Source: Candidatus Parvarchaeum acidiphilum ARMAN-4 (GTDB lineage Archaea; Nanobdellota; Nanobdellia; Parvarchaeales; Parvarchaeaceae). From it: a stretch of 62,191 nt of DNA. The stretch lies in the NCBI GenBank assembly GCA_002412065.1, contig GG730049.1, positions 1 through 62,191 on the forward strand, read 5' to 3'. Below, in pieces: positions 1-62,191 of the stretch (position 1 is the stretch's first letter; each line of letters opens with the position of its first letter). The translations under genes were made by a program, and so were the position numbers. The notes below the pieces were generated by a model, which did no database searches, was not told the DNA's origin, and was given only the letters and a program-made list of their open reading frames with translations.

Positions 1-891
1 TGTTCTTGAATGACAGTAACTTCTGGTAAACCATCAATGTCTATTGCAGTCATGCGTTTTTCCGATTTTATGTATATGTCCATGCTTCTACCGAATATCA
101 TGACATTCCTGTTCATTTTTCTGCTTAGTTCTACTATATTTTTTATTCTTGCAATGTGCGATGAAAAGGTAGATATAAAAATTGTTTTGTTCTCAAGGCT
201 TTTTTTAATGATATCTTCCAACATAATTTGTACAACGCTTTCTGAGAAGGTATATCCATCTACTTCGGCATTTGTAGAATCAGAGATAAGCAGGAAAATT
301 CCTTCCTTCCTAAGCTCTTCCAACCGTTCAGATCCGGGTTTTTGCGTGAGGTAGGTGTAATAGCAAGTTCCAATCAGTTGCATAGAGTATGACACCCTGT
401 TTGGTATGCAATGCGATCATGGAACTATTTGGTATAGAATGTGTTATATGTACAAGTTCCAATGTGATACTATCAGATATTTTATACATAGTCCCTGTGT
501 TTAATTGTACAAGTGTTAGCGATCTTACGTTAAAGTTTTTCATAAGGTTCTCTATAACTTTTATTGTAAAGGGTGTAGCTATTACCGGGCATTTATATTT
601 TTGACTTAAGAAAGGAACCGCCCAGATGTGATCCAAGTGGCCGTGTGTAAGTACAATCGCTTTAACTTTTTTGCCATCCTCCAAAAAGAAATTTCTGTCA
701 TCAGGTATAACTCCGTTGTCTATTAACGCAGTTAAATCATTTACTGTTATGTCATTTTTGTCCTCTTCGAAATTAACTAGTTTTTCAATGTCTGCACCCA
801 TATCAGTTAATATTATTTCACCATCAATGTCTATTGCAGTCATGCTTTTTCCTATCTTACTATATCCTCCAAATGCTTTTACTTTTATCAT
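1..891 (-). CDS. RNase J-like beta-CASP metallo-beta-lactamase ribonuclease; 3'-partial at window edge, frame break near 345-372
   Basis: ORF 328..891 carries the HGHLDH metallo-beta-lactamase motif. A second minus-strand frame from about 359 to 1 continues with LTQKPGSERLEELRKEGIFLLISDSTNAE...TFSSHIARI...GRSM, typical of RNase J. Confidence 0.7.
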
Positions 892-1679
892 ATTCCTTTT
901 ATAAACTCACCTACGTTTTCATATTTATTTTTTTTAGAAAGGTCTCTAATAAGTTTGACAGTTCCACTGCCATACTGCATAGCTTTTTTCTTCCTTTCCG
1001 TTATTTTTCCGCTTAGCCCAAGCGTTTTACCGATTGAGCGAACCGGAATTTTATCATAATTTTTAGCGATATCTTCTATATTTTTTGAAAGAACCGCTTC
1101 TATAACTTCATCATCAAGATATGGAAAAGATGTTGATATATTAAATTTTGATGAAATTGAATTTAGCCGCCAAAGATCTAAGGCATTCATATAAAAAAGT
1201 CTCGAGTCTCTAAACTCTTTAAGTTCTTCTTTTTTAAGTGTTTTGTGCTTATTAAAACCAAAGAATAGTTCATCGCTGCCAATCCCGCTTATCAACCTGC
1301 TACATTTCATAGTTTTTGCTTTTTCTATCGATAAAAACTCCGTTATTCCCATTATTATGCTATAAGTATCTAATGATAATGCTTTGAGTTCTCTGATAGC
1401 ATGGTATAAGTTTTCTTCTATTATCACAACATTATTCAGTGGAGTTTTTAATTCATTGCTTAAAGCTTCAGCATAAATACTGTCCTCGCAGTCTTTTGTC
1501 CCTGCAGATATAAGTTTTATTCCCTTAAATTTTGTTATTGCAATTGCCGCTAGTACGGAGGAATCTATTCCGCCTGAAACAAGAACCGAATCAGGTTTAG
1601 CTTTTAAGATACTTCTTGTTAGCGCTTCCTTTATATCTAAATTTTCTGGAGTTTCTTGCTCCTTTATCTTTATTTTCAT
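888..1679 (-). CDS. PP-loop ATP pyrophosphatase, asparagine synthetase (AsnB) C-terminal-domain-like
   Basis: SGGIDSS PP-loop motif and GIGSDELFFG motif in the ORF translation. Confidence 0.6.
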   Translation of the reverse strand: MKIKIKEQETPENLDIKEALTRSILKAKPDSVLVSGGIDSSVLAAIAITKFKGIKLISAGTKDCEDSIYAEALSNELKTPLNNVVIIEENLYHAIRELKALSLDTYSIIMGITEFLSIEKAKTMKCSRLISGIGSDELFFGFNKHKTLKKEELKEFRDSRLFYMNALDLWRLNSISSKFNISTSFPYLDDEVIEAVLSKNIEDIAKNYDKIPVRSIGKTLGLSGKITERKKKAMQYGSGTVKLIRDLSKKNKYENVGEFIKGI

Positions 1680-1786
1680 TTTTTTATCTGAGACAATTAC
1701 TGAGGAATTTCCCTGGGAATATTATTCTCCAATCAAATATTTTTTTATTTTCTGAAGTTGAATTTATCTTGTCAATAATGAGTGTA

Positions 1787-2137
1787 TTATTTCTTATTTC
1801 CATATATTTTAATTTCGAGTTTATCTCCTACTTTTATATTGTATCTTTTGTCTACAGGAAGTTCTAGTACATGCTGTGCTTCTTCAGGCCCGTTATAAAG
1901 TCGCCATTTTCTTGCAATTGTCTGGTGTACTACCTTAAAATTTTTGTCAAGCCAGATTACTCTTAATTCAAATCTTACAAAATTCATGTGTATATCTTTT
2001 ACATCTGGCAGAAAAGCACCTTGTCCAGGGCTGGATGTAAACATTAAACCCAGAACTTTACTTGAAAAACTTCTGCAATATTTAACTTCTTTAGCAATTA
2101 TTTTCCTATTTTTATAGAAATCACATCTCTCTTTCAT
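1787..2137 (-). CDS. DUF192 family protein
   Basis: GLMF...DIHMNFVRFELRVIWLD...AQHVLELP...VGDKLEI pattern resembles the DUF192/COG1430 family. Confidence 0.55.
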   Translation of the reverse strand: MKERCDFYKNRKIIAKEVKYCRSFSSKVLGLMFTSSPGQGAFLPDVKDIHMNFVRFELRVIWLDKNFKVVHQTIARKWRLYNGPEEAQHVLELPVDKRYNIKVGDKLEIKIYGNKK

Positions 2138-2206
2138 TATCTTTTCTCCATTTACTATATAGAATAGTATTGTTCTTACTTAACTTTTTATTATTCATAT
2201 TTAAAT

Positions 2207-2807
2207 TTAAAATTCTAGCTCTTTTGATACGAAATCTTCAAGGCTTATCTTCTCAATTTTTTCTTTGTCCTCTTTTTTAGCCATATTAAGTGTTAATAAG
2301 AATAGTATTAATCCTATGCTATTACCGCTTTTATTGTTTCCAGGTATTATTAAATCAATAAAATGACGTGCTGTTATCCGTGTTTGTTATACCTACAATT
2401 GGTATATTTATCTTTTTTGCGTCATTTATCGCCCTTCTATTCGATTTTGGATCGGTTATTAATAGAACCTTTGGTTCAAAGAAGTTTTTATAACTTATAT
2501 TTGTTAGAGATCCTGCTAAGTATCTGCCGAAATTTACGCTTATTCCCATAAGTTTAGAGAAATTATAAACTGCGTAGTAAGCGCTGTCCAATGTAGAAAC
2601 TAAAAGTATATTTTTTCTTTTGTACTCATTTAAAAACTTTGCTGCAAGCTTTATTCTTTCATCTATAAGTTTTATATTAAGTATTGTGAATTTGTTAGGT
2701 ATCTTTTTAAAAACAAACCTCTCAAATGCCTTATTGTTTGCATTTGCTCCTATTCTCGTTCCGTAAGTCTTATACGCTTCCAATTTATCTATTTTTTTAA
2801 ATACCAT
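2207..2807 (-). CDS. rps2: 30S ribosomal protein uS2 (S2), frame break at A4 run 2360-2363
   Basis: ORF 2355..2807 matches the archaeal S2 core (ITDPKSNRRAINDAKKINIPIVGITNTDN). The conserved C-terminus LIIPGNNKSGNSIGLILFLL continues in another frame down to TAA at 2207-2209. Confidence 0.85.
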
Positions 2808-2808
2808 A

Positions 2809-3976
2809 CTAATTTAATTCGATTAGCCTATTTATTTTCTCTATCCTTTCTCCTCTATTGATTCCAACTTTTAAATACTTTGCGTTTAAGCCTACTGCCA
2901 GGTCCGCTATAATTGGGATTGAGGTTTCTTCTGATCTGTGAGATACTACTTTCTCTATTTTAAACTTATCTGCAAGTTCAGAGTACTCCTTTACCTTATA
3001 CATAAGACCAATTTGATTTGGTTTTATAAGCGTAGAGTTTATTTTGTCATGTACTTTTTCAAGTCTTTCCGGAGTAGTTGCTGTTAAGTCATCCCCAACT
3101 ATTATTGAATTGCTTAGTAATTTTAGTATTTCCCCATAATCATCAGCAAGAGTTTCATCAACTGGATCCTCTATATAAAATATGTCAAATTCGTCTGCCA
3201 ATTTTTTAGTTAAATCTATCTGCTCACTTCTACTAACTTCCTTCTTTCCGTATAATGGTCGTTTATAGATATATTTTCCGTCTTTATAAAAAGTAGATGC
3301 AGCAAAATCTAAGCCTAACCTTATATCCATACTATTTTCCTTTATTATCTGTTCTATGGCTTCTCTGACTATTTTTATGGATTCATAATTGTCTAGTCCA
3401 CTTATAAATCCACCCTCTGGATCTACTCCTCCCATAAAACCATCTGTTTTGTTCTCTAGTAATTCCTTTACTTTTTTGTATACTTTTAAAGTAGAATTTA
3501 TACTTTCTAAGTTACTATCTGCAATTGTAGTGACTAATATCTCTTGTATATCCATACCGAATCCAGAAGCATGCATACCGCCGCCTATCATTTTGCATAC
3601 AGGAATAACTTTATTCTTCTTACCAAATAATTCATATGGCTCTTTTTTTAATTCTGCACTGAGTGAGTATATAAGAGCATAAGAAAGTGAAAGAGAAGGC
3701 CCTCCTATAAATTCCTTAGGTATTTCCTTTTCTAGATTAAAAATTTCATCTAAGCTGTTTATGTTCCTTCCAACTAGGCTTTTAAGATAAGTATTAAAAC
3801 TAATTATTTCTTCATCTATACTCTTGCTAAATTGGTTTACTTCATACTTACTATTACTCTCTCCAGCTGGAGAAGATCCTCTAAATTGGCCTTTTTCAGT
3901 ATTGATTATAACCTCAACTGTAAAATTAGAATTTGCATTTAGTATTTTAAGCCGCTTTTATACCCTTTATCTCCAT
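2809..3976 (-). CDS. eno: Enolase (phosphopyruvate hydratase); ATG at 3976 is out of frame with the body because of T4 run 3956-3959
   Basis: GGGMHA, SHRSEET and LKVGINRGERIEKINRLIEL motifs. The frame is open from about 3954 to 2809 and reads KILNANSNFTVEVIINTEKGQFRGSSPAGES. Confidence 0.85.
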
Positions 3977-4018
3977 CTTTATTATAAAGATTACTTTTAT
4001 TTAAACTTTTTTTCTATT

Positions 4019-4507
4019 TTAACGAATCATATCCGAAAAATCAACTATATCGCTTTTTCCTTTGCCATCTATTATTAATTTTATCTTGTTAACTGTTGTA
4101 TTAAGGTTTTTTGTGTTATCTACCTGAAACACCTTCTTTTTTATTCTTGATGCTTCAGCATAGGTCCCATTCATTGCTTCAAACATGGCATTATCATATA
4201 TCTTGTCTTTTGTATATCCTCTTTTTGTAAGTCTTTTTACTAGCACCAATGGATTCGTTCTGAGTACTATCACAAAATTTATTTTATTTGATTTTATAAA
4301 ATGTGATAGATGTGAAATAACAATTAGTTTGTCTTTTTTATGTCTTTGAAAAATCGAATTAACTTCCCTAAGTGTTACTTCCTTTTCTTTTTTGCTAGGG
4401 TTAAGAATAGGATTCATGTCTAATAAACCGTATTTCATCTGTTTTGCAAGTTTTTTTGCAACAGTATGTTTTCCAGTGCCTGGCGTGCCAGATATTGCTA
4501 TTATCAT
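4019..4507 (-). CDS. Adenylate kinase isoenzyme 6 / Fap7-like nucleoside-triphosphatase
   Basis: N-terminal P-loop ISGTPGTGKHT; about 160 aa, the size typical of archaeal AK6/Fap7. Confidence 0.55.
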   Translation of the reverse strand: MIIAISGTPGTGKHTVAKKLAKQMKYGLLDMNPILNPSKKEKEVTLREVNSIFQRHKKDKLIVISHLSHFIKSNKINFVIVLRTNPLVLVKRLTKRGYTKDKIYDNAMFEAMNGTYAEASRIKKKVFQVDNTKNLNTTVNKIKLIIDGKGKSDIVDFSDMIR

Positions 4508-4559
4508 TGCTTTATGGAAATTTTTAATATATTTATATTAATCATCTCTATCAAATAAG

Positions 4560-5930
4560 ATGGACTCGGCAGAAAGTGCTTCAAGACTTGAGGCTATCCT
4601 GTCAAGTTTTGATAGAAGTAAGCTTGTTCCGATAGATGATTTATTAAAAGAGAGCGCAGATAAAACTACGGTAAGCGCAGCTAAGAAACTTAATAAAGAT
4701 TTTATAACCCAAGCTTATGGGAAGGAAGGCTTAGAAAGGTATTTCAGAAGTATTCTAGATTATTGGGGTGATTATGCAAGGTTTAAACCAAAAAAGGTTA
4801 TGAATAAGGTAAAAAAAGTTATTTACAACCTACTTATGTCACCTGCAAAGTTAGTTGCAAAAACATATGATTATATGCTTGAAAAAACAAATAGTCATTT
4901 TCTATCAACGATGTCAATTGGCGCATTAGGTGGTGAATTAGCAGCGCTTTTATCCCTTTTTAGTGAGACAGCTTATTTTTCTTCAGCATTAAAAATTTCA
5001 TTTATGAATGAGTTACAAGGGCAGCTTATGTACAATGGGTATATGTTGGCAGAGGTTCCGATAATAACGAGCTTAATATCTATGTTATCAACAGTGTTTA
5101 TAATTGGTGGAACTTCAAGACTGTTTAATCATAAAAAACTGGAAATTGAAGAAATAGAAAAAGATATAAAAGCATACTCAAAAGAATTTAAGGATACGTT
5201 TAAAAAATACAATGAAGCGTTTTTCCGGTCTAAGATAACTCCTTCTCTTACAAATTTAAATGCAATTTATATGTTATCTGCTACTAAAGCATACAAAAAT
5301 GCAATGAACTCAGATGAAGGTTTAAGAGAATATGAAAAATTAATGATGCCATATATATCAAAAGTCCTTAAAAAAAGTGTAAATCCAGATTTAATTTTAC
5401 ATCACTCCCCAAGAGGAGTAGGTGGGTTTACTTTAATTTATAGCTCCCTAATAGGAAAATTTATAAAGAGAAAATCCTATAGTCCTGTTTTTCTCAATAC
5501 AGATCGTTTTAATGCTGTTCCAGAGTATTTATTTGGCCTTTTTCATGAAATATCGCATGGAGCAGGCGCCACTAGTGAACAGATGGCAAGTTATTATGCT
5601 GAAGAGGCTATGGAATTTGTAAAAGAAGATTTTCCTTTAGAAGGCTATGATTTGTTCCTTGTTGTAAATCGACTTGAATCTGCAATTTCTACACTTTCAT
5701 TGAAATTTAAATCAAGCGATGAGTTTTTAACTGAGTTAAATAGATTAAAATTACCAAAATTTATAAAAGAATCTTTTAGTTACAATTTTAATCCTTCTTT
5801 TTCAATAACATTTCCAGTAGAGGAAGCTTTGTATGGCAGCCCAATTGAATCTAAATTTTCAGGTCTTTATGCATCTGGGCCCTATATCGCTAAAAAAATG
5901 GTAGAAAAAGGCAAGATTAAAACCTTTTAA
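4560..5930 (+). CDS. Hypothetical membrane protein with HExxH zinc-metalloprotease-like motif
   Basis: FHEISHGAG motif; hydrophobic segments mid-protein; no family recognised. Confidence 0.35.
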   Translation: MDSAESASRLEAILSSFDRSKLVPIDDLLKESADKTTVSAAKKLNKDFITQAYGKEGLERYFRSILDYWGDYARFKPKKVMNKVKKVIYNLLMSPAKLVAKTYDYMLEKTNSHFLSTMSIGALGGELAALLSLFSETAYFSSALKISFMNELQGQLMYNGYMLAEVPIITSLISMLSTVFIIGGTSRLFNHKKLEIEEIEKDIKAYSKEFKDTFKKYNEAFFRSKITPSLTNLNAIYMLSATKAYKNAMNSDEGLREYEKLMMPYISKVLKKSVNPDLILHHSPRGVGGFTLIYSSLIGKFIKRKSYSPVFLNTDRFNAVPEYLFGLFHEISHGAGATSEQMASYYAEEAMEFVKEDFPLEGYDLFLVVNRLESAISTLSLKFKSSDEFLTELNRLKLPKFIKESFSYNFNPSFSITFPVEEALYGSPIESKFSGLYASGPYIAKKMVEKGKIKTF

Positions 5931-5956
5931 TTTATGCAGATTAATTTTATCTTAGG

Positions 5957-7483
5957 ATGGAAGAAAAGAATATTATAGGGATGTTAAGTAAAACCGATAA
6001 AATTTTGCTTTCTAACCTTAAAAACGGTGAAATGTTCGCAAACGAGGTCGAATTAAAATGTGGACTTGAAAGAGCTGCAGTTATAAATTCTGCCAGGAAA
6101 CTTTTATCACTCAATCTAATAAACATAGAAAGTATAACCAAGAGCAGGCTCAGGCTTACTTATTTAGGACAAAAATATCTAAAAGAAGGATTACCCGAAT
6201 ATAGAGTTTTTTGTTTTGCAAAGAAAAATAAAACTTTTGAGTATAAGCAACTTTTTTCCAGTATTGTAATGGATAAAGATGAACTTAATGCAGCTATAGG
6301 AGTTTTAAAGCGTTTGTCTGCAATAAAGGTTGATGGCGGCAAAATTTCTGTAAATTTAGACCCGTCTTCTTTGATAGAAGAACGGAATGTAATCTTGAAA
6401 TCAGTAGAAAATAACGAAAATGTTGATTACAAGTTTGTTCAAGATTTTATAAAAAGAGGCATAATAGAACAAATCAATGAAATAAACGAAAAATTTTCTA
6501 TAACTTTAAGTGGCGTAAAAATCATAAAAGATCCTGAATTTAATAAAGATTACATTGACAAAATTTCTACAAATGAGATGAGAAATTGGCAGGGATTAAA
6601 CTTTAGAGGGTACATTGAAAATCCAGAAATAATTAGTTCTTTATCCGGAAAAACAAATGTTAAGACAAAATTTATTTCATTAATAAAGAATGCAATGGTT
6701 TCTATGGGATTTTTAGAAATGCATAGTAACTTTGTAGAGTCGACTTTTTGGAATTTTGATGTAATGATGTTTAGGCAGGATCATCCAGATAGAGAAATAC
6801 AAGATACAGTATATCTTAATGGTTTGGAGGCGGTTGTACCAGAAAAGCTTCTTAAAAATGTAAAAAAAGTTTATGAGAGCGGATTTTTTTCATCCAAATA
6901 TAATGAGTCTATAGGGTATAGGAGAAAATTTGATACATCAAAGAGTAACTCTCTTATAATGAGGGGACACACGACCGCAACGACCTTTAGGTATATATCT
7001 GAATTTATCTCCAAAAACAAAGATAAGCCTGCAAAGTTTTTTTCAGTAGACAAAGGTTTCAGAAACGAAACAATGGATAACACCCACTTGTTGGAATTAT
7101 ACCAAATAGAAGGAAGTGTGGATGGTGATAATCTAACAGTATCTGATTTAATTGGTTATATAAAACAGTTCTACAAAAAAATAGGAATAAATAATATAAG
7201 GCTTAAACCAACATACAACCCCTACACTGAACCAAGTCTAGAGATACAAGCATTTAGTCCAAACCTAAAAAGGTGGATTGAGGTAGGAAATTCTGGGGTA
7301 TTCAGGCCAGAAACGCTTAAGCCGTTTGGAATAAGCAAAAATATAATAGCTTGGGGTTTTGGTATGGAAAGAATGCTAAATTTAAAATTAGGCATTGCAG
7401 ATATAAGGGATTTGTACGGCGCTTATACAGATATTGACTTACTGAGGGAATTAGAATCTGCAAAGGTTTTTGGAGAGTTTTAA
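5957..7483 (+). CDS. pheS: Phenylalanine--tRNA ligase alpha subunit
   Basis: Class II aaRS motifs (FRPETLKPFGI, AWGFGMERM); directly followed by the beta subunit. Confidence 0.9.
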   Translation: MEEKNIIGMLSKTDKILLSNLKNGEMFANEVELKCGLERAAVINSARKLLSLNLINIESITKSRLRLTYLGQKYLKEGLPEYRVFCFAKKNKTFEYKQLFSSIVMDKDELNAAIGVLKRLSAIKVDGGKISVNLDPSSLIEERNVILKSVENNENVDYKFVQDFIKRGIIEQINEINEKFSITLSGVKIIKDPEFNKDYIDKISTNEMRNWQGLNFRGYIENPEIISSLSGKTNVKTKFISLIKNAMVSMGFLEMHSNFVESTFWNFDVMMFRQDHPDREIQDTVYLNGLEAVVPEKLLKNVKKVYESGFFSSKYNESIGYRRKFDTSKSNSLIMRGHTTATTFRYISEFISKNKDKPAKFFSVDKGFRNETMDNTHLLELYQIEGSVDGDNLTVSDLIGYIKQFYKKIGINNIRLKPTYNPYTEPSLEIQAFSPNLKRWIEVGNSGVFRPETLKPFGISKNIIAWGFGMERMLNLKLGIADIRDLYGAYTDIDLLRELESAKVFGEF

Positions 7484-7484
7484 T

Positions 7485-9128
7485 ATGGTAATGCTTAATT
7501 ACAGTTTGGATGAAATGAACCAAGTGCTTGGTAAGAAACTTAAGATAAAAGATTACGAAAATATCTCACTTCAATTTGGATTAGATTTAGAAGAAGGGGA
7601 AAATGCACTTAACTTTGAGCTTACATCTGATAGAACTGATATAGTATCAAAGTATTCCCTTGCTCAGATATTTGCTAGTCAACTTGGAATAAAAATTAAT
7701 AGACATAATGAATTAAAAACTGAAAATTTAGATATTTCAGTCTATAAAACCGAAAGAGAATTTGTCAATGCTTTGCACATAGTACTTAATACTAAAGTAG
7801 GGGGAAATTTAAGTGAAATTTTAGCTATACAAGAAAGACTTGATAAAAATATAGGCAGAAACCGAAAAAAATCAGCTATCGGATTTTTTGACTATCAAAA
7901 GATATCCTTTCCTATAGAGTATCGCGAAGTTCCGGCTAGCAAAGTTAATTTTATACCCTTAGGTTATTCTGCAGAAAAAAATTATAATGAAATAATTAAA
8001 GATGTTAAGCAAGCAAATGAATACAAGAATTTAATTCCGAAAAAACCAATAGTTTGGCTGGATAATAAGAACAATATAATTGCTATGCCACCAATAATAA
8101 ATGCTGATAAATACTCAATTAATGAAAATACTACAGAGTTATTTGTAGATATAACGGGTACGGATAAGGAAACCGTAAATGCCGTTACTAAGATACTTAT
8201 ATACAATTTTCAGTTCTTGGGTAAAGTGTCTGTAATAAAATTAAAATATAAAAATAAATCTATCTCAACGAATTTTTCAATGTCCTCTCATAAATTTTAC
8301 TTAAATGAAGATTCAATAAAATCATTATTAGGCATAAAAATAAGTAAAGATCTGGCGGAAAAAATACTTTCAAAGTTGGATTATAGGGTTAAATCTGTAG
8401 GAAAAGATCTTTTGATTGAGCCTCCTTTTTATAGACAGGACATAATGCATCAAGTTGATATTATTGATGATATAATGAGATCATTTGGAATAAATAACAT
8501 ACCCGAAACAGCTCCTAATCTCTACACTGAAGGAGATTTTTTGCAAAATCATTATGTGTTAGAGAATTTAAGAGAAACACTTGTAGGATTTGGTTATCAA
8601 GAGATAGACATAAACACACTTACAAATGAGAAATACCAATTCACCAATACTTTTATAAAAGGAGAGGATTATGTTAGTCTCCTCCAGCTTAAGAGTGGCG
8701 ACGTAACAATGGCAAGTAAATATCTATTTCCTGAGCTTTTGAGGCTTATATCAAATAATTTGCATAAAAAATTCCCTCAGAAAGTTTTCTCTTTATCGGA
8801 AGTTCCAGAGTTAGGAGAATCAGATGTAAAGTTTAAAAATTCACTTAAGCTTTCAGTAGTTTCTTGCGAAAAAGATTCAAATATAACCGATATTCTGTCA
8901 ATAATAAAAAAATTACTGTCTGACTCTTTTATGATTAAAAATATCTCTACAAGGTATGTTAGTGATAAGTATTCAAAGACATTTATAAGCCACAGAGGCT
9001 ACACAGTTATTGCGGATGGCAAAGAAATAGGCATTGCCGGAGAAGTTCATCCTAGAGTATTAAATCTATTTAGCATAGAATTGCCTATCTCTGTTGCTGA
9101 GATATCAATAGACAGCTTTATACAATGA
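7485..9128 (+). CDS. pheT: Phenylalanine--tRNA ligase beta subunit
   Basis: B3/4 and B5 domain-like sequence (PPIINADKYSI, PPFYRQDIMHQVDIIDDIMRSFG). An alternative upstream start at 7470 overlaps the pheS end. Confidence 0.85.
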   Translation: MVMLNYSLDEMNQVLGKKLKIKDYENISLQFGLDLEEGENALNFELTSDRTDIVSKYSLAQIFASQLGIKINRHNELKTENLDISVYKTEREFVNALHIVLNTKVGGNLSEILAIQERLDKNIGRNRKKSAIGFFDYQKISFPIEYREVPASKVNFIPLGYSAEKNYNEIIKDVKQANEYKNLIPKKPIVWLDNKNNIIAMPPIINADKYSINENTTELFVDITGTDKETVNAVTKILIYNFQFLGKVSVIKLKYKNKSISTNFSMSSHKFYLNEDSIKSLLGIKISKDLAEKILSKLDYRVKSVGKDLLIEPPFYRQDIMHQVDIIDDIMRSFGINNIPETAPNLYTEGDFLQNHYVLENLRETLVGFGYQEIDINTLTNEKYQFTNTFIKGEDYVSLLQLKSGDVTMASKYLFPELLRLISNNLHKKFPQKVFSLSEVPELGESDVKFKNSLKLSVVSCEKDSNITDILSIIKKLLSDSFMIKNISTRYVSDKYSKTFISHRGYTVIADGKEIGIAGEVHPRVLNLFSIELPISVAEISIDSFIQ

Positions 9129-9565
9129 ATTGCGAAATATGTGGTGCGTTTGAAGAGAATCTTTTAAAAGTAGAAGTAGAAGGAGCTTTAATGAACCTTT
9201 GTAAAAGCTGTTCAAAATATGGGAAGGTTATTGAATTTAATACTTCTACAAATAACAAACAATTAAAACAGTATAAAAGTGAAAGGCAGCTAAAGTACAA
9301 TTATCTAGAAGTTATGAAAAATGCATTAGAAGAAAAAAAGCTTTCAATTAATGAAGTTGCAAACAATCTAAAATGTTCCCCTAAAGATTTAAAAAAGATA
9401 TTTTTAGGAGATATTCTGCCAGATAATGACATAACCGCAAAAATAGAAAAGGTTCTTAATATCTCTTTGTATGAGCTTGATTATGTTTCAGATGTCAACT
9501 CAGCAATTGACAGCAATAAGTTATCATTTGGGGATGTTGTTGACATAAAAAGAATTAAAAAGTAA
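9125..9565 (+). CDS. Archaeal multiprotein bridging factor 1 (MBF1)-type transcription factor
   Basis: N-terminal zinc ribbon CEICG...CKSC followed by a helix-turn-helix region (LSINEVANNLKCSPKDLKKI). Confidence 0.7.
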   Translation: MNCEICGAFEENLLKVEVEGALMNLCKSCSKYGKVIEFNTSTNNKQLKQYKSERQLKYNYLEVMKNALEEKKLSINEVANNLKCSPKDLKKIFLGDILPDNDITAKIEKVLNISLYELDYVSDVNSAIDSNKLSFGDVVDIKRIKK

Positions 9566-9570
9566 TTATT

Positions 9571-9653
9571 GCAGAGGTAACGAAGCGGTCAAACGTGTAA
9601 GGCTTAGGACCTTATGGCTTAGGCCTTCGAGGGTTCAAATCCCTCCCTCTGCA
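9571..9653 (+). tRNA. tRNA-Leu (anticodon UAG), type II with long variable arm
   Basis: Hand-folded cloverleaf: acceptor GCAGAGG/CCTCTGC; anticodon stem TAAGG/CCTTA with loop CTTAGGA; variable arm TGGCTTAGGCCTTC; T-arm GAGGG-TTCAAAT-CCCTC. Confidence 0.9.
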
Positions 9654-9753
9654 TATTTCTTATAAAAACCTATTTACACCTATAATGATAAACTTAAATA
9701 CTAAAATTTGCTTATCTTCTTATAGCATTAAAATTAAGTTGTGAGGTGTAAAC

Positions 9754-10158
9754 ATGGTAGATCTTTCGTTTGATAATTTCTTGAATATATTCAAGAAGAA
9801 TGTTAATGTTGATTCTTCTAGCCAAAGTGGTGACTACGTTGAATTAGAAGTTGAGCAGGGCGATAAACCTATGGCTAAAATATACGTAAAATACTATAAT
9901 CTTAACAAGTTTGAAGAAGCTAGTTCTATTCTTAATGATATTCGCTCCGGATACACTTTATCATTTATAAAAGTAAAAGAGATAAGAGAAAAAGGAGGAG
10001 TGGATGAATTGAAACGTACTATCTCAAAATTAAAGAAAAGTGCAGATGCAGCAGAAGCGCAGATAATCGGCGTAGATGAGGATTATCTTTTAGTCGTGCC
10101 AGATTTCGTAAAGGTTGAAAAGGGAGAAGTTCTTGGCAATCAAGAAAGTAAAATTTAA
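9754..10158 (+). CDS. SepF-like cell-division protein (DUF552)
   Basis: About 130 aa. Pattern YVELEV...IYVKYYNL...ILNDIRSGYTLSFIKVKEI...LKRTISKLK...IIGVDEDYLLVVP resembles archaeal SepF. Confidence 0.5.
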   Translation: MVDLSFDNFLNIFKKNVNVDSSSQSGDYVELEVEQGDKPMAKIYVKYYNLNKFEEASSILNDIRSGYTLSFIKVKEIREKGGVDELKRTISKLKKSADAAEAQIIGVDEDYLLVVPDFVKVEKGEVLGNQESKI

Positions 10159-10481
10159 TTAGAATTTTCTGCTTCCTTTGAATAATAAGCTGCGTTTATA
10201 GCGCATTTATCCGAATCTTTGGTTATACTCAACATAGTAAGAGGAGGGGTCTTCTGATTATCACAATTTTCTCCGTCTATTTTTGTAGTATTAAATGTAA
10301 ATGATAAATCTTCGAATAAATCAGCTGCACTTTTATCAACACCTACTATTGTTGGTTTGGACGTATTAAGAATATCTTTTACTTCGCTCAAACTTTTTAC
10401 TCTATGGACTTGCACAGAGTCATTTATAACTACAGCTACTATAATCTTACCTTGGTTTACTGCTATTCCTGCTCTTGTCAT
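10155..10481 (-). CDS. Hypothetical protein
   Basis: ORF only; overlaps the 3' end of the upstream methyltransferase by 35 nt. Confidence 0.3.
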   Translation of the reverse strand: MTRAGIAVNQGKIIVAVVINDSVQVHRVKSLSEVKDILNTSKPTIVGVDKSAADLFEDLSFTFNTTKIDGENCDNQKTPPLTMLSITKDSDKCAINAAYYSKEAENSN

Positions 10482-11067
10482 ATATTTTAATAAGGATAAG
10501 CTCCTCGAAGAAAAAATTAACTGAAGACAACTTCTTAAAGCTAAGTTTTAAACGCTTTATCTCCTTATATACTTTATCTATGTCATAAATGGTGGAGAGT
10601 ATAATAAAGGCTTCTCCATTACGCTTCAAGTGTTTTGTAAGAGAACTTATTATCTTTAATGTAATTTCATTACCGGTCTCTCCCCCAGATAATGCATACC
10701 CTATCCAGCCTTTTTCCATTTTTTTAGGAAGGTAAGGTGGATTTGCATATATAATATCAAATTTTCTTTTATCAAGAGCATAAAATAAATCAGAGTTTAT
10801 GCATTCAAAGTTACTTATCCCGTTTTTTCTTGCATTATATTCTATTGCTTTTATAGCTTTTGGATTTATGTCAACGAATGGTACTGTATTCGCTAATCGC
10901 GCTGCATTTAGACCTATTATCCCACTGCCAGCGCACATGTCAAGTACATCTCCGTGTGCATATTTTACAGCATTTAAAAGAAGGAAGCTGTCCTCCGCAG
11001 GCGGGTAAACTCCCTTTAACTCTTTTATATCTACCATATCGAAACACTTATTAACAATAAATACCAA
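10447..11067 (-). CDS. HemK/Mtq2-like N5-glutamine (release factor) methyltransferase
   Basis: SAM-binding motif LDMCAGSG and catalytic NPPY (IIYANPPYLP). Confidence 0.7.
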   Translation of the reverse strand: MVFIVNKCFDMVDIKELKGVYPPAEDSFLLLNAVKYAHGDVLDMCAGSGIIGLNAARLANTVPFVDINPKAIKAIEYNARKNGISNFECINSDLFYALDKRKFDIIYANPPYLPKKMEKGWIGYALSGGETGNEITLKIISSLTKHLKRNGEAFIILSTIYDIDKVYKEIKRLKLSFKKLSSVNFFFEELILIKIYDKSRNSSKPR

Positions 11068-11072
11068 ATTAA

Positions 11073-11555
11073 ATGATAAATATGAAAGGACTTAGAAACT
11101 ATTTATTGCTTGCTTTGTTAATAGTATTTTTAATAGGGTTTATAGCTGCAGGTAAAACCTCTCCGGCTTACAAGGCACCGGTAACGCAGGCTGTAAACTG
11201 TGGTTCAGCAAATCTCAACTTCGTTTATTCCACTAATACAAACGTAAAGGCACCAGAAGGCACTAACACTTTCTTTAACATATATGTTAACAACACTGGA
11301 AATGTAACTGAAGATATAGGTTTGACCGTAACTCCTTCTGCGAACGCACCTTTCTTCGTCAAAGTCGCAAATTCGACGGAACTTAACATAAGCAAAGAAG
11401 TGTTTACAAGTTTCGGCGTCTATTCACCGTCAAAGCTTGGAAATTATTCCGTCGTTGCAAACCTATCTGCAAGCTATCTCAATTGCGTAAATTATAAGAT
11501 TATACCTATAAATGTTATAGTAGTAAATTCTACATCAGTAAATTCTACAAGTTAA
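11073..11555 (+). CDS. Secreted/anchored protein with CARDB-like beta domain, many N-glycosylation sequons
   Basis: N-terminal hydrophobic signal/anchor; FNIYVNNTGNVTEDIGLTV pattern; numerous NxS/T sites. Confidence 0.4.
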   Translation: MINMKGLRNYLLLALLIVFLIGFIAAGKTSPAYKAPVTQAVNCGSANLNFVYSTNTNVKAPEGTNTFFNIYVNNTGNVTEDIGLTVTPSANAPFFVKVANSTELNISKEVFTSFGVYSPSKLGNYSVVANLSASYLNCVNYKIIPINVIVVNSTSVNSTS

Positions 11556-11890
11556 TGGAAAATCAGGTAATAAAGGATACCGAAATTAAGGAGATAAAAG
11601 AAGACAGTGTAAGAATCAGGTTTGTTGGAAAAATACTTTCGTATGATGATAAAACAGGTATGTTTGAAGTAGAAGATGGCGGTCAGAGGATCACTTGCCT
11701 TCCAAATTATCAGGAAAATATAAAGTTAGAGCCTTCAGAGCTCGTTCTCGTTACTGGAAAAAGCATTGCTGCTGATTCAGCTTTTGAGGTTAGGGCAGAT
11801 AAAGCAGAAAATATAAATATAAATGATTACAACAATTATAAAAAGTATTTAATAACAAGAAATAATATATTACATAGTAATGGAAGCTGA
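11555..11890 (+). CDS. Small OB-fold-like protein (possible RPA small-subunit-like)
   Basis: Beta-rich VRIRFVGKILSYDD...FEVEDGGQRITC...LVLVTGK pattern; adjacent to PCNA. Weak assignment. Confidence 0.3.
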   Translation: MENQVIKDTEIKEIKEDSVRIRFVGKILSYDDKTGMFEVEDGGQRITCLPNYQENIKLEPSELVLVTGKSIAADSAFEVRADKAENININDYNNYKKYLITRNNILHSNGS

Positions 11891-12620
11891 ATTTAAGGAT
11901 GTAGATGTTTTTAAGAAAATGATGGATGCAATAGGAAGTTTAATGTCCGATGTTTCTATAGATTTTAATGAAGAAGGTTTCGCAATTAAAGCAATGGATC
12001 CTGCAAATATCGCAATGGTGCTATTTGAAGCAAAAAAATCCATTTTTTCTAATTTTAATATAGAAAAGCCGGTAAAAATATCTGTTTCTCTTGACGATTT
12101 GAATGGTATATTAAAGCTAGTTAAAAAAGAAGACAAGCTAAAGTTATCAGATTCTAAGAGTAAACTTGTGCTAGACATAAATGGAAGAAATAAGCAACAC
12201 TTCACAATACCATTAATAGATGAAAATTATACAGCTCAAAAAATACCTCAATTAAAGTTTGCATCCGAGGTTACTATCCTTGGTTCGCTTATAAAAGACT
12301 CAGTAAAGGCAGCTTCGCTTGTAGACGATTCTATATACTTTACTGTTGATAGGCCAAGATTCATAATAAGTTCAAAAAGCGATGAAAAAGAATTCTCACA
12401 GGAATTATCAATAAATGATAATAAAGAGATTTTTGATTTAAAATCGGATTCTACTACTAGGTCAAAATACTCTATAGAATATCTTACAAAATTTTTGTAT
12501 GTTGTAGACACAGAGAAACCTATAAAAATGTCATTTTCTAACAATTATCCTCTAAAGGTCGACTATGAGCTTAATTCTGATGCAGTTATGTCATTTATAC
12601 TGGCAAATAGGCTAGAGTAA
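11880..12620 (+). CDS. pcn: DNA polymerase sliding clamp (PCNA)
   Basis: 246 aa; N-terminal FKKMMDAIGSLMSDVSIDFNEEGFAIKAMDPANIAMV pattern typical of archaeal PCNA. Confidence 0.85.
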   Translation: MEAEFKDVDVFKKMMDAIGSLMSDVSIDFNEEGFAIKAMDPANIAMVLFEAKKSIFSNFNIEKPVKISVSLDDLNGILKLVKKEDKLKLSDSKSKLVLDINGRNKQHFTIPLIDENYTAQKIPQLKFASEVTILGSLIKDSVKAASLVDDSIYFTVDRPRFIISSKSDEKEFSQELSINDNKEIFDLKSDSTTRSKYSIEYLTKFLYVVDTEKPIKMSFSNNYPLKVDYELNSDAVMSFILANRLE

Positions 12621-13022
12621 TTAAAAAACGAATAATTCATCTTCGTATAAGTCTATACTTCTTAGCAGTACTGGCAATGAAGAGATGTCAACCGCAAGTA
12701 CTTTGTCTTCTCCAGGTTTATGCATTAATAAAGAATTTGTTTTGTTCTTTGTAACAAGGAGTACTACCTCTTTTATGTTATCTTTCTTTTCTTTATCTAT
12801 AAAATTATAAGCCCGGTTTAGTTGTTTTTTTATGAATTCTCTTTCTTTTTCAGGGGGGATATAAGCATGGTTTTTGCAGTCTACAAAGAATCTACGTTGT
12901 TTGTCATAAGCTATAAAATCTATTTGGGACCTTCTGCTTGTTTTAAATCTAACATCTCTTCTAAGCGTATAGTCCAATTTCTCCAAAGATGTCTGCCGGG
13001 TCCTTTTCGAAACTGTTTCCAT
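12621..13022 (-). CDS. PD-(D/E)xK nuclease-like protein (Hjc/restriction-endonuclease fold candidate)
   Basis: IDFIAYD...FFVDCKNH resembles a D...(D/E)xK catalytic core. Weak assignment. Confidence 0.3.
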   Translation of the reverse strand: METVSKRTRQTSLEKLDYTLRRDVRFKTSRRSQIDFIAYDKQRRFFVDCKNHAYIPPEKEREFIKKQLNRAYNFIDKEKKDNIKEVVLLVTKNKTNSLLMHKPGEDKVLAVDISSLPVLLRSIDLYEDELFVF

Positions 13023-13098
13023 TGATTGTCTTCTTTTTTAAATTCAGCGTGGAAATACATAAAATATATAAAAGAAGCATATTAATAAATGGTATCAA

Positions 13099-13169
13099 GC
13101 ATCGGTAGTCCAGTGGTAAGACACTACCCTGCCACGGTGGAGACCCGGGTTCGAATCCCGGCCGATGCA
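13099..13169 (+). tRNA. tRNA-Gly (anticodon GCC)
   Basis: Acceptor GCATCGG/CCGATGC; anticodon stem CTACC/GGTGG with loop CTGCCAC; T-arm CCGGG-TTCGAAT-CCCGG. Confidence 0.9.
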
Positions 13170-13487
13170 TTACTTTTTTTTCTTTAATGCAAACTTTATA
13201 TAAAACCAGCTTTCTAGGTTTTTTACCGGTCTGATTATAGAGCCGCCTCCAAGCAAAGAAAGCATTAATAATAGAATACAAGCGGCTGTCAAAACAAATA
13301 TTAATGGTGGTAATATATCAATATAACCTAAAATTAAAGAAATTATTATAGTTATTAAAAATCCTACTTCTTTTCTATAAAAATAAGTTATCCCAACACC
13401 AGCCACAATTAGTCCGAAAAAAAGGTAGCCTAGATAAGGGTTTGTTTGTATTACCGAGGTTATCATTAGATACAATATGTTTGTCAT
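13170..13487 (-). CDS. Small integral membrane protein
   Basis: Three hydrophobic segments in the ORF translation; no family recognised. Confidence 0.35.
   Translation of the reverse strand: MTNILYLMITSVIQTNPYLGYLFFGLIVAGVGITYFYRKEVGFLITIIISLILGYIDILPPLIFVLTAACILLLMLSLLGGGSIIRPVKNLESWFYIKFALKKKK
13174..13181 (+). terminator. Oligo-T tract immediately after tRNA-Gly (archaeal-type terminator candidate)
   Basis: Eight consecutive T residues starting 5 nt after the tRNA 3' end. Confidence 0.4.
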
Positions 13488-13912
13488 AATAATTTTAGTT
13501 TAGAGGTTATTTTATTTATTTCATCGACATAATAAGGGCCTATCCCTATAGCAGTTTCAGTACCGGGAGGGACCTGTGTCTGTCCTGCGTCTTTTACAAC
13601 TTGGAAAGGTATTCTGCTTCTTTTTAATGAGTTTTTCAAATCTTCAAATTCCTCTATTTTATTTACCTTAAGCACTATCTTAGTTTCTCCTCTTTCTAAC
13701 CATTCCTTAGCAATTTCCGGGTAAGCTTTTTCAGTGTGTATAAAGCTCATAAGGCTTGCGTGAGATCCTTGTGCAACGAGCTTTCCTGTTCCCATACCTA
13801 GATCCTTTCTAAGTATTATCATCTGTTTTATCTCTTTTTCTTTAGTTCTTTGCCTTGTTTTTATGCTCCTTATACCCATATTATCACCTGTTTTATCTCT
13901 TTTATCATACAT
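13484..13912 (-). CDS. pth2: Peptidyl-tRNA hydrolase, archaeal type (Pth2)
   Basis: MIILRKDLGMGTGKLVAQGSHASL...KIVLKV...VVKDAGQTQVPPGTETAIGIGP matches Pth2. The true start may be an internal Met. Confidence 0.8.
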   Translation of the reverse strand: MYDKRDKTGDNMGIRSIKTRQRTKEKEIKQMIILRKDLGMGTGKLVAQGSHASLMSFIHTEKAYPEIAKEWLERGETKIVLKVNKIEEFEDLKNSLKRSRIPFQVVKDAGQTQVPPGTETAIGIGPYYVDEINKITSKLKLL

Positions 13913-13960
13913 TATTTATAACAGAAACATATAAATATGAATCTAATAATAAACTAACAA

Positions 13961-14146
13961 ATGGCAGAGGAATTAGTTGAGCAGGAAAAGAATTTCTGTA
14001 TATCTTGTGAACGAGATATTTCAATAATAGACAATTCAGTAATTTTTAATTGCCCTAGCTGTGGCACAAAAATCTCTAGATGCGGGAAATGCCGTGGTAG
14101 GGGAGTTAACTACACATGCAAAGTGTGTGGATTTGTGGGGCCTTAA
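13961..14146 (+). CDS. Zn-ribbon protein (COG2888-like) preceding aEF-1beta
   Basis: Cysteine pairs CISC, CPSC, CGKC and CKVC; conserved position upstream of the aEF-1beta gene in archaea. Confidence 0.6.
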   Translation: MAEELVEQEKNFCISCERDISIIDNSVIFNCPSCGTKISRCGKCRGRGVNYTCKVCGFVGP

Positions 14147-14147
14147 T

Positions 14148-14417
14148 ATGGGAAAAGTAGTAATAAAAATAAAGGCGCTTCCAAAGGATACTTCATCAGA
14201 TGTAGATAAAACTGTAAGTGAAATAAAATCCTTCTTATCAAAATATGGTTCAGTATACAAAGTAGAAGTTCAGCCACTTGCGTTTGGTTTAACTGTTATA
14301 ATGATTACTTTAGTAGCAGATGAAGAAGAAGGAACTTCTAAGATAGAAGAGGCCTTTTCTTCATTTAAAGAGGCAAGCCTAAGCATATCAGAAGTAAGCA
14401 GGGCGCCAGATTTCTAA
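14148..14417 (+). CDS. ef1b: Translation elongation factor aEF-1 beta
   Basis: 89 aa from the internal ATG at 14148 (MGKVVIKIKALPKD...VQPLAFGL...), which starts 2 nt after the Zn-ribbon stop. Confidence 0.75.
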   Translation: MGKVVIKIKALPKDTSSDVDKTVSEIKSFLSKYGSVYKVEVQPLAFGLTVIMITLVADEEEGTSKIEEAFSSFKEASLSISEVSRAPDF

Positions 14418-15476
14418 TTAAGTTAGATATTTAGCTTCTTCAAGAAAGAGCTTCTTAAATTTGTCTTTGTCTTTGTAATCTATAGACCCACCGGATGCTT
14501 TATCATGCCCTCCACCTTCTCCTTTAATTTTTTTGAAGATGTTGTTTAGCATGTTTGGAAGCATTATCTCAACGCCGTTTGCTCTTAAATTTAATCTTAT
14601 AGTTCTTGCGTTTATCTTAGTCATAAACACAAGAACATTTCCGTAGTACTTCTTGTCGAAGCTTAGCTCTGTAACTAATGTAGACGAATATCTCTTTTTT
14701 TTCGGGTCTAACTCATAAAAATAGACCTTCCCAAATTTTTCAGCTTTATCTTTAAAATCTTTTTTAAGTTTTTCAAGATTATATCTTACTTTTTTATCTG
14801 CAAATTCTAGTTCTTGATTGCTTAGTACGTCAGAAATAGAAGAGCTTTTCATAATTATACCTAAAGCTTCATCCGCGCCTTCCCTGTTATATACGGTAGT
14901 CATAGAACCTATCATACTTGCGGCCTTACCGAAATCATTATCATACATAAACTCATCAGTTCCAATCTTTATGTTATACTTTTCAGCAGTTTCTCTCACA
15001 AATTTAGAATTTTCTTTTCCTCCTGAGTCTCCAACTAGCCCTATTGCAGATTCCCAGTCTAATTCACTTATCTCTTGGTTGAATATGTTGTATACTACTA
15101 ATGAACAAGGAGTGTATGTATTATCCCCCCAAATTTTAGGATTTGCATATGCAGAGATATCTGCGTTTATTATCTGATGATGATCAATTATGCATAGATT
15201 TTTGTCTTTGAATAATTCCAACTGCGTTTCTCTTATCTGCATATCGCAAATTATAATGTTCTTGCTGTATTCCTGCATATCCATCTTTTCATAGTCTTCA
15301 TAGTTTGTTGGTCTATAATAATAAACTCCTTTATTGAGTTTTTTAAGAGCAGCTGTAAGCAAAGCAGCGCTCACTATACCATCTGTGTCAAAGTGGTAAA
15401 AAACTGTGAAGTCGTTATTTTTTGATACAAAATCCCTTACGCTTTTAATGCTAGCTATCTTTTTATTTTCATCCAT
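14418..15476 (-). CDS. DHH/DHHA1 family phosphoesterase (RecJ/NrnA-like)
   Basis: HFDTDG, IIDHHQI (DHH) and GGGHDKASGG (DHHA1) motifs. Confidence 0.75.
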   Translation of the reverse strand: MDENKKIASIKSVRDFVSKNNDFTVFYHFDTDGIVSAALLTAALKKLNKGVYYYRPTNYEDYEKMDMQEYSKNIIICDMQIRETQLELFKDKNLCIIDHHQIINADISAYANPKIWGDNTYTPCSLVVYNIFNQEISELDWESAIGLVGDSGGKENSKFVRETAEKYNIKIGTDEFMYDNDFGKAASMIGSMTTVYNREGADEALGIIMKSSSISDVLSNQELEFADKKVRYNLEKLKKDFKDKAEKFGKVYFYELDPKKKRYSSTLVTELSFDKKYYGNVLVFMTKINARTIRLNLRANGVEIMLPNMLNNIFKKIKGEGGGHDKASGGSIDYKDKDKFKKLFLEEAKYLT

Positions 15477-15519
15477 AATTATATCTACAATTTATACTGA
15501 TAATATTTATATATCTAAT

Positions 15520-17703
15520 TTAATTAAGCTTTTTGAATAAGCCATCCAATACCCTATACAATCTTGATCCACCAGAAGCATCTATCTCATCTTTTATAGT
15601 TTGCAATGGTATCAGTCTATACTTTATGTATGAAGTTCCTATAGTGTTATCCGTAGGCAAGTAAATCTGACTTATTCCTTTTGTATAATTAGGTTTGTGT
15701 ATTATATATTTTTCAAAGTACGTCTCTCCCTCCAGTGCCGGGGCAGTAATTGTAGCAAGGGTCTTCCATTCACCATTTTTACTCTTTAAAGCGAATTTTA
15801 TTCCAGGTTCATGACAATCTCCTGCCATTCCTATGTCTAAGAGATCTGATCCAGTATTTTTTATTGTAGTCATAAGTGATGTTCTTGCATCCGCACCTCC
15901 TCTATAACCTGCGCTGTGCATCATCAATAAACCATAATCACCTAGATAGGGGGTTTCTCCTCTTATAAGATAATCATCTACGTAAACTACTTCTTTTGTA
16001 CCACTATCCTCTAGTATCGATCCTATTAATTTGCCTTCGCTGCCATTCCCAGTTGCTCTTTCAACATGGTTTCCTCCTACAGCGTATGCTTTATCAAAAA
16101 GAGGTGCTAATGAGCTTAAGTAATAATTAAGTCTTTTTTCTTGTTCTCCTAAGTCAATGTCTGAGTGGCCATAAACCATTTTATGGAATTCTGACATCAA
16201 ATCCCTTTTTGCATGATCTTTATCCTCATCATTTAATATATCCTCAAGTTTTCCTAAAAATTCTTCTGAACTTGGCGCTCTTGGTAATGACATTTTAGTT
16301 CGTTGTGCTTTATCATTTCCGCCATCCAACATATCTCCTCCTATGAACAAAGACCTTTTTTCTTTAGGAACGTCGCTTCTATTCAGTATTTTAGGGACTT
16401 CTTCCATTGCTTCGTAATCAGATGCGGCATTTCCAACATGCCAATCTGTTATTTGATCGATTTCGTAAAGTGATCCGTTTGGTTTTTCTTTATTTAATTT
16501 AGAAGGGTTTATCCTTCTTTTAATACCGCTTATATCTATGTGTTCTATATCTACACTGCCATCTTTATAAACTGATAAAAAAGAGATTCCACTATCTTCA
16601 AATTGTGATAGTCTTTTAGATACATCAGTTTTATTTAGACTTGCTCTTAGTTTAAATTGTCTGTCTATATCCATTAAAGGGCCTTGATTAAATATAAGTA
16701 CTGGCTCTTTTCTACTTTGGTAGTTCAATGCTGTAAACTCTGTTGCAGACCCTCTACCGGTTATATAAATGTCCGCAAGTCTTCCGTATTGTGCATCCAA
16801 ATTGGCGTAATCCACTATCATATTTATAGTTCTATCACTTGGTTTACCCTCATTTAATCCGGCAGTAAGTGCATTTATTGCGTGAAATACCTTTACTTTT
16901 AGACCATTTATTACTATTTCTGCATCAGGTTCAATGCTATCTTTCTCTCCAATCAAATTTTCAAATTTTTTGTAGACTTTTATGTTATCTGAGTTTTTAC
17001 CCGGGTTTAATACCACGTTTATAAGGTGGGAGTAGATATCATTGGCTTTATCTTTTATTCCCTTTTTATCAGAGGTTTTCCATTTAGATGCCTTAAATTT
17101 ATAGCTTTCTGGTATTATTGACATTATTCTTTCTATCTCATCAGGCATCTTATCCTCAAGTTTGTTTTGTTTTTTGTTTTTCTTTATCTCTTTAGCTCTT
17201 TCTTCTTCCTTGTTGTTTCTCCTGCTAAGTCTTTCCAATGCCTCTATTATCATTTTTACATTTTTGTAGTCTGTTACTCCATAAATATAATAGATAGGAA
17301 TGCCTTTTTTCTTAGCTTCATAAGTAATATTCTCCATCTGTATTTTTGCAAGTCTTGCAGCTTCCGTTAAATCGTCAACCGAATTAGAGTCATTTTTATC
17401 AAGTTTTACCTTATTATATACTTCTTCTCCGTATCTTTCCTTTAAACTGTCTTCAACTAAATCTAATCTTTCTCCCCTCAATCTGCTATATTGATCAGGG
17501 ATAAAGGCTAAGCCTCCGTTTATAATTATGCCATCAATTTTGCCTTCATAATCTTTTATCATCTCTCCCAAATTATCTAAAACTTTTTTATCGCTTAATT
17601 TTGTTGATAGTTCTAACTCTGAAATAACAAGAGATCTTAATCTTAATTTAGAATCAGAATTATCATCTGTTTTTATTATATCCTCAAGCATTCGATTTCC
17701 CAT
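15520..17703 (-). CDS. Large calcineurin-like metallophosphoesterase-domain protein (727 aa)
   Basis: C-terminal half has ITDWHVGN, GGDMLDGGN and GGNHVE motifs. The N-terminal half looks like a degenerate second copy. Confidence 0.5.
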   Translation of the reverse strand: MGNRMLEDIIKTDDNSDSKLRLRSLVISELELSTKLSDKKVLDNLGEMIKDYEGKIDGIIINGGLAFIPDQYSRLRGERLDLVEDSLKERYGEEVYNKVKLDKNDSNSVDDLTEAARLAKIQMENITYEAKKKGIPIYYIYGVTDYKNVKMIIEALERLSRRNNKEEERAKEIKKNKKQNKLEDKMPDEIERIMSIIPESYKFKASKWKTSDKKGIKDKANDIYSHLINVVLNPGKNSDNIKVYKKFENLIGEKDSIEPDAEIVINGLKVKVFHAINALTAGLNEGKPSDRTINMIVDYANLDAQYGRLADIYITGRGSATEFTALNYQSRKEPVLIFNQGPLMDIDRQFKLRASLNKTDVSKRLSQFEDSGISFLSVYKDGSVDIEHIDISGIKRRINPSKLNKEKPNGSLYEIDQITDWHVGNAASDYEAMEEVPKILNRSDVPKEKRSLFIGGDMLDGGNDKAQRTKMSLPRAPSSEEFLGKLEDILNDEDKDHAKRDLMSEFHKMVYGHSDIDLGEQEKRLNYYLSSLAPLFDKAYAVGGNHVERATGNGSEGKLIGSILEDSGTKEVVYVDDYLIRGETPYLGDYGLLMMHSAGYRGGADARTSLMTTIKNTGSDLLDIGMAGDCHEPGIKFALKSKNGEWKTLATITAPALEGETYFEKYIIHKPNYTKGISQIYLPTDNTIGTSYIKYRLIPLQTIKDEIDASGGSRLYRVLDGLFKKLN

Positions 17704-17773
17704 AATAATACCCCCTTAATAATACGGGTATTTTTTCTTTTATAAAGTGAAGTTGAGTATTACTATAGTATTA

Positions 17774-19066
17774 CTAAATCTCACTAAAATTAGTGTATTT
17801 CCTAAGAACCTCTGGAACTAGTATTGTTCCATCTTTCTGTTGGTATGTATCCATTATAGCAATCATAGTTCTTTGCATCGGTAACCCAGTTCCATCTAAG
17901 GTGTAAACATAATCTTTATTTCCCTTTTTATCTATATATTTTATATTTAATCTTCTAGATATCCAATCTGTTGTATTATCAAATGATCCAACTTCTCTAT
18001 ATTTTTCTTGAGAATAACGGTAAGCTTCGATATCATATTGTTTTATATCCCTAATTCCCATATCTCCTGTTGAGCAACTTACTACTCTATAAGGTATTTT
18101 TAACTCTTTCCAGATTTCTTCTATATTAGCTAACATTTCTTCGTGAAATTTTTGTGAATCTTCAGGTTTGCAAAGGACTATCTGTTCGGTTTGATCAAAT
18201 TGGTGAAGTCTAAAAATACCTTTAGTATCCTTACCATGAGCCCCTGCTTCTTTTCTAAAGGCAGGACTTATACCAACTAATTTTATTGGAAGTTCCTCTT
18301 CAGGTATATTTGAATTAGAATATTGCGCTATTAATGGATGTTCTGTGGTTGATATAAGAAAACGCTCTTCCTCTCCTTCTTCTTCTATGCCAGTTACTTT
18401 ATACAGTGCGTCTTCAAACGTGGCCATATGCGCTATTCCACCATAAATATCGCGTATTATCATAAATGGTGGCATAAGGGGGAGGTACCCTTTTGAAGCT
18501 ATCTTTTCTATCGAATACATCTCTAAAGCAAGTTCCAACTGTACAAGTTTGCCTTTTATAAACACAAATCTGCTACCAGTAATCTTCGCAGCATTTTCAA
18601 TATCTAAAAGTCTTCTTTCTAACCCCAAGTCTATATGGCTTTTTGTTACAAAGTCTCTTTTCTCAATTTTTCCGTAATTTCTTATTTCTACATTGTCATT
18701 ATCGTCTTTTCCTTCCGGTGCTTCTGGGCTAACAATATTTGGTAGCCATAAGAATAAATTTTTAGCTTCTTCTTCGTATTTTGTTATTTCGTCTTCTAAA
18801 GTTTTTATCTGCTGCATTATTTCTCTTACAGTTTTTCTTTCTTCATCTTTTGTTTGATTGTCTTCTTTATTCTCTGCAAATTCTTTGCTTATTACATTTC
18901 TTTTGTGCCTAAGCTCATCAACATCGCTTCTATTCTTCTTTATAATCTCATTTAACTCAATTAATCTCTCAACAGGCTTCTCGACAGGTGGATTTAGGAA
19001 TCTCTTTTTAATTGAAGACAGAAGCTCTTCTTTGTGGTCTCTCACATAATTTAAATCATAATTCAT
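17774..19066 (-). CDS. serS: Serine--tRNA ligase
   Basis: N-terminal coiled-coil arm plus class II core (FRKEAGAHGKDTKGIFRLHQFDQTEQ, LDGTGLPMQRTMIAIMD). Confidence 0.9.
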   Translation of the reverse strand: MNYDLNYVRDHKEELLSSIKKRFLNPPVEKPVERLIELNEIIKKNRSDVDELRHKRNVISKEFAENKEDNQTKDEERKTVREIMQQIKTLEDEITKYEEEAKNLFLWLPNIVSPEAPEGKDDNDNVEIRNYGKIEKRDFVTKSHIDLGLERRLLDIENAAKITGSRFVFIKGKLVQLELALEMYSIEKIASKGYLPLMPPFMIIRDIYGGIAHMATFEDALYKVTGIEEEGEEERFLISTTEHPLIAQYSNSNIPEEELPIKLVGISPAFRKEAGAHGKDTKGIFRLHQFDQTEQIVLCKPEDSQKFHEEMLANIEEIWKELKIPYRVVSCSTGDMGIRDIKQYDIEAYRYSQEKYREVGSFDNTTDWISRRLNIKYIDKKGNKDYVYTLDGTGLPMQRTMIAIMDTYQQKDGTILVPEVLRKYTNFSEI

Positions 19067-19151
19067 ATGAGAATATAATAATTTACGAATAAAAGCTTTT
19101 TTATCATTTTAAATAAGCTTTTATATTTTATGTGCAGTTGTTATTAATTAT

Positions 19152-19224
19152 GGGCCCGTGGTCCAGCGGTTATGACGTCTGCTTGACGTGCAGAAGACCA
19201 AGGGTTCGAATCCCTTCGGGCCCA
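19152..19224 (+). tRNA. tRNA-Val (anticodon GAC)
   Basis: Acceptor GGGCCCG/CGGGCCC; anticodon stem TCTGC/GCAGA with loop TTGACGT; T-arm AAGGG-TTCGAAT-CCCTT. Confidence 0.9.
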
Positions 19225-19282
19225 TTTTTATTTAATATCTATTTAGAGACAAATTTTGTATATACTGACAAAATAGTTTAGA

Positions 19283-19783
19283 CTATTCTAATTTTTTAAT
19301 TGATTCCATGCCTTTAAGTAAGTTTTTGTAATTATATCCAAATTCTTCTGCAAATGCACAAAGCTGAAAAAATGATTTTATGTCGCTAGTTTTTTCAGAT
19401 CCGGATGAATATAAACAGTTTACCCCATAATCGTTACATAGTTTTCCGTTTATAAGCAAATTCTTATAAACTTTAAACATATTTTCGCTTTTTTCAAGCG
19501 ATGAAAAACTGAAAATTACTGTAATTTTATTTTCTTTCAGCTTACTACATAAACCTTTATTCAAAAAAAATCCGTTTACTTCCAAATCGTAGACAAATCT
19601 GGCCTTGCCCTTCCTAATAACAAATTCATAATCTGCTCCAGAATAAGCCTTAAAATCTAGCTCTTTATTTTTTATTAGATTTTTTATTTTCTGTTCTTTT
19701 AATAAAAAAACACTGTCAAAGCCTAAATTTTTAAGTTTTTCTAGAATCTCTGTGGAGTTCTCTCTTACTACGTCGATTTTCAT
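19283..19783 (-). CDS. Possible RNase P protein component 3 (Rpp30-like)
   Basis: C-terminal LYSSGSEKTSDIKSFFQLCAFAEEFG resembles the Rpp30 SSGA...R.P.dl...lG region. Weak assignment. Confidence 0.35.
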   Translation of the reverse strand: MKIDVVRENSTEILEKLKNLGFDSVFLLKEQKIKNLIKNKELDFKAYSGADYEFVIRKGKARFVYDLEVNGFFLNKGLCSKLKENKITVIFSFSSLEKSENMFKVYKNLLINGKLCNDYGVNCLYSSGSEKTSDIKSFFQLCAFAEEFGYNYKNLLKGMESIKKLE

Positions 19784-19846
19784 AAATTATATTAATTTAG
19801 TGTTAAATAAAACTTTATATATAAGGAAATAGAAAGCTATAAGATT

Positions 19847-20035
19847 ATGGCAGAAAGATCAAATCCAGTTGCTGATAACAGATTGTTTTATAACGTGTAC
19901 GTATGCAGAAATTGCAATGCAAAAATACGTGTTTCAAGCCAAAAAGTTCTTAGAAGGAACGAAGTAAGGTGCAGAAACTGCGGTTCTTCAGCATTAAGGC
20001 CTAAACACAAAGAGTTAAGAAAGTTAAAGGTGTAA
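19847..20035 (+). CDS. rpl40e: 50S ribosomal protein L40e
   Basis: 62 aa with a CRNCNAK...CRNCGS zinc ribbon and basic C-terminus LRPKHKE. Confidence 0.8.
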   Translation: MAERSNPVADNRLFYNVYVCRNCNAKIRVSSQKVLRRNEVRCRNCGSSALRPKHKELRKLKV

Positions 20036-20043
20036 GTATTATA

Positions 20044-21297
20044 ATGTCAGTTTTAAGTGTACTTTTAGCCAATGGGGATAATTTACTTTTAACAATACTA
20101 ATACTTTTGGCCTTTGGTTTGTTCGTAGTAATAGAAAGAAAAAGGTTTGATGTAGAAGGCAAGGTAGTATTTCTTTACAAAACAAAAATTGGACTGAAGC
20201 TTATGAAAAGGATGGCTAAGTTCAAAAGAATTATTAATATTTATTCCACAATAGGAGTATTCGTTGCTTTAGCAGGTATTGCTTTTGTTCTTTACTTGTT
20301 TATCCCTTATCTTTATTTGATGATAACCAGCCCAACTACTACGTTTCCGGCTGTAGCACCACTTTTCCCAGTTTCAATTTCTGTTGGAGGCATACCAGTG
20401 CTAATCGGTGTTCCAATACTTTATATATTAATTGCTATAATCTTACTTGCAGCATTGCACGAAGCTTCGCATGGAGTGTTGGCATTATCAAAAAATATTA
20501 AAATAAAATCCACAGGTTTTGGGTTCTTATTTGGGGTCTTACCACTTGCATTTGTAGAACCAGATGAAAAGAAAATAGTAAAAGCAAAACGAATAGATCG
20601 ATTAAGGATATTCTCTGCCGGGGCATTTACAAATGTTGTTTTAGGGTTTATTTTTTTAGGAGCATATCTGGCGCTATCTCATTTCATAGTTTCGGCAAAT
20701 ATGATCTCTTATTCTCCATATTACCTAGATGTATCAACAGTAGTGAATAGTAGCCCAGCAAGCATTGTGTCTTTGCCAGTAAATTCAACAGTTTCTGAGA
20801 TAAATGGGCATAAATTTTATTCAGAACAGGAAGCACTTTCCGACTTGAATGTAAAACCGGGTCAGTACGTTAATTTTACTCTAACTAATGGAAAGGTTTA
20901 TTCTATGAGAACTACATACAACTCATCTATAAACAACACATATCATAGTTATATTGGTGTAGGGGGATTTTTCTCACTAGCAAAGCCACCTGCGTTTATA
21001 ATTGAGCCAATCTCTGTTACAGCTTTTCCAAATAATACTTTTTCATCGCAATCACTTTATTGGATAGATGGACTTTTCCTTTGGCTTTGGGTTATCTCTT
21101 TCAGCCTTGCGATAGTAAATATACTTCCTTTATCCTATTTAGTTGATGGTGGTAAAATATTCTTTGATGCTTTAGGTTATGTAGTTAAAAATGAAAAGAA
21201 AGCCTTAGCAATTCTTAATACCGTAGCTTTCTTATTTATACTGCTTTTGGTTCTTTTAAGTCCAATAGGCTCAATAATATTTGCATCTTTAAGATAG
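20044..21297 (+). CDS. Site-2 protease family (M50) membrane zinc metalloprotease
   Basis: HEASHG (HExxH) within a transmembrane segment; central PDZ-like soluble region; multiple transmembrane segments. Confidence 0.7.
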   Translation: MSVLSVLLANGDNLLLTILILLAFGLFVVIERKRFDVEGKVVFLYKTKIGLKLMKRMAKFKRIINIYSTIGVFVALAGIAFVLYLFIPYLYLMITSPTTTFPAVAPLFPVSISVGGIPVLIGVPILYILIAIILLAALHEASHGVLALSKNIKIKSTGFGFLFGVLPLAFVEPDEKKIVKAKRIDRLRIFSAGAFTNVVLGFIFLGAYLALSHFIVSANMISYSPYYLDVSTVVNSSPASIVSLPVNSTVSEINGHKFYSEQEALSDLNVKPGQYVNFTLTNGKVYSMRTTYNSSINNTYHSYIGVGGFFSLAKPPAFIIEPISVTAFPNNTFSSQSLYWIDGLFLWLWVISFSLAIVNILPLSYLVDGGKIFFDALGYVVKNEKKALAILNTVAFLFILLLVLLSPIGSIIFASLR

Positions 21298-21463
21298 AGC
21301 ATATCATACATTAATGCTTATTTCTTACTTAAGCTATCCAATGCTGTAGAAAGAATTCCTTCAAATAAAGATTTATGGCTTAATATAGGTTATCTGAAAG
21401 AGAGCTATCCAAAAGTCTATACCAAATAAAAAGTTATTAATACCTCTAAATATACAATTATTA

Positions 21464-22312
21464 ATGGAGAAATCTATCCTGCTTGTAATTACTGCAGTAG
21501 TAGTTATTGTGGCTATGCTTGTTGTGGTTGTATTTGCAATGCACTTTTTAAAATCCGCAGGTGTTAGTGCGCTGTCTTCTTTCTCTAATTTAACTAGCGG
21601 TGCATCAATGTTTGCTGCTTCTTCTAATTTATATAATACTGCTACTTCATTTAATCAATCTTACAATTTTTACTTTTCACCAGCTCCAACCGGCGTTTCC
21701 AATTTATCTAATATTAACGGTACTTTTTGGATAGCAAAATACAATAATCTTTTTAGAGGCTCATTTGAGTATGAAACCCGCCTACCATCTATATCCACAA
21801 AAATAACTGCGTCGCTAATCTACAATGGTAGTGAGATTATTGTGTGCAATAAGCAAATTTTCGTGAATGATACGCCTTTAAACAGTACAATGGCTGCTTC
21901 GTTAGCATCGATAAATTCGAGACCAACGGTCTGCAATACTTCCTACTTAAATGGAGCAACACCCTTTGATGTAGCTGCTAGTTTTGCTGTAGCCCCTTTT
22001 AGCGTACTGTCACTCAATTCTAATTATAGTAGCTTCGTAAAAAGTTTTGCCAATTCAACTATAAAGTTTTTAGGCACCAATACTTATCTTGGTGAAAATT
22101 GCTATTTGGAAGAGCTTACACCCAAAGTTAATCCGGCTTCAGGTTTGTCTTTATTTGATTGTGTATCAGCTAAAAATGGTCTCCCGCTCTCTATAAAATT
22201 TGAAATAAATAACTCTATTGCTATAAAAAGTAGTTTATCTGCAATTAATTCAGCACCGACTAGTCAAGCGGCAATAACTAATTTGCCTCTAAATGCAACT
22301 ATAGGCAGTTAA
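21464..22312 (+). CDS. Secreted/surface protein, S/T/N-rich with many sequons
   Basis: N-terminal transmembrane/signal segment; low-complexity Ser/Asn/Thr-rich body. Confidence 0.35.
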   Translation: MEKSILLVITAVVVIVAMLVVVVFAMHFLKSAGVSALSSFSNLTSGASMFAASSNLYNTATSFNQSYNFYFSPAPTGVSNLSNINGTFWIAKYNNLFRGSFEYETRLPSISTKITASLIYNGSEIIVCNKQIFVNDTPLNSTMAASLASINSRPTVCNTSYLNGATPFDVAASFAVAPFSVLSLNSNYSSFVKSFANSTIKFLGTNTYLGENCYLEELTPKVNPASGLSLFDCVSAKNGLPLSIKFEINNSIAIKSSLSAINSAPTSQAAITNLPLNATIGS

Positions 22313-22409
22313 ATTTGTGTGATTAGTTATATAAAGAACCATATAATAACCTAATAGGTATACTCCTTAAATAGAAAAGGTTAAATCCTAAGTTTACGAT
22401 ATACACTAA

Positions 22410-23057
22410 ATGGCAGCGAAGAAAAAGCTTAATACTGTAAAAAAGATGAAAAAGAAGATCTCAAAAGTCAAGACTAAAAAGACAAAAAAAATAGCAGTAA
22501 AAAAAGTAAAAAAGATAGTAATTGATACTAAGAAACTTTTGAAACTAGATGAAGCAAGGAAATATGTAATAGACATTGCAGGTGAGAAAGGGCTTGAGGT
22601 ATTTGAATTTCTGATTGCAAATGGAGAAATGGAAGAAAATTTTCTTGCAAAAAAACTTAAATTTGAAAAGGCTAATGCTATAAGAAAATTCTTATACAAA
22701 CTTTACAACAAAAATCTAGTTTCTTATAGAAAAGTTAGGAAGAACAATAAAGCTTGGTATACCTATTTCTGGAGTGCAAATTCAAGCAAGTTAGTTTTTA
22801 TAATAAAAGGTATGTATGAAGATGAGATAAAGCAGACTAAGAAATCAATGGAACTTAATAAAGCTGAAGACTTTTACGTGTGCGATATCTGTAATAGAAG
22901 GTATGACGTAAATGAAGCGCTTCAAAATGATTTTAGATGTAAAAATGATGGAGGAGTGCTTACACACCTAGAATCAGAAAGAATATTAGAAGATAAACAG
23001 AGCAGAATAGACTTTCTTAATAAAAAGTTAAATGAGCTAAAGCAATTGGTTAAATAA
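22410..23057 (+). CDS. tfe: Transcription factor E (TFE/TFIIE-alpha homologue) with lysine-rich N-terminal extension
   Basis: Winged-helix region (EENFLAKKLKFEKANAIRKFLYKLYNKNLVSYRK...WYTYFW) and zinc ribbon CDICNRRY...CKNDGG. Confidence 0.75.
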   Translation: MAAKKKLNTVKKMKKKISKVKTKKTKKIAVKKVKKIVIDTKKLLKLDEARKYVIDIAGEKGLEVFEFLIANGEMEENFLAKKLKFEKANAIRKFLYKLYNKNLVSYRKVRKNNKAWYTYFWSANSSKLVFIIKGMYEDEIKQTKKSMELNKAEDFYVCDICNRRYDVNEALQNDFRCKNDGGVLTHLESERILEDKQSRIDFLNKKLNELKQLVK

Positions 23058-23060
23058 AGC

Positions 23061-23351
23061 TTAATTTACACCCTGTAAAACGCAATCATAATTTAGGTTT
23101 ATTTCATTAGTATTTGAACATACTGTTGAAGAAGCAGAACTAACTGCTGCGCAGGAATATCCAAAGCTTGCATTTTCACTTATACATACGTTGCTTGTAA
23201 TTGTAGAATTAGCTATTATATGGTGGCATTCAAGCTCGCATATTCCTATTGCTATCTGTCTATGATTTTCGTAAGGATTAGTATAGAATAATGCCGCTAT
23301 TATTATCAATACTAAAATTACAATCAATACCGCATAATAACCTTTATCCAT
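23061..23351 (-). CDS. Small Cys-rich membrane-anchored/secreted protein
   Basis: N-terminal transmembrane segment and 8 cysteines in 96 aa. Confidence 0.3.
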   Translation of the reverse strand: MDKGYYAVLIVILVLIIIAALFYTNPYENHRQIAIGICELECHHIIANSTITSNVCISENASFGYSCAAVSSASSTVCSNTNEINLNYDCVLQGVN

Positions 23352-23422
23352 AGCTTTTAAACAATATTTTATGTCTAACTTTATATAAAAAAGCGTTTAA
23401 AATGCAAAGATGTTAATATCTT

Positions 23423-23827
23423 ATGGCAAAAAGAGTTTCGGCATTAGTGATAAAAGGAAATAAGGTCTTAATGGTAAAACTTAAGACTCAAGATAAGTAC
23501 ATGCCAAGAGCAACGTGGGTGTTTCCTTTTTTGGAATTAGATGAAGATAAAAGCCCAAGAAGAGAGATAATCTCCCTTATACAGAAATTTGGTATAGAAT
23601 TTAATCTTACTGGAAAGGTGTTTAAGTATTATCCTAGCGAAAACCCTAAGCTACTTTATTTTCTTTATGTAATGGAACATCTAAATGGAGAGCCTGAAGT
23701 GCTATCGTTTTTTCAAAGTTATAAATGGGTACCTATAAGTGATATAACCTCATATTCAACTTCATTTATGGACAACAATGTTTCAAGATTTTTAGAAGAA
23801 AAATCAAAGGAATATAATCAAAACTAA
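23423..23827 (+). CDS. NUDIX-fold-like protein (degenerate Nudix box)
   Basis: The start pattern RVSALVIKGNKVLMVK...WVFPFLELDEDKSPRREI resembles the Nudix fold, but the box is not canonical. Confidence 0.3.
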   Translation: MAKRVSALVIKGNKVLMVKLKTQDKYMPRATWVFPFLELDEDKSPRREIISLIQKFGIEFNLTGKVFKYYPSENPKLLYFLYVMEHLNGEPEVLSFFQSYKWVPISDITSYSTSFMDNNVSRFLEEKSKEYNQN

Positions 23828-24498
23828 ACGTACATGTTCTGTTCTTCTTCCTTTCTAGGCGCTTGACTTACTTTCTTTAATATATTATTTATTTGGCCGA
23901 TGGTCTTTTTGTATTCTGATATTAATTCAGATGTATCTACTTGTATATTTACAAGCTCTTCTAAGACTGATATCAGTGCAGCTGCAGCCATACCATCTGG
24001 GATTTCTGCATGCGTTTCAGCCATTAAAACGACAAATGGTATCTTTATATTTCTAGTTTTATGTGCTAAATACGAATTAAAGCCCATCATTGCGCCTTCA
24101 GAAAGTTTATTGCAATTTTTTATCTCTTTCTCATTATAATTGCTTGCAAAGTAAACTTCGCTCTTTTCCTTTGCTTCATCAATTGCAAGTCCATCCAATG
24201 CTATAATTTGATTTGCCTTCTTCTCTTTGTATATTTGAATTATTTTATCAGAAAGTTCATTTATTGCCTTTAACGGCAAAGGTATTTGAGAGGTTATCAC
24301 AGTAAAATCTTTACCCTCTAAAATTCTAATAGGGGAAAGTAGATCTCCATTCTTAACAATAGCAAATTGTGAAAGTTCTTCAATATCAATTCCACCGATA
24401 TCCTTTACAATTCCTTTTTCTTCAAGAAATTTCGCTGCTAGTATAGATATGAAACCTGCGGTTTGAAAAGCTGTTATTACCTTATTTTTTTCTGCCAT
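23824..24498 (-). CDS. PAC2 (proteasome assembly chaperone 2)-like protein
   Basis: Size and N-terminal pattern (ITAFQTAGFISILAAKFLEEKGI) resemble the archaeal PAC2/COG1938 family. Confidence 0.4.
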   Translation of the reverse strand: MAEKNKVITAFQTAGFISILAAKFLEEKGIVKDIGGIDIEELSQFAIVKNGDLLSPIRILEGKDFTVITSQIPLPLKAINELSDKIIQIYKEKKANQIIALDGLAIDEAKEKSEVYFASNYNEKEIKNCNKLSEGAMMGFNSYLAHKTRNIKIPFVVLMAETHAEIPDGMAAAALISVLEELVNIQVDTSELISEYKKTIGQINNILKKVSQAPRKEEEQNMYV

Positions 24499-24540
24499 TA
24501 TTATTACTATACCTGCACATTTAAATAATTGTCTTGTATA

Positions 24541-25365
24541 TTACAGTCCTATAACAGAAAGAATTGGAATGTAATTTAAGTATATAAGTACAGTCATTAT
24601 TACAGGAATTACGAAAAAGATTGCCCAATAAACCTTGTTCCATCTCCAAACCTTGTATCCATCAAGACCTATAAATGAAACAGAACCAAGAGGCAACATA
24701 TTAAACGCAGCCAGATAAAAGCTTATAAATGTCCCCAGACCGGTAACAATGTAACCAAAAGTAGTTAGCAAGTTTGTTACATTAGAGCCAACAAAAAGAT
24801 AAATTAGAAAGAATAAAGCTAGAAATACAAATCCAAATACTATATCTATTGTTGGGCCTGCTAACGAGATCTTTCCATATCTCTCGGTAAAACCTTTTGG
24901 ATCAGTATAAGGTTCATGAGGATCTGGTTCAAATATAGTTGCACCTGGTAATGCAAATACAAATCCTATAAGCAATGCCATAACAACCGCTAGTATTAAA
25001 AAGAAGGGAAACATCCTAAACTGCGCTTCATAGCCATAACTTTGGGCAACGAATTTGTGCATTAATTCATGCATTATGAATGCCGCGCCTAGAACTATAA
25101 AAGAGGCTAAGAAATATATAAAAAAGATGTAGTTTTCAACAGGATAAATAACCACTGCAAAAGCGAAGCTCAATGCAAGCCATGCTAGCATTATATCCTC
25201 TACTTCCTTTAAAGAAAATCTAGACACAAAATTCTTGAATTTTTTTTGTGTATTTTGAGTGTATCCAAGATTTGATTTAAAGGGTATAAACTCCCACGGT
25301 TTCTTTTTTCGGTATATCTTTACCGATGGATTTCCCCGTTTTATAACCTTTACTTCTTTTTGCAT
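24541..25365 (-). CDS. M50-like membrane zinc metalloprotease
   Basis: HELMHK (HExxH) in a transmembrane segment; polytopic membrane protein. Confidence 0.6.
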   Translation of the reverse strand: MQKEVKVIKRGNPSVKIYRKKKPWEFIPFKSNLGYTQNTQKKFKNFVSRFSLKEVEDIMLAWLALSFAFAVVIYPVENYIFFIYFLASFIVLGAAFIMHELMHKFVAQSYGYEAQFRMFPFFLILAVVMALLIGFVFALPGATIFEPDPHEPYTDPKGFTERYGKISLAGPTIDIVFGFVFLALFFLIYLFVGSNVTNLLTTFGYIVTGLGTFISFYLAAFNMLPLGSVSFIGLDGYKVWRWNKVYWAIFFVIPVIMTVLIYLNYIPILSVIGL

Positions 25366-26144
25366 ATCTCTATCCTTAGCATTTCATCATATATATCTTC
25401 TAGCTCAGATATCTCAAGATAGAAGACTTTTTTCTTTAGTTTTTCTTTATACTTAAATTCGAGGAGTTTTTGTCTTAAATCATCTTTTGACTTTAAATTT
25501 AGTTTTCCTCTGCTAGCTATAAGTGCAGAATATAAGTTTTTCTTTTTATGTTGGAAAAGAAGCCTTGCAAATTCTAAAAAATCTTCGTTTATACTAATTT
25601 TTTTTGGTGTTACCTTGAGTAATATAGACTCAACTGCAGGTCTAGGCCTAAATGCGTTTTTACTAACCATTGAGACTAGTTTTATATTACAGGTATATTG
25701 AGTAAATACCGATATCATAGAATAATCCCTTATTCCAGGGAATGCTAACATCCTTTCCCCAAATTCTAACTGATACATCAAAACTGCTAATCCATCTTTT
25801 TTATTGTTTAAGAAATAGATTATCTTCTCAGTTATTGGGGAGGAGATTGCATATGGCAAATTTGAGATTATTTTGTTTGCATCATCTGGAAATTCTAAGT
25901 CTAGTGCATCACCATTAATAAATTCTATATTTTTATTATCTTCAAGCAAAGTTCTTGCGGAGTCAAATAGATTTGTGTCTAACTCTATTGCGTATACTTT
26001 CTTTACATAAGGCGCAATATGCTTTGTTAATCTGCCATCTCCAGAGCCTATCTCTATAACTACATCTTCGCTATTAAGATCAGATGCTTGTATTATTTTT
26101 TGGAAGACCTTTTCATCTCTAAGGAAAACTTTTGTGTTATTCAT
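25350..26144 (-). CDS. ksgA: 16S rRNA (adenine1518/1519-N6)-dimethyltransferase KsgA/Dim1
   Basis: EIGSGDGRLT SAM motif and ISNLPYAISSPI motif. Confidence 0.85.
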   Translation of the reverse strand: MNNTKVFLRDEKVFQKIIQASDLNSEDVVIEIGSGDGRLTKHIAPYVKKVYAIELDTNLFDSARTLLEDNKNIEFINGDALDLEFPDDANKIISNLPYAISSPITEKIIYFLNNKKDGLAVLMYQLEFGERMLAFPGIRDYSMISVFTQYTCNIKLVSMVSKNAFRPRPAVESILLKVTPKKISINEDFLEFARLLFQHKKKNLYSALIASRGKLNLKSKDDLRQKLLEFKYKEKLKKKVFYLEISELEDIYDEMLRIEICKKK

Positions 26145-27280
26145 ACCAATATCTTAATTACTTGATTGTTCTTTACAGGAGAATCATTTTTTATTTTTAA
26201 TCCTGTTTTGCAATCTATAGCCCCTTTATAGTTTTTAGCTACATCAGTATGTATCATAGCTGCGACATCTCTCGGAGTAGCATCCCTCTCCACAAGATAC
26301 GCATCTGGAAGAACTCTACCAAATCCATCTGTAAGTTTCTTTTCATCTTCTACCGGAAAGACCACTTTGTAACCCTTTAATTCAAATACTAAATGATTTA
26401 ATGCTTCTTTTACTCCTGTGCTACCATATTTTTTTATTATGTTATCTATTATGTTTATTGCTTTTTCTTGTTCGCCACTTAATTCTTTTGTTCTTTCAAG
26501 CTTTCCATCTTTAAAGTGTACAAATCCGTTCTTTTCTGCTTCTTTTATTGTTAATTCTGCAGCAGCAGAGCAAGCCATAAACTCATAATCGAATTTTTCC
26601 TTTAGTTTTTCAATCCTTTTATCTAAATCTGGAACAGCATCCATCTTATTGCATAGAATTAGCATTGGTTTGTCTTTTTTCATCATTAAAGAAGCCATTT
26701 TTATTGAGGTTTCATCATTTATTTCTTTTATCGCAAGTTCTTTTACCACTTCTTTTACAGTTGAATATTTTATATTTATCCCAGATACGTTTTTGAATAT
26801 TACGTCTGAAATGTCTTCTTTTCCCAAATATCTTGATCTTGAAATTATTGATGCAATCCACCTCTTTATCTCATTATCTACCATCTCTACGTCGATAGCT
26901 GGGTCAAAATCTTTTGTTTTGTTGCCGCTTGAATCGGTATTTCCAGAGATATCTATTACCTCTATTATTGCATCTGCTTGCATTATATCATTAAGAAATT
27001 TGTTTCCTAAACCCTTTCCTTCGCTAGCGCCTTCAACTAATCCTGCAACGTCAATTATATTGATTGGGACAAACCTGATACCATCAATGCAAGGAGCATT
27101 GTGCGGAGTGCATTTTACATTGAAGTCTTTCTCAGGGCATATTACATTGACATACCCAACTCCTTTGTTTGGTTCTATAGTTGTAAAAGGCCTATCTTCT
27201 ATCTCAACTTCTTCAAGGGTAAGTGCCTTGAAAAGCGTGCTTTTTCCAACGTTAGTCCTTCCAATGATGCCTATTTTCAT
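26141..27280 (-). CDS. Obg-like GTPase/ATPase, archaeal YchF-type with C-terminal TGS-like domain
   Basis: G1 GRTNVGKST, PFTTIEPN, G3 DVAGLVEGA, GLGNKFLNDI and G4 NKMD motifs. Confidence 0.8.
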   Translation of the reverse strand: MKIGIIGRTNVGKSTLFKALTLEEVEIEDRPFTTIEPNKGVGYVNVICPEKDFNVKCTPHNAPCIDGIRFVPINIIDVAGLVEGASEGKGLGNKFLNDIMQADAIIEVIDISGNTDSSGNKTKDFDPAIDVEMVDNEIKRWIASIISRSRYLGKEDISDVIFKNVSGINIKYSTVKEVVKELAIKEINDETSIKMASLMMKKDKPMLILCNKMDAVPDLDKRIEKLKEKFDYEFMACSAAAELTIKEAEKNGFVHFKDGKLERTKELSGEQEKAINIIDNIIKKYGSTGVKEALNHLVFELKGYKVVFPVEDEKKLTDGFGRVLPDAYLVERDATPRDVAAMIHTDVAKNYKGAIDCKTGLKIKNDSPVKNNQVIKILV

Positions 27281-27630
27281 AATATTAATATTGCAGTTCC
27301 AATTATTAAAGATGGGACTAGGAAAGTAACTATATAACCGAAGGTTCTTTGTAAATCAGATTTCTCTGCGTTATAAAGCGCAGAAAAGCAAAGGTTGAAT
27401 AGCATTATAACTGCCGAAATAATAAAATAATAACTTCCATAAAAGTATAATACTAAAGATATTACGGCAAACTCTACAATCATAAGAGGATAAGAAAAAA
27501 TCTTTTCCGCCCTGACCTTTTTTGCCAAAGTTTCTATTTCCTCTTGTGTAGAAATCCCTATAAAATATCCTAAGATAATGGCAATCGAAACTATTACGTT
27601 TAATTCTATTTCTTGTAAGATTAAAATCAT
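27277..27630 (-). CDS. Small integral membrane protein
   Basis: Four hydrophobic segments; no family recognised. Confidence 0.3.
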   Translation of the reverse strand: MILILQEIELNVIVSIAIILGYFIGISTQEEIETLAKKVRAEKIFSYPLMIVEFAVISLVLYFYGSYYFIISAVIMLFNLCFSALYNAEKSDLQRTFGYIVTFLVPSLIIGTAILIL

Positions 27631-27674
27631 ATCTAATTATTATCGCTTGATTATTATTTAAATATATAAATTTA

Positions 27675-29258
27675 GTGGATTATAATGCAAGCAAACATGC
27701 TGCAAACGCTTTAATGGAACAACTTATGAACCAAGATGAAATAAATATAGAAGAAGAGCAGGGATTAGTTGCTTCAAACAGTGTTTATGGCCTTCTTCGT
27801 TCTGGATCTAAATTCTTTGTTTCTTCTCTTATAAGTGTTCTTCTTGTAAGGTTCCTTGGGCCTACAAATTATGGTTATTATACTATAGTAGTCCTCTATT
27901 GGGGTTTTGCTTCAACTATAGCAGGACTAGGTATAAATTCTGCTGTTCAATATGCCATATCTAAATATCGTGCACAAAATTCGGCTTCAAGGTTGATTTG
28001 GGCAGTAAAACATTATTTCGTTCTAGTAATTGTTTCCTCTTTAACAGCTTCAATAGTGTTATTCTCTCTTTCAGGTGTCATAGCTTCAATTTATCACTCT
28101 GCGGAAGTCGGATATCTTATACAGATACTTGCTTTTGGTTTAGTCTTTTATTCTATTTCAGGTAATTTTACTGAGCCTTCTTTTATAGGATTTCAGAAGA
28201 TGAATAACAGCTTTATAACTGGTGTGTTATATGATTTTCTGCGTATAATACAGCTGGTTGTAGTCTACTTGGGATTTGGATTGATAGGCGCAATAAAATT
28301 CTATGATGTAGTTTATCTTGTAACTGCTACGGTAGGTCTCTTTCTTTTGTATAGATCTATCAAAGGCTTCCCAAAATCAGCAACGCCCGAAAAAGAAGAT
28401 TTAAGTCATTTCTACAGCTACAGAAACTTTTCATATGTAATAGCTGTGATATCTCTTTCGTATGGCCCAGTGATAGCTTTGTTCCTTGGCGCAGTTGCTC
28501 CAAATATATCTTCCGTTAGCTTTTATAGAGTAGGGTTAATAATGGCAGGTATGCTTGGGTTGCCGGCTGCTGCAATTGGTTCAGCTTTCTTTGCATCAAT
28601 AACTAAATTTTTTGAAAAGAAACAATTTGGGGGGTTTTACAGTCTTCAACATACTGTAATAAAATACTCTTTTCTTCTTACTTTTCCCCTTGTTGTTGCT
28701 TCTATAATCTCTGCGCCAAAATTAATATCTTATCTTTATAAAGCTAGTTTTATAGGTGCGGAAACTCCTTTTATAATCCTTCTTGTGCCTGTGCTTATAT
28801 CCAGTGTATTCGGCCCAGTTACTCAGGTGTTAAGTGCAACTGGAAAGCAGAAATATGCAATGTATTCTGTTGTAACCGGAGCAATTGTCGGAATAGCTCT
28901 TACTATAACATTAGTTCCAATTTTATATGCAGTAGGGGCAGCGTTTGCTTATTTGGCAGTTACATTGTCTACTTTAACAGTTAATTTAATACTAGTCTCT
29001 AGATATATCAAAATAAAGTTGCCATATTTGGACCTTCTAAAAACTACATTTTCCGCGGCATTAATGGGCATATTTTTGTACTTATTATTAATGTTTATAA
29101 AAAGGTTAGCTTATTTGCCTCTTCTTTTGATTGCATCATTAGCTTTCTATGCTTTAGTATTGTATGTTACTAAGGTTATAAGTAATAGGGAGTTAAGATT
29201 TATAATAAAACTATTTAAAGCCGATAAATTTGTTAAGATGTTCTATAAAAAGTATTAA
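27675..29258 (+). CDS. MOP-superfamily oligosaccharide/polysaccharide flippase (Wzx-like)
   Basis: About 12-14 transmembrane segments; GTG start; LVRFLGPTNYGYY pattern typical of polysaccharide biosynthesis proteins. Confidence 0.6.
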   Translation: MDYNASKHAANALMEQLMNQDEINIEEEQGLVASNSVYGLLRSGSKFFVSSLISVLLVRFLGPTNYGYYTIVVLYWGFASTIAGLGINSAVQYAISKYRAQNSASRLIWAVKHYFVLVIVSSLTASIVLFSLSGVIASIYHSAEVGYLIQILAFGLVFYSISGNFTEPSFIGFQKMNNSFITGVLYDFLRIIQLVVVYLGFGLIGAIKFYDVVYLVTATVGLFLLYRSIKGFPKSATPEKEDLSHFYSYRNFSYVIAVISLSYGPVIALFLGAVAPNISSVSFYRVGLIMAGMLGLPAAAIGSAFFASITKFFEKKQFGGFYSLQHTVIKYSFLLTFPLVVASIISAPKLISYLYKASFIGAETPFIILLVPVLISSVFGPVTQVLSATGKQKYAMYSVVTGAIVGIALTITLVPILYAVGAAFAYLAVTLSTLTVNLILVSRYIKIKLPYLDLLKTTFSAALMGIFLYLLLMFIKRLAYLPLLLIASLAFYALVLYVTKVISNRELRFIIKLFKADKFVKMFYKKY

Positions 29259-29282
29259 ACTTATCACAGTATTTGTATTGTT

Positions 29283-30062
29283 ATGAAACTTAATGTAAAG
29301 GCAGTTGATCTTGAATTCGAGGAAAATGAAAGAAAACTCTTTGCAGACGGCAAGGAAATACCTTTCTCTGTGCGTAAAGTTAGCGAGATGAAAGATGTCC
29401 TATTTAATAAGGATTTTATAAACACAAAAAATAAAAATGACATACTATATAGGATGTACCGGGCCGCAGGAGTAGAAAAGAATGCTACTGTATTCTCTGC
29501 GCATAATATCAGGTATGATGTCACAGTTATTGAAAACTATGATCTTGGAGGGGAATTTACAAAGACATTAGGGCATTATCATCCTATTGTTGACAATGGA
29601 CTTGCATATCCAGAATTATATGAGGTATTAAGTGGCGAGGCCGTATACTTACTCCAGAAAAAAAATGATAATGGCAGTTTTGATTTAGAGCTTGTTCATG
29701 CAAAAGCAGGGGATAAAGTTATAATGCCCCCAAATTATGGGCATTTCTCTATTAATGTTGGGAAAGGCTTGCTTATAGAAGCGAATTTGGTTAATTCTAC
29801 TTTTAATTCCGATTACAAGTCTGTTCAGGCAATGGGAGGAGGGGCACTTTTCATGCTTAAAAACGGTAATATAGTGGTAAATAAAAATTATAAGGAAACG
29901 ACGCTTAAACACAGTGACGCAGAGAAACTACCTTTTCTTGATTATTCAAAAAGCATATATGATGAATATATTGCTCACCCAGAACATTTTATTTTCTTAA
30001 ATAAACCGGAATTTTTGCTTTGGAAGCATGATTCTTGGGATATAAAATCGCAAGCTTTTTAA
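29283..30062 (+). CDS. Cupin-type glucose-6-phosphate isomerase (archaeal cPGI)
   Basis: TKTLGHYHP...PELYEVLSGEAVYLLQK...GDKVIMPPNYGHFSINVG matches cupin PGI metal-binding motifs. Confidence 0.6.
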   Translation: MKLNVKAVDLEFEENERKLFADGKEIPFSVRKVSEMKDVLFNKDFINTKNKNDILYRMYRAAGVEKNATVFSAHNIRYDVTVIENYDLGGEFTKTLGHYHPIVDNGLAYPELYEVLSGEAVYLLQKKNDNGSFDLELVHAKAGDKVIMPPNYGHFSINVGKGLLIEANLVNSTFNSDYKSVQAMGGGALFMLKNGNIVVNKNYKETTLKHSDAEKLPFLDYSKSIYDEYIAHPEHFIFLNKPEFLLWKHDSWDIKSQAF

Positions 30063-30109
30063 GTCGAAAGCTTTAATAATAAGTAATAATTTCTCTATAT
30101 ATTTAAATT

Positions 30110-30661
30110 ATGGCCGAAGATGATAAACTTAAAAGAATCGAGCAGGAAGCTTCCAAAGAGGAAAGAAAGATAGAGCAAGAAATCAAAAAAGAGGAAGCTC
30201 AGGTCAAAAAAGACGAAACAGAGCTAAAAAAAGAGGAAGGGAAAATAAATCTACTGAAAAAAGAATCAGAAAAATTAGAGCAGGTAAAAGAGGAAGTTTC
30301 TAACAAAAAAATCAGCGAAGTAGAAATAGAATTAAATTTATCAGGTTTCAAGACTTTTGTCAATACAGCTTATTATATACTAATAAAGAAAAGGGTCTTA
30401 TTTTATATACTTCTTATACTTGCAGTGACAGTAGGCTTTGGTAGTTTTATACCAGGAGGTTGGTATATACATACGGCAAGCATCCCTGCTTTACTGAATC
30501 CACTTCAGTCAAACTCTCCTTTAATAGGAAATAATTACTTAGGTATGGGAGGTTCTCTTTCTGGTCTAGATCCGTATACCTTTTACATACAAATGCAGAA
30601 CGTCCTTAAAACAGGTAACGTTCCGGCAATAAATCATTTGGAGTACTTACCGATAGGTTAA
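30110..30661 (+). CDS. aglB: AglB/STT3 oligosaccharyltransferase, N-terminal fragment (charged coiled-coil, TM1, first external loop); ends at in-frame TAA
   Basis: GLDPYTFYIQ...NHLEYLPIG resembles STT3 external loop 1. Same frame as ORF 30683..33310, with no other stop between them. Confidence 0.65.
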   Translation: MAEDDKLKRIEQEASKEERKIEQEIKKEEAQVKKDETELKKEEGKINLLKKESEKLEQVKEEVSNKKISEVEIELNLSGFKTFVNTAYYILIKKRVLFYILLILAVTVGFGSFIPGGWYIHTASIPALLNPLQSNSPLIGNNYLGMGGSLSGLDPYTFYIQMQNVLKTGNVPAINHLEYLPIG

Positions 30662-30682
30662 CCTTCCAGAACAGATGAGCTT

Positions 30683-33310
30683 ATGGTTTCTTTCTTTGGG
30701 GCATACTCTGCAAGACTTGTTGACCCAATCATAAAAGGCGCGGTTCCAATGACATCATTCATGTTTCTTCCAGCATTCTTTGCTATTTTTTCAGCTCTGC
30801 TTCTTTTCCTGATAGCATTGGAATTATTTGGAGATTACTGGGTTGCAAGCATAAGTGCATTTATCTTACCCGCTTATCTTACTATTCTAAGTCGATCTAC
30901 GGCAGGTTTTACGCAAAAGACCTCTTTAGGATTTATGTTTATTTTACTGGCAATTTTCTTCCTTTCTAAATCTCTAAAATCAAAAAGAACCAGAAGTAAA
31001 ATGATTTATGGATTAGCTACTGGATTAGCTACGGGATTAGCAACTGCAGCAAGCGGATACAGTGAGTATCTAATACTTCTAATACCATTAATCTACATAA
31101 TAATTGTTTTGCTTGGATACGCTAAGAAAGGGGATATGCTTGCTTATCTGCTATTTGCAATCTGGATCCCGATAAAAGTAAGTTTCGTTACGTTTACTTT
31201 TTCAGATGTTATACATAGCGCTCTTTATTATCCAATGCTGTTTTCTTATGTCTTAGTACTCTTTAAACTGATAATTTATGACAGATACAGGCATAAACTT
31301 AAAATACCTCTTATAAATAACGGGTTTTCAATTGCTATATACAGTGTAGTTATATCTCTGCTTTTAGTCGCTGTTACTGGCCTGAACACATTGAAACATG
31401 CTATTTCACGAGTTTCATCGGAATTTATCCATCCACTTGGTGTAGGTATTGTAAATCCTGTAACTCAGACAATTGCAGAATATGCTCCTTTAGACTTAAC
31501 ACAAAGAGTTCAAGACTTCAATTTTCTCGTAGGCTCTATTGGGATAAATTTCTTATTGATGTGCGCAGGTGCAGTGTTTCTTCTTTATATTGTACTAAAA
31601 AGGTTTAAACATTGGTATATACCTTTCTTATTTAGTTTACCATTCTTGCTTATGCTAAATGGTGGAACCTTTAGTTATAATGCTACGTCTTATTCATTTC
31701 TGTTTATATTTATAGCTTTAGATTTTATACCTTTAGGTTATCTATTCTTACATAAAAATGGAATAGAATCAAAACGGGTACTGAGCGTTGTCTTGTTCCT
31801 TACTTTGCTGTCTTTAATAATGCTAATTGTTATATGGACAATGAATTCCTCAGCAAATAATTACAAGTATGGAGCCGTAGCTCTTGTAGTTATACTTATA
31901 CTGGAGTTTGCCTTTGATAAGCAACAAGATGCAAACCTTCTTTCTCTGCTTGCAATTGTTCCCTTCTTTTTATTTGTAGTCACAGTTATACTTTCAAATG
32001 TTGAAAGTAGATTATTAGAGCCTACGGAATTAGGAGCGGCGATAATAATACCTTTTGCGATAGTTTATTTCTTTAGAGGATCTATAAACTTAACAAATAG
32101 GTTTCTTAAAAATTCTCCTAAGAACTTAATGATAGTCTCTGCAATTATAATAATAATAGCTATTGCTTTCGTTGCTGCAGACCTTAATTCTAGCCTTTCT
32201 TTGTCTTATCAAACTTCGCAATCAAGCGGGAGCGGGCTTTTGCTTTGGGGGCCTACGCTGCAGTGGATTAGCCAGAATACTCCTGTTAATACCTCCATAA
32301 TTTCATGGTGGGATTACGGTTATTGGGAAGAAGCGATAGCCAATAGAACAGCTGTAGCCGATGGAAGCAATGCATATGGCTATCAGTCAATGATAGCTAA
32401 GTATTTCTTTGAGGCGACTTCTCCTTATGTTTATTCTACTTACCTACATTTTATTCATCAGCCTACTTATGCGGTAATAAGTGGCAGTGAAGTAGAAAAA
32501 TTCTCTGCCATCTCAACAATTGCGTTGGAACCCACCTCTTTTACACCTATGCAAGAAACTAATGTAACTGTAAATAGTCAAAATATAGGGAATAAAAGTT
32601 ACAAATATTTGCTTGAATTTGGGGATGTAAACGGGCAAATAGCTCCTTTATACTCAAATGCAACAATACCAAGCTTACCAGGTAATGCAAATAATGATCT
32701 TTTAGCTGAAATAGTTATCCCGCTTAACGCAAGCACAAATGGCATAATTACGAGTATGGGTAATCCGTATGGTATAATATATAATGAATTAACGGCCCAG
32801 TTTTCTAGCCCATTGCCTTTGGATTATAACTGTGTTTACAGTGTAGGTTGTAACGAGGTCACAAATAATGGTATACCAGGGGGCATGATGCTTTTGAATG
32901 CTACAAATTCAGTTAATCTTCATATAGGAGGAATTTCAAATGCACCGGGAGGATATAAAAATTTACCAATAAATATGTCAGAATTTGGTAATCAGCCCGC
33001 TTTGTTGTATATGCCAAATGAAACATTAAACACTTTGTTTGATAAGCTTTATTTACTTAATGAAAGCGTGCCTGGTTTCAAGCTATTATATACAGATAAT
33101 CTACCAGTAAATTCCTTGCTTAGCATTGAAAATCAAGTGCTTACAACTGTTAATGTTTATCAAATAAATTATACAGAATTAAGCAAATATATGCTTACTA
33201 GTGAATGTTCGATTTCACCTTCAGTTAATAATTACTGTGACAATCTAAGTTATCTTCCAGCAGTATTCTCAAATTACAGTAAACTTATAAATAATACACT
33301 CATTAACTAA
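30683..33310 (+). CDS. aglB: AglB/STT3 oligosaccharyltransferase, main body
   Basis: Polytopic transmembrane region followed by the WWDYGYW catalytic motif (ISWWDYGYWEEAI) and a soluble C-terminal domain. Confidence 0.85.
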   Translation: MVSFFGAYSARLVDPIIKGAVPMTSFMFLPAFFAIFSALLLFLIALELFGDYWVASISAFILPAYLTILSRSTAGFTQKTSLGFMFILLAIFFLSKSLKSKRTRSKMIYGLATGLATGLATAASGYSEYLILLIPLIYIIIVLLGYAKKGDMLAYLLFAIWIPIKVSFVTFTFSDVIHSALYYPMLFSYVLVLFKLIIYDRYRHKLKIPLINNGFSIAIYSVVISLLLVAVTGLNTLKHAISRVSSEFIHPLGVGIVNPVTQTIAEYAPLDLTQRVQDFNFLVGSIGINFLLMCAGAVFLLYIVLKRFKHWYIPFLFSLPFLLMLNGGTFSYNATSYSFLFIFIALDFIPLGYLFLHKNGIESKRVLSVVLFLTLLSLIMLIVIWTMNSSANNYKYGAVALVVILILEFAFDKQQDANLLSLLAIVPFFLFVVTVILSNVESRLLEPTELGAAIIIPFAIVYFFRGSINLTNRFLKNSPKNLMIVSAIIIIIAIAFVAADLNSSLSLSYQTSQSSGSGLLLWGPTLQWISQNTPVNTSIISWWDYGYWEEAIANRTAVADGSNAYGYQSMIAKYFFEATSPYVYSTYLHFIHQPTYAVISGSEVEKFSAISTIALEPTSFTPMQETNVTVNSQNIGNKSYKYLLEFGDVNGQIAPLYSNATIPSLPGNANNDLLAEIVIPLNASTNGIITSMGNPYGIIYNELTAQFSSPLPLDYNCVYSVGCNEVTNNGIPGGMMLLNATNSVNLHIGGISNAPGGYKNLPINMSEFGNQPALLYMPNETLNTLFDKLYLLNESVPGFKLLYTDNLPVNSLLSIENQVLTTVNVYQINYTELSKYMLTSECSISPSVNNYCDNLSYLPAVFSNYSKLINNTLIN

Positions 33311-33312
33311 TT

Positions 33313-33864
33313 ATGAGAGTAATAGTTTCAGGACTTACTGCTTCTGGCAAATCAAGTGTTGCTACTAGTCTTGCTCTTAATTTTGGTATCGAATATTTCT
33401 CAGCAAGTTCTAAATTAAGAGATTTGCTTCCAAAGAAGGATTTTATGGTCTGGGAGTCAAAAAAAGGAATAGATGCTGTAAAATTTAGATTAAATAACCC
33501 CCAATATGATAAAAAACTTGATTCCTTTATCCTTTCCCATTTTAAATCAAAAAATGATGTTATATTGGATAGTTGGGTAGCGCCTTGGAAGATAAAAGAC
33601 AAAGAAACCATAAAAATTTATATAAAAGCAGAAGAAAGTGTTAGGGCTAAAAGAGTAAGTATTCGCGATAAAATAAGGTTAGAAGATGCCTATAAATTTA
33701 TGAAACAAAAAGATACTCTAACAAAAAGTATTTACAAAAAAATATATAAAATAGAAATAGACAAAGATTTTACTCCTTTTAATTTGGTAGTAGATTCCTC
33801 GAATATAGACTTAAATAGTGTTATACAAATTTGTTCAGACTTTATAATGAATCAGCAGAAATAA
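33313..33864 (+). CDS. cmk: Cytidylate kinase, archaeal type
   Basis: P-loop SGLTASGKSS; about 180 aa; located upstream of cbf5 as in many archaea. Confidence 0.55.
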   Translation: MRVIVSGLTASGKSSVATSLALNFGIEYFSASSKLRDLLPKKDFMVWESKKGIDAVKFRLNNPQYDKKLDSFILSHFKSKNDVILDSWVAPWKIKDKETIKIYIKAEESVRAKRVSIRDKIRLEDAYKFMKQKDTLTKSIYKKIYKIEIDKDFTPFNLVVDSSNIDLNSVIQICSDFIMNQQK

Positions 33865-33964
33865 GGTAATCGAGTTTATTTTTATACTCTATTCTTTTTA
33901 GGTGCTATTTTTTTATTATGCCGCTAAAGTAAAGCTTTAATCTTTTGACATACGATTTAATATA

Positions 33965-34975
33965 ATGAAACTGCCTTTGGAGGATTTCAAACATGAAATT
34001 TTTTCCTTAAGAGAGGAAGAAACCGACAGCAGATACGGTAAAGCTCCAAAGGATAGAAGCATATCGGAGAGGATAAACTACGGTTTTATACTACTTGATA
34101 AACCAGCAGGTATAAGGTCTAAAACTGCAGCCTACATAGCCAAGAATATTATGACGGGATTAGGTGCAAAGAAGATGGGTTATTCAGGGACTTTAGAATA
34201 TTGAAGAAATCCCAACGTAACTGGTCTTCTGCCCTTAGCCATAAATAACGCTACTAAGGTTCTCCCAGTGCTTCTTTTTGGAGGAAAGGAATATATAGCT
34301 CTGATGCATCTGCACAGCGAAGTTGATGAGCAATTACTTAGAGATACGTTTGACAAATTCATAGGTAAAATAATGCAATTACCTCCGGTTAGATCGCATG
34401 TTAAGCGGCAGTACAGGCAGAGAGAGATCTATTATTCTGATATTTTAGAAATAAATGGAAGAGATGTTCTTTTTAAAGTCGGAGTAGAATCAGGAACCTA
34501 TATAAGAAAACTTATACATGATATGGGAGAAGAGCTAAAAGTTGGTGCACATATGGTTGAGTTGAGGCGAACAAAGGTTTCAACTTTATCAGAAAAAGAT
34601 AATTTAGTTACACTGCAGGATTTAGACGATGCGGTTTATTTTTATGAAAAAGAAAATGATGATAAGTTATTAAACAAATGTCTTGATAGCATAGAGTCAG
34701 CAGTTGATTTTATACCAAAAGTTTTTATTTCAGATGGTGCAGTTGACCCGGTATGTCGTGGTTCACCTCTTGCTGTTCCAGGTATAGTTAAATTTAATGA
34801 TTTTGGAAAAGAGGAGGTTGTAGGAATAATGACACTAAAAGGTGAATTAATAGCACTTGGAAAGGCCGTAATGTCAGCAGATGAAATAAAGAGCTTTAAG
34901 AAAGGCATAGCAGTTAAAACAGACAGTGTAATAATGAAGATAGATACCTATCCTAAATATGAAAAGATTAATTAA
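33965..34975 (+). CDS. cbf5: tRNA/rRNA pseudouridine synthase Cbf5 (TruB family, PUA domain), interrupted by a 12-nt stop-containing insert
   Basis: LLDKPAGIRS, GYSGTL[insert]PNVTGLLP, GKEYIALMHLH, PPVRSHVKR, ESGTYIRKL and a C-terminal PUA domain. Single continuous frame except TGA at 34202-34204. Confidence 0.9.
34197..34208 (+). other. Candidate bulge-helix-bulge-type mini-intron in cbf5 mRNA (12 nt, AAUAUUGAAGAA)
   Basis: Its removal restores GTLDPNVTG. Flanked by helix GGGA/UCCC, a 3-nt AAA bulge and the 4-bp helix CUUU/GAAG. Confidence 0.55.
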
Positions 34976-34999
34976 AAAGATATACTAATTATTCAATAA

Positions 35000-35073
35000 G
35001 GGGTGGTGATCTAGCTTGGTATGATGCTAGCTTCGGGGGTTAGTTGACCTGGGTTCAAATCCCAGCCACCCCA
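35000..35073 (+). tRNA. tRNA-Pro (anticodon CGG)
   Basis: Acceptor GGGGTGG/CCACCCC; anticodon stem CTAGC/GTTAG with loop TTCGGGG; T-arm CTGGG-TTCAAAT-CCCAG. Confidence 0.85.
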
Positions 35074-35169
35074 TACTTTATTGTGCTTTACATGTTTTAT
35101 CGCTGATCTACTAATTAAATGGTTTTTATATTATTAGTAATAACAAAGAATAAGATAACTATAATATTT

Positions 35170-36330
35170 TTAGGCATTTCTAAGAAGTGATGTAGCAATT
35201 ATTGATATAATTATTGTTGCTAATACTGCTATAGAGTAAGCCGAATTAGTTATAACTCCTATCTCAAATGCAACAGTTGCAATAGCTATTCCTACAGCTC
35301 CTCTACCATTTATTATGGCGCTTATCTTTATTCTCCAAGGTTTTTTCTTTACATTCATTATTTTTTTAGAATAAAAGAAATTTAATAATACTGAGAAGAC
35401 TATAACAGAAACAGATATAATAATTATTGCCGGCATATAAATATAAAGCGAATGGAATGAAGAAACATCAATTCCAGCTATCCCAAAGAAAATTGGTATG
35501 AAAAAACCATCATTCATCCTTTTTATTGTTTTGCTAACTTTTCTAAATAACGTTCTGCCTATTAGCCCCTCATGTATAATCAAACCCGCAAAGAAAACTC
35601 CTATTATGTAGTTTACGCCAATTAACTGAGATACTCCTCCAGTTAGCAAGCCTATAATAATTATCATGGCATAACCAAAATGCTCACTCTTTAATATTTT
35701 TTTAGATTTTGTTAATTGTTTTCTTAGTTTTTCACTTCCCCTATTCAAGATTTTATCCACGTTTAAGAATATCATAAGAAATACTATGAAATATACCACT
35801 AGTAGTATGGCATTCAATGCGCTTTTGTAAGTTATCCCTAAGAGCAAAAATGCGATTACATCAGTTACTACTACCGAGCCTATAATTGTTATCCCCTTCG
35901 GATCTCTTGCTAGTCTATACCTAAGAACCAAAACAGATACTATTGAGATAGAGGGAACAGCGATTGCTAGTGAAACTATAAAATCCTGTCTTAATCCAAA
36001 GTGTAGTAAAAGAACTGAAAGTGTAACAGATAGGATTAAAGGCAAAATAAAACTAGTAATAGACATTTTGAGAGAGGGTTTAAGATATTTTATAACTGAT
36101 TCTGTTTTCATTTCTATTCCCAATAAAAATATTATAAAGAAAAGTGAAAGCGAAGATAATGCCTGTAATTCTAAGTTATTTTGTATTAAATTAAAGACAA
36201 ACGGTCCTACAATTAACCCTGCAATAAGATAACCCACAACTGAAGGAAACTTAAGCTGTTCAAATAGCTCCCCAATGATTATTGAACTAGCCAGTACTAT
36301 CAAAATTTCTATTATTATATTTAATGCCAT
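35170..36330 (-). CDS. Cation:proton antiporter (CPA2/Kef-type Na+/H+ or K+/H+ exchanger)
   Basis: N-terminal IIIGELFEQLKFPSVVGYLIAGLIVGP signature and about 11-12 transmembrane segments. Confidence 0.7.
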   Translation of the reverse strand: MALNIIIEILIVLASSIIIGELFEQLKFPSVVGYLIAGLIVGPFVFNLIQNNLELQALSSLSLFFIIFLLGIEMKTESVIKYLKPSLKMSITSFILPLILSVTLSVLLLHFGLRQDFIVSLAIAVPSISIVSVLVLRYRLARDPKGITIIGSVVVTDVIAFLLLGITYKSALNAILLVVYFIVFLMIFLNVDKILNRGSEKLRKQLTKSKKILKSEHFGYAMIIIIGLLTGGVSQLIGVNYIIGVFFAGLIIHEGLIGRTLFRKVSKTIKRMNDGFFIPIFFGIAGIDVSSFHSLYIYMPAIIIISVSVIVFSVLLNFFYSKKIMNVKKKPWRIKISAIINGRGAVGIAIATVAFEIGVITNSAYSIAVLATIIISIIATSLLRNA

Positions 36331-36426
36331 ATTTTTAAATTGTTTTAAGTGTATAAATCAATTTTTATATTATAAATAGGTTATGAATAGTAAGCGTTTT
36401 ATTATAAGCATATTTTAAACTATGAT

Positions 36427-36509
36427 GCAGAGGTAGCGAAGCGGTCAAACGTGTAAGGCTAAGGACCTTATGGCTTAGGCCTTCGAGGGTTCAAATCCCT
36501 CCCTCTGCA
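36427..36509 (+). tRNA. tRNA-Leu with apparent anticodon AAG (near-identical copy of the 9571..9653 gene)
   Basis: Same cloverleaf as the first tRNA-Leu. It differs only at position 10 (G vs A) and at wobble position 34 (loop CTAAGGA vs CTTAGGA). Confidence 0.8.
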
Positions 36510-36558
36510 ATTGAGATTAAAAAAGTATAAATACTAAGGAGCTTTATAAAATAGAATT

Positions 36559-36852
36559 ATGTCAATAACAGGAAATGGTTTGCACAGGCGTTCAAGGAAG
36601 AGATTGAAGTTAGATATAAAAGAAAGGGGGAAAGTCAACATAAAAAAGGCTTTGCAGTCCTTTGAGGTAGGGGATAAAGTAATTATAGATCCAGATTCAA
36701 GGATTCAAAGAAATCTGCCGCAAAGAAGTTTTTTTGGTTCAGTTGGTAAGATAATAGAAAAGAAAGGGAAAGCATATACGGTAGAGGTAAAGCAGCAGGG
36801 CAAAAGCCTTAAAAGGATAGACCTTTTACCAGTTCATATAAAGAGACTTTAA
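36559..36852 (+). CDS. rpl21e: 50S ribosomal protein L21e
   Basis: 97 aa; FEVGDKVIIDPD...GKIIEKKGKAYTVEV pattern. Starts the L21e-RpoF-DUF655 gene order conserved in archaea. Confidence 0.8.
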   Translation: MSITGNGLHRRSRKRLKLDIKERGKVNIKKALQSFEVGDKVIIDPDSRIQRNLPQRSFFGSVGKIIEKKGKAYTVEVKQQGKSLKRIDLLPVHIKRL

Positions 36853-36853
36853 A

Positions 36854-37177
36854 ATGGAATACGAAATAATAGATGAAAAATTTTTGAGCGAAACGGAAGT
36901 TAAGGAAAAATATCTAGATTTTGTAGATAAAGGTTCAGAAATAGGTAAAAAACTTCTAGATCACGTGCAAAAGAATATAAAAATAGATAACTTTGATAGT
37001 GTATTTGAAGAGATATCTGCACTTAATCTCAACATAAGAGACGATTATACAAGAATGATTATTGATGTATCTCCTACTTCCGCCGATCAATTAAGGGCCA
37101 TTATATCTCCATTAAAATTGAATGTAAAAGAAGAGGATCTAAAGGCCATTCTAACGGTGCTAAAAAAGCATTTATAA
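36854..37177 (+). CDS. rpo4: DNA-directed RNA polymerase subunit Rpo4 (RpoF)
   Basis: About 107 aa acidic helical protein in the conserved position between L21e and DUF655. Confidence 0.55.
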   Translation: MEYEIIDEKFLSETEVKEKYLDFVDKGSEIGKKLLDHVQKNIKIDNFDSVFEEISALNLNIRDDYTRMIIDVSPTSADQLRAIISPLKLNVKEEDLKAILTVLKKHL

Positions 37178-37197
37178 CCTTAAATAATCCTTATACT

Positions 37198-37728
37198 ATG
37201 GGAAAAGATGAATACGCTTATGTTTTAGAATACCTTCCTTTCGGTCTGCAAGACTCTAAGGACAGAAAGGCTACCGCCATAGTTCTAACGGATTCGCTTG
37301 GTTTACTATTAGTAGCACTTAAAAAAGATGTAAAAGTAGATCCAGGCATGAAGGTTTATATTGGGGAAAACAAAAGAGAAGAGGTACACCACATTATACA
37401 AAGAATTACTCCGGATAAATTAAATGGAACTGGCCTTCAAATGCTTACAGATAAAATACATGAGATTGTAGCTGAAAATGAATCAAATTATATTAGCATA
37501 ATAAATAGGCTTGGGCCAATAAACGTAAGACTACACTCATTAGCGCTTATACCCGGTGCAGGTAAAAAAATGGTTCAAAAAATAATGGAAGAACGCAGTA
37601 AAGGGGAATTCAAGTCTTATAAAGATTTTGATGATAGGGTTGGTTTTACTTCAGGTATTGCTAAAAGCATAGAAAATAGAATAAAAGAAGAGCTTGATAA
37701 CACTGATAAGTACAAAATATTCACTTAG
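37198..37728 (+). CDS. DUF655 (COG1491) predicted RNA-binding protein with helix-hairpin-helix
   Basis: YAYVLEYLPFG start, GENKREEV...I and a C-terminal HhH-like region; conserved neighbour of RpoF. Confidence 0.6.
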   Translation: MGKDEYAYVLEYLPFGLQDSKDRKATAIVLTDSLGLLLVALKKDVKVDPGMKVYIGENKREEVHHIIQRITPDKLNGTGLQMLTDKIHEIVAENESNYISIINRLGPINVRLHSLALIPGAGKKMVQKIMEERSKGEFKSYKDFDDRVGFTSGIAKSIENRIKEELDNTDKYKIFT

Positions 37729-37839
37729 GGGTTGTAGTCTAACCAGGCAGAATAGGCGGCTCCAGCTTGTCTGGAAACATGACGTTAAGGATGATTAAGA
37801 AGAAACCGCTTGACCCAGGTTCAAATCCTGGCAACCCCA
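37728..37839 (+). tRNA. tRNA-Trp (anticodon CCA) with a 39-nt intron at the canonical 37/38 position
   Basis: Acceptor GGGGTTG/CAACCCC; anticodon stem GGCGG/CCGCT with loop CTCCAG|intron|A; T-arm CCAGG-TTCAAAT-CCTGG. Confidence 0.85.
37766..37804 (+). other. tRNA-Trp intron (BHB-type)
   Basis: Central helix CUCC (37760-37763) / GAAG (37799-37802) with one C-A mismatch. 3-nt bulges AGC (37764-37766) and AAA (37803-37805). Short inner helix UUG/UAA. Confidence 0.75.
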
Positions 37840-37995
37840 GGTTTTATTACTAAATTAACATCGCTGTTAAGATTAAAACCAGCATTATAATAAGTCTTAA
37901 TAACCTTTCTTGCTGTTCAATGTTTTAAAGATTTAAATATAAGTTCTTTTCTCTAATAAGTTTTTAGCAGTTGCTAGATTCCGTTTAATATTAGG

Positions 37996-38970
37996 ATGGA
38001 AGAAAAACAATTGACTAGCAATATAATGATGATAAGGCCGCATAACTTCGGCTTCAATGAGCAAACGGCAGAAACTAATAAATTCCAGAAAAAAACCAAT
38101 TCTTTGGTTAGTTCTCATGCTCTAAATGAATTTAATAATGCAGTAAAAACTCTTAGAACGAACAATATGAATATATTAATTTTTGATGATTTAATCGATG
38201 TTGATACTCCAGATTCTGTATTCCCTAACAATTGGATATCATTTCATTCAGATGGAACTGTTATAGTTTATCCTATGCTTGCAATGAATAGAAGGAAAGA
38301 AAGAAGACCAGATGTTATACAAAGCCTATCTACAATCTATGGTTTTTATTGCTCTAAGGTAATCGACCTTACTCTTTATGAAAATAAAAATAAATTTCTT
38401 GAAGGTACTGGCAGCTTAGTTCTTGATAGGACAAACAAATTAGCATATGCTTGTTTATCAGAACGTACTAATGAAGAGGTAATAAACAAGTTTTGTAAGG
38501 AGATGGGTTACACTGCTATTAAATTCCACGCTTATGACAGCACTGGTTTTCCTATTTACCATACAAACGTTATGATGGCATTAGGCGAAAAATTCGTGAT
38601 GATCTGTCTTGATTCAATAAAAGATAAAAATGAAAAGGAATGGGTTATAACTTCAATAAAAAAATCCGGCAAAGATATAATACCATTGAGTAATGATCAG
38701 ATACTGAATTTTGCTGGAAATGCTCTAGAAGTTTTGGATAAGGATGGTAATAAAAAGTTAATACTATCCAAGAAGGCATTTAATTCTCTTCTAAAGGAAC
38801 AAAAAGATGAAATAGAGAAATACTGCGAAATAATAAAAATAGATGTTAGTACAATAGAAGAATGTGGAGGAGGGAGTATAAGGTGCATGCTTGCAGAGAT
38901 ATTTCTTCCGCAGAAAAAGGAGCTAACAACAAATGTAAAAACTAGTATAAAGCATTATAAGTTACGGTAA
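37996..38970 (+). CDS. Amidinotransferase-superfamily protein (arginine deiminase-related / CtlX-like)
   Basis: MIRPHNFGFNEQTAETNKFQ start and C-terminal GGGSIRCMLAEIF catalytic-Cys motif. Confidence 0.55.
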   Translation: MEEKQLTSNIMMIRPHNFGFNEQTAETNKFQKKTNSLVSSHALNEFNNAVKTLRTNNMNILIFDDLIDVDTPDSVFPNNWISFHSDGTVIVYPMLAMNRRKERRPDVIQSLSTIYGFYCSKVIDLTLYENKNKFLEGTGSLVLDRTNKLAYACLSERTNEEVINKFCKEMGYTAIKFHAYDSTGFPIYHTNVMMALGEKFVMICLDSIKDKNEKEWVITSIKKSGKDIIPLSNDQILNFAGNALEVLDKDGNKKLILSKKAFNSLLKEQKDEIEKYCEIIKIDVSTIEECGGGSIRCMLAEIFLPQKKELTTNVKTSIKHYKLR

Positions 38971-39486
38971 ATTATTGTGCTGAGTAACTCTATAATGTGA
39001 AAGATTTATTTTGCAGTTTTTGAAAGCATTTAAAGATCTTCTATAAAAAATGTAGATTATAATTATTGAAAATATAATTATTATAGGATCAGAATCTACT
39101 AATATTGTTTGGGCTGTGTAATATATCGGTGAAAGTGCTGCGGAACCGAATGCAAATGCTATTAGTAATGGGATCAAAACATTGCAGCAAAAAGGAGTAG
39201 ACAATAAACTGAAGAAAATTGCCCATACCGTATTTCTTTTATTTGCGTCTTTTCTTGCTTTTATTATGTAATAGTTTATTGCTATAATAATACTTATTGT
39301 AAAGCTTAAAGCAATCGCGCATACAACATCAAACAAAGGATAAAAGAAGGAAAATTCAAATACTCCTACTTTATCATGCAGAAACAAATAAAGATAGGTA
39401 GAAAATATTATAACAGGTATAATCACAAAGAACTTTTTTTCTTTTAAAAGATTAGAAAATACTTTTAAACCTCCAGTATCTTTCAT
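38962..39486 (-). CDS. Integral membrane protein
   Basis: Four to five hydrophobic segments; no family recognised. Confidence 0.3.
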   Translation of the reverse strand: MKDTGGLKVFSNLLKEKKFFVIIPVIIFSTYLYLFLHDKVGVFEFSFFYPLFDVVCAIALSFTISIIIAINYYIIKARKDANKRNTVWAIFFSLLSTPFCCNVLIPLLIAFAFGSAALSPIYYTAQTILVDSDPIIIIFSIIIIYIFYRRSLNAFKNCKINLSHYRVTQHNNLP

Positions 39487-39579
39487 TTTATTTCATATCA
39501 GCTACTTGATAAAAGCTTTTTATTTTTTATTACAAATCATTAGATAGCAGTATAAATAATAGATAATTTACTATTTTAT

Positions 39580-40710
39580 ATGACAGGCGTAGCAGACTTA
39601 CCATTGCATTACGGTCATGTACCTGATTACCTACTAAAGACGATGAGAGGGATGTGCGATGCAATAATACATACAATGCTATATGAATATGGCGAAGATA
39701 AATTGCTTGAAAGACTTTCTAATCCAATGTGGTTTCAGGCCTTGAATAATGCTATAGGCATGGACTGGGATTCAAGCGGTTCCACTACCGTTTTACTTTC
39801 AATTTTGAAACAGGTAATAAAACCGAAAGAGGGATTAGCAGTTTTTGGCGGTAAAGGAAGGGCTTCTTTGTCAGTAAAAGATGAACTCGGGTCAGCCACT
39901 TTATTTGATATAGAAGCAGATAAATTGCTAGAATACAGTTCTTTGTCAGCAAAAGTTGATTCTGTACTTTTGCAAGACGGCTATAACCTTTACATACATT
40001 ACATGCTTGTATCTAAAACTGGTAGGTGGCTTGTTATACAGCAGGGTATGAATCCATATACAAAGTATGCTAGGAGGTATCATCTATTAGACGTAGAGAA
40101 CTTTGAATGCGCGCCTAATTCTGCAATAAGTGGTATTAAAGGAACAACTATAAATCTTATCGATAAAGGGATAGAAAAAACAAGGAAAGTTGTTCTTGAA
40201 GAGGTAAACGGTAATAAAAATAAGATAATAAGGGATTATAGCAAGGCTTTCAATATTTTAAAAGGCAATAACACCCTAGAACTATTTGAAAAAAACGCTG
40301 CAATATCAGGTTTTGATAGGACAAAAAGGATAGAATATTATCGACCAATAAGTATACAGAAACTTAAAAGAAATCTAGAAAAAATAAAGAATGATAGTTT
40401 TTCCAGTCTTTCAGATTCTCTTTTGGGAGGATTAACTGCATCTACAGCAAGAGCGATGTTTTTAGTAGCCGATTTGATATACAATGAGCCACCTTCTTTT
40501 CTAGATCCAGTAAATTATTCTTATGATCCTTTCAAATATGCTTTTGCCATAGGAGGGAAAGATGGGGTACCATACTCTGTAAATAGGAAAGTGGCAGAAG
40601 AAGTTATAGAAAGTATGAAACAGATAGTAATAAACTCTAAAATAGAAGATAAAAGCAAGAAAAGATCAATTTATAAGGTGGATAGATTGCATAGGTTCCT
40701 AAATATTTAA
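39580..40710 (+). CDS. DUF763 family protein
   Basis: DLPLHYGHVPDYL...RLSNPMWFQALNNAIGMDWDSSGSTTV matches the conserved DUF763 N-terminus. Confidence 0.65.
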   Translation: MTGVADLPLHYGHVPDYLLKTMRGMCDAIIHTMLYEYGEDKLLERLSNPMWFQALNNAIGMDWDSSGSTTVLLSILKQVIKPKEGLAVFGGKGRASLSVKDELGSATLFDIEADKLLEYSSLSAKVDSVLLQDGYNLYIHYMLVSKTGRWLVIQQGMNPYTKYARRYHLLDVENFECAPNSAISGIKGTTINLIDKGIEKTRKVVLEEVNGNKNKIIRDYSKAFNILKGNNTLELFEKNAAISGFDRTKRIEYYRPISIQKLKRNLEKIKNDSFSSLSDSLLGGLTASTARAMFLVADLIYNEPPSFLDPVNYSYDPFKYAFAIGGKDGVPYSVNRKVAEEVIESMKQIVINSKIEDKSKKRSIYKVDRLHRFLNI

Positions 40711-40734
40711 ATACAATAAATAGTAAAATATCGG

Positions 40735-42417
40735 ATGCAGTATAAATGGACCGTTCTAGCAAATACAACAATGGGTGGATTAATGGCGTCTATAAATGCC
40801 ACAATAATACTTATCTCTTTACCTTCAATATTTCGTGGTTTAAACGTCAATCCACTAGCGCCAGGTAATTTTACATTGCTCCTTTGGGTTCTTCTTGGTT
40901 ACATGGTTGTAACAGCTTCTCTTCTTGTTACTTTTGGCAGATTATCTGATGATTACGGACGAAAAAGGTTTTATACCATAGGGTTTGCAATTTTTGCTGT
41001 AGCTTCAATAGCCCTTTCTTTTACTCCTTATAACTCTGGTACAAACGGTGTTTTGTTTATAATAATTTTTAGGTTGATACAGGGAGTAGGTGGTGGATTT
41101 ATAATGGTTAATAGTACTGCTCTTCTTACTGATGCTTTTCCCGATAATGAAAGAGGAAAGGCTCTTGGAACCAATCAAGTTGCTTTCTTATCAGGGTCGT
41201 TTATAGGATTAGTAGCAGGTGGTTTATTAGCCCCATTTGATTTTCACTTAATATTTATAGTCAATATTCCTTTTGCAGTTTTAGGCGCTTTCTGGTCTTA
41301 TTATAAATTAAAAGAGGAAAAGACTGGCGGAAAGAAAAAAGGACTGGATTGGAAAGGTAACCTTGCGCTTTCAGCAGGTTTAATCCTAGTTGCATTAGGT
41401 TTTACGTATGCACTTACCCCATATAAAACTAATCCATTGGGCTGGACAAACCCTTGGGTGATTGCAAGTCTTGTTATTGGTATTCTTCTTATAATATTAT
41501 TTATTCCAATAGAAAGGAAAATTAAAAACCCCTTGTTTAAGTTGTCTTTATTTAGAAATATACAATTCCTTTTCAGTTCCCTTGCTTTATTTTTGAGTGC
41601 TCTTGCTAGAGGCGCAGTGATGTTTTTAGTTATAATCTGGTTACAGGGTGTTTATCTTCCATTACATAATTTTACGATAGCTCAGACACCATTCTGGGCA
41701 GGTATATACATGATACCCTTAATGGTAGGTTTTATAGGTCTTGGGCCTATAAGCGGCATTTTAACAGATAAATTTGGTGCAAGAGTTTTCAGTACGGCCG
41801 GGCTTTTAATAACCGCTTTAGGTCTGTTTTTACTTACTACTTTCTCAGCAAATTTTTCATACATTCCATTTGATATTGTGCTGTTTGTAATCGGCGCAGG
41901 AAATGGTATGTTTGCTGCACCTAACACTAAAAGAGCAATGGATGCTCTTCCCTGGAAAGATAGAGGTGTTGGTAACGGAATAAGAACTACTTTTGCTAAC
42001 GTTGGTCAGATGATCAGTATGGCTATATTCTTTACTATAGCAATAACTGTTTTTTCATATGCTCTGCCTTCTATAATATCAACACAGTTAACAACTTTAA
42101 ATGTGCCTTCAGCATTGGCATCGCAGTTCTCTGCAATTCCTGCCTCTTCTTTTTTGTTCTCTGCATTTCTTGGTATAAATCCAGTATCAACTTTCTTGTC
42201 TCAAGCTCCTGCTTCATTAACTTCTCTTATACCAAATTCATCATTAAAAATAATGAATGCTAGTAGTTTTATTCCAAGATTGATTGCTTCTCCATTTATG
42301 CAAGGTCTGAAGACTGCATTGTATATAGGGATAATTATACTTATAATTGCGGCGGTACTTTCAGCTTTTACGAAACATTCTGTAGCTAAAGGAGCTGATA
42401 AAGTGAGTACAATTTAA
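40735..42417 (+). CDS. MFS transporter, 14-TMS drug:H+ antiporter (DHA2/EmrB-like)
   Basis: GRLSDDYGRKRFY motif between TM2 and TM3, RLIQGVGGG motif and about 14 transmembrane segments. Confidence 0.7.
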   Translation: MQYKWTVLANTTMGGLMASINATIILISLPSIFRGLNVNPLAPGNFTLLLWVLLGYMVVTASLLVTFGRLSDDYGRKRFYTIGFAIFAVASIALSFTPYNSGTNGVLFIIIFRLIQGVGGGFIMVNSTALLTDAFPDNERGKALGTNQVAFLSGSFIGLVAGGLLAPFDFHLIFIVNIPFAVLGAFWSYYKLKEEKTGGKKKGLDWKGNLALSAGLILVALGFTYALTPYKTNPLGWTNPWVIASLVIGILLIILFIPIERKIKNPLFKLSLFRNIQFLFSSLALFLSALARGAVMFLVIIWLQGVYLPLHNFTIAQTPFWAGIYMIPLMVGFIGLGPISGILTDKFGARVFSTAGLLITALGLFLLTTFSANFSYIPFDIVLFVIGAGNGMFAAPNTKRAMDALPWKDRGVGNGIRTTFANVGQMISMAIFFTIAITVFSYALPSIISTQLTTLNVPSALASQFSAIPASSFLFSAFLGINPVSTFLSQAPASLTSLIPNSSLKIMNASSFIPRLIASPFMQGLKTALYIGIIILIIAAVLSAFTKHSVAKGADKVSTI

Positions 42418-42443
42418 TGTATAAAATCTATACAGCTAAATTA

Positions 42444-43661
42444 TTACTTTATATTAAGTACACTAACTTTTTCTTGTTTTATAGTGTAATTTTCACTGTA
42501 GACTAAATTTCCATTTTTATATGCATTTATAAGATATCTGCCAGATTCAATAGTGAATTCTCCTGTTCCATTATTTAAGGTACTGTTAAATACATGGCCC
42601 GTTTTATTAAACGAGATAATTATATTATTTATTGAGCTATTTATGTAAAGTACTCCGATATTAGACGAATTAATTGACCATAAATTTCCTAAATAAGCAT
42701 TATTTCCACTACTTACGTTTGCGTATAATAAGCCACTGCTGTAGAAATTTGGAGTTACAACAGCGTTATTAATTCCTTCTTCCGTGTCACAGCCAAAGTT
42801 ATAAGCATCTTCCACATTTTGGAAATTATTGCCATTCCAATAACTTAGTGTTAAAACTGCAGAACCATTTATAAGAGTAGTATTATATCCATCTCCTGGC
42901 CCACCTATTATAATACCTGCATCGTAAAAATTATAACTAGGTGTATAATTGAATCCGCTTATTATAATTGAGTAATTTTTTATGCTGTTATTTACAAGTA
43001 AGCTAACTTTATCGTACTCTCTCCACCCTTTTCCATCATTATAAGAAAATATTATTTCAGGGTTTCCGTCTCTAGAAATACTAGAATTTGTTCTGAGGTA
43101 AACCGTTTGATTGTTTTTCAATGTTATATTATCGCCAGTTTGATTCTCAGCTTGATAAAAATAGTAAGTATTATTTTTGTTTGAAGGCGAAACGGTTCCA
43201 TTTCCTTCAATTAGAGTACTGTTTAAACTTGCGTTTATACCTGAATCATTCCAAACATTATCTATAAAATTTATTTGCTTTGTTTTAGTATTCATAAGAA
43301 TAACATTCTGAGCAAAATACGCTTGAGTCTTATTCTCATACTTTAACATAACATTCAAATTAAGCTGTATTGACGCATTATAATCATTACTAAAGTTTGT
43401 TACAAAATTATACAAATTAATACTGCTTTCGATAGAATGTGTGGATATATTGTAAACATTACCGTAACTGCTAACACCATAGTCTACTAACCCCATAGGC
43501 GCTGGCTCTACATATTTACACGCGTATAAATTTACACCATCACTGATTCCCAAGCTTGTAAACTGATAGTTACTATAAGGATAAAGCATTACAACCGCTA
43601 TAATCATTATTGCAAAAACCCATCCAAAAAGCATTAACATCTCTGATCTTTGTTCATTCAT
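42444..43661 (-). CDS. Thermopsin-like (peptidase A5) secreted acid protease
   Basis: EPAPMGLVDYG near the N-terminus, SIQLNLNVML...AYFAQNVILMN, and very many NxS/T sequons. Confidence 0.55.
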   Translation of the reverse strand: MNEQRSEMLMLFGWVFAIMIIAVVMLYPYSNYQFTSLGISDGVNLYACKYVEPAPMGLVDYGVSSYGNVYNISTHSIESSINLYNFVTNFSNDYNASIQLNLNVMLKYENKTQAYFAQNVILMNTKTKQINFIDNVWNDSGINASLNSTLIEGNGTVSPSNKNNTYYFYQAENQTGDNITLKNNQTVYLRTNSSISRDGNPEIIFSYNDGKGWREYDKVSLLVNNSIKNYSIIISGFNYTPSYNFYDAGIIIGGPGDGYNTTLINGSAVLTLSYWNGNNFQNVEDAYNFGCDTEEGINNAVVTPNFYSSGLLYANVSSGNNAYLGNLWSINSSNIGVLYINSSINNIIISFNKTGHVFNSTLNNGTGEFTIESGRYLINAYKNGNLVYSENYTIKQEKVSVLNIK

Positions 43662-43836
43662 ACAGTGAATTAAATCTTTAAGAATTTAAGTAATTTGTGT
43701 TATTATAAAATATAAAAACTATTCCTTATTTATTAACAAAATACTACAAACAGTAAGCTTTATATAATATTTGCTTACTTATAAATAATTAAAATGATTA
43801 AAAAAATTACAAGTTAATCATAAAAAAGTATAAATA

Positions 43837-44499
43837 TTGCATAGGTTTATTAAAAGTATGGTCAAATATAGAATTTTATCTCAAAAAAAGAGTGAAAATG
43901 GGCGGGTTATAGCACTTGCTTTAAATTATATCTCCCCATCAATGGTAAAAATTCTATTAACTAAAAAGTTAAAAGTGAATTCTATAGTTCAGATCGATAA
44001 CGACATTGCATACTATAAAAAGAAATATATCGGAAAGGTGTTAGAAACTAGAAATGCTGAGGATATAACTATAAATACAGACTACTCGATAAAATATACT
44101 GGGGGTTATTCTGTAGATGGCAAACGTATCTTTCTTGACAAAAATTTTCCAAAGTTAATTGTAGTTAATAACAAAATCGTTAATACTATCGACAGCATAG
44201 CTAAACACCATGAAATTACAGAAAAATGGCTTGTTGATTTTGGTTATTCCTATGCATACTCCCACAGACTCGCAACTTCTATAGAAAGAGATTTCATAAA
44301 GATTTTAGGAGTAAATTGGCAGGATTATGACAGAGAGGTTGGGAAGTATTTGCATGAAAACTATACTAGAAAGCTGGAGAATACACCACTTGATTTAGAT
44401 CTATTGCCATATGTGGAATCAAGGGATTCAAAGGCTTTGAAGGAAATAAAAGAAAGCATGAATACTCAGATATTAAATATAGCACAGCACGGAGAATGA
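43837..44499 (+). CDS. Hypothetical protein
   Basis: ORF only, with a TTG start in the track; ATG at 43858 is an alternative start. Confidence 0.3.
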   Translation: MHRFIKSMVKYRILSQKKSENGRVIALALNYISPSMVKILLTKKLKVNSIVQIDNDIAYYKKKYIGKVLETRNAEDITINTDYSIKYTGGYSVDGKRIFLDKNFPKLIVVNNKIVNTIDSIAKHHEITEKWLVDFGYSYAYSHRLATSIERDFIKILGVNWQDYDREVGKYLHENYTRKLENTPLDLDLLPYVESRDSKALKEIKESMNTQILNIAQHGE

Positions 44500-44533
44500 A
44501 ACTTTTTTATAGTGTTACCCCTATAAAAAATAA

Positions 44534-45952
44534 ATGGAAGAGTGCATATTCTGTAAAATAATCAAAAATGAAATTAAGGCAAGTACAATTTTTGAAGATG
44601 ATAGATTCATTGCTTTTTTAGATAAGAGCCCAATCTTCAAAGGGCACACATTGCTTATACCAAAAAAGCACATTGAAACTATATTTGATTTTTCTGAAGA
44701 TTACCTAAAAGATCTTGCAGTTGAAACAAAAAGAATAGCAGAAGGAGTAAAGAAGGGAATAGGCTGTGATGGTATACTGCTCATAAACAACAACATTGTA
44801 AGTCAAAGTGTACCACATTTCCATGTTCATATAATACCTAGGGAAAAAGGTAAACCTTTAAGAGGGTTCATGTGGCCAAGGACTAGGTATAAAAACGAAA
44901 TTGAAGAAGAGGAATTTAAAGCAAAGATAGAAAAAGCCATAGAAATGCTTAAATCAGATAATATCGTAAGGGTTAGTATGGAAGCTAAGCAAGCCATTAT
45001 AGTTTCAATTGCTTTCATTTTTTTGTTAGTATTCGCATTTAATGCTGTTCATGCAGTAGGCTATGGGCATTCAAAGGTTACATTAACACAGTATTCAGTA
45101 AATATATCTCAAGGGAGTTCTGCAGATATAGGATTTACAATTGCTTTATTTAATGGGAGTTACTGGGGAACTTCGCTTGCTGAAAGCCCTCTTAATAGTT
45201 ATATAACTTTTACACCTAGTGTTTCAGACCAAGATCCAACATACAGCGGGACTTTAGCAATAAATGTTGCAAAAGGAACTCCTATAGGAACATACAAATT
45301 CAATATTTCTGCGACTGGAGATGATCCTTCCGTTTCATCTGTGCAGTTGACTGTTAATGTTTTAAATTCAACAAATAGCACGGCTCCAAGTGTAACTCCT
45401 CCAGTTGTTAGCACTTCCAAACCAACAAATTACTTTGATTATGTAGGCAGCATATTTCTAGTTGTAATAATAGTTCTTTTAGGCTTGGGCCTTTTAATGA
45501 AAAGAAAGTTTGTAAAAGCTGCAAACTATACTATGTTAGGATCAATTATTCTAAGTTTGGCAGCTGCAGCTTATCTTTTGGCTTATGATAGTCTATTAAG
45601 GATTTCAGGCGCACTACATTATGATATTCTTATAGTTTTCTTCATACTAACCATAATATTAGCTTATTTAGTTTATGGTAACAAAAAAATGCACAGGAAT
45701 GCGTTACTTATCTTGGGGAGTTTGTCTGCATTGTTTGTACTAGCGATGTTTTTAGATGCTATCTTAGGTTTGCCTTTAACTCAAGTTTCTGGTTCACTTT
45801 CATACGGCTTTAATTATCTATTTGGCTTCGGTGCTCCAAGTACTTACTCCTCATATAATATTTCATTTGCATTCAGTTTGCTTCTTTTATCAGTAACTGC
45901 TACTTCAATTCTTAGTTTATTTTCATATTTCTTTGAAGTCAAGAAAAAGTAA
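44534..45952 (+). CDS. HIT-family nucleotide hydrolase/transferase domain, continuous in frame with a signal-peptide/surface/polytopic membrane region
   Basis: N-terminal 140 aa carry CIFCKI and the histidine triad HFHVHIIP. From Met149 (44978) onward there is a signal-like segment, a beta-rich domain, an S/T/P linker and about 6 transmembrane segments. Confidence 0.6.
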   Translation: MEECIFCKIIKNEIKASTIFEDDRFIAFLDKSPIFKGHTLLIPKKHIETIFDFSEDYLKDLAVETKRIAEGVKKGIGCDGILLINNNIVSQSVPHFHVHIIPREKGKPLRGFMWPRTRYKNEIEEEEFKAKIEKAIEMLKSDNIVRVSMEAKQAIIVSIAFIFLLVFAFNAVHAVGYGHSKVTLTQYSVNISQGSSADIGFTIALFNGSYWGTSLAESPLNSYITFTPSVSDQDPTYSGTLAINVAKGTPIGTYKFNISATGDDPSVSSVQLTVNVLNSTNSTAPSVTPPVVSTSKPTNYFDYVGSIFLVVIIVLLGLGLLMKRKFVKAANYTMLGSIILSLAAAAYLLAYDSLLRISGALHYDILIVFFILTIILAYLVYGNKKMHRNALLILGSLSALFVLAMFLDAILGLPLTQVSGSLSYGFNYLFGFGAPSTYSSYNISFAFSLLLLSVTATSILSLFSYFFEVKKK

Positions 45953-46232
45953 TTGCTTTTTATTAATAATTTTATCTTATACTTTTTGCTGTTGCTTTTA
46001 TTTGTAATATACTAAATTATTTTTTATCAAAAAATTTGATATTATGCTGTTTTAATCGTTTTAAGGCGCAAAAAGTATTTAAATTAGAATGTATAAATAA
46101 AGTAATTATCTGTATATCCCGGATACGCAGGAGTGCTGCATCGCAGTGCTGTGATTGCATCTTTTCATATACAGATGATATTCGATGCTTTAAAAAGCAG
46201 ATGAAGAATAGTGAGTGCGTGAATTTCATATT

Positions 46233-46255
46233 TATGCATGATGATGTTAATGCAC
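46233..46255 (+). repeat. 5' arm of the 16S rRNA processing stem (inverted repeat)
   Basis: GATGATGTTAATGCAC (46240-46255) is the exact reverse complement of 47785-47800. TATGCA (46233-46238) pairs with 47801-47806 across a 1-nt bulge. Confidence 0.75.
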
Positions 46256-46257
46256 CA

Positions 46258-47754
46258 ATTCCAGTTGATCCTGCTGGAGGTCACTGCTATTGGGATTCGA
46301 ATGAGACATGCAAGTTCATCTATTAGGTAATAGTAGATTGCGTACGGCTGAGGCAACACATAGATAACGTAACGTTATGAGGAGGATATCCTCGGGAAAC
46401 TGAGGTTAATACTCCATAGCAATAATTTTTGAAATAATTTTATTGTGAAAGGTTATTTCTAATACCGAAATAATACGCATAACGATCGGTCTATGCCTGA
46501 TTAGACTGTTGGTGAGGTAACGGCTCACCAAATCTTAGATCAGTAGGGGCCATGGAAGTGGTTTCCCCCAGAAGGGTACTGAGACAAGGACCCTAGCACT
46601 ACGGTGTGCAGCAGTCCCGAAAACTCCACAATGCGCGAAAGCGTGATGAGGGAATCCCAAGTGTTCTTTCCGTTTCGGAAGGAACTTTTGCCACGTTTTG
46701 AAATGGCGTGGCGAATAAGGGCTGGGCAAGCGGGTGCCAGCAGCCGCGGTAATACCTGCGGCCCGAGTTGTGACCATTATTATTGAGTCTAAAGCGTTCG
46801 TAGCTGGTTTGGATAGTTGGTGCTTAAATCTTTTCGTTTAACGGAAAGGCACGGTATAAATACTTCTAGACTAGAGGCCGGGAGGGGAGATGGGAACTTT
46901 TCGGGTAGGAGTAAAATCCTTTAATCCGAAAAAGACCACCAATAGCGAAGGCACATCTCCAGAACGGACCTGACGGTGAGGGACGAAGGCTAGGAGAACA
47001 AACCGGATTAGATACCCGGGTAGCCCTAGCAGTAAACGCTGCTTACTATACGTTGCATTTCCTTGAGGAAATGCAGTGTGACAGCGAAGGCGTTAAGTAA
47101 GCCACTTGGGGAGTATAATCGCAAGGTCGAAACTTAAAGGAATTGGCGGGGGAGCACAAAAACGGGTGAAATTTGCGGTTTAATTGGATTCAACTCCGGG
47201 AATCTTACCAGAAGCGACAGCAATATGAAGGTCAGTCTGAAGAACTTACCAAATGCGCTGAAAGGTGTTGCATGGCCATCATCAGTTAGTATCTTGAGAC
47301 GTCCCGTTAAGTCGGGTAACTAACAAGACCCTCTTCTATATTTGCTAACATGCAATCCGTTGCGAATGAGCAAAATATAGAGACTGCTTTCGAAAGAAAG
47401 AGGAAGGTGAGGGCGACGGTAGGTCAGTACGACCCTAATCCTCTGGGCTACACGCGAATTGCAATGGTAAAGGCAATAGGATGCCACTCCGAAAGGAGGA
47501 GCTAATCCCCGAATCTTTACCCTAGTTCGAATCGAGGTCTGTAACTCGGCCTCGTGAAGGCGGAATCCGTAGTAACCGCGTTTCAACAAAGCGCGGTGAA
47601 TACTTTCCTGCTCATTGCACACACTGCCCGTCAAACCAAACAAGTTGGATTTAGATGAGATTGTCGTTATGCGATAACCGAATCTAGGTTCAGTGAGTAG
47701 GGTTAAGTCGCCACAAGGTAGCCGTATGGGAACATGCGGCTGGATCACCTCCTT
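46258..47754 (+). rRNA. rrs: 16S (SSU) ribosomal RNA, archaeal, divergent
   Basis: 5' ATTCCAGTTGATCCTGCTGGAGG; GTGCCAGCAGCCGCGGTAATAC; GGATTAGATACCC; AAACTTAAAGGAATTGGCGGGGG; 3' GGCTGGATCACCTCCT. Confidence 0.95.
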
Positions 47755-47784
47755 TAATTAAAAATCAGAGCGAGGTCATATTTA

Positions 47785-47806
47785 TGTGCATTAACATCAT
47801 CTGCAT
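47785..47806 (+). repeat. 3' arm of the 16S rRNA processing stem
   Basis: GTGCATTAACATCATC followed by TGCATA, complementary to 46233-46255. Confidence 0.75.
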
Positions 47807-47844
47807 ACTTTTGATTAAGTAATCTTATTATTAGGGGGGTTTTT

Positions 47845-50115
47845 ATGATAGATTTACCGAAGGAGACATTAGAATTTTTTGATAACGATGAATTAAGGTC
47901 TAGAATTTTTTATGAAAAGTATTCACTTTCTGATTTAGAAGGGAATAGAACAGAAAAAACACCTATAGAGATGTGGAAAAGAATTTCAAGAGAATTAGCA
48001 AGTGTAGAAAAGGACGATAAAAAAAAGGACATAGAGAATAATTTTTATCGGTTATTGGAAGATTTTAAGTTTGTTCCTGGAGGTAGAATCTTATTTGGAG
48101 CAGGCGCTAATCATAAAGCTACACTACTTAATTGTCATCATTTACCGATCACAAAGGACTCCTTAGAAGCTATTCATGATACTGCTAAGGAGATGGCAAG
48201 AACTTATTCTTATGGTGGCGGCGTAGGTATAGATATCTCAATAGTAAGGCCAGAAAGGAGCAGCAGTGGAATTATGCAGCAAGATTTTCGACTGGCGTCT
48301 GTGTCTTTTATGAAGCTTTATTCTATTACTACTGGAATAATAGGCCAAACTGGAAGAAGAGGGGCGTGGATGATAACTTTAGATGTTACTCATCCAGACA
48401 TAGAGAGTTTTGTTACTATAAAAAAAGACAAAAAAAGCGTTAGATATGCAAACATAAGTGTAAAGGTATATGATGACTTTATGGATGCGGTTGAGAATGA
48501 TAAGATTTTTACTCTGCATTTTAAGAATGAAAAAGTAGAATTTAAGAAAGAAATAAAAGCATTGGATCTATGGAAGAAAAGAATTGATACTGCAGTTAAT
48601 ACTGGTGATCCAGGAATAATGTTCTGGGACAGAATGAAAAGTGAATCACCAACAGAATATGATGAAAAAATGGCCATAAAAGGGACAAATCCTTGTAGTG
48701 AGCAACCTTTAGAAAATTATGGTGCGTGCGATTTAGGAGCAATAAATCTAGATTATTTTGTAAAGAATCAGTGCACAGACAAGGCAGAAGTAGACTGGGA
48801 AAATTTAGATAAAACAGTACGTTATGGAGTGAGATTTCTTGACAATGTATTGGATTATAGTTATAATCGTCATGCCTTAAAAGAACAAGCAGATGAAACT
48901 GTTTATGCAAGAAGGATCGGTCTTGGGATAATGGGTCTTGCAAATATGTTGATAAGCATGAATCTTAGATATGACAGTGACAAAGCAATCGAGTTCGTAG
49001 ACTCTTTAATGAAAAAAATAAAGGAAACTGCTTATGATGAAAGTTCGAATCTTGCAGTTGAAAAAGGTTCATTCCCTGCTTTTGTAGCAGAAAAACATCT
49101 ACAGAGAAATTTTGTAAAGAGGCTAGATAAAAAGCTTTTAGATAAAATATCAAAGAATGGCTTAAGAAATGCATGTATACTTACTGTTGCTCCAACAGGA
49201 TCAATTTCTTCAATGGCCGGAGTGAGTGGTGGGATAGAACCTATTTGCGCTTTAAGTTATACTCGTAGATCAGAGTCTTTGTCTGAAGGGAAGTTTGAAG
49301 TTTTAGATCCTTTTGTAAAAAGATACATGGATAAATTTAAAATAAGAGACAAAAGTACGCTTCCTGAGCTTTTTGTTACTGCGCACAAGATAGATCCTTT
49401 CTTTAGGGTAAAGATGCAGGCTACAATACAAAAACACATTGATTCATCAATATCATCAACTGTAAATCTATCAGCAGATACAGATGCTGAAACTGTGGAT
49501 AAAATATACAGATATGCGTGGAAACTTGGTTGTAAGTCTATAACCGTTTATAGAGAAGGTTCAAAAGATGATATACTTAAAGCAACCGATGAAAAACCTG
49601 CAAAAGAAGAAGAAAAATTAATTGAGGAGGAAAGGCCATTCCTGCTTAATGGTACTACTATAAGGATGCCAACTTCACAGGGAAACATGTATCTTACAGT
49701 AAATAGAGATGAAAATGCAAAGATTAAAGAAGTATTTATAGATATGGGAAGGTCTGGAGAGACGGAAAAAAGTTTTACAGAAGCACTAGGTAGGCTTATA
49801 AGCATATATCTTCAATCTGGAGGGGATATAAATAGAGTCATACGTACTCTTAAAGGAATAAAGGGAGGTAACTCGCTTTGGTTTAATGGCATACAGGTAT
49901 TTTCTATTCCAGATGGAATTGCTAAAGCAATAGAACTTACTCTAAAAAATAGAGATCCTACCAAAGAAAACGAAACTCTACATGGCGTTTTGAAAAACAA
50001 GGATAGTTTAGAAAATGACAAAGCAACAGTGTGTCCGGAATGTCACCAGAAAACACTTATATTTGAAAATGGGTGTTTTATTTGTAAGAATTGTGGATAT
50101 ACCAAATGTGAGTAA
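47845..50115 (+). CDS. nrdJ: Ribonucleotide reductase, class II (adenosylcobalamin-dependent, NrdJ-like) with C-terminal zinc ribbon
   Basis: YGGGVGIDIS, NPCSEQPL, TVAPTGSIS and C-terminal CPEC...CKNCG motifs. Confidence 0.85.
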   Translation: MIDLPKETLEFFDNDELRSRIFYEKYSLSDLEGNRTEKTPIEMWKRISRELASVEKDDKKKDIENNFYRLLEDFKFVPGGRILFGAGANHKATLLNCHHLPITKDSLEAIHDTAKEMARTYSYGGGVGIDISIVRPERSSSGIMQQDFRLASVSFMKLYSITTGIIGQTGRRGAWMITLDVTHPDIESFVTIKKDKKSVRYANISVKVYDDFMDAVENDKIFTLHFKNEKVEFKKEIKALDLWKKRIDTAVNTGDPGIMFWDRMKSESPTEYDEKMAIKGTNPCSEQPLENYGACDLGAINLDYFVKNQCTDKAEVDWENLDKTVRYGVRFLDNVLDYSYNRHALKEQADETVYARRIGLGIMGLANMLISMNLRYDSDKAIEFVDSLMKKIKETAYDESSNLAVEKGSFPAFVAEKHLQRNFVKRLDKKLLDKISKNGLRNACILTVAPTGSISSMAGVSGGIEPICALSYTRRSESLSEGKFEVLDPFVKRYMDKFKIRDKSTLPELFVTAHKIDPFFRVKMQATIQKHIDSSISSTVNLSADTDAETVDKIYRYAWKLGCKSITVYREGSKDDILKATDEKPAKEEEKLIEEERPFLLNGTTIRMPTSQGNMYLTVNRDENAKIKEVFIDMGRSGETEKSFTEALGRLISIYLQSGGDINRVIRTLKGIKGGNSLWFNGIQVFSIPDGIAKAIELTLKNRDPTKENETLHGVLKNKDSLENDKATVCPECHQKTLIFENGCFICKNCGYTKCE

Positions 50116-50178
50116 TATATATAGTGTAACTTTTGGTAAAAGTTATGAATTTATGTGTAGAAAACTATTAAAATAAAA

Positions 50179-50184
50179 GGAGGT
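50179..50184 (+). promoter_or_regulatory. Shine-Dalgarno-like GGAGGT upstream of rpo11
   Basis: Lies 7 nt before the ATG at 50192 and is complementary to the ACCTCC at the 16S 3' end in this window. Confidence 0.5.
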
Positions 50185-50191
50185 TATTTAA

Positions 50192-50470
50192 ATGATGGAA
50201 ATAAAAGTTTTAGAAAAAGAAGATTCATCGATAAAATTTAGGGTGCAAGGAGGTACTCAATCCGTTCTTAATCTTATAAAAGAAGAGGCAGATTCGTTTG
50301 ATAATGTAACATTCGCTGGTTTTGTAATGGAACATCCTCTTGAAAAATCATCAATTTTTGTAATTAAAACTGATGGAAAGGATGCTGAAAAAACCCTTAA
50401 AAAAATAATTGAGAAAACCGAATCAGATTTGAAAGAAGCAAAAAAGGAATTAAATGCTTTATTTAAGTAA
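50192..50470 (+). CDS. rpo11: DNA-directed RNA polymerase subunit Rpo11 (RpoL)
   Basis: 92 aa; IKFRVQGGTQSVLNLIKEE...VTFAGFVMEHPL...IFVIKTDG fits the Rpo11/Rpb11 pattern. Confidence 0.6.
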   Translation: MMEIKVLEKEDSSIKFRVQGGTQSVLNLIKEEADSFDNVTFAGFVMEHPLEKSSIFVIKTDGKDAEKTLKKIIEKTESDLKEAKKELNALFK

Positions 50471-50473
50471 AAA

Positions 50474-51046
50474 ATGAAAAATGAAGAAAGCAAATCTTTT
50501 GTAAGAAAATTAGTTAGTGGAGACAATGTTTATTCTGTTGTTTTTTATATAGTTGTTTTTTATGTTATTTTCGTTTATGTAGCTTTACCTTCAGTTTATG
50601 CTTTTACACCAGTCAGCTATATAAGTGCAGTTGTATCTGGAAGCATGGTACACCAAGAACCAGAAATAAATTCAACTTATTATGGGTGGCTGTCCTCCCA
50701 CGGTTTTAATATGTCTATTGTAAAAACTTGGCCTTTCCCAAATGGGATAAACATAGGCTCACTTGCAATAGCCTATAAAGTGAAACCTGCTCAGATAAAG
50801 ATTGGTGATGTTATAATATATCATATAGACTATGAAGGTCTTGATGAAGACATTATACATAGGGTTGTAAACGAAACCGAAGTAAATGGCAAATATTATT
50901 ATACTACAAAAGGAGATGCAAACCCATTTTCACTACCCTTTGAGTATAATATACCTTATAGTAATATTGTTGGAAAAGTAGAATATGTAATACCTTATAT
51001 AGGTTACCCAAAATATCTGCTTTACTCATTTTCACAAGACATCTAA
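50474..51046 (+). CDS. Signal peptidase I, archaeal/Sec11 type (S26B)
   Basis: Transmembrane anchor, catalytic-Ser region VVSGSMVHQ, then GDVIIYH, IIHRV and TKGDAN motifs. Confidence 0.65.
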   Translation: MKNEESKSFVRKLVSGDNVYSVVFYIVVFYVIFVYVALPSVYAFTPVSYISAVVSGSMVHQEPEINSTYYGWLSSHGFNMSIVKTWPFPNGINIGSLAIAYKVKPAQIKIGDVIIYHIDYEGLDEDIIHRVVNETEVNGKYYYTTKGDANPFSLPFEYNIPYSNIVGKVEYVIPYIGYPKYLLYSFSQDI

Positions 51047-51086
51047 TCCAATAAGTATTTATCTCAATATAATTTAAGGTTTCATT

Positions 51087-51644
51087 ATGAAAAAAGTTAT
51101 AATATTAACTGGTATGCCTGGAAGTGGAAAATCAACTGCAGCAATTGAATTTTCAAAACTTAAATTGCCTGTTATAGGCATGGGAGATGCTGTAAGAAAG
51201 GAAATGAGAAGGAGGGGTCTCGATATTAATAATAGGTCCATAAGGCTCTTCTCAAAAAGAATGACTAAAGAGTATGGTAATAAATATGTCATAGATTTGG
51301 TTAAAAAAGAATTAAAAGAAGTTTTTAAAACAGCAGATATCACTATATTAGACGGATCAAGAAGGATGTCGGAAGTTGAAGAAGTAAAGAAAGAAGGACA
51401 TAAACCAATAATACTAGGCATAATTGCTGATAAACAAGTAAGGTTCAAAAGGATAGTAAAACGTAAAAATGAAAGCGATTTTTCATCATATAGTGAGTTT
51501 GAGTGGCGAGAAAAGCAGGAATTAGGTTATGGAATAGCAGAGGTTATAGCATCTGCAGATTATTATATTAGTAATATGGGAAGTAAAAAAAAGTTTCTTA
51601 GTGATATAAAAAGGTTTATTTCTAAAGTCAAAGCTCTAAAATAA
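51087..51644 (+). CDS. P-loop nucleotide kinase-like protein (UPF0200 / dephospho-CoA kinase-like)
   Basis: LTGMPGSGKST P-loop followed by GMGDAVRKEM, typical of archaeal UPF0200. Confidence 0.5.
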   Translation: MKKVIILTGMPGSGKSTAAIEFSKLKLPVIGMGDAVRKEMRRRGLDINNRSIRLFSKRMTKEYGNKYVIDLVKKELKEVFKTADITILDGSRRMSEVEEVKKEGHKPIILGIIADKQVRFKRIVKRKNESDFSSYSEFEWREKQELGYGIAEVIASADYYISNMGSKKKFLSDIKRFISKVKALK

Positions 51645-53499
51645 ATTTATCGGATAATTCTAATATACCAATGTTAGATTTAACTTTTCCATTTTTTATA
51701 TCAATATCTATCCTTTTACCATCTGCGCTAATATCCTTTTTTGCAGTTATTCCTTCTCTCTTTTTTACAATTATTTCTCTTTCCGGTAGGTTAATGTCTA
51801 TGCCTAAGATATTTCTTTCTATTATAAAAGGTATCAGGCTTATTGACCAAGCCTGAGATGGGCAGCCTTTTGGTATACCATCCGGTTGGAATATCTCATT
51901 TATTCTAGAAGAGCATTGCGCATTGTCATTTTGATCTTTAAGAATTAATAATAATTTTTTACCAAGTTCATACCTTCCGTTTTCAAAGGCCACTGCTGCG
52001 AACATCTCAGTTAAAAACGGCCATATAGCACCAGTTTGATATCCATTGAAATTAAATATCTTGTCATTCTTTGATACAGATAAAACGCCAAATTCTGAAA
52101 GCAAATTGTTTTCTATATTTTTTATTATCTTCTCTTTTTTGTCGGAGTCAACAACATCAAAATATAATGCAAATATCTGGTTTGCACTGTTAATATCCTT
52201 GTTTTTCTGATCCATTAAATAGTCCTCTTTGAATAAGCTATTAAGGCTATTTTTTAGGGTTTGAGACATTTCTTTTGCAGTTTGGTCTTTAAAAATAGAA
52301 TAAAAGCCTTGTAATGCTTTTGCCCATATAGCTTGTATTTCAACTGAAAATTCTCTATCTATTGAATCCATCCATGTTTCATTACCCTTATCATGTATAA
52401 ATCCATTATTCATCCATTTACTGCAGAGTTTAATTATATCCTCTTTTTTGTTGGAGATTAAATTAATTAATGATGTATCAGCAGTGTATTTGAAGTATTC
52501 ATATAAATCTATCAAAAACTGTCCAAGCACATCTTTAGGGTATAAGGTGCCATTTATGATATTAGGTAAACCGTTCTCATTTATTTCATTAGCTATTTTT
52601 AATAGAATTTTTTTTACAAATGCAAAGTTTCCAATGGAAAGAAAAGATGGTAAAACCATTAATGCGTCTCTTAACCAGAACTGATTGAAATATGGAAAAC
52701 CGGCATAGAACTCCACTTCATTGAAATTTGTATAGGAGTATATAGCATCTATAGAATCCATTAAAAGATCTTTATCTATTGTATCTAAATTGAATTTTTT
52801 GCTTTCGCTTTTAATTATCTGGCCATACTCTTCCGCATACTTTATACTATTTTTTATAAGTTTGTATATGGAATCAAAATCCATTTCCCTAATCGAAAAC
52901 AATACCTCATAGGTCTCATTTGCTTTTAGTTCAAAAGTAATTTCTCCAGGTACATATTTATTTTGTGGTTCTCCCTTATCAAGATAACTTGTCAACCCCC
53001 TTTTAATTGAGTATAACCCTGGAGAATGAATGCCATAGTACTCTTCTTTATTAAATTTTCCATTTAAGAAATAAACATACGCTGACTTGTTATTAAATTC
53101 AGCTTTTATACCATTTTTTATTTCTGTTAAGTTGTATCTTTTTCCTTTTTGATAATTTTCATCTCGTTTTCTTAGGTTTATCCCAAACTTCTAGGGTTAC
53201 TTTAGAATCGAAATTTGGAGTAACTGATACCAGAACAGAATCATCATAACATTTTACTTCTTCTATCACTTTCCCTTTAACTGTTTCCAAATAGTAGTGT
53301 AGAAAACTGCGAGTTATAAAAGGAGAACTTCTTAAAGTTAGCTTCAGACAGGAATTCCTCCCCAAATTTGAATGCACAGTAAATCAAAGTATTTCTGATC
53401 GGCTTTCCATATCCCGCACCATTTAGAACCAAATTCACCGTTATGAAACCTAAATAGAAACATCCCATTTTTTGATATTACATGAAGGACTGGATCCAT
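51628..53499 (-). CDS. Glycogen debranching enzyme-like (amylo-alpha-1,6-glucosidase, GDE_C) with a frame-disrupted N-terminal region
   Basis: FWLRDALMV, GAIWPFLTEMFAAVAF and GCPSQAWS motifs in the main frame, which is open from 53190. An ATG at 53499 opens a different frame, and two further overlapping frames lie in 53159-53468. Confidence 0.7.
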
Positions 53500-53629
53500 A
53501 TATTTCCTTGTATTTTTTTAAATTTATCCTTTTAAATTGCTTAAACGACACAGCTAGTGCAAATCTCATGCTATATATCAACAGTATCTGATTAAGCTTA
53601 TAATCATAGGATGCTTTTTATATGTTAAA

Positions 53630-54172
53630 ATGGAAATATTTTATGTAACAAGCAATGATGGAAAATTTTTAGAGGCAAGTAAACTACTTCCAGCCCTTAA
53701 AAAACTTTCTTTAAATTTGGAGGAGGTTCAATCATTAGATCCCGTAGAAATCGCAAAAAATAAGGCTTTGAGCGCCATAAAACAAACAGGCGCTGAAAAT
53801 TTGGTTGTAGATGACGTGTCAATATATCTAGAAGCATTTGATTATAAATTACCAGGTCCACTTATAAAATGGTTTCTTCTATCCATAGGCAGCAAAGGAA
53901 TATGGGATACTGCTAAAAAATTTAAAAAATACGGAGCGTTTGCAGTATGTACACTTTGTTATGCTGATAAAAGAGGAAAAATTAAGGTATTTACTGGAAA
54001 AGTCAAGGGAAAGGTAGTAAAAAGCAACATTAATTCAAACAAAAGCTGGGATTATATTTTTATGCCAGAAGGGGAAGTAAAGACTTTTGCGCAGATGTCA
54101 TTATCAGAAAAAAATAAGATAAGCCATAGAGGAATAGCTATACAAAAACTAAAAAAATACCTAAGAATTTGA
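53630..54172 (+). CDS. Non-canonical purine NTP pyrophosphatase (ITPase/Ham1/RdgB family)
   Basis: FYVTSNDGKFLEA start, FMPEG region and C-terminal KNKISHRGIAIQKL. Confidence 0.7.
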   Translation: MEIFYVTSNDGKFLEASKLLPALKKLSLNLEEVQSLDPVEIAKNKALSAIKQTGAENLVVDDVSIYLEAFDYKLPGPLIKWFLLSIGSKGIWDTAKKFKKYGAFAVCTLCYADKRGKIKVFTGKVKGKVVKSNINSNKSWDYIFMPEGEVKTFAQMSLSEKNKISHRGIAIQKLKKYLRI

Positions 54173-55075
54173 ATATTTCTTTAATGCAATTTTCATCGCA
54201 TTTCGATATGAAACAAGGCCAATTATAACTACTACAAAGATGACTATAAAGAAGCCGATGCCTAAATCATGTAGATTATGGACCTTTAATGGAGTTATAA
54301 CCCCAAAAGTAATAATTTGCGGGAATATTATTATGCTTATACCTGCAATAAAAAATGCTAAACCGCCATAAAGTAGAACACTTGAGGAAATATATCTTGC
54401 AATAAACTGCAGTCCTTTCATACTTATCTTCTTTATCTTTCTTATCCAAGTCCCAAATAAAGCTCCGAAAGTAAACTGCATAGTCATTGTTCCTAGCCCG
54501 AACATCAATCCTGGAAGAAAGGCAACATATGCGTTTGGCATGTTAGGGACGAAGATAAAGTAAATTATCAATGCAAAAGCACCGAATCCAAATCCTGCTA
54601 TTAATCCGTGTATAAAAGCCATCCACGGTTTCACGTCTTTTTTATAAAAGTCTGTGTCTATGTGCCTAAATTTTTTCGTTAATCCATTGCTTATCCATTC
54701 ATTTACATCTATATGTGGGTAAAAACTCCCGTATTTTACATAATGTCCCGCGATGTACATTACTGCTCCAACTATGGAGTATACTATCCCGAAAAAAAGC
54801 GGAGATGAAATAAAATCCTTAAAGGCATACAACCCAAATGCAAAAACAAAAAATATTATCTCGGACATTAATGCTCTTTGTAATGTAAACCCTGCAGAGA
54901 ATATGGCGCCTACCTCTGCGCCTTTTTTAGTACTACCGCTGCCTACAGCATATGAAAAGGTTATTGGCCAGGTATGTTCATCTGGGGTTATACCGTGTAC
55001 TATGCCCAGCAAGTAAGACAAAAGCAGTGTTATATAAACCCCATCATATACTGGATTAAATAAATTTATTGCCAT
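54161..55075 (-). CDS. Polytopic membrane protein (possible metal-ion transporter)
   Basis: About 8 transmembrane segments and an HGITPDEHTW motif in TM1. The family assignment is uncertain. Confidence 0.3.
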   Translation of the reverse strand: MAINLFNPVYDGVYITLLLSYLLGIVHGITPDEHTWPITFSYAVGSGSTKKGAEVGAIFSAGFTLQRALMSEIIFFVFAFGLYAFKDFISSPLFFGIVYSIVGAVMYIAGHYVKYGSFYPHIDVNEWISNGLTKKFRHIDTDFYKKDVKPWMAFIHGLIAGFGFGAFALIIYFIFVPNMPNAYVAFLPGLMFGLGTMTMQFTFGALFGTWIRKIKKISMKGLQFIARYISSSVLLYGGLAFFIAGISIIIFPQIITFGVITPLKVHNLHDLGIGFFIVIFVVVIIGLVSYRNAMKIALKKYSNS

Positions 55076-55209
55076 TTGTAACTAAGAACTATCTAATATT
55101 GTCTTTCCTCATTTATAATAAATTATTTTTGTATTTAAATCTTTCTTTAATGCAAGGTCATATTTTCTTTGCTTAATTATTATTTTAAGTATGAAATTTT
55201 ATAATAATT

Positions 55210-55839
55210 ATGATAAAAGGAATAGCTTCTGATTTAGACGGGACTTTGATAGACACTGCAAAGCTTCTTGCAGAAGCATGGGAGGAAGCTTTTAAGTCAG
55301 ATGGCATAGATGTAGGTTATAGTGAGCTTTATAAAAATACAAAAGGAATATCTTCTAAAGATATAATCCGTAAATATAAAAAAGAAAGCAGTTTTGAAGA
55401 TCTAAACAGGATAAAAGAAAAAAGAAAGTTAAATTTTATAAGGCTTGTAGATCAAGGCAATAATCTTCTTTATCCAGAAACGATGAAAGTTATAGATGAG
55501 ATACGGAGTAAAGGCATAAAATTTGCTATTTCTACGGGCATGTCAAGAGATCTTCTAGATAAGGTGTTAAAGCTATCAGGATTAGACTCAATAGTAGATG
55601 CAGTCGTAAGTTCTGATGACGTTAAAAATGGAAAGCCTGCACCAGACATCTTCTTAGAAGCTTTCAAAAGAATAGATATAAATCCTAAAGAGGGCATAGT
55701 AGTTGGAGACAGTGAAAATGATATTATGCCTGGAAAAGCTATAGGCGCTTTTACTGTCTTTATATCTCGGGAAGGAAGTAAATCTAATTTAGCAGATGCA
55801 AATATAACTAATTTGGAGGAGCTTTTGCAGTTTTTATAG
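55210..55839 (+). CDS. HAD-superfamily hydrolase (beta-phosphoglucomutase/phosphatase-like)
   Basis: DLDGTLIDT (motif I), ISTGMS (motif II) and K...GDSENDI (motifs III/IV). Confidence 0.75.
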   Translation: MIKGIASDLDGTLIDTAKLLAEAWEEAFKSDGIDVGYSELYKNTKGISSKDIIRKYKKESSFEDLNRIKEKRKLNFIRLVDQGNNLLYPETMKVIDEIRSKGIKFAISTGMSRDLLDKVLKLSGLDSIVDAVVSSDDVKNGKPAPDIFLEAFKRIDINPKEGIVVGDSENDIMPGKAIGAFTVFISREGSKSNLADANITNLEELLQFL

Positions 55840-56748
55840 ATGGAAAATGCTATATCAGTAAAAAATCTTTATAAAAAGTTTGGGAAGACAGTTGCATTAG
55901 AAGGTATATCTTTTACTTCAAAAGAAGGTGTTAATATCATTCTTGGCCCTAACGGTGCTGGGAAAAGCACATTTTTAAGATGTTTAATAGGTTTGTATAA
56001 GCCCAGTAAAGGTTCTGTTTTAGTATTTGGAAAAAGACCCTATTTTGATGATGAAATCAGAACTAGAATGGCGCTTCTTTCTGATAATTATGCACTTTAT
56101 GACTTTTTGACTGTAAAGCAGAATCTTAGATTCTTTGGTAACCTTTACAAGCTAAATGACAAAGAGATATACGAGAAAAGCAAGAAGATATTAAAAGAGA
56201 TGGATGCTCTTAAATTTTTTGATAGAAAAATTGTTGAGCTTAGCAGAGGAACCAAGCAGAAGATTGCATTCTGTAGGGCAATGCTTAATGATCCTGATGT
56301 TTTGCTGCTTGATGAGCCAACTGCTTTTTTAGATGCCAGTTCTTCTGAATGGATAAGAAATTTTATTTTAGATTATGGGAAGAAGAAAAAAACGATCCTT
56401 TTTGTAACGCAGAAACTAGATGAGGTTTCTAGGTTTAATTCAAGGCTTATTATAATGAGAGAAGGCAGAATTGTAGAAGATACTACAACCTACAATATAT
56501 ATGATAAGATTATGAAGTCGTCTAGTATACTTGTAAGATTTGCAAGGCCTGTGGCCGTTTCCATTCTTAATAAGACTGGTTACAAATTTGATTCAATGCA
56601 AAGCAAAGAAGTGAGCAGCGCAAAGTTCTACATAAACAGCTACAAGGATGTAAATACTCTGATAGGGAAATTGATAAAGAATAAGGTATTTCTGTTAGGG
56701 ATAGACTACATAGAACCATTAGTGGAGAGGATTTCAAAAGGCGGTTAA
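55840..56748 (+). CDS. ABC transporter ATP-binding protein (ABC-2 type)
   Basis: Walker A GPNGAGKST, signature LSRGTKQK and Walker B LLLDEPT. Confidence 0.85.
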   Translation: MENAISVKNLYKKFGKTVALEGISFTSKEGVNIILGPNGAGKSTFLRCLIGLYKPSKGSVLVFGKRPYFDDEIRTRMALLSDNYALYDFLTVKQNLRFFGNLYKLNDKEIYEKSKKILKEMDALKFFDRKIVELSRGTKQKIAFCRAMLNDPDVLLLDEPTAFLDASSSEWIRNFILDYGKKKKTILFVTQKLDEVSRFNSRLIIMREGRIVEDTTTYNIYDKIMKSSSILVRFARPVAVSILNKTGYKFDSMQSKEVSSAKFYINSYKDVNTLIGKLIKNKVFLLGIDYIEPLVERISKGG

Positions 56749-56750
56749 TT

Positions 56751-57533
56751 ATGAAACTAAACAAAGTATATCAAGTTACTTGGAAGGACGTAAAGGAAAC
56801 CTTCAGCAGCATACTAATTTTTGGGCCAATGTTTGGCATACCATTAGCATTTGCTGTAATTCTCCCAGTTTTATCGTTGTATATAGCTGTTCATGAAGCT
56901 CCTAGCATTGCAGCAGCTATAAAAATACCAAATATAAGCGCAGCTTTACCTGCTTTTAAGAGTATAGCTTTTATGGATTACTTCTCAATAAATATCTTAG
57001 GGCCAATAACAATGACAATGCCTATAATAACTTCAGCAGTTATAGCAGCAGATAGCTTTGCTGGAGAAAAAGAGAGGAAAACTGCCGAGTCGTTACTTTC
57101 AACACCCTTAAGCAAGACTGAGCTTTTACTTGGTAAGATCTTCGCTTCTTTTCTACCAGCAGTTATCATGGCAGTTATAGCGTTCGCTCTTTACGGTTCT
57201 ATTGTAAATTATCTCTCTTTTCAGCAGTTTCATCTTTTCATTCTTCCTACTTTACCTTGGCTGCTTATGCTGGCAGCAGTGCCTTTTCTTGCTCTTGCTC
57301 CAATTTCGATAGTAGTTTTGATATCTTCACATGTTAAAGGAGTAAAAGAAGCACAGCAACTGACTTCCCTTCTAGTCTTGCCGTTACTTGTTTTGCCGTT
57401 TGCTTCGCTTTTAGGCCTAGCATCTCTATCAGTTTCATTTATGCTTTATCTTATTTTCTTCTTAGCGGTGTTTGATTTTGTTCTTTTTTATGTAAGCCTA
57501 GCTGTTTTTCATAGAGAATCACTTATAAGCTGA
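56751..57533 (+). CDS. ABC-2 type transporter permease
   Basis: Six transmembrane segments; translationally adjacent to the ABC ATPase; FAGEKERKTAESLLSTP motif typical of ABC-2 permeases. Confidence 0.65.
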   Translation: MKLNKVYQVTWKDVKETFSSILIFGPMFGIPLAFAVILPVLSLYIAVHEAPSIAAAIKIPNISAALPAFKSIAFMDYFSINILGPITMTMPIITSAVIAADSFAGEKERKTAESLLSTPLSKTELLLGKIFASFLPAVIMAVIAFALYGSIVNYLSFQQFHLFILPTLPWLLMLAAVPFLALAPISIVVLISSHVKGVKEAQQLTSLLVLPLLVLPFASLLGLASLSVSFMLYLIFFLAVFDFVLFYVSLAVFHRESLIS

Positions 57534-57747
57534 AATATAATTACTGTTTAATATTAAAATAAGATAAATGATTTATGTCAATTTAGTTATAGATGCAATG
57601 GACTTAAAAAGAATAAGAGGAGTGGCGCTATATGTTATTAAAGGCGAAGAATTTTCTGAAAGGTATAAAAATAGTAAGAAAAAGAAAATCAATTAATATG
57701 TTTAATTTATATAAAGGATTGGAACTAAGAGATATTGTTATATAAAT

Positions 57748-58919
57748 ATGGAAAAGTGGTTTGTAAATAAAAATGTGCTTTATCTTTCGCTGTCGGCCTT
57801 CTTTGCCGATGCAGGATATCAAACAGTAATAGCTCTTTTTCCTATTTTTCTTGTGCTTTTCTTAAAGGCACCTGTCTATTACTTAGGAATAATCTACGCT
57901 TTGCAATATGGTATAGGTGCAATATTTGCATATCTTGGAGGAGTGTTTGCAGATAGATACAGCAAGAAGAAAGTTGCAATAATAGGAAATTCCTTGATAC
58001 CTATTCTGTCATTTTTAGGTATAGCATCAAGTCTTCTTTTATCCCCTCTACTTTTTCTTGTTGGGTGGTGGGCCAGAGATTCTAGGAGCCCTGCAAGAAG
58101 ATCATTGGTTGCTTTGGCTTCAGACGAAAAACACAGGAAAAAGGCCTTTGGAGTATTACATGCCCTAGATTTAGGTGGCGGAGCAGTAGGTATAACCTAT
58201 CTTATAATACTTCTTTACTTTGGTATAGAGTATAGTATAATATTTCTAGTAACTATTATCCCTTTGGTTATATCAACCATTTTTATAGTAAAGTCAAATG
58301 TTAAAGAACGTTTAAAGGCGGTTTCAAACAGGTTGTCAAGTAGCAGGAAAACTGCCGAAAACAAAAAAACTATGCTTGGAGTTCTTATTGCAACATCTTT
58401 ATTCGGCTTCAGTTATTACAGCTTGGGTTATCCAATACTTACAATTGCTCAGAGCTCAAACGATATTTTTGGAGTTTTTTCTTATCTTATATTTCTTTTA
58501 ATATCTGCATTTGCAGGTTATTATCTTGGAAGCAAAGCGGGTAGAATGAAGCTAGTAAGTTCACTTTCTATTCTTGGATATGCGTTTGCAGGTATTGGTT
58601 CATTGCTAATAGGCTTTTTTTATATTTTTAGTTTAAATGTAATAGTAGCTTATTTCGGAGTGCTTGTTTTGGGATTTGCTGTTGGTGCAATAGAAACATT
58701 TGAACCAACTATAATCTCCTTTACTTCACCAAAGGAAAGAGCGCAAAAAGTTTTGGTTATCTGTCTTCTTCTCGAAGCATAGGCTTATTTACTGGTAATT
58801 TACTAATGGGAATTCTATATTTTTTTAGTCCATTCTACTCATATGTTTATGCTTTTATAGTTTCTATGGTAGCTGCATTGATAGTTTATATCTTTGGAAG
58901 AAACCTTACATTAAAGTAA
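57748..58919 (+). CDS. MFS transporter, frame break at A5 run 58745-58749
   Basis: 12-TMS-like profile. After ...SPKERAQK the conserved continuation SFGYLSSSRSIGLFTGNLLMGILYF... runs in another frame to TAA at 58917-58919. Confidence 0.6.
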
Positions 58920-59105
58920 AGATAAGGTTTAAATTTTATTTCTATACTTATAAAGAATACTTTTTATATTCTTGAGTTTTTAAAGTTATCTGGTTTCGTA
59001 GATAGTTAGTAGTATAAACTGCAAATACGTATTCTACTTCATAACTAGTACACAATAGCTTTCAATCTAAAAACCTATTTAAGTAATAAATTCACTAAAA
59101 TAAAC

Positions 59106-60041
59106 ATGTTAGGAAAGAAAGTAAAAAACATAGAGATTAAAAAACGGGAAACGATTGCAGATTTAATTAAAGCTTTTTCCGAAAGTGGTGGCTTTACTGC
59201 GAAGAAACTAGCAATAGCTTCAGACATTTTTAAAGATATGCAGAAAGACAAGAACTGTGTCAAATTTCTTTCATTTCCAGCAGACGTAATCTCTACAGGT
59301 TTAAGAGGAGTAATAGTCGACATGGTCAAAAACAAACAGGTGGATGTAATAATAACTACATGTGGAACTTTAGATCATGATCTTGCAAAAGTGTGGAAAG
59401 ACTATTATGCAGGGACTGAAATGTCCGATGACGCAAAATTAAGGCAGGAAGGCATAAACCGGCTTTATAATATTTTTATACCTAATGATAGTTACGGTTA
59501 TATCTTAGAAGACAAGTTAATACCTATACTGAAAGAATCGGCAAAAGCTCAGAAAGAATATTCAACAAGCGAGCTTATAAGTTTCATTGGAAGCAAAATT
59601 AGTAAAGAAAAGAATGCAAAAGAATCCATAGTTTACTGGGCCTGGAAAAACAATATTCCAATGATAGTACCAGGAATAACGGATGGAAGTGTAGGTTCAC
59701 AGATATGGATGTACTCTCAAAAGGACAAAGACTTTAAAATAAACCTTATAAAAGATGAAGACCTTTTAGCTGGAATAGTATTCAAAGCCAAAAAGAGTGG
59801 AGCTCTTATGCTTGGAGGAGGTATATCCAAACACCACACAATATGGTGGAATCAGTTTAAGGATGGTTTGGATTATGCAATATATATGACAACTGCTGTC
59901 GAATGGGATGGCAGCCTGTCAGGTGCGAGATTAGAAGAAGCAATATCATGGGGCAAGGTTAAACCCGAAGCAAAGCAGATAACTGTAGAAGGTGATGTTA
60001 CAATACTGCTTCCATTGTTGTATTCTTCTTTTTTGGGGTGA
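59106..60041 (+). CDS. dys: Deoxyhypusine synthase
   Basis: VIITTCGTLDHD, GITDGSVG, LGGGISKHH and EEAISWGK motifs. Confidence 0.85.
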   Translation: MLGKKVKNIEIKKRETIADLIKAFSESGGFTAKKLAIASDIFKDMQKDKNCVKFLSFPADVISTGLRGVIVDMVKNKQVDVIITTCGTLDHDLAKVWKDYYAGTEMSDDAKLRQEGINRLYNIFIPNDSYGYILEDKLIPILKESAKAQKEYSTSELISFIGSKISKEKNAKESIVYWAWKNNIPMIVPGITDGSVGSQIWMYSQKDKDFKINLIKDEDLLAGIVFKAKKSGALMLGGGISKHHTIWWNQFKDGLDYAIYMTTAVEWDGSLSGARLEEAISWGKVKPEAKQITVEGDVTILLPLLYSSFLG

Positions 60042-60045
60042 AAAT

Positions 60046-60330
60046 ATGAAAATATCGGAATTGAGAGACGGAATGAGTGACATAGATTTGTCTGCTGAAG
60101 TGGTGGAGATAGGAGAAGCCAGAGAGGTAATGACAAAATTCGGAAGCAATAAAGTTGCAACCGCAAAAATAAAGGATGACAGTGGCGAATGCAAGCTTTC
60201 TTTATGGGGAAAGCAGATAGAAATGTTTTCTGTAGGAGACAATGTGGAGATAAGTAAGGGTTATGTTCAATCATTTAGAGATGAGTTACAGGTTAATGTA
60301 GGTAAGGCGGGATCTATAAGAAAATTATAA
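60046..60330 (+). CDS. Single-OB-fold nucleic-acid-binding protein (SSB/RPA-like)
   Basis: 94 aa from the ATG at 60046. The pattern IDLSAEVVEIGEAREV...KVATAKIKDDSGECKLSLWGKQI...GDNVEISKGYV is a typical OB fold. Confidence 0.55.
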   Translation: MKISELRDGMSDIDLSAEVVEIGEAREVMTKFGSNKVATAKIKDDSGECKLSLWGKQIEMFSVGDNVEISKGYVQSFRDELQVNVGKAGSIRKL

Positions 60331-60331
60331 T

Positions 60332-61183
60332 ATGCTCTATACTTACATCCTATCCCTTTTAATTATACTTATAGGGTTCTCTGCTTACCCTTTAATTTCG
60401 AAAAAGCATATAGTAGGAGTAGGTTATAGAAAATTTATACCAATCTTTCTTGGATTTACTGCGGTTGGTACCTTAATAATCCCTTTTATTGTCTATAAAA
60501 GTTTTACTTTTAATCCGATTTATCTTCCTTTACTTGCATTCTTAGGCGCGATGTATACATTTGCTATCTATTTAATGCTTTATTCAGTTGAACATTACAA
60601 CGTATCAGTAATTAATACAATTGTTGGCTCACAACAAGTGCTTATAGCGCTTTTCAGCAGTGTTTTCTTTTTTATTGCAGATTTAAAATTTATTATTATC
60701 CCGTTTTTAATTGTTATTGCGGGAATGGCATTCCTTTTATTCAGTAATGATGGTAGACTAAAATTCTCCAAATATGTCTTTTTCGCTTTAGTAGCCGTTT
60801 TATTATGGGTATTTATGTGGGTTCTTTTCTACACAATAAATACGAGTTTTCCCCTGCTTTACTATGCAGTTCTTCAGTCCTTCTCATTTGTATTCTGTTT
60901 GCCTGTTGCATTTTTGCAAAATAGACATAAGTCAATAAAATATTATCTGTCGGGTAAAACTTTTCACTATATAGCACTCGCAGGGGTATTAAATGGGGTA
61001 GCAACAGTTGTGTTTTCTTTTGCGTACAAATATAATGCAATACTTACACCATTTATTGCACAGTTAGCTATACCTGTAGTAATAATATTCTCATTTGTAT
61101 TCTTTAAAGAAAGGTCAAAGAAATTTGGTTTAATAGGGATAGTAATGATAACAATTGGTTCATTTTTTTATATATTTATTTAA
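60332..61183 (+). CDS. EamA/DMT-family transporter
   Basis: About 10 transmembrane segments in a two-fold repeat architecture. Confidence 0.5.
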   Translation: MLYTYILSLLIILIGFSAYPLISKKHIVGVGYRKFIPIFLGFTAVGTLIIPFIVYKSFTFNPIYLPLLAFLGAMYTFAIYLMLYSVEHYNVSVINTIVGSQQVLIALFSSVFFFIADLKFIIIPFLIVIAGMAFLLFSNDGRLKFSKYVFFALVAVLLWVFMWVLFYTINTSFPLLYYAVLQSFSFVFCLPVAFLQNRHKSIKYYLSGKTFHYIALAGVLNGVATVVFSFAYKYNAILTPFIAQLAIPVVIIFSFVFFKERSKKFGLIGIVMITIGSFFYIFI

Positions 61184-61189
61184 TTTGAA

Positions 61190-62086
61190 TCAAAGAGTAT
61201 AATTAATACTGGCGACTTTTCTGGCTGTAAGCGAGTAATTATCATTGAACTTGTTCATCTTTGCGTTTACATTGACTTGGTACAACCCGAAAGATATGTC
61301 GTTAAGCTTACTTTTTATTTCTTGATTCTGAGAAAGCTCAAGAAGTTCTTCGGCTTGCTTGTCAAAGAATGTTATGCTTGAGCTGTATAGCCCGTCATCC
61401 AATATACCTCGTATTCGAAGGGTTTTTGACAAAGCTTTATCCTTGTGTATCTCGCATTCAACATCTACTTTCTTTTTACAAATACTGCATCTGATTAAGT
61501 AAATATCATCCGAAAATAATCTAGTTATAAATCCGCTTATATTCGCATACTCTCCATCACGTATTTCGGCTATTTTTTTATATTCTATTTTTTCTATTTC
61601 CTTTTTTGGGCTTTCAGTTTGGCTGATAGATATTGCGCTGCCATTTCCAAGGTTTAATTCTATAATACCATTAAAAGGATTCTCTTTTGCATAGGCATTT
61701 GCTATTGAGATGCTTTCTCCATCCCGGCTTTTCATTATTTTATCTATGTAATTTTCATCCCATGTCACAACAGGTATTTCACCACTTTGATCTTCTATCA
61801 CAAAGTTCATTACTCTTGCTTCCCTGCCTTTCACTGTAACTGTTCTAGGCGGAAATTTTCGTTTTATCTTAGCAGAAATATTCACATGGTTTATTTTTTG
61901 TTTTATTTCTTCTATTTTATAATCTCGTTTTATAGGTATTATACCATTTTCAGTTGCAAGCATTCTAAGTATTGCGTCTTCTGTCAGATCTGGGAGCTGC
62001 GCTTTTCTTTGATTTATTATGTTAATTATTTCTTCCTTAGACTTATTATTTTTTTCAGTTATCTTATCAATTATCCATTCTTCCAT
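61190..62086 (-). CDS. rpa: Replication protein A (RPA) large-subunit-like, OB folds plus zinc finger
   Basis: N-terminal helical domain (LTEDAILRMLATENGI), OB-fold VMNFVIEDQSGEIPVVTWD and zinc motif CSICKKKV...CEIH. Confidence 0.7.
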   Translation of the reverse strand: MEEWIIDKITEKNNKSKEEIINIINQRKAQLPDLTEDAILRMLATENGIIPIKRDYKIEEIKQKINHVNISAKIKRKFPPRTVTVKGREARVMNFVIEDQSGEIPVVTWDENYIDKIMKSRDGESISIANAYAKENPFNGIIELNLGNGSAISISQTESPKKEIEKIEYKKIAEIRDGEYANISGFITRLFSDDIYLIRCSICKKKVDVECEIHKDKALSKTLRIRGILDDGLYSSSITFFDKQAEELLELSQNQEIKSKLNDISFGLYQVNVNAKMNKFNDNYSLTARKVASINYTL

Positions 62087-62191
62087 TATTTTATAATTCT
62101 ATTCACAGCCTCTTTCATTTTTTTGTAAGATTCCTCATCCTTCCCTGAATCTCCCGCTTTCCGTCATAATAACCCTAGAACCCCCCCCCCC

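Follow-up and report, generated by a model that had tools for sequence, protein, structure and literature searches.

Nucleotides 34197 to 34208 on the + strand of the window (the whole 62,191-nt stretch of DNA analyzed here) are, judging from sequence and comparison, very probably an archaeal-type pre-mRNA intron in cbf5 that is spliced by EndA. The sequence-only reading had proposed a 12-nt EndA-type intron, bulge-helix-bulge (BHB)-like, in the catalytic Asp codon of a DPANN cbf5. This proposal is supported by the same insertion in relatives, by 16-nt variants of it, and by junction codons that are frozen at the nucleotide level. From these data we infer EndA cleavage, ligation, and any regulatory role that the intron may have.

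In the mechanism that we propose, exon sequence GGGA of the cbf5 transcript would pair with UCCC of exon 2 to form an outer helix, and exon sequence CUUU would form a 4-bp central helix with GAAG from the 3′ part of the intron. On the 3′ side, the resulting fold would leave AA|A as a 3-nt bulge; the 5′ site, AG|A, would border a small loop, and a longer exon–exon helix would hold the splice motif together. EndA would cut after the second bulge nucleotide, at 34196|34197 and 34208|34209, and an RNA ligase (RtcB in archaea) would join the exons, rebuilding the GAU codon for Asp and giving an mRNA for a normal 332-aa Cbf5. The spliced junction would read GGGACUUUAG|AUCCCAAC, with MGYSGTLDPNVTGLLPLAINNATK as the tryptic junction peptide. 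An unspliced mRNA would end at the intron UGA and yield a 79-aa fragment without the catalytic residue.

The interrupted cbf5 frame and its fold

Positions 33965 to 34975 of the + strand form a single reading frame for a pseudouridine synthase of the Cbf5/TruB family. The translation (...GYSGTLEY*RNPNVTG... around the break) bears out the claim that the TGA at 34202-34204 is the sole in-frame stop of this frame. Deleting 34197-34208 (AATATTGAAGAA) indeed gives GGG ACT TTA GAT CCC, restoring GTLDPNVTG in a 332-aa ORF, and the alternative deletion that had been named, 34198-34209, leaves an identical sequence. GTLDP is the universal motif with the catalytic Asp, and the insert interrupts the ORF inside the codon for that residue, between G and AU. 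Over its entire length, the repaired 332-aa product aligns to archaeal Cbf5 proteins of solved structure, and no gap interrupts GTLDP; the top match is the Pyrococcus abyssi structure 2AUS (E=4.4e-90, gap-free).

The gene thus divides into exon 1 (33965..34196, + strand), which covers the DKCLD domain and the first part of TruB_N and has the G of the Asp codon as its last base; the putative 12-nt intron AAUAUUGAAGAA (34197..34208, + strand), which contains the in-frame UGA; and exon 2 (34209..34975, + strand), which opens with the AU that completes the Asp codon, covers the remainder of TruB_N as well as TruB_C_2 and PUA, and stops with the TAA at 34973-34975. TGA is an ordinary stop in the window, since it terminates 16 of the 73 listed ORFs (two of those 16 lie inside the 16S gene).

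RNAfold reproduced the fold that had been drawn by hand for the core motif (34187..34213, + strand): an outer helix, GGGA (34187-90) with UCCC (34210-13); a bulge, AAA (34207-09); and a central helix, CUUU (34191-94) with GAAG (34203-06). It added one pair, A34195-U34202. The EndA rule, which puts each cut behind the second base of a 3-nt bulge, had been taken to predict cleavage at 34196|34197 and 34208|34209. These positions fall inside A-G-A (34195-97) and inside the AAA bulge, respectively, and the register is backed by the 16-nt variants described below. Within the predicted motif, intron A1 is the third nucleotide of the 5′ bulge; A2 could pair with U6 as a 1-bp inner helix around a variable loop (nucleotides 3-5); G7-G10 supply the 3′ strand of the central helix; and A11-A12 are the first two nucleotides of the 3′ bulge.

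The earlier description of this form as lacking a real inner helix held: at most one A-U pair closes a 3-nt loop, at +0.5 kcal/mol for the A2-U6 mini-BHB compared with -4.4 for the bulge-helix-loop and -5.7 for the minimum free energy (MFE) structure. The 12-nt intron of the window does not form the canonical hBHBh′ motif (two 3-nt bulges, 4 bp, and helices on both sides). Its 5′ site sits in the loop, making it a relaxed bulge-helix-loop, and the remaining parts of the motif are in the MFE structure.

Around the motif, the 67-nt stretch 34167-34233 folds into a long exon–exon helix (z=-4.23; 0 of 200 shuffles fold as well). Its 5′ strand lies at 34170..34183 (34170-76 and 34178-83) and its 3′ strand at 34217..34230 (34217-22 and 34224-30), both on the + strand. 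We rejected the fold of the motif alone as significant, the bare geometry being as common in the window (41 and 28 occurrences on the two strands, ∼35 per strand) as in shuffles (about 40 per strand, ∼5.5e-4 per site). The argument therefore rests on the location of the motif and on the comparison with relatives. What lies beyond chance is that this geometry falls on the single junction by which the catalytic motif is restored, along with the comparative evidence.

Distribution, constraint, and history of the insertion

The nearest Cbf5 relatives of the window are from Candidatus Parvarchaeota/Parvarchaeum (ARMAN-4/5-like) genomes from acid mine drainage. In the protein collection, close relatives (74-99% identity) are all truncated ORFs of 200-260 aa that start just past the motif, relatives at 65-68% identity are full length, and no full-length spliced Cbf5 more than 68% identical occurs among its 5.8 billion proteins. 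Public annotation of the gene likewise gives only truncated ORFs, of 223-260 aa. At the DNA level, an insertion at the same nucleotide, 232 nt from the ATG, is found in 23 Parvarchaeota genomes that represent GTDB species. The insertion-bearing set comprises loci L001-L015, L017, L024-L028, and L030, with L014 being ARMAN-5, and additionally L082-L087. Removing the insertion gives ORFs of 331-340 aa in all relatives that are not cut by a contig end.

Most copies are 12 nt long (consensus AANNNUGAAGAA); among them, only nucleotides 3-5, the predicted loop, vary, and nucleotides 1, 2, and 6-12 are invariant. A 16-nt version, UGUGAUUCACAAAGAA, occurs in L028, L030 (Ca. Acidifodinimicrobium mancum), and L082. 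Because 16 is not a multiple of 3, this version cannot be an in-frame insertion. A single register, UUAG|U ... AA|A, restores its Asp, and since the 16-nt variants permit one register only, they fix the cleavage register of the ambiguous 12-nt form. The 16-nt form can be drawn as a full hBHBh′ motif with an outer helix GGGA/UCCC, a central helix CUUU/AAAG, a 5′ bulge AG|U, a 3′ bulge AA|A, and an inner helix GUG/CAC closed by an AUU loop. In silico, this canonical BHB is not the MFE structure (-4.4 vs. -8.4 for an alternative register). We read the 12-nt form as the same motif with the inner helix cut to one possible A-U pair; the nucleotides are accounted for as 16 = 1+3+3+3+4+2 and 12 = 1+1+3+1+4+2. 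Relatives carrying the four-codon insertion without a stop, which the sequence-only reading had named as evidence against an intron, were not found. Every 12-nt copy keeps its UGA, and the 16-nt copies, which also contain UGA, shift the frame. A metagenome scan for further length variants (TCAGGGACTTTAG N6-36 AAATCC...GTNACNGG) returned two contigs only, both of types already seen.

Constraint at the junction acts on nucleotides as well as on amino acids. Among 21 intron-bearing genes, 115 codon columns are invariant in amino acid and degenerate in code, and only five of them use a single codon; four of these five lie next to one another at the junction, namely G75 (GGG), T76 (ACU), L77 (UUA), and D78 (GAU). 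For P79, two intron-bearers have CCU, which keeps a G-U pair, and all others have CCC. Seven intron-less sister genes from Parvarchaeota use two to six different codons at each junction position. Genes with the intron thus hold synonymous sites fixed at the exon bases that pair in the motif, and genes without it do not.

Pairing in the outer and central helices is complete (100%) across 23 sequences, a GC-to-GU change included, and the extended exon–exon helix is paired in 89% of cells, with a few compensated changes. Its mean z is -2.9 in intron-bearing lineages (n=22) vs. -0.84 in intron-less ones (n=18), and the same nested architecture is predicted in the former but not in the latter. Nearly every pair is invariant, so Parvarchaeota by themselves offer little true covariation; between lineages, CUUU/GAAG of Parvarchaeota corresponds to CCCU/GGGG in a Sulfolobales-like contig, L081. 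Purifying selection acts on both exons, with median dN/dS values among the intron-bearing relatives of 0.14 (exon 1) and 0.06 (exon 2).

We reconstructed the history of the insertion from neighbor-joining (NJ) trees of Cbf5, using our own NJ code and 300 bootstraps. Parvarchaeota formed a clade in 100% of replicates. The intron-less group (L016 and L018-L023) was monophyletic in 87% and nested among intron-bearing lineages in 100%, and intron-bearers were never monophyletic. Given this nesting, the most economical history is a single gain at the root of a clade that spans Parvarchaeum-like and Acidifodinimicrobium-like lineages, followed by one precise loss; coming from a single-gene distance tree, this history is indicative only.

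Alternatives to splicing and the endonuclease question

Three alternatives would dispense with RNA removal. A sequencing or assembly artefact is the least credible of them: the short length of the insert is all that speaks for it, and the comparative data refute it, since the insert recurs independently in dozens of assemblies that come from various studies and sites, in two length classes and with loop variants particular to lineages. Translational recoding, whether by UGA read-through, selenocysteine, frameshifting, or ribosomal bypass of the insert, is very unlikely. An in-frame UGA is present in every 12-nt copy, and UGA also occurs in the 16-nt copies, as recoding would have it. However, the Asp codon is split as G|AU, so GAA UAU UGA AGA AAU cannot be decoded to Asp; read-through would add four residues within GTLDP; the 16-nt copies change frame; there are no matched take-off and landing codons for bypass; and TGA serves as a normal stop in the window.

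We also consider it improbable that the gene is left unspliced and yields a truncated or two-piece, noncatalytic Cbf5 (the 79-aa DKCLD fragment plus a C-terminal protein of ∼235-260 aa) or is a decaying pseudogene. The truncated annotations of 223-260 aa, the lack of a spliced product among the 5.8 billion proteins, and the split genes for which DPANN genomes are well known would all fit this explanation. However, purifying selection acts on both parts, which excludes a pseudogene and is hard to reconcile with translation of the downstream part alone, and the ORFs are intact across >23 species. No ATG follows the stop, and gene callers pick differing ad hoc starts. A split at the protein level would leave the single-nucleotide site and the frozen synonymous sites at the pairing bases unexplained, and to our knowledge, the catalytic Asp is essential in all pseudouridine synthases.

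The remaining alternative keeps the removal of 12 or 16 nt but assigns it to a non-EndA nuclease and ligase, or to another activity that recognizes UGAAGAA/AAAGAA; we give it a similarly slim chance. Its appeal lies in the 12-nt form, which has no inner helix, in invariant sequence that exceeds what pairing alone requires, and in the host enzyme, a published α4 EndA, which as such is expected to need a canonical BHB (PMC3239211, PMC5829648). Against it, the EndA rule is matched to the nucleotide in both length variants, the 16-nt variant can be drawn as a complete BHB, and the same 3′ half-site ends a tRNA-Trp intron at the canonical position 37/38. Moreover, EndA cuts the crenarchaeal counterpart of this intron in vitro (PMC2738675), and a Haloferax mRNA BHB is processed by a nonheterotetrameric EndA (PMC7714728). 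The geometry gives no reason to turn to a non-EndA activity, and we retain EndA splicing as the best explanation.

That explanation has to accommodate the endonuclease of the host. ARMAN-4 and -5 have a single typical α4 EndA of 177 aa and few disrupted tRNAs (Fujishima et al. 2011, PMC3239211). The EndA proteins of ARMAN-5 and ARMAN-4 have the accessions EFD92272 and EEZ93328, respectively. According to Kaneta et al. 2018 (PMC5829648), noncanonical motifs are cut by (αβ)2 and ε2 enzymes only, and the EndA of ARMAN-4 is without the L3 loop. If the published account of the ARMAN-4/5 EndA is complete, an α4 enzyme departs from the association with broad-specificity EndA made in the literature. 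As modeled, the 16-nt form would fit a strict α4 enzyme, and the 12-nt form would be essentially a bulge-helix-loop. Cutting of the 12-nt form has three possible readings: the α4 enzyme may be tolerant, a one-pair inner helix may be enough once enzyme-bound, or a second subunit may have been missed. With a Methanocaldococcus jannaschii EndA as the query, tblastn of the window and all compared loci gave nothing below E=1, and a Pfam scan of eight ORFs of 174-190 aa and two neighboring genes (97 and 107 aa) found no EndA.

The window contains a second predicted EndA substrate, a tRNA-Trp(CCA) gene at 37728..37839 on the + strand (Rfam, 43.6 bits) that ARAGORN missed. Its 39-nt intron (37766-37804, position 37/38) is conserved in relatives. 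The sequence-only reading had pointed out that the GAAG+AAA 3′ half-site recurs in this intron, and GAAG-AA|A does stand at its end, 37799-37805. The tRNA-Trp central helix, CUCC/GAAG, would hold a C34·A mismatch, a feature of the model that hints at some tolerance. The window also has a tRNA-Leu(AAG), a feature reported for ARMAN-4/5 (PMC3239211). It has a G+C content of 33% and carries an archaeal 16S rRNA gene, whose flanks form a long processing stem with no obvious canonical BHB.

Relation to known archaeal introns

A cbf5 pre-mRNA intron of Crenarchaeota was reportedly described by Watanabe in 2002 and by Yoshinari in 2006. The claim that BHB introns are known in crenarchaeal cbf5 is borne out by Yokobori 2009 (PMC2738675), where the intron is BHB-like, 16-44 bp long, and present in Desulfurococcales and Sulfolobales; it disrupts the codon for the catalytic residue, spliced cDNAs exist, and EndA cuts it in vitro. 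For a direct comparison, we used L081, a Sulfolobales-like metagenome contig and the single candidate from a search with an OCR-derived fragment of S. solfataricus Cbf5; it is one imperfect example, with a second break further downstream in cbf5. Its 23-nt intron has a BHB as its MFE structure, with AG|A at both sites, so exon 1 ends in ...CUAG and exon 2 starts with ACCCC. Comparing insert positions with the crenarchaeal introns, as had been suggested, placed the L081 intron at the same phase-1 site as that of Parvarchaeota, G|AY of the catalytic Asp. Within each lineage, the strand that the intron contributes to the central helix complements the exon of that lineage (GAAG to CUUU, GGGG to CCCU). 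The Parvarchaeota and crenarchaeal Cbf5 proteins are not close, which makes transfer of the whole gene unlikely; the nearest relatives of the window's Cbf5 outside Parvarchaeota are other DPANN, at about 50% identity. Common ancestry, transfer of the intron only, and convergence at a favored site are possible origins of the shared site.

A full-text literature search, the Baker 2010 ARMAN genomes paper aside, returned nothing on an intron in the cbf5 of Parvarchaeota, ARMAN, or DPANN. Reports of BHB introns in archaeal mRNAs are limited to two, in the crenarchaeal cbf5 coding sequence and in a Haloferax 5′ UTR (Schwarz 2020, PMC7714728). If spliced, the Parvarchaeota cbf5 intron would represent a second, phylogenetically remote lineage with an intron in a coding sequence, and because it occupies the same nucleotide as in the Sulfolobales-like contig, archaeal mRNA splicing would reach a second, very distant group. 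Its unusual features are the new superphylum, the shortest length so far, and the apparent mismatch with the endonuclease type of the host. We tentatively put forward two linked ideas, possible but with the balance leaning against the pair: that an α4 EndA accurately cuts a 12-nt bulge-helix-loop in mRNA, and that the shared site reflects an ancient intron or transfer between phyla and not convergence. The first, if true, would invalidate the rule by which homotetrameric EndA is limited to canonical BHB motifs, and it would undo the connection that has been proposed between hetero-oligomeric EndA and mRNA splicing in archaea. An ancient intron would be older than the split between Crenarchaeota and DPANN and would have been lost many times.

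The shared site in the catalytic codon makes it testable why cbf5 carries an intron and whether that intron is ancient, transferred, or convergent. The clade is also a natural substrate series, from a 16-nt full BHB through a near-minimal 12-nt form to a precise nested loss, with which the true limits of an α4 endonuclease can be probed. For the public databases, the intron would mean that Cbf5 is systematically misannotated across Parvarchaeota as a truncated protein of 223-260 aa.

Several other known elements resemble the cbf5 intron in part. Insertion elements of 12 bp in protein-coding genes of an archaeal virus, possible introns according to Peng et al. as discussed in PMC2738675, share its length, its place inside coding sequence, and its proposed nature. 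However, as that paper presents them, their splicing was never shown, they keep the frame, and they may simply be translated; we found no link in sequence or structure between them and the cbf5 insert. Relaxed-BHB tRNA introns of archaea (hBH, HBh′, and bulge-helix-loop; Marck and Grosjean 2003 nomenclature as used in PMC5829648) have the same 3-nt bulge and 4-bp helix; a loop holds their second site, and cutting follows the second bulge nucleotide. The cbf5 insert is within the reported size range of tRNA introns, 11-175 nt (PMC2738675). In contrast to them, it lies in an mRNA coding region, and relaxed tRNA motifs are reported to need an (αβ)2 or ε2 EndA, which ARMAN-4/5 are reported to lack. 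The 5′ UTR intron of Haloferax volcanii HVO_1309 is likewise a BHB substrate in an mRNA that is processed without a heterotetrameric EndA (Schwarz 2020, PMC7714728). However, that intron is in a UTR of another gene and is experimentally confirmed, whereas the cbf5 intron lies inside a codon and is predicted to be spliced.

The closest counterpart is the crenarchaeal cbf5 intron, which differs in several respects. The Parvarchaeota host belongs to DPANN and not to TACK, its intron measures 12 nt (16 in two lineages) compared with 16-44 bp, and the 12-nt form is essentially without an inner helix. Parvarchaeota are reported to have an α4 EndA, whereas the crenarchaeal intron is tied to a heterotetrameric (αβ)2 enzyme, and splicing is shown by cDNA and in vitro cleavage in Crenarchaeota, whereas we infer it in Parvarchaeota. 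Nevertheless, the two introns interrupt the same codon of the same gene, at the same nucleotide in L081. Their outer helices use the same exon bases (GGGA...), as do their central helices, in which CNNU pairs with the 3′ end of the intron. Both introns have AG|A at the 5′ site and are too short to encode anything, and the phylogeny of each points to one gain followed by loss in a nested lineage.

Genomic setting and annotation of cbf5

The neighborhood of the pseudouridine synthase gene cbf5 spans 33313-37839 and comprises genes for cytidylate kinase, cbf5 itself (33965-34975), tRNA-Pro, an oppositely oriented Na+/H+ exchanger, tRNA-Leu(AAG), L21e, an Rpb4-like protein, DUF655, and tRNA-Trp, and synteny of the cmk-cbf5 pair holds in the intron-bearing relatives L084-L087. 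The tRNA-Leu at 36426-36510 has an AAG anticodon with A at the wobble position, a eukaryote-like decoding feature that has been reported in ARMAN-4/5 (PMC3239211). The ORF at 37996-38970 of this archaeal genome strongly matches the Pfam family DDAH_eukar (E=8e-105), the "eukaryotic" dimethylarginine dimethylaminohydrolases.

Among the Cbf5 relatives found in a protein-collection search (P0011-P0054), the clade's public gene calls are truncations of 200-260 aa with assorted starts, either non-ATG or ad hoc, and several of these truncated calls carry the name Cbf5. Misannotation of Cbf5 in the clade is systematic.

tRNA-Trp and 16S rRNA

Rfam detects a tRNA-Trp(CCA) at 37728-37839 with a 39-nt intron (37766-37804) at position 37/38; the same gene was undetected by ARAGORN. 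Relatives keep this intron, including L019, which lacks the cbf5 intron. It contains the box C/D-like strings AUGACG and GAUGAUU, and its predicted central bulge-helix-bulge (BHB) helix, CUCC/GAAG, would include a C34·A mismatch. The window also holds a solitary 16S rRNA gene (46258-47753), with no 23S gene within the window and ribonucleotide reductase (47845-50115) as the next gene downstream. The 16S flanks are predicted to pair into a processing stem of ∼22 bp, in which no obvious canonical BHB was found.

Termination, interruption, and implied loss at the probable cbf5 intron

An in-frame UGA lies in both the 12-nt intron (34202-34204) and the 16-nt intron of the related loci L028 and L030, at differing intron positions, and unspliced cbf5 mRNA would therefore terminate early in every case. 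In the Sulfolobales-like metagenome contig L081, where our comparison drew on the intron region only, cbf5 (621-1369) has a second break near 926, and an out-of-frame tail ends the called product; this break may be an assembly error or a further interruption.

The loci L016 and L018-L023 form a Parvarchaeota subclade nested among intron-bearers, with GTLDP uninterrupted and its synonymous codons relaxed. This implies that the cbf5 intron was precisely and secondarily lost in the subclade, a pattern resembling the comparable intron loss described in some Desulfurococcales.
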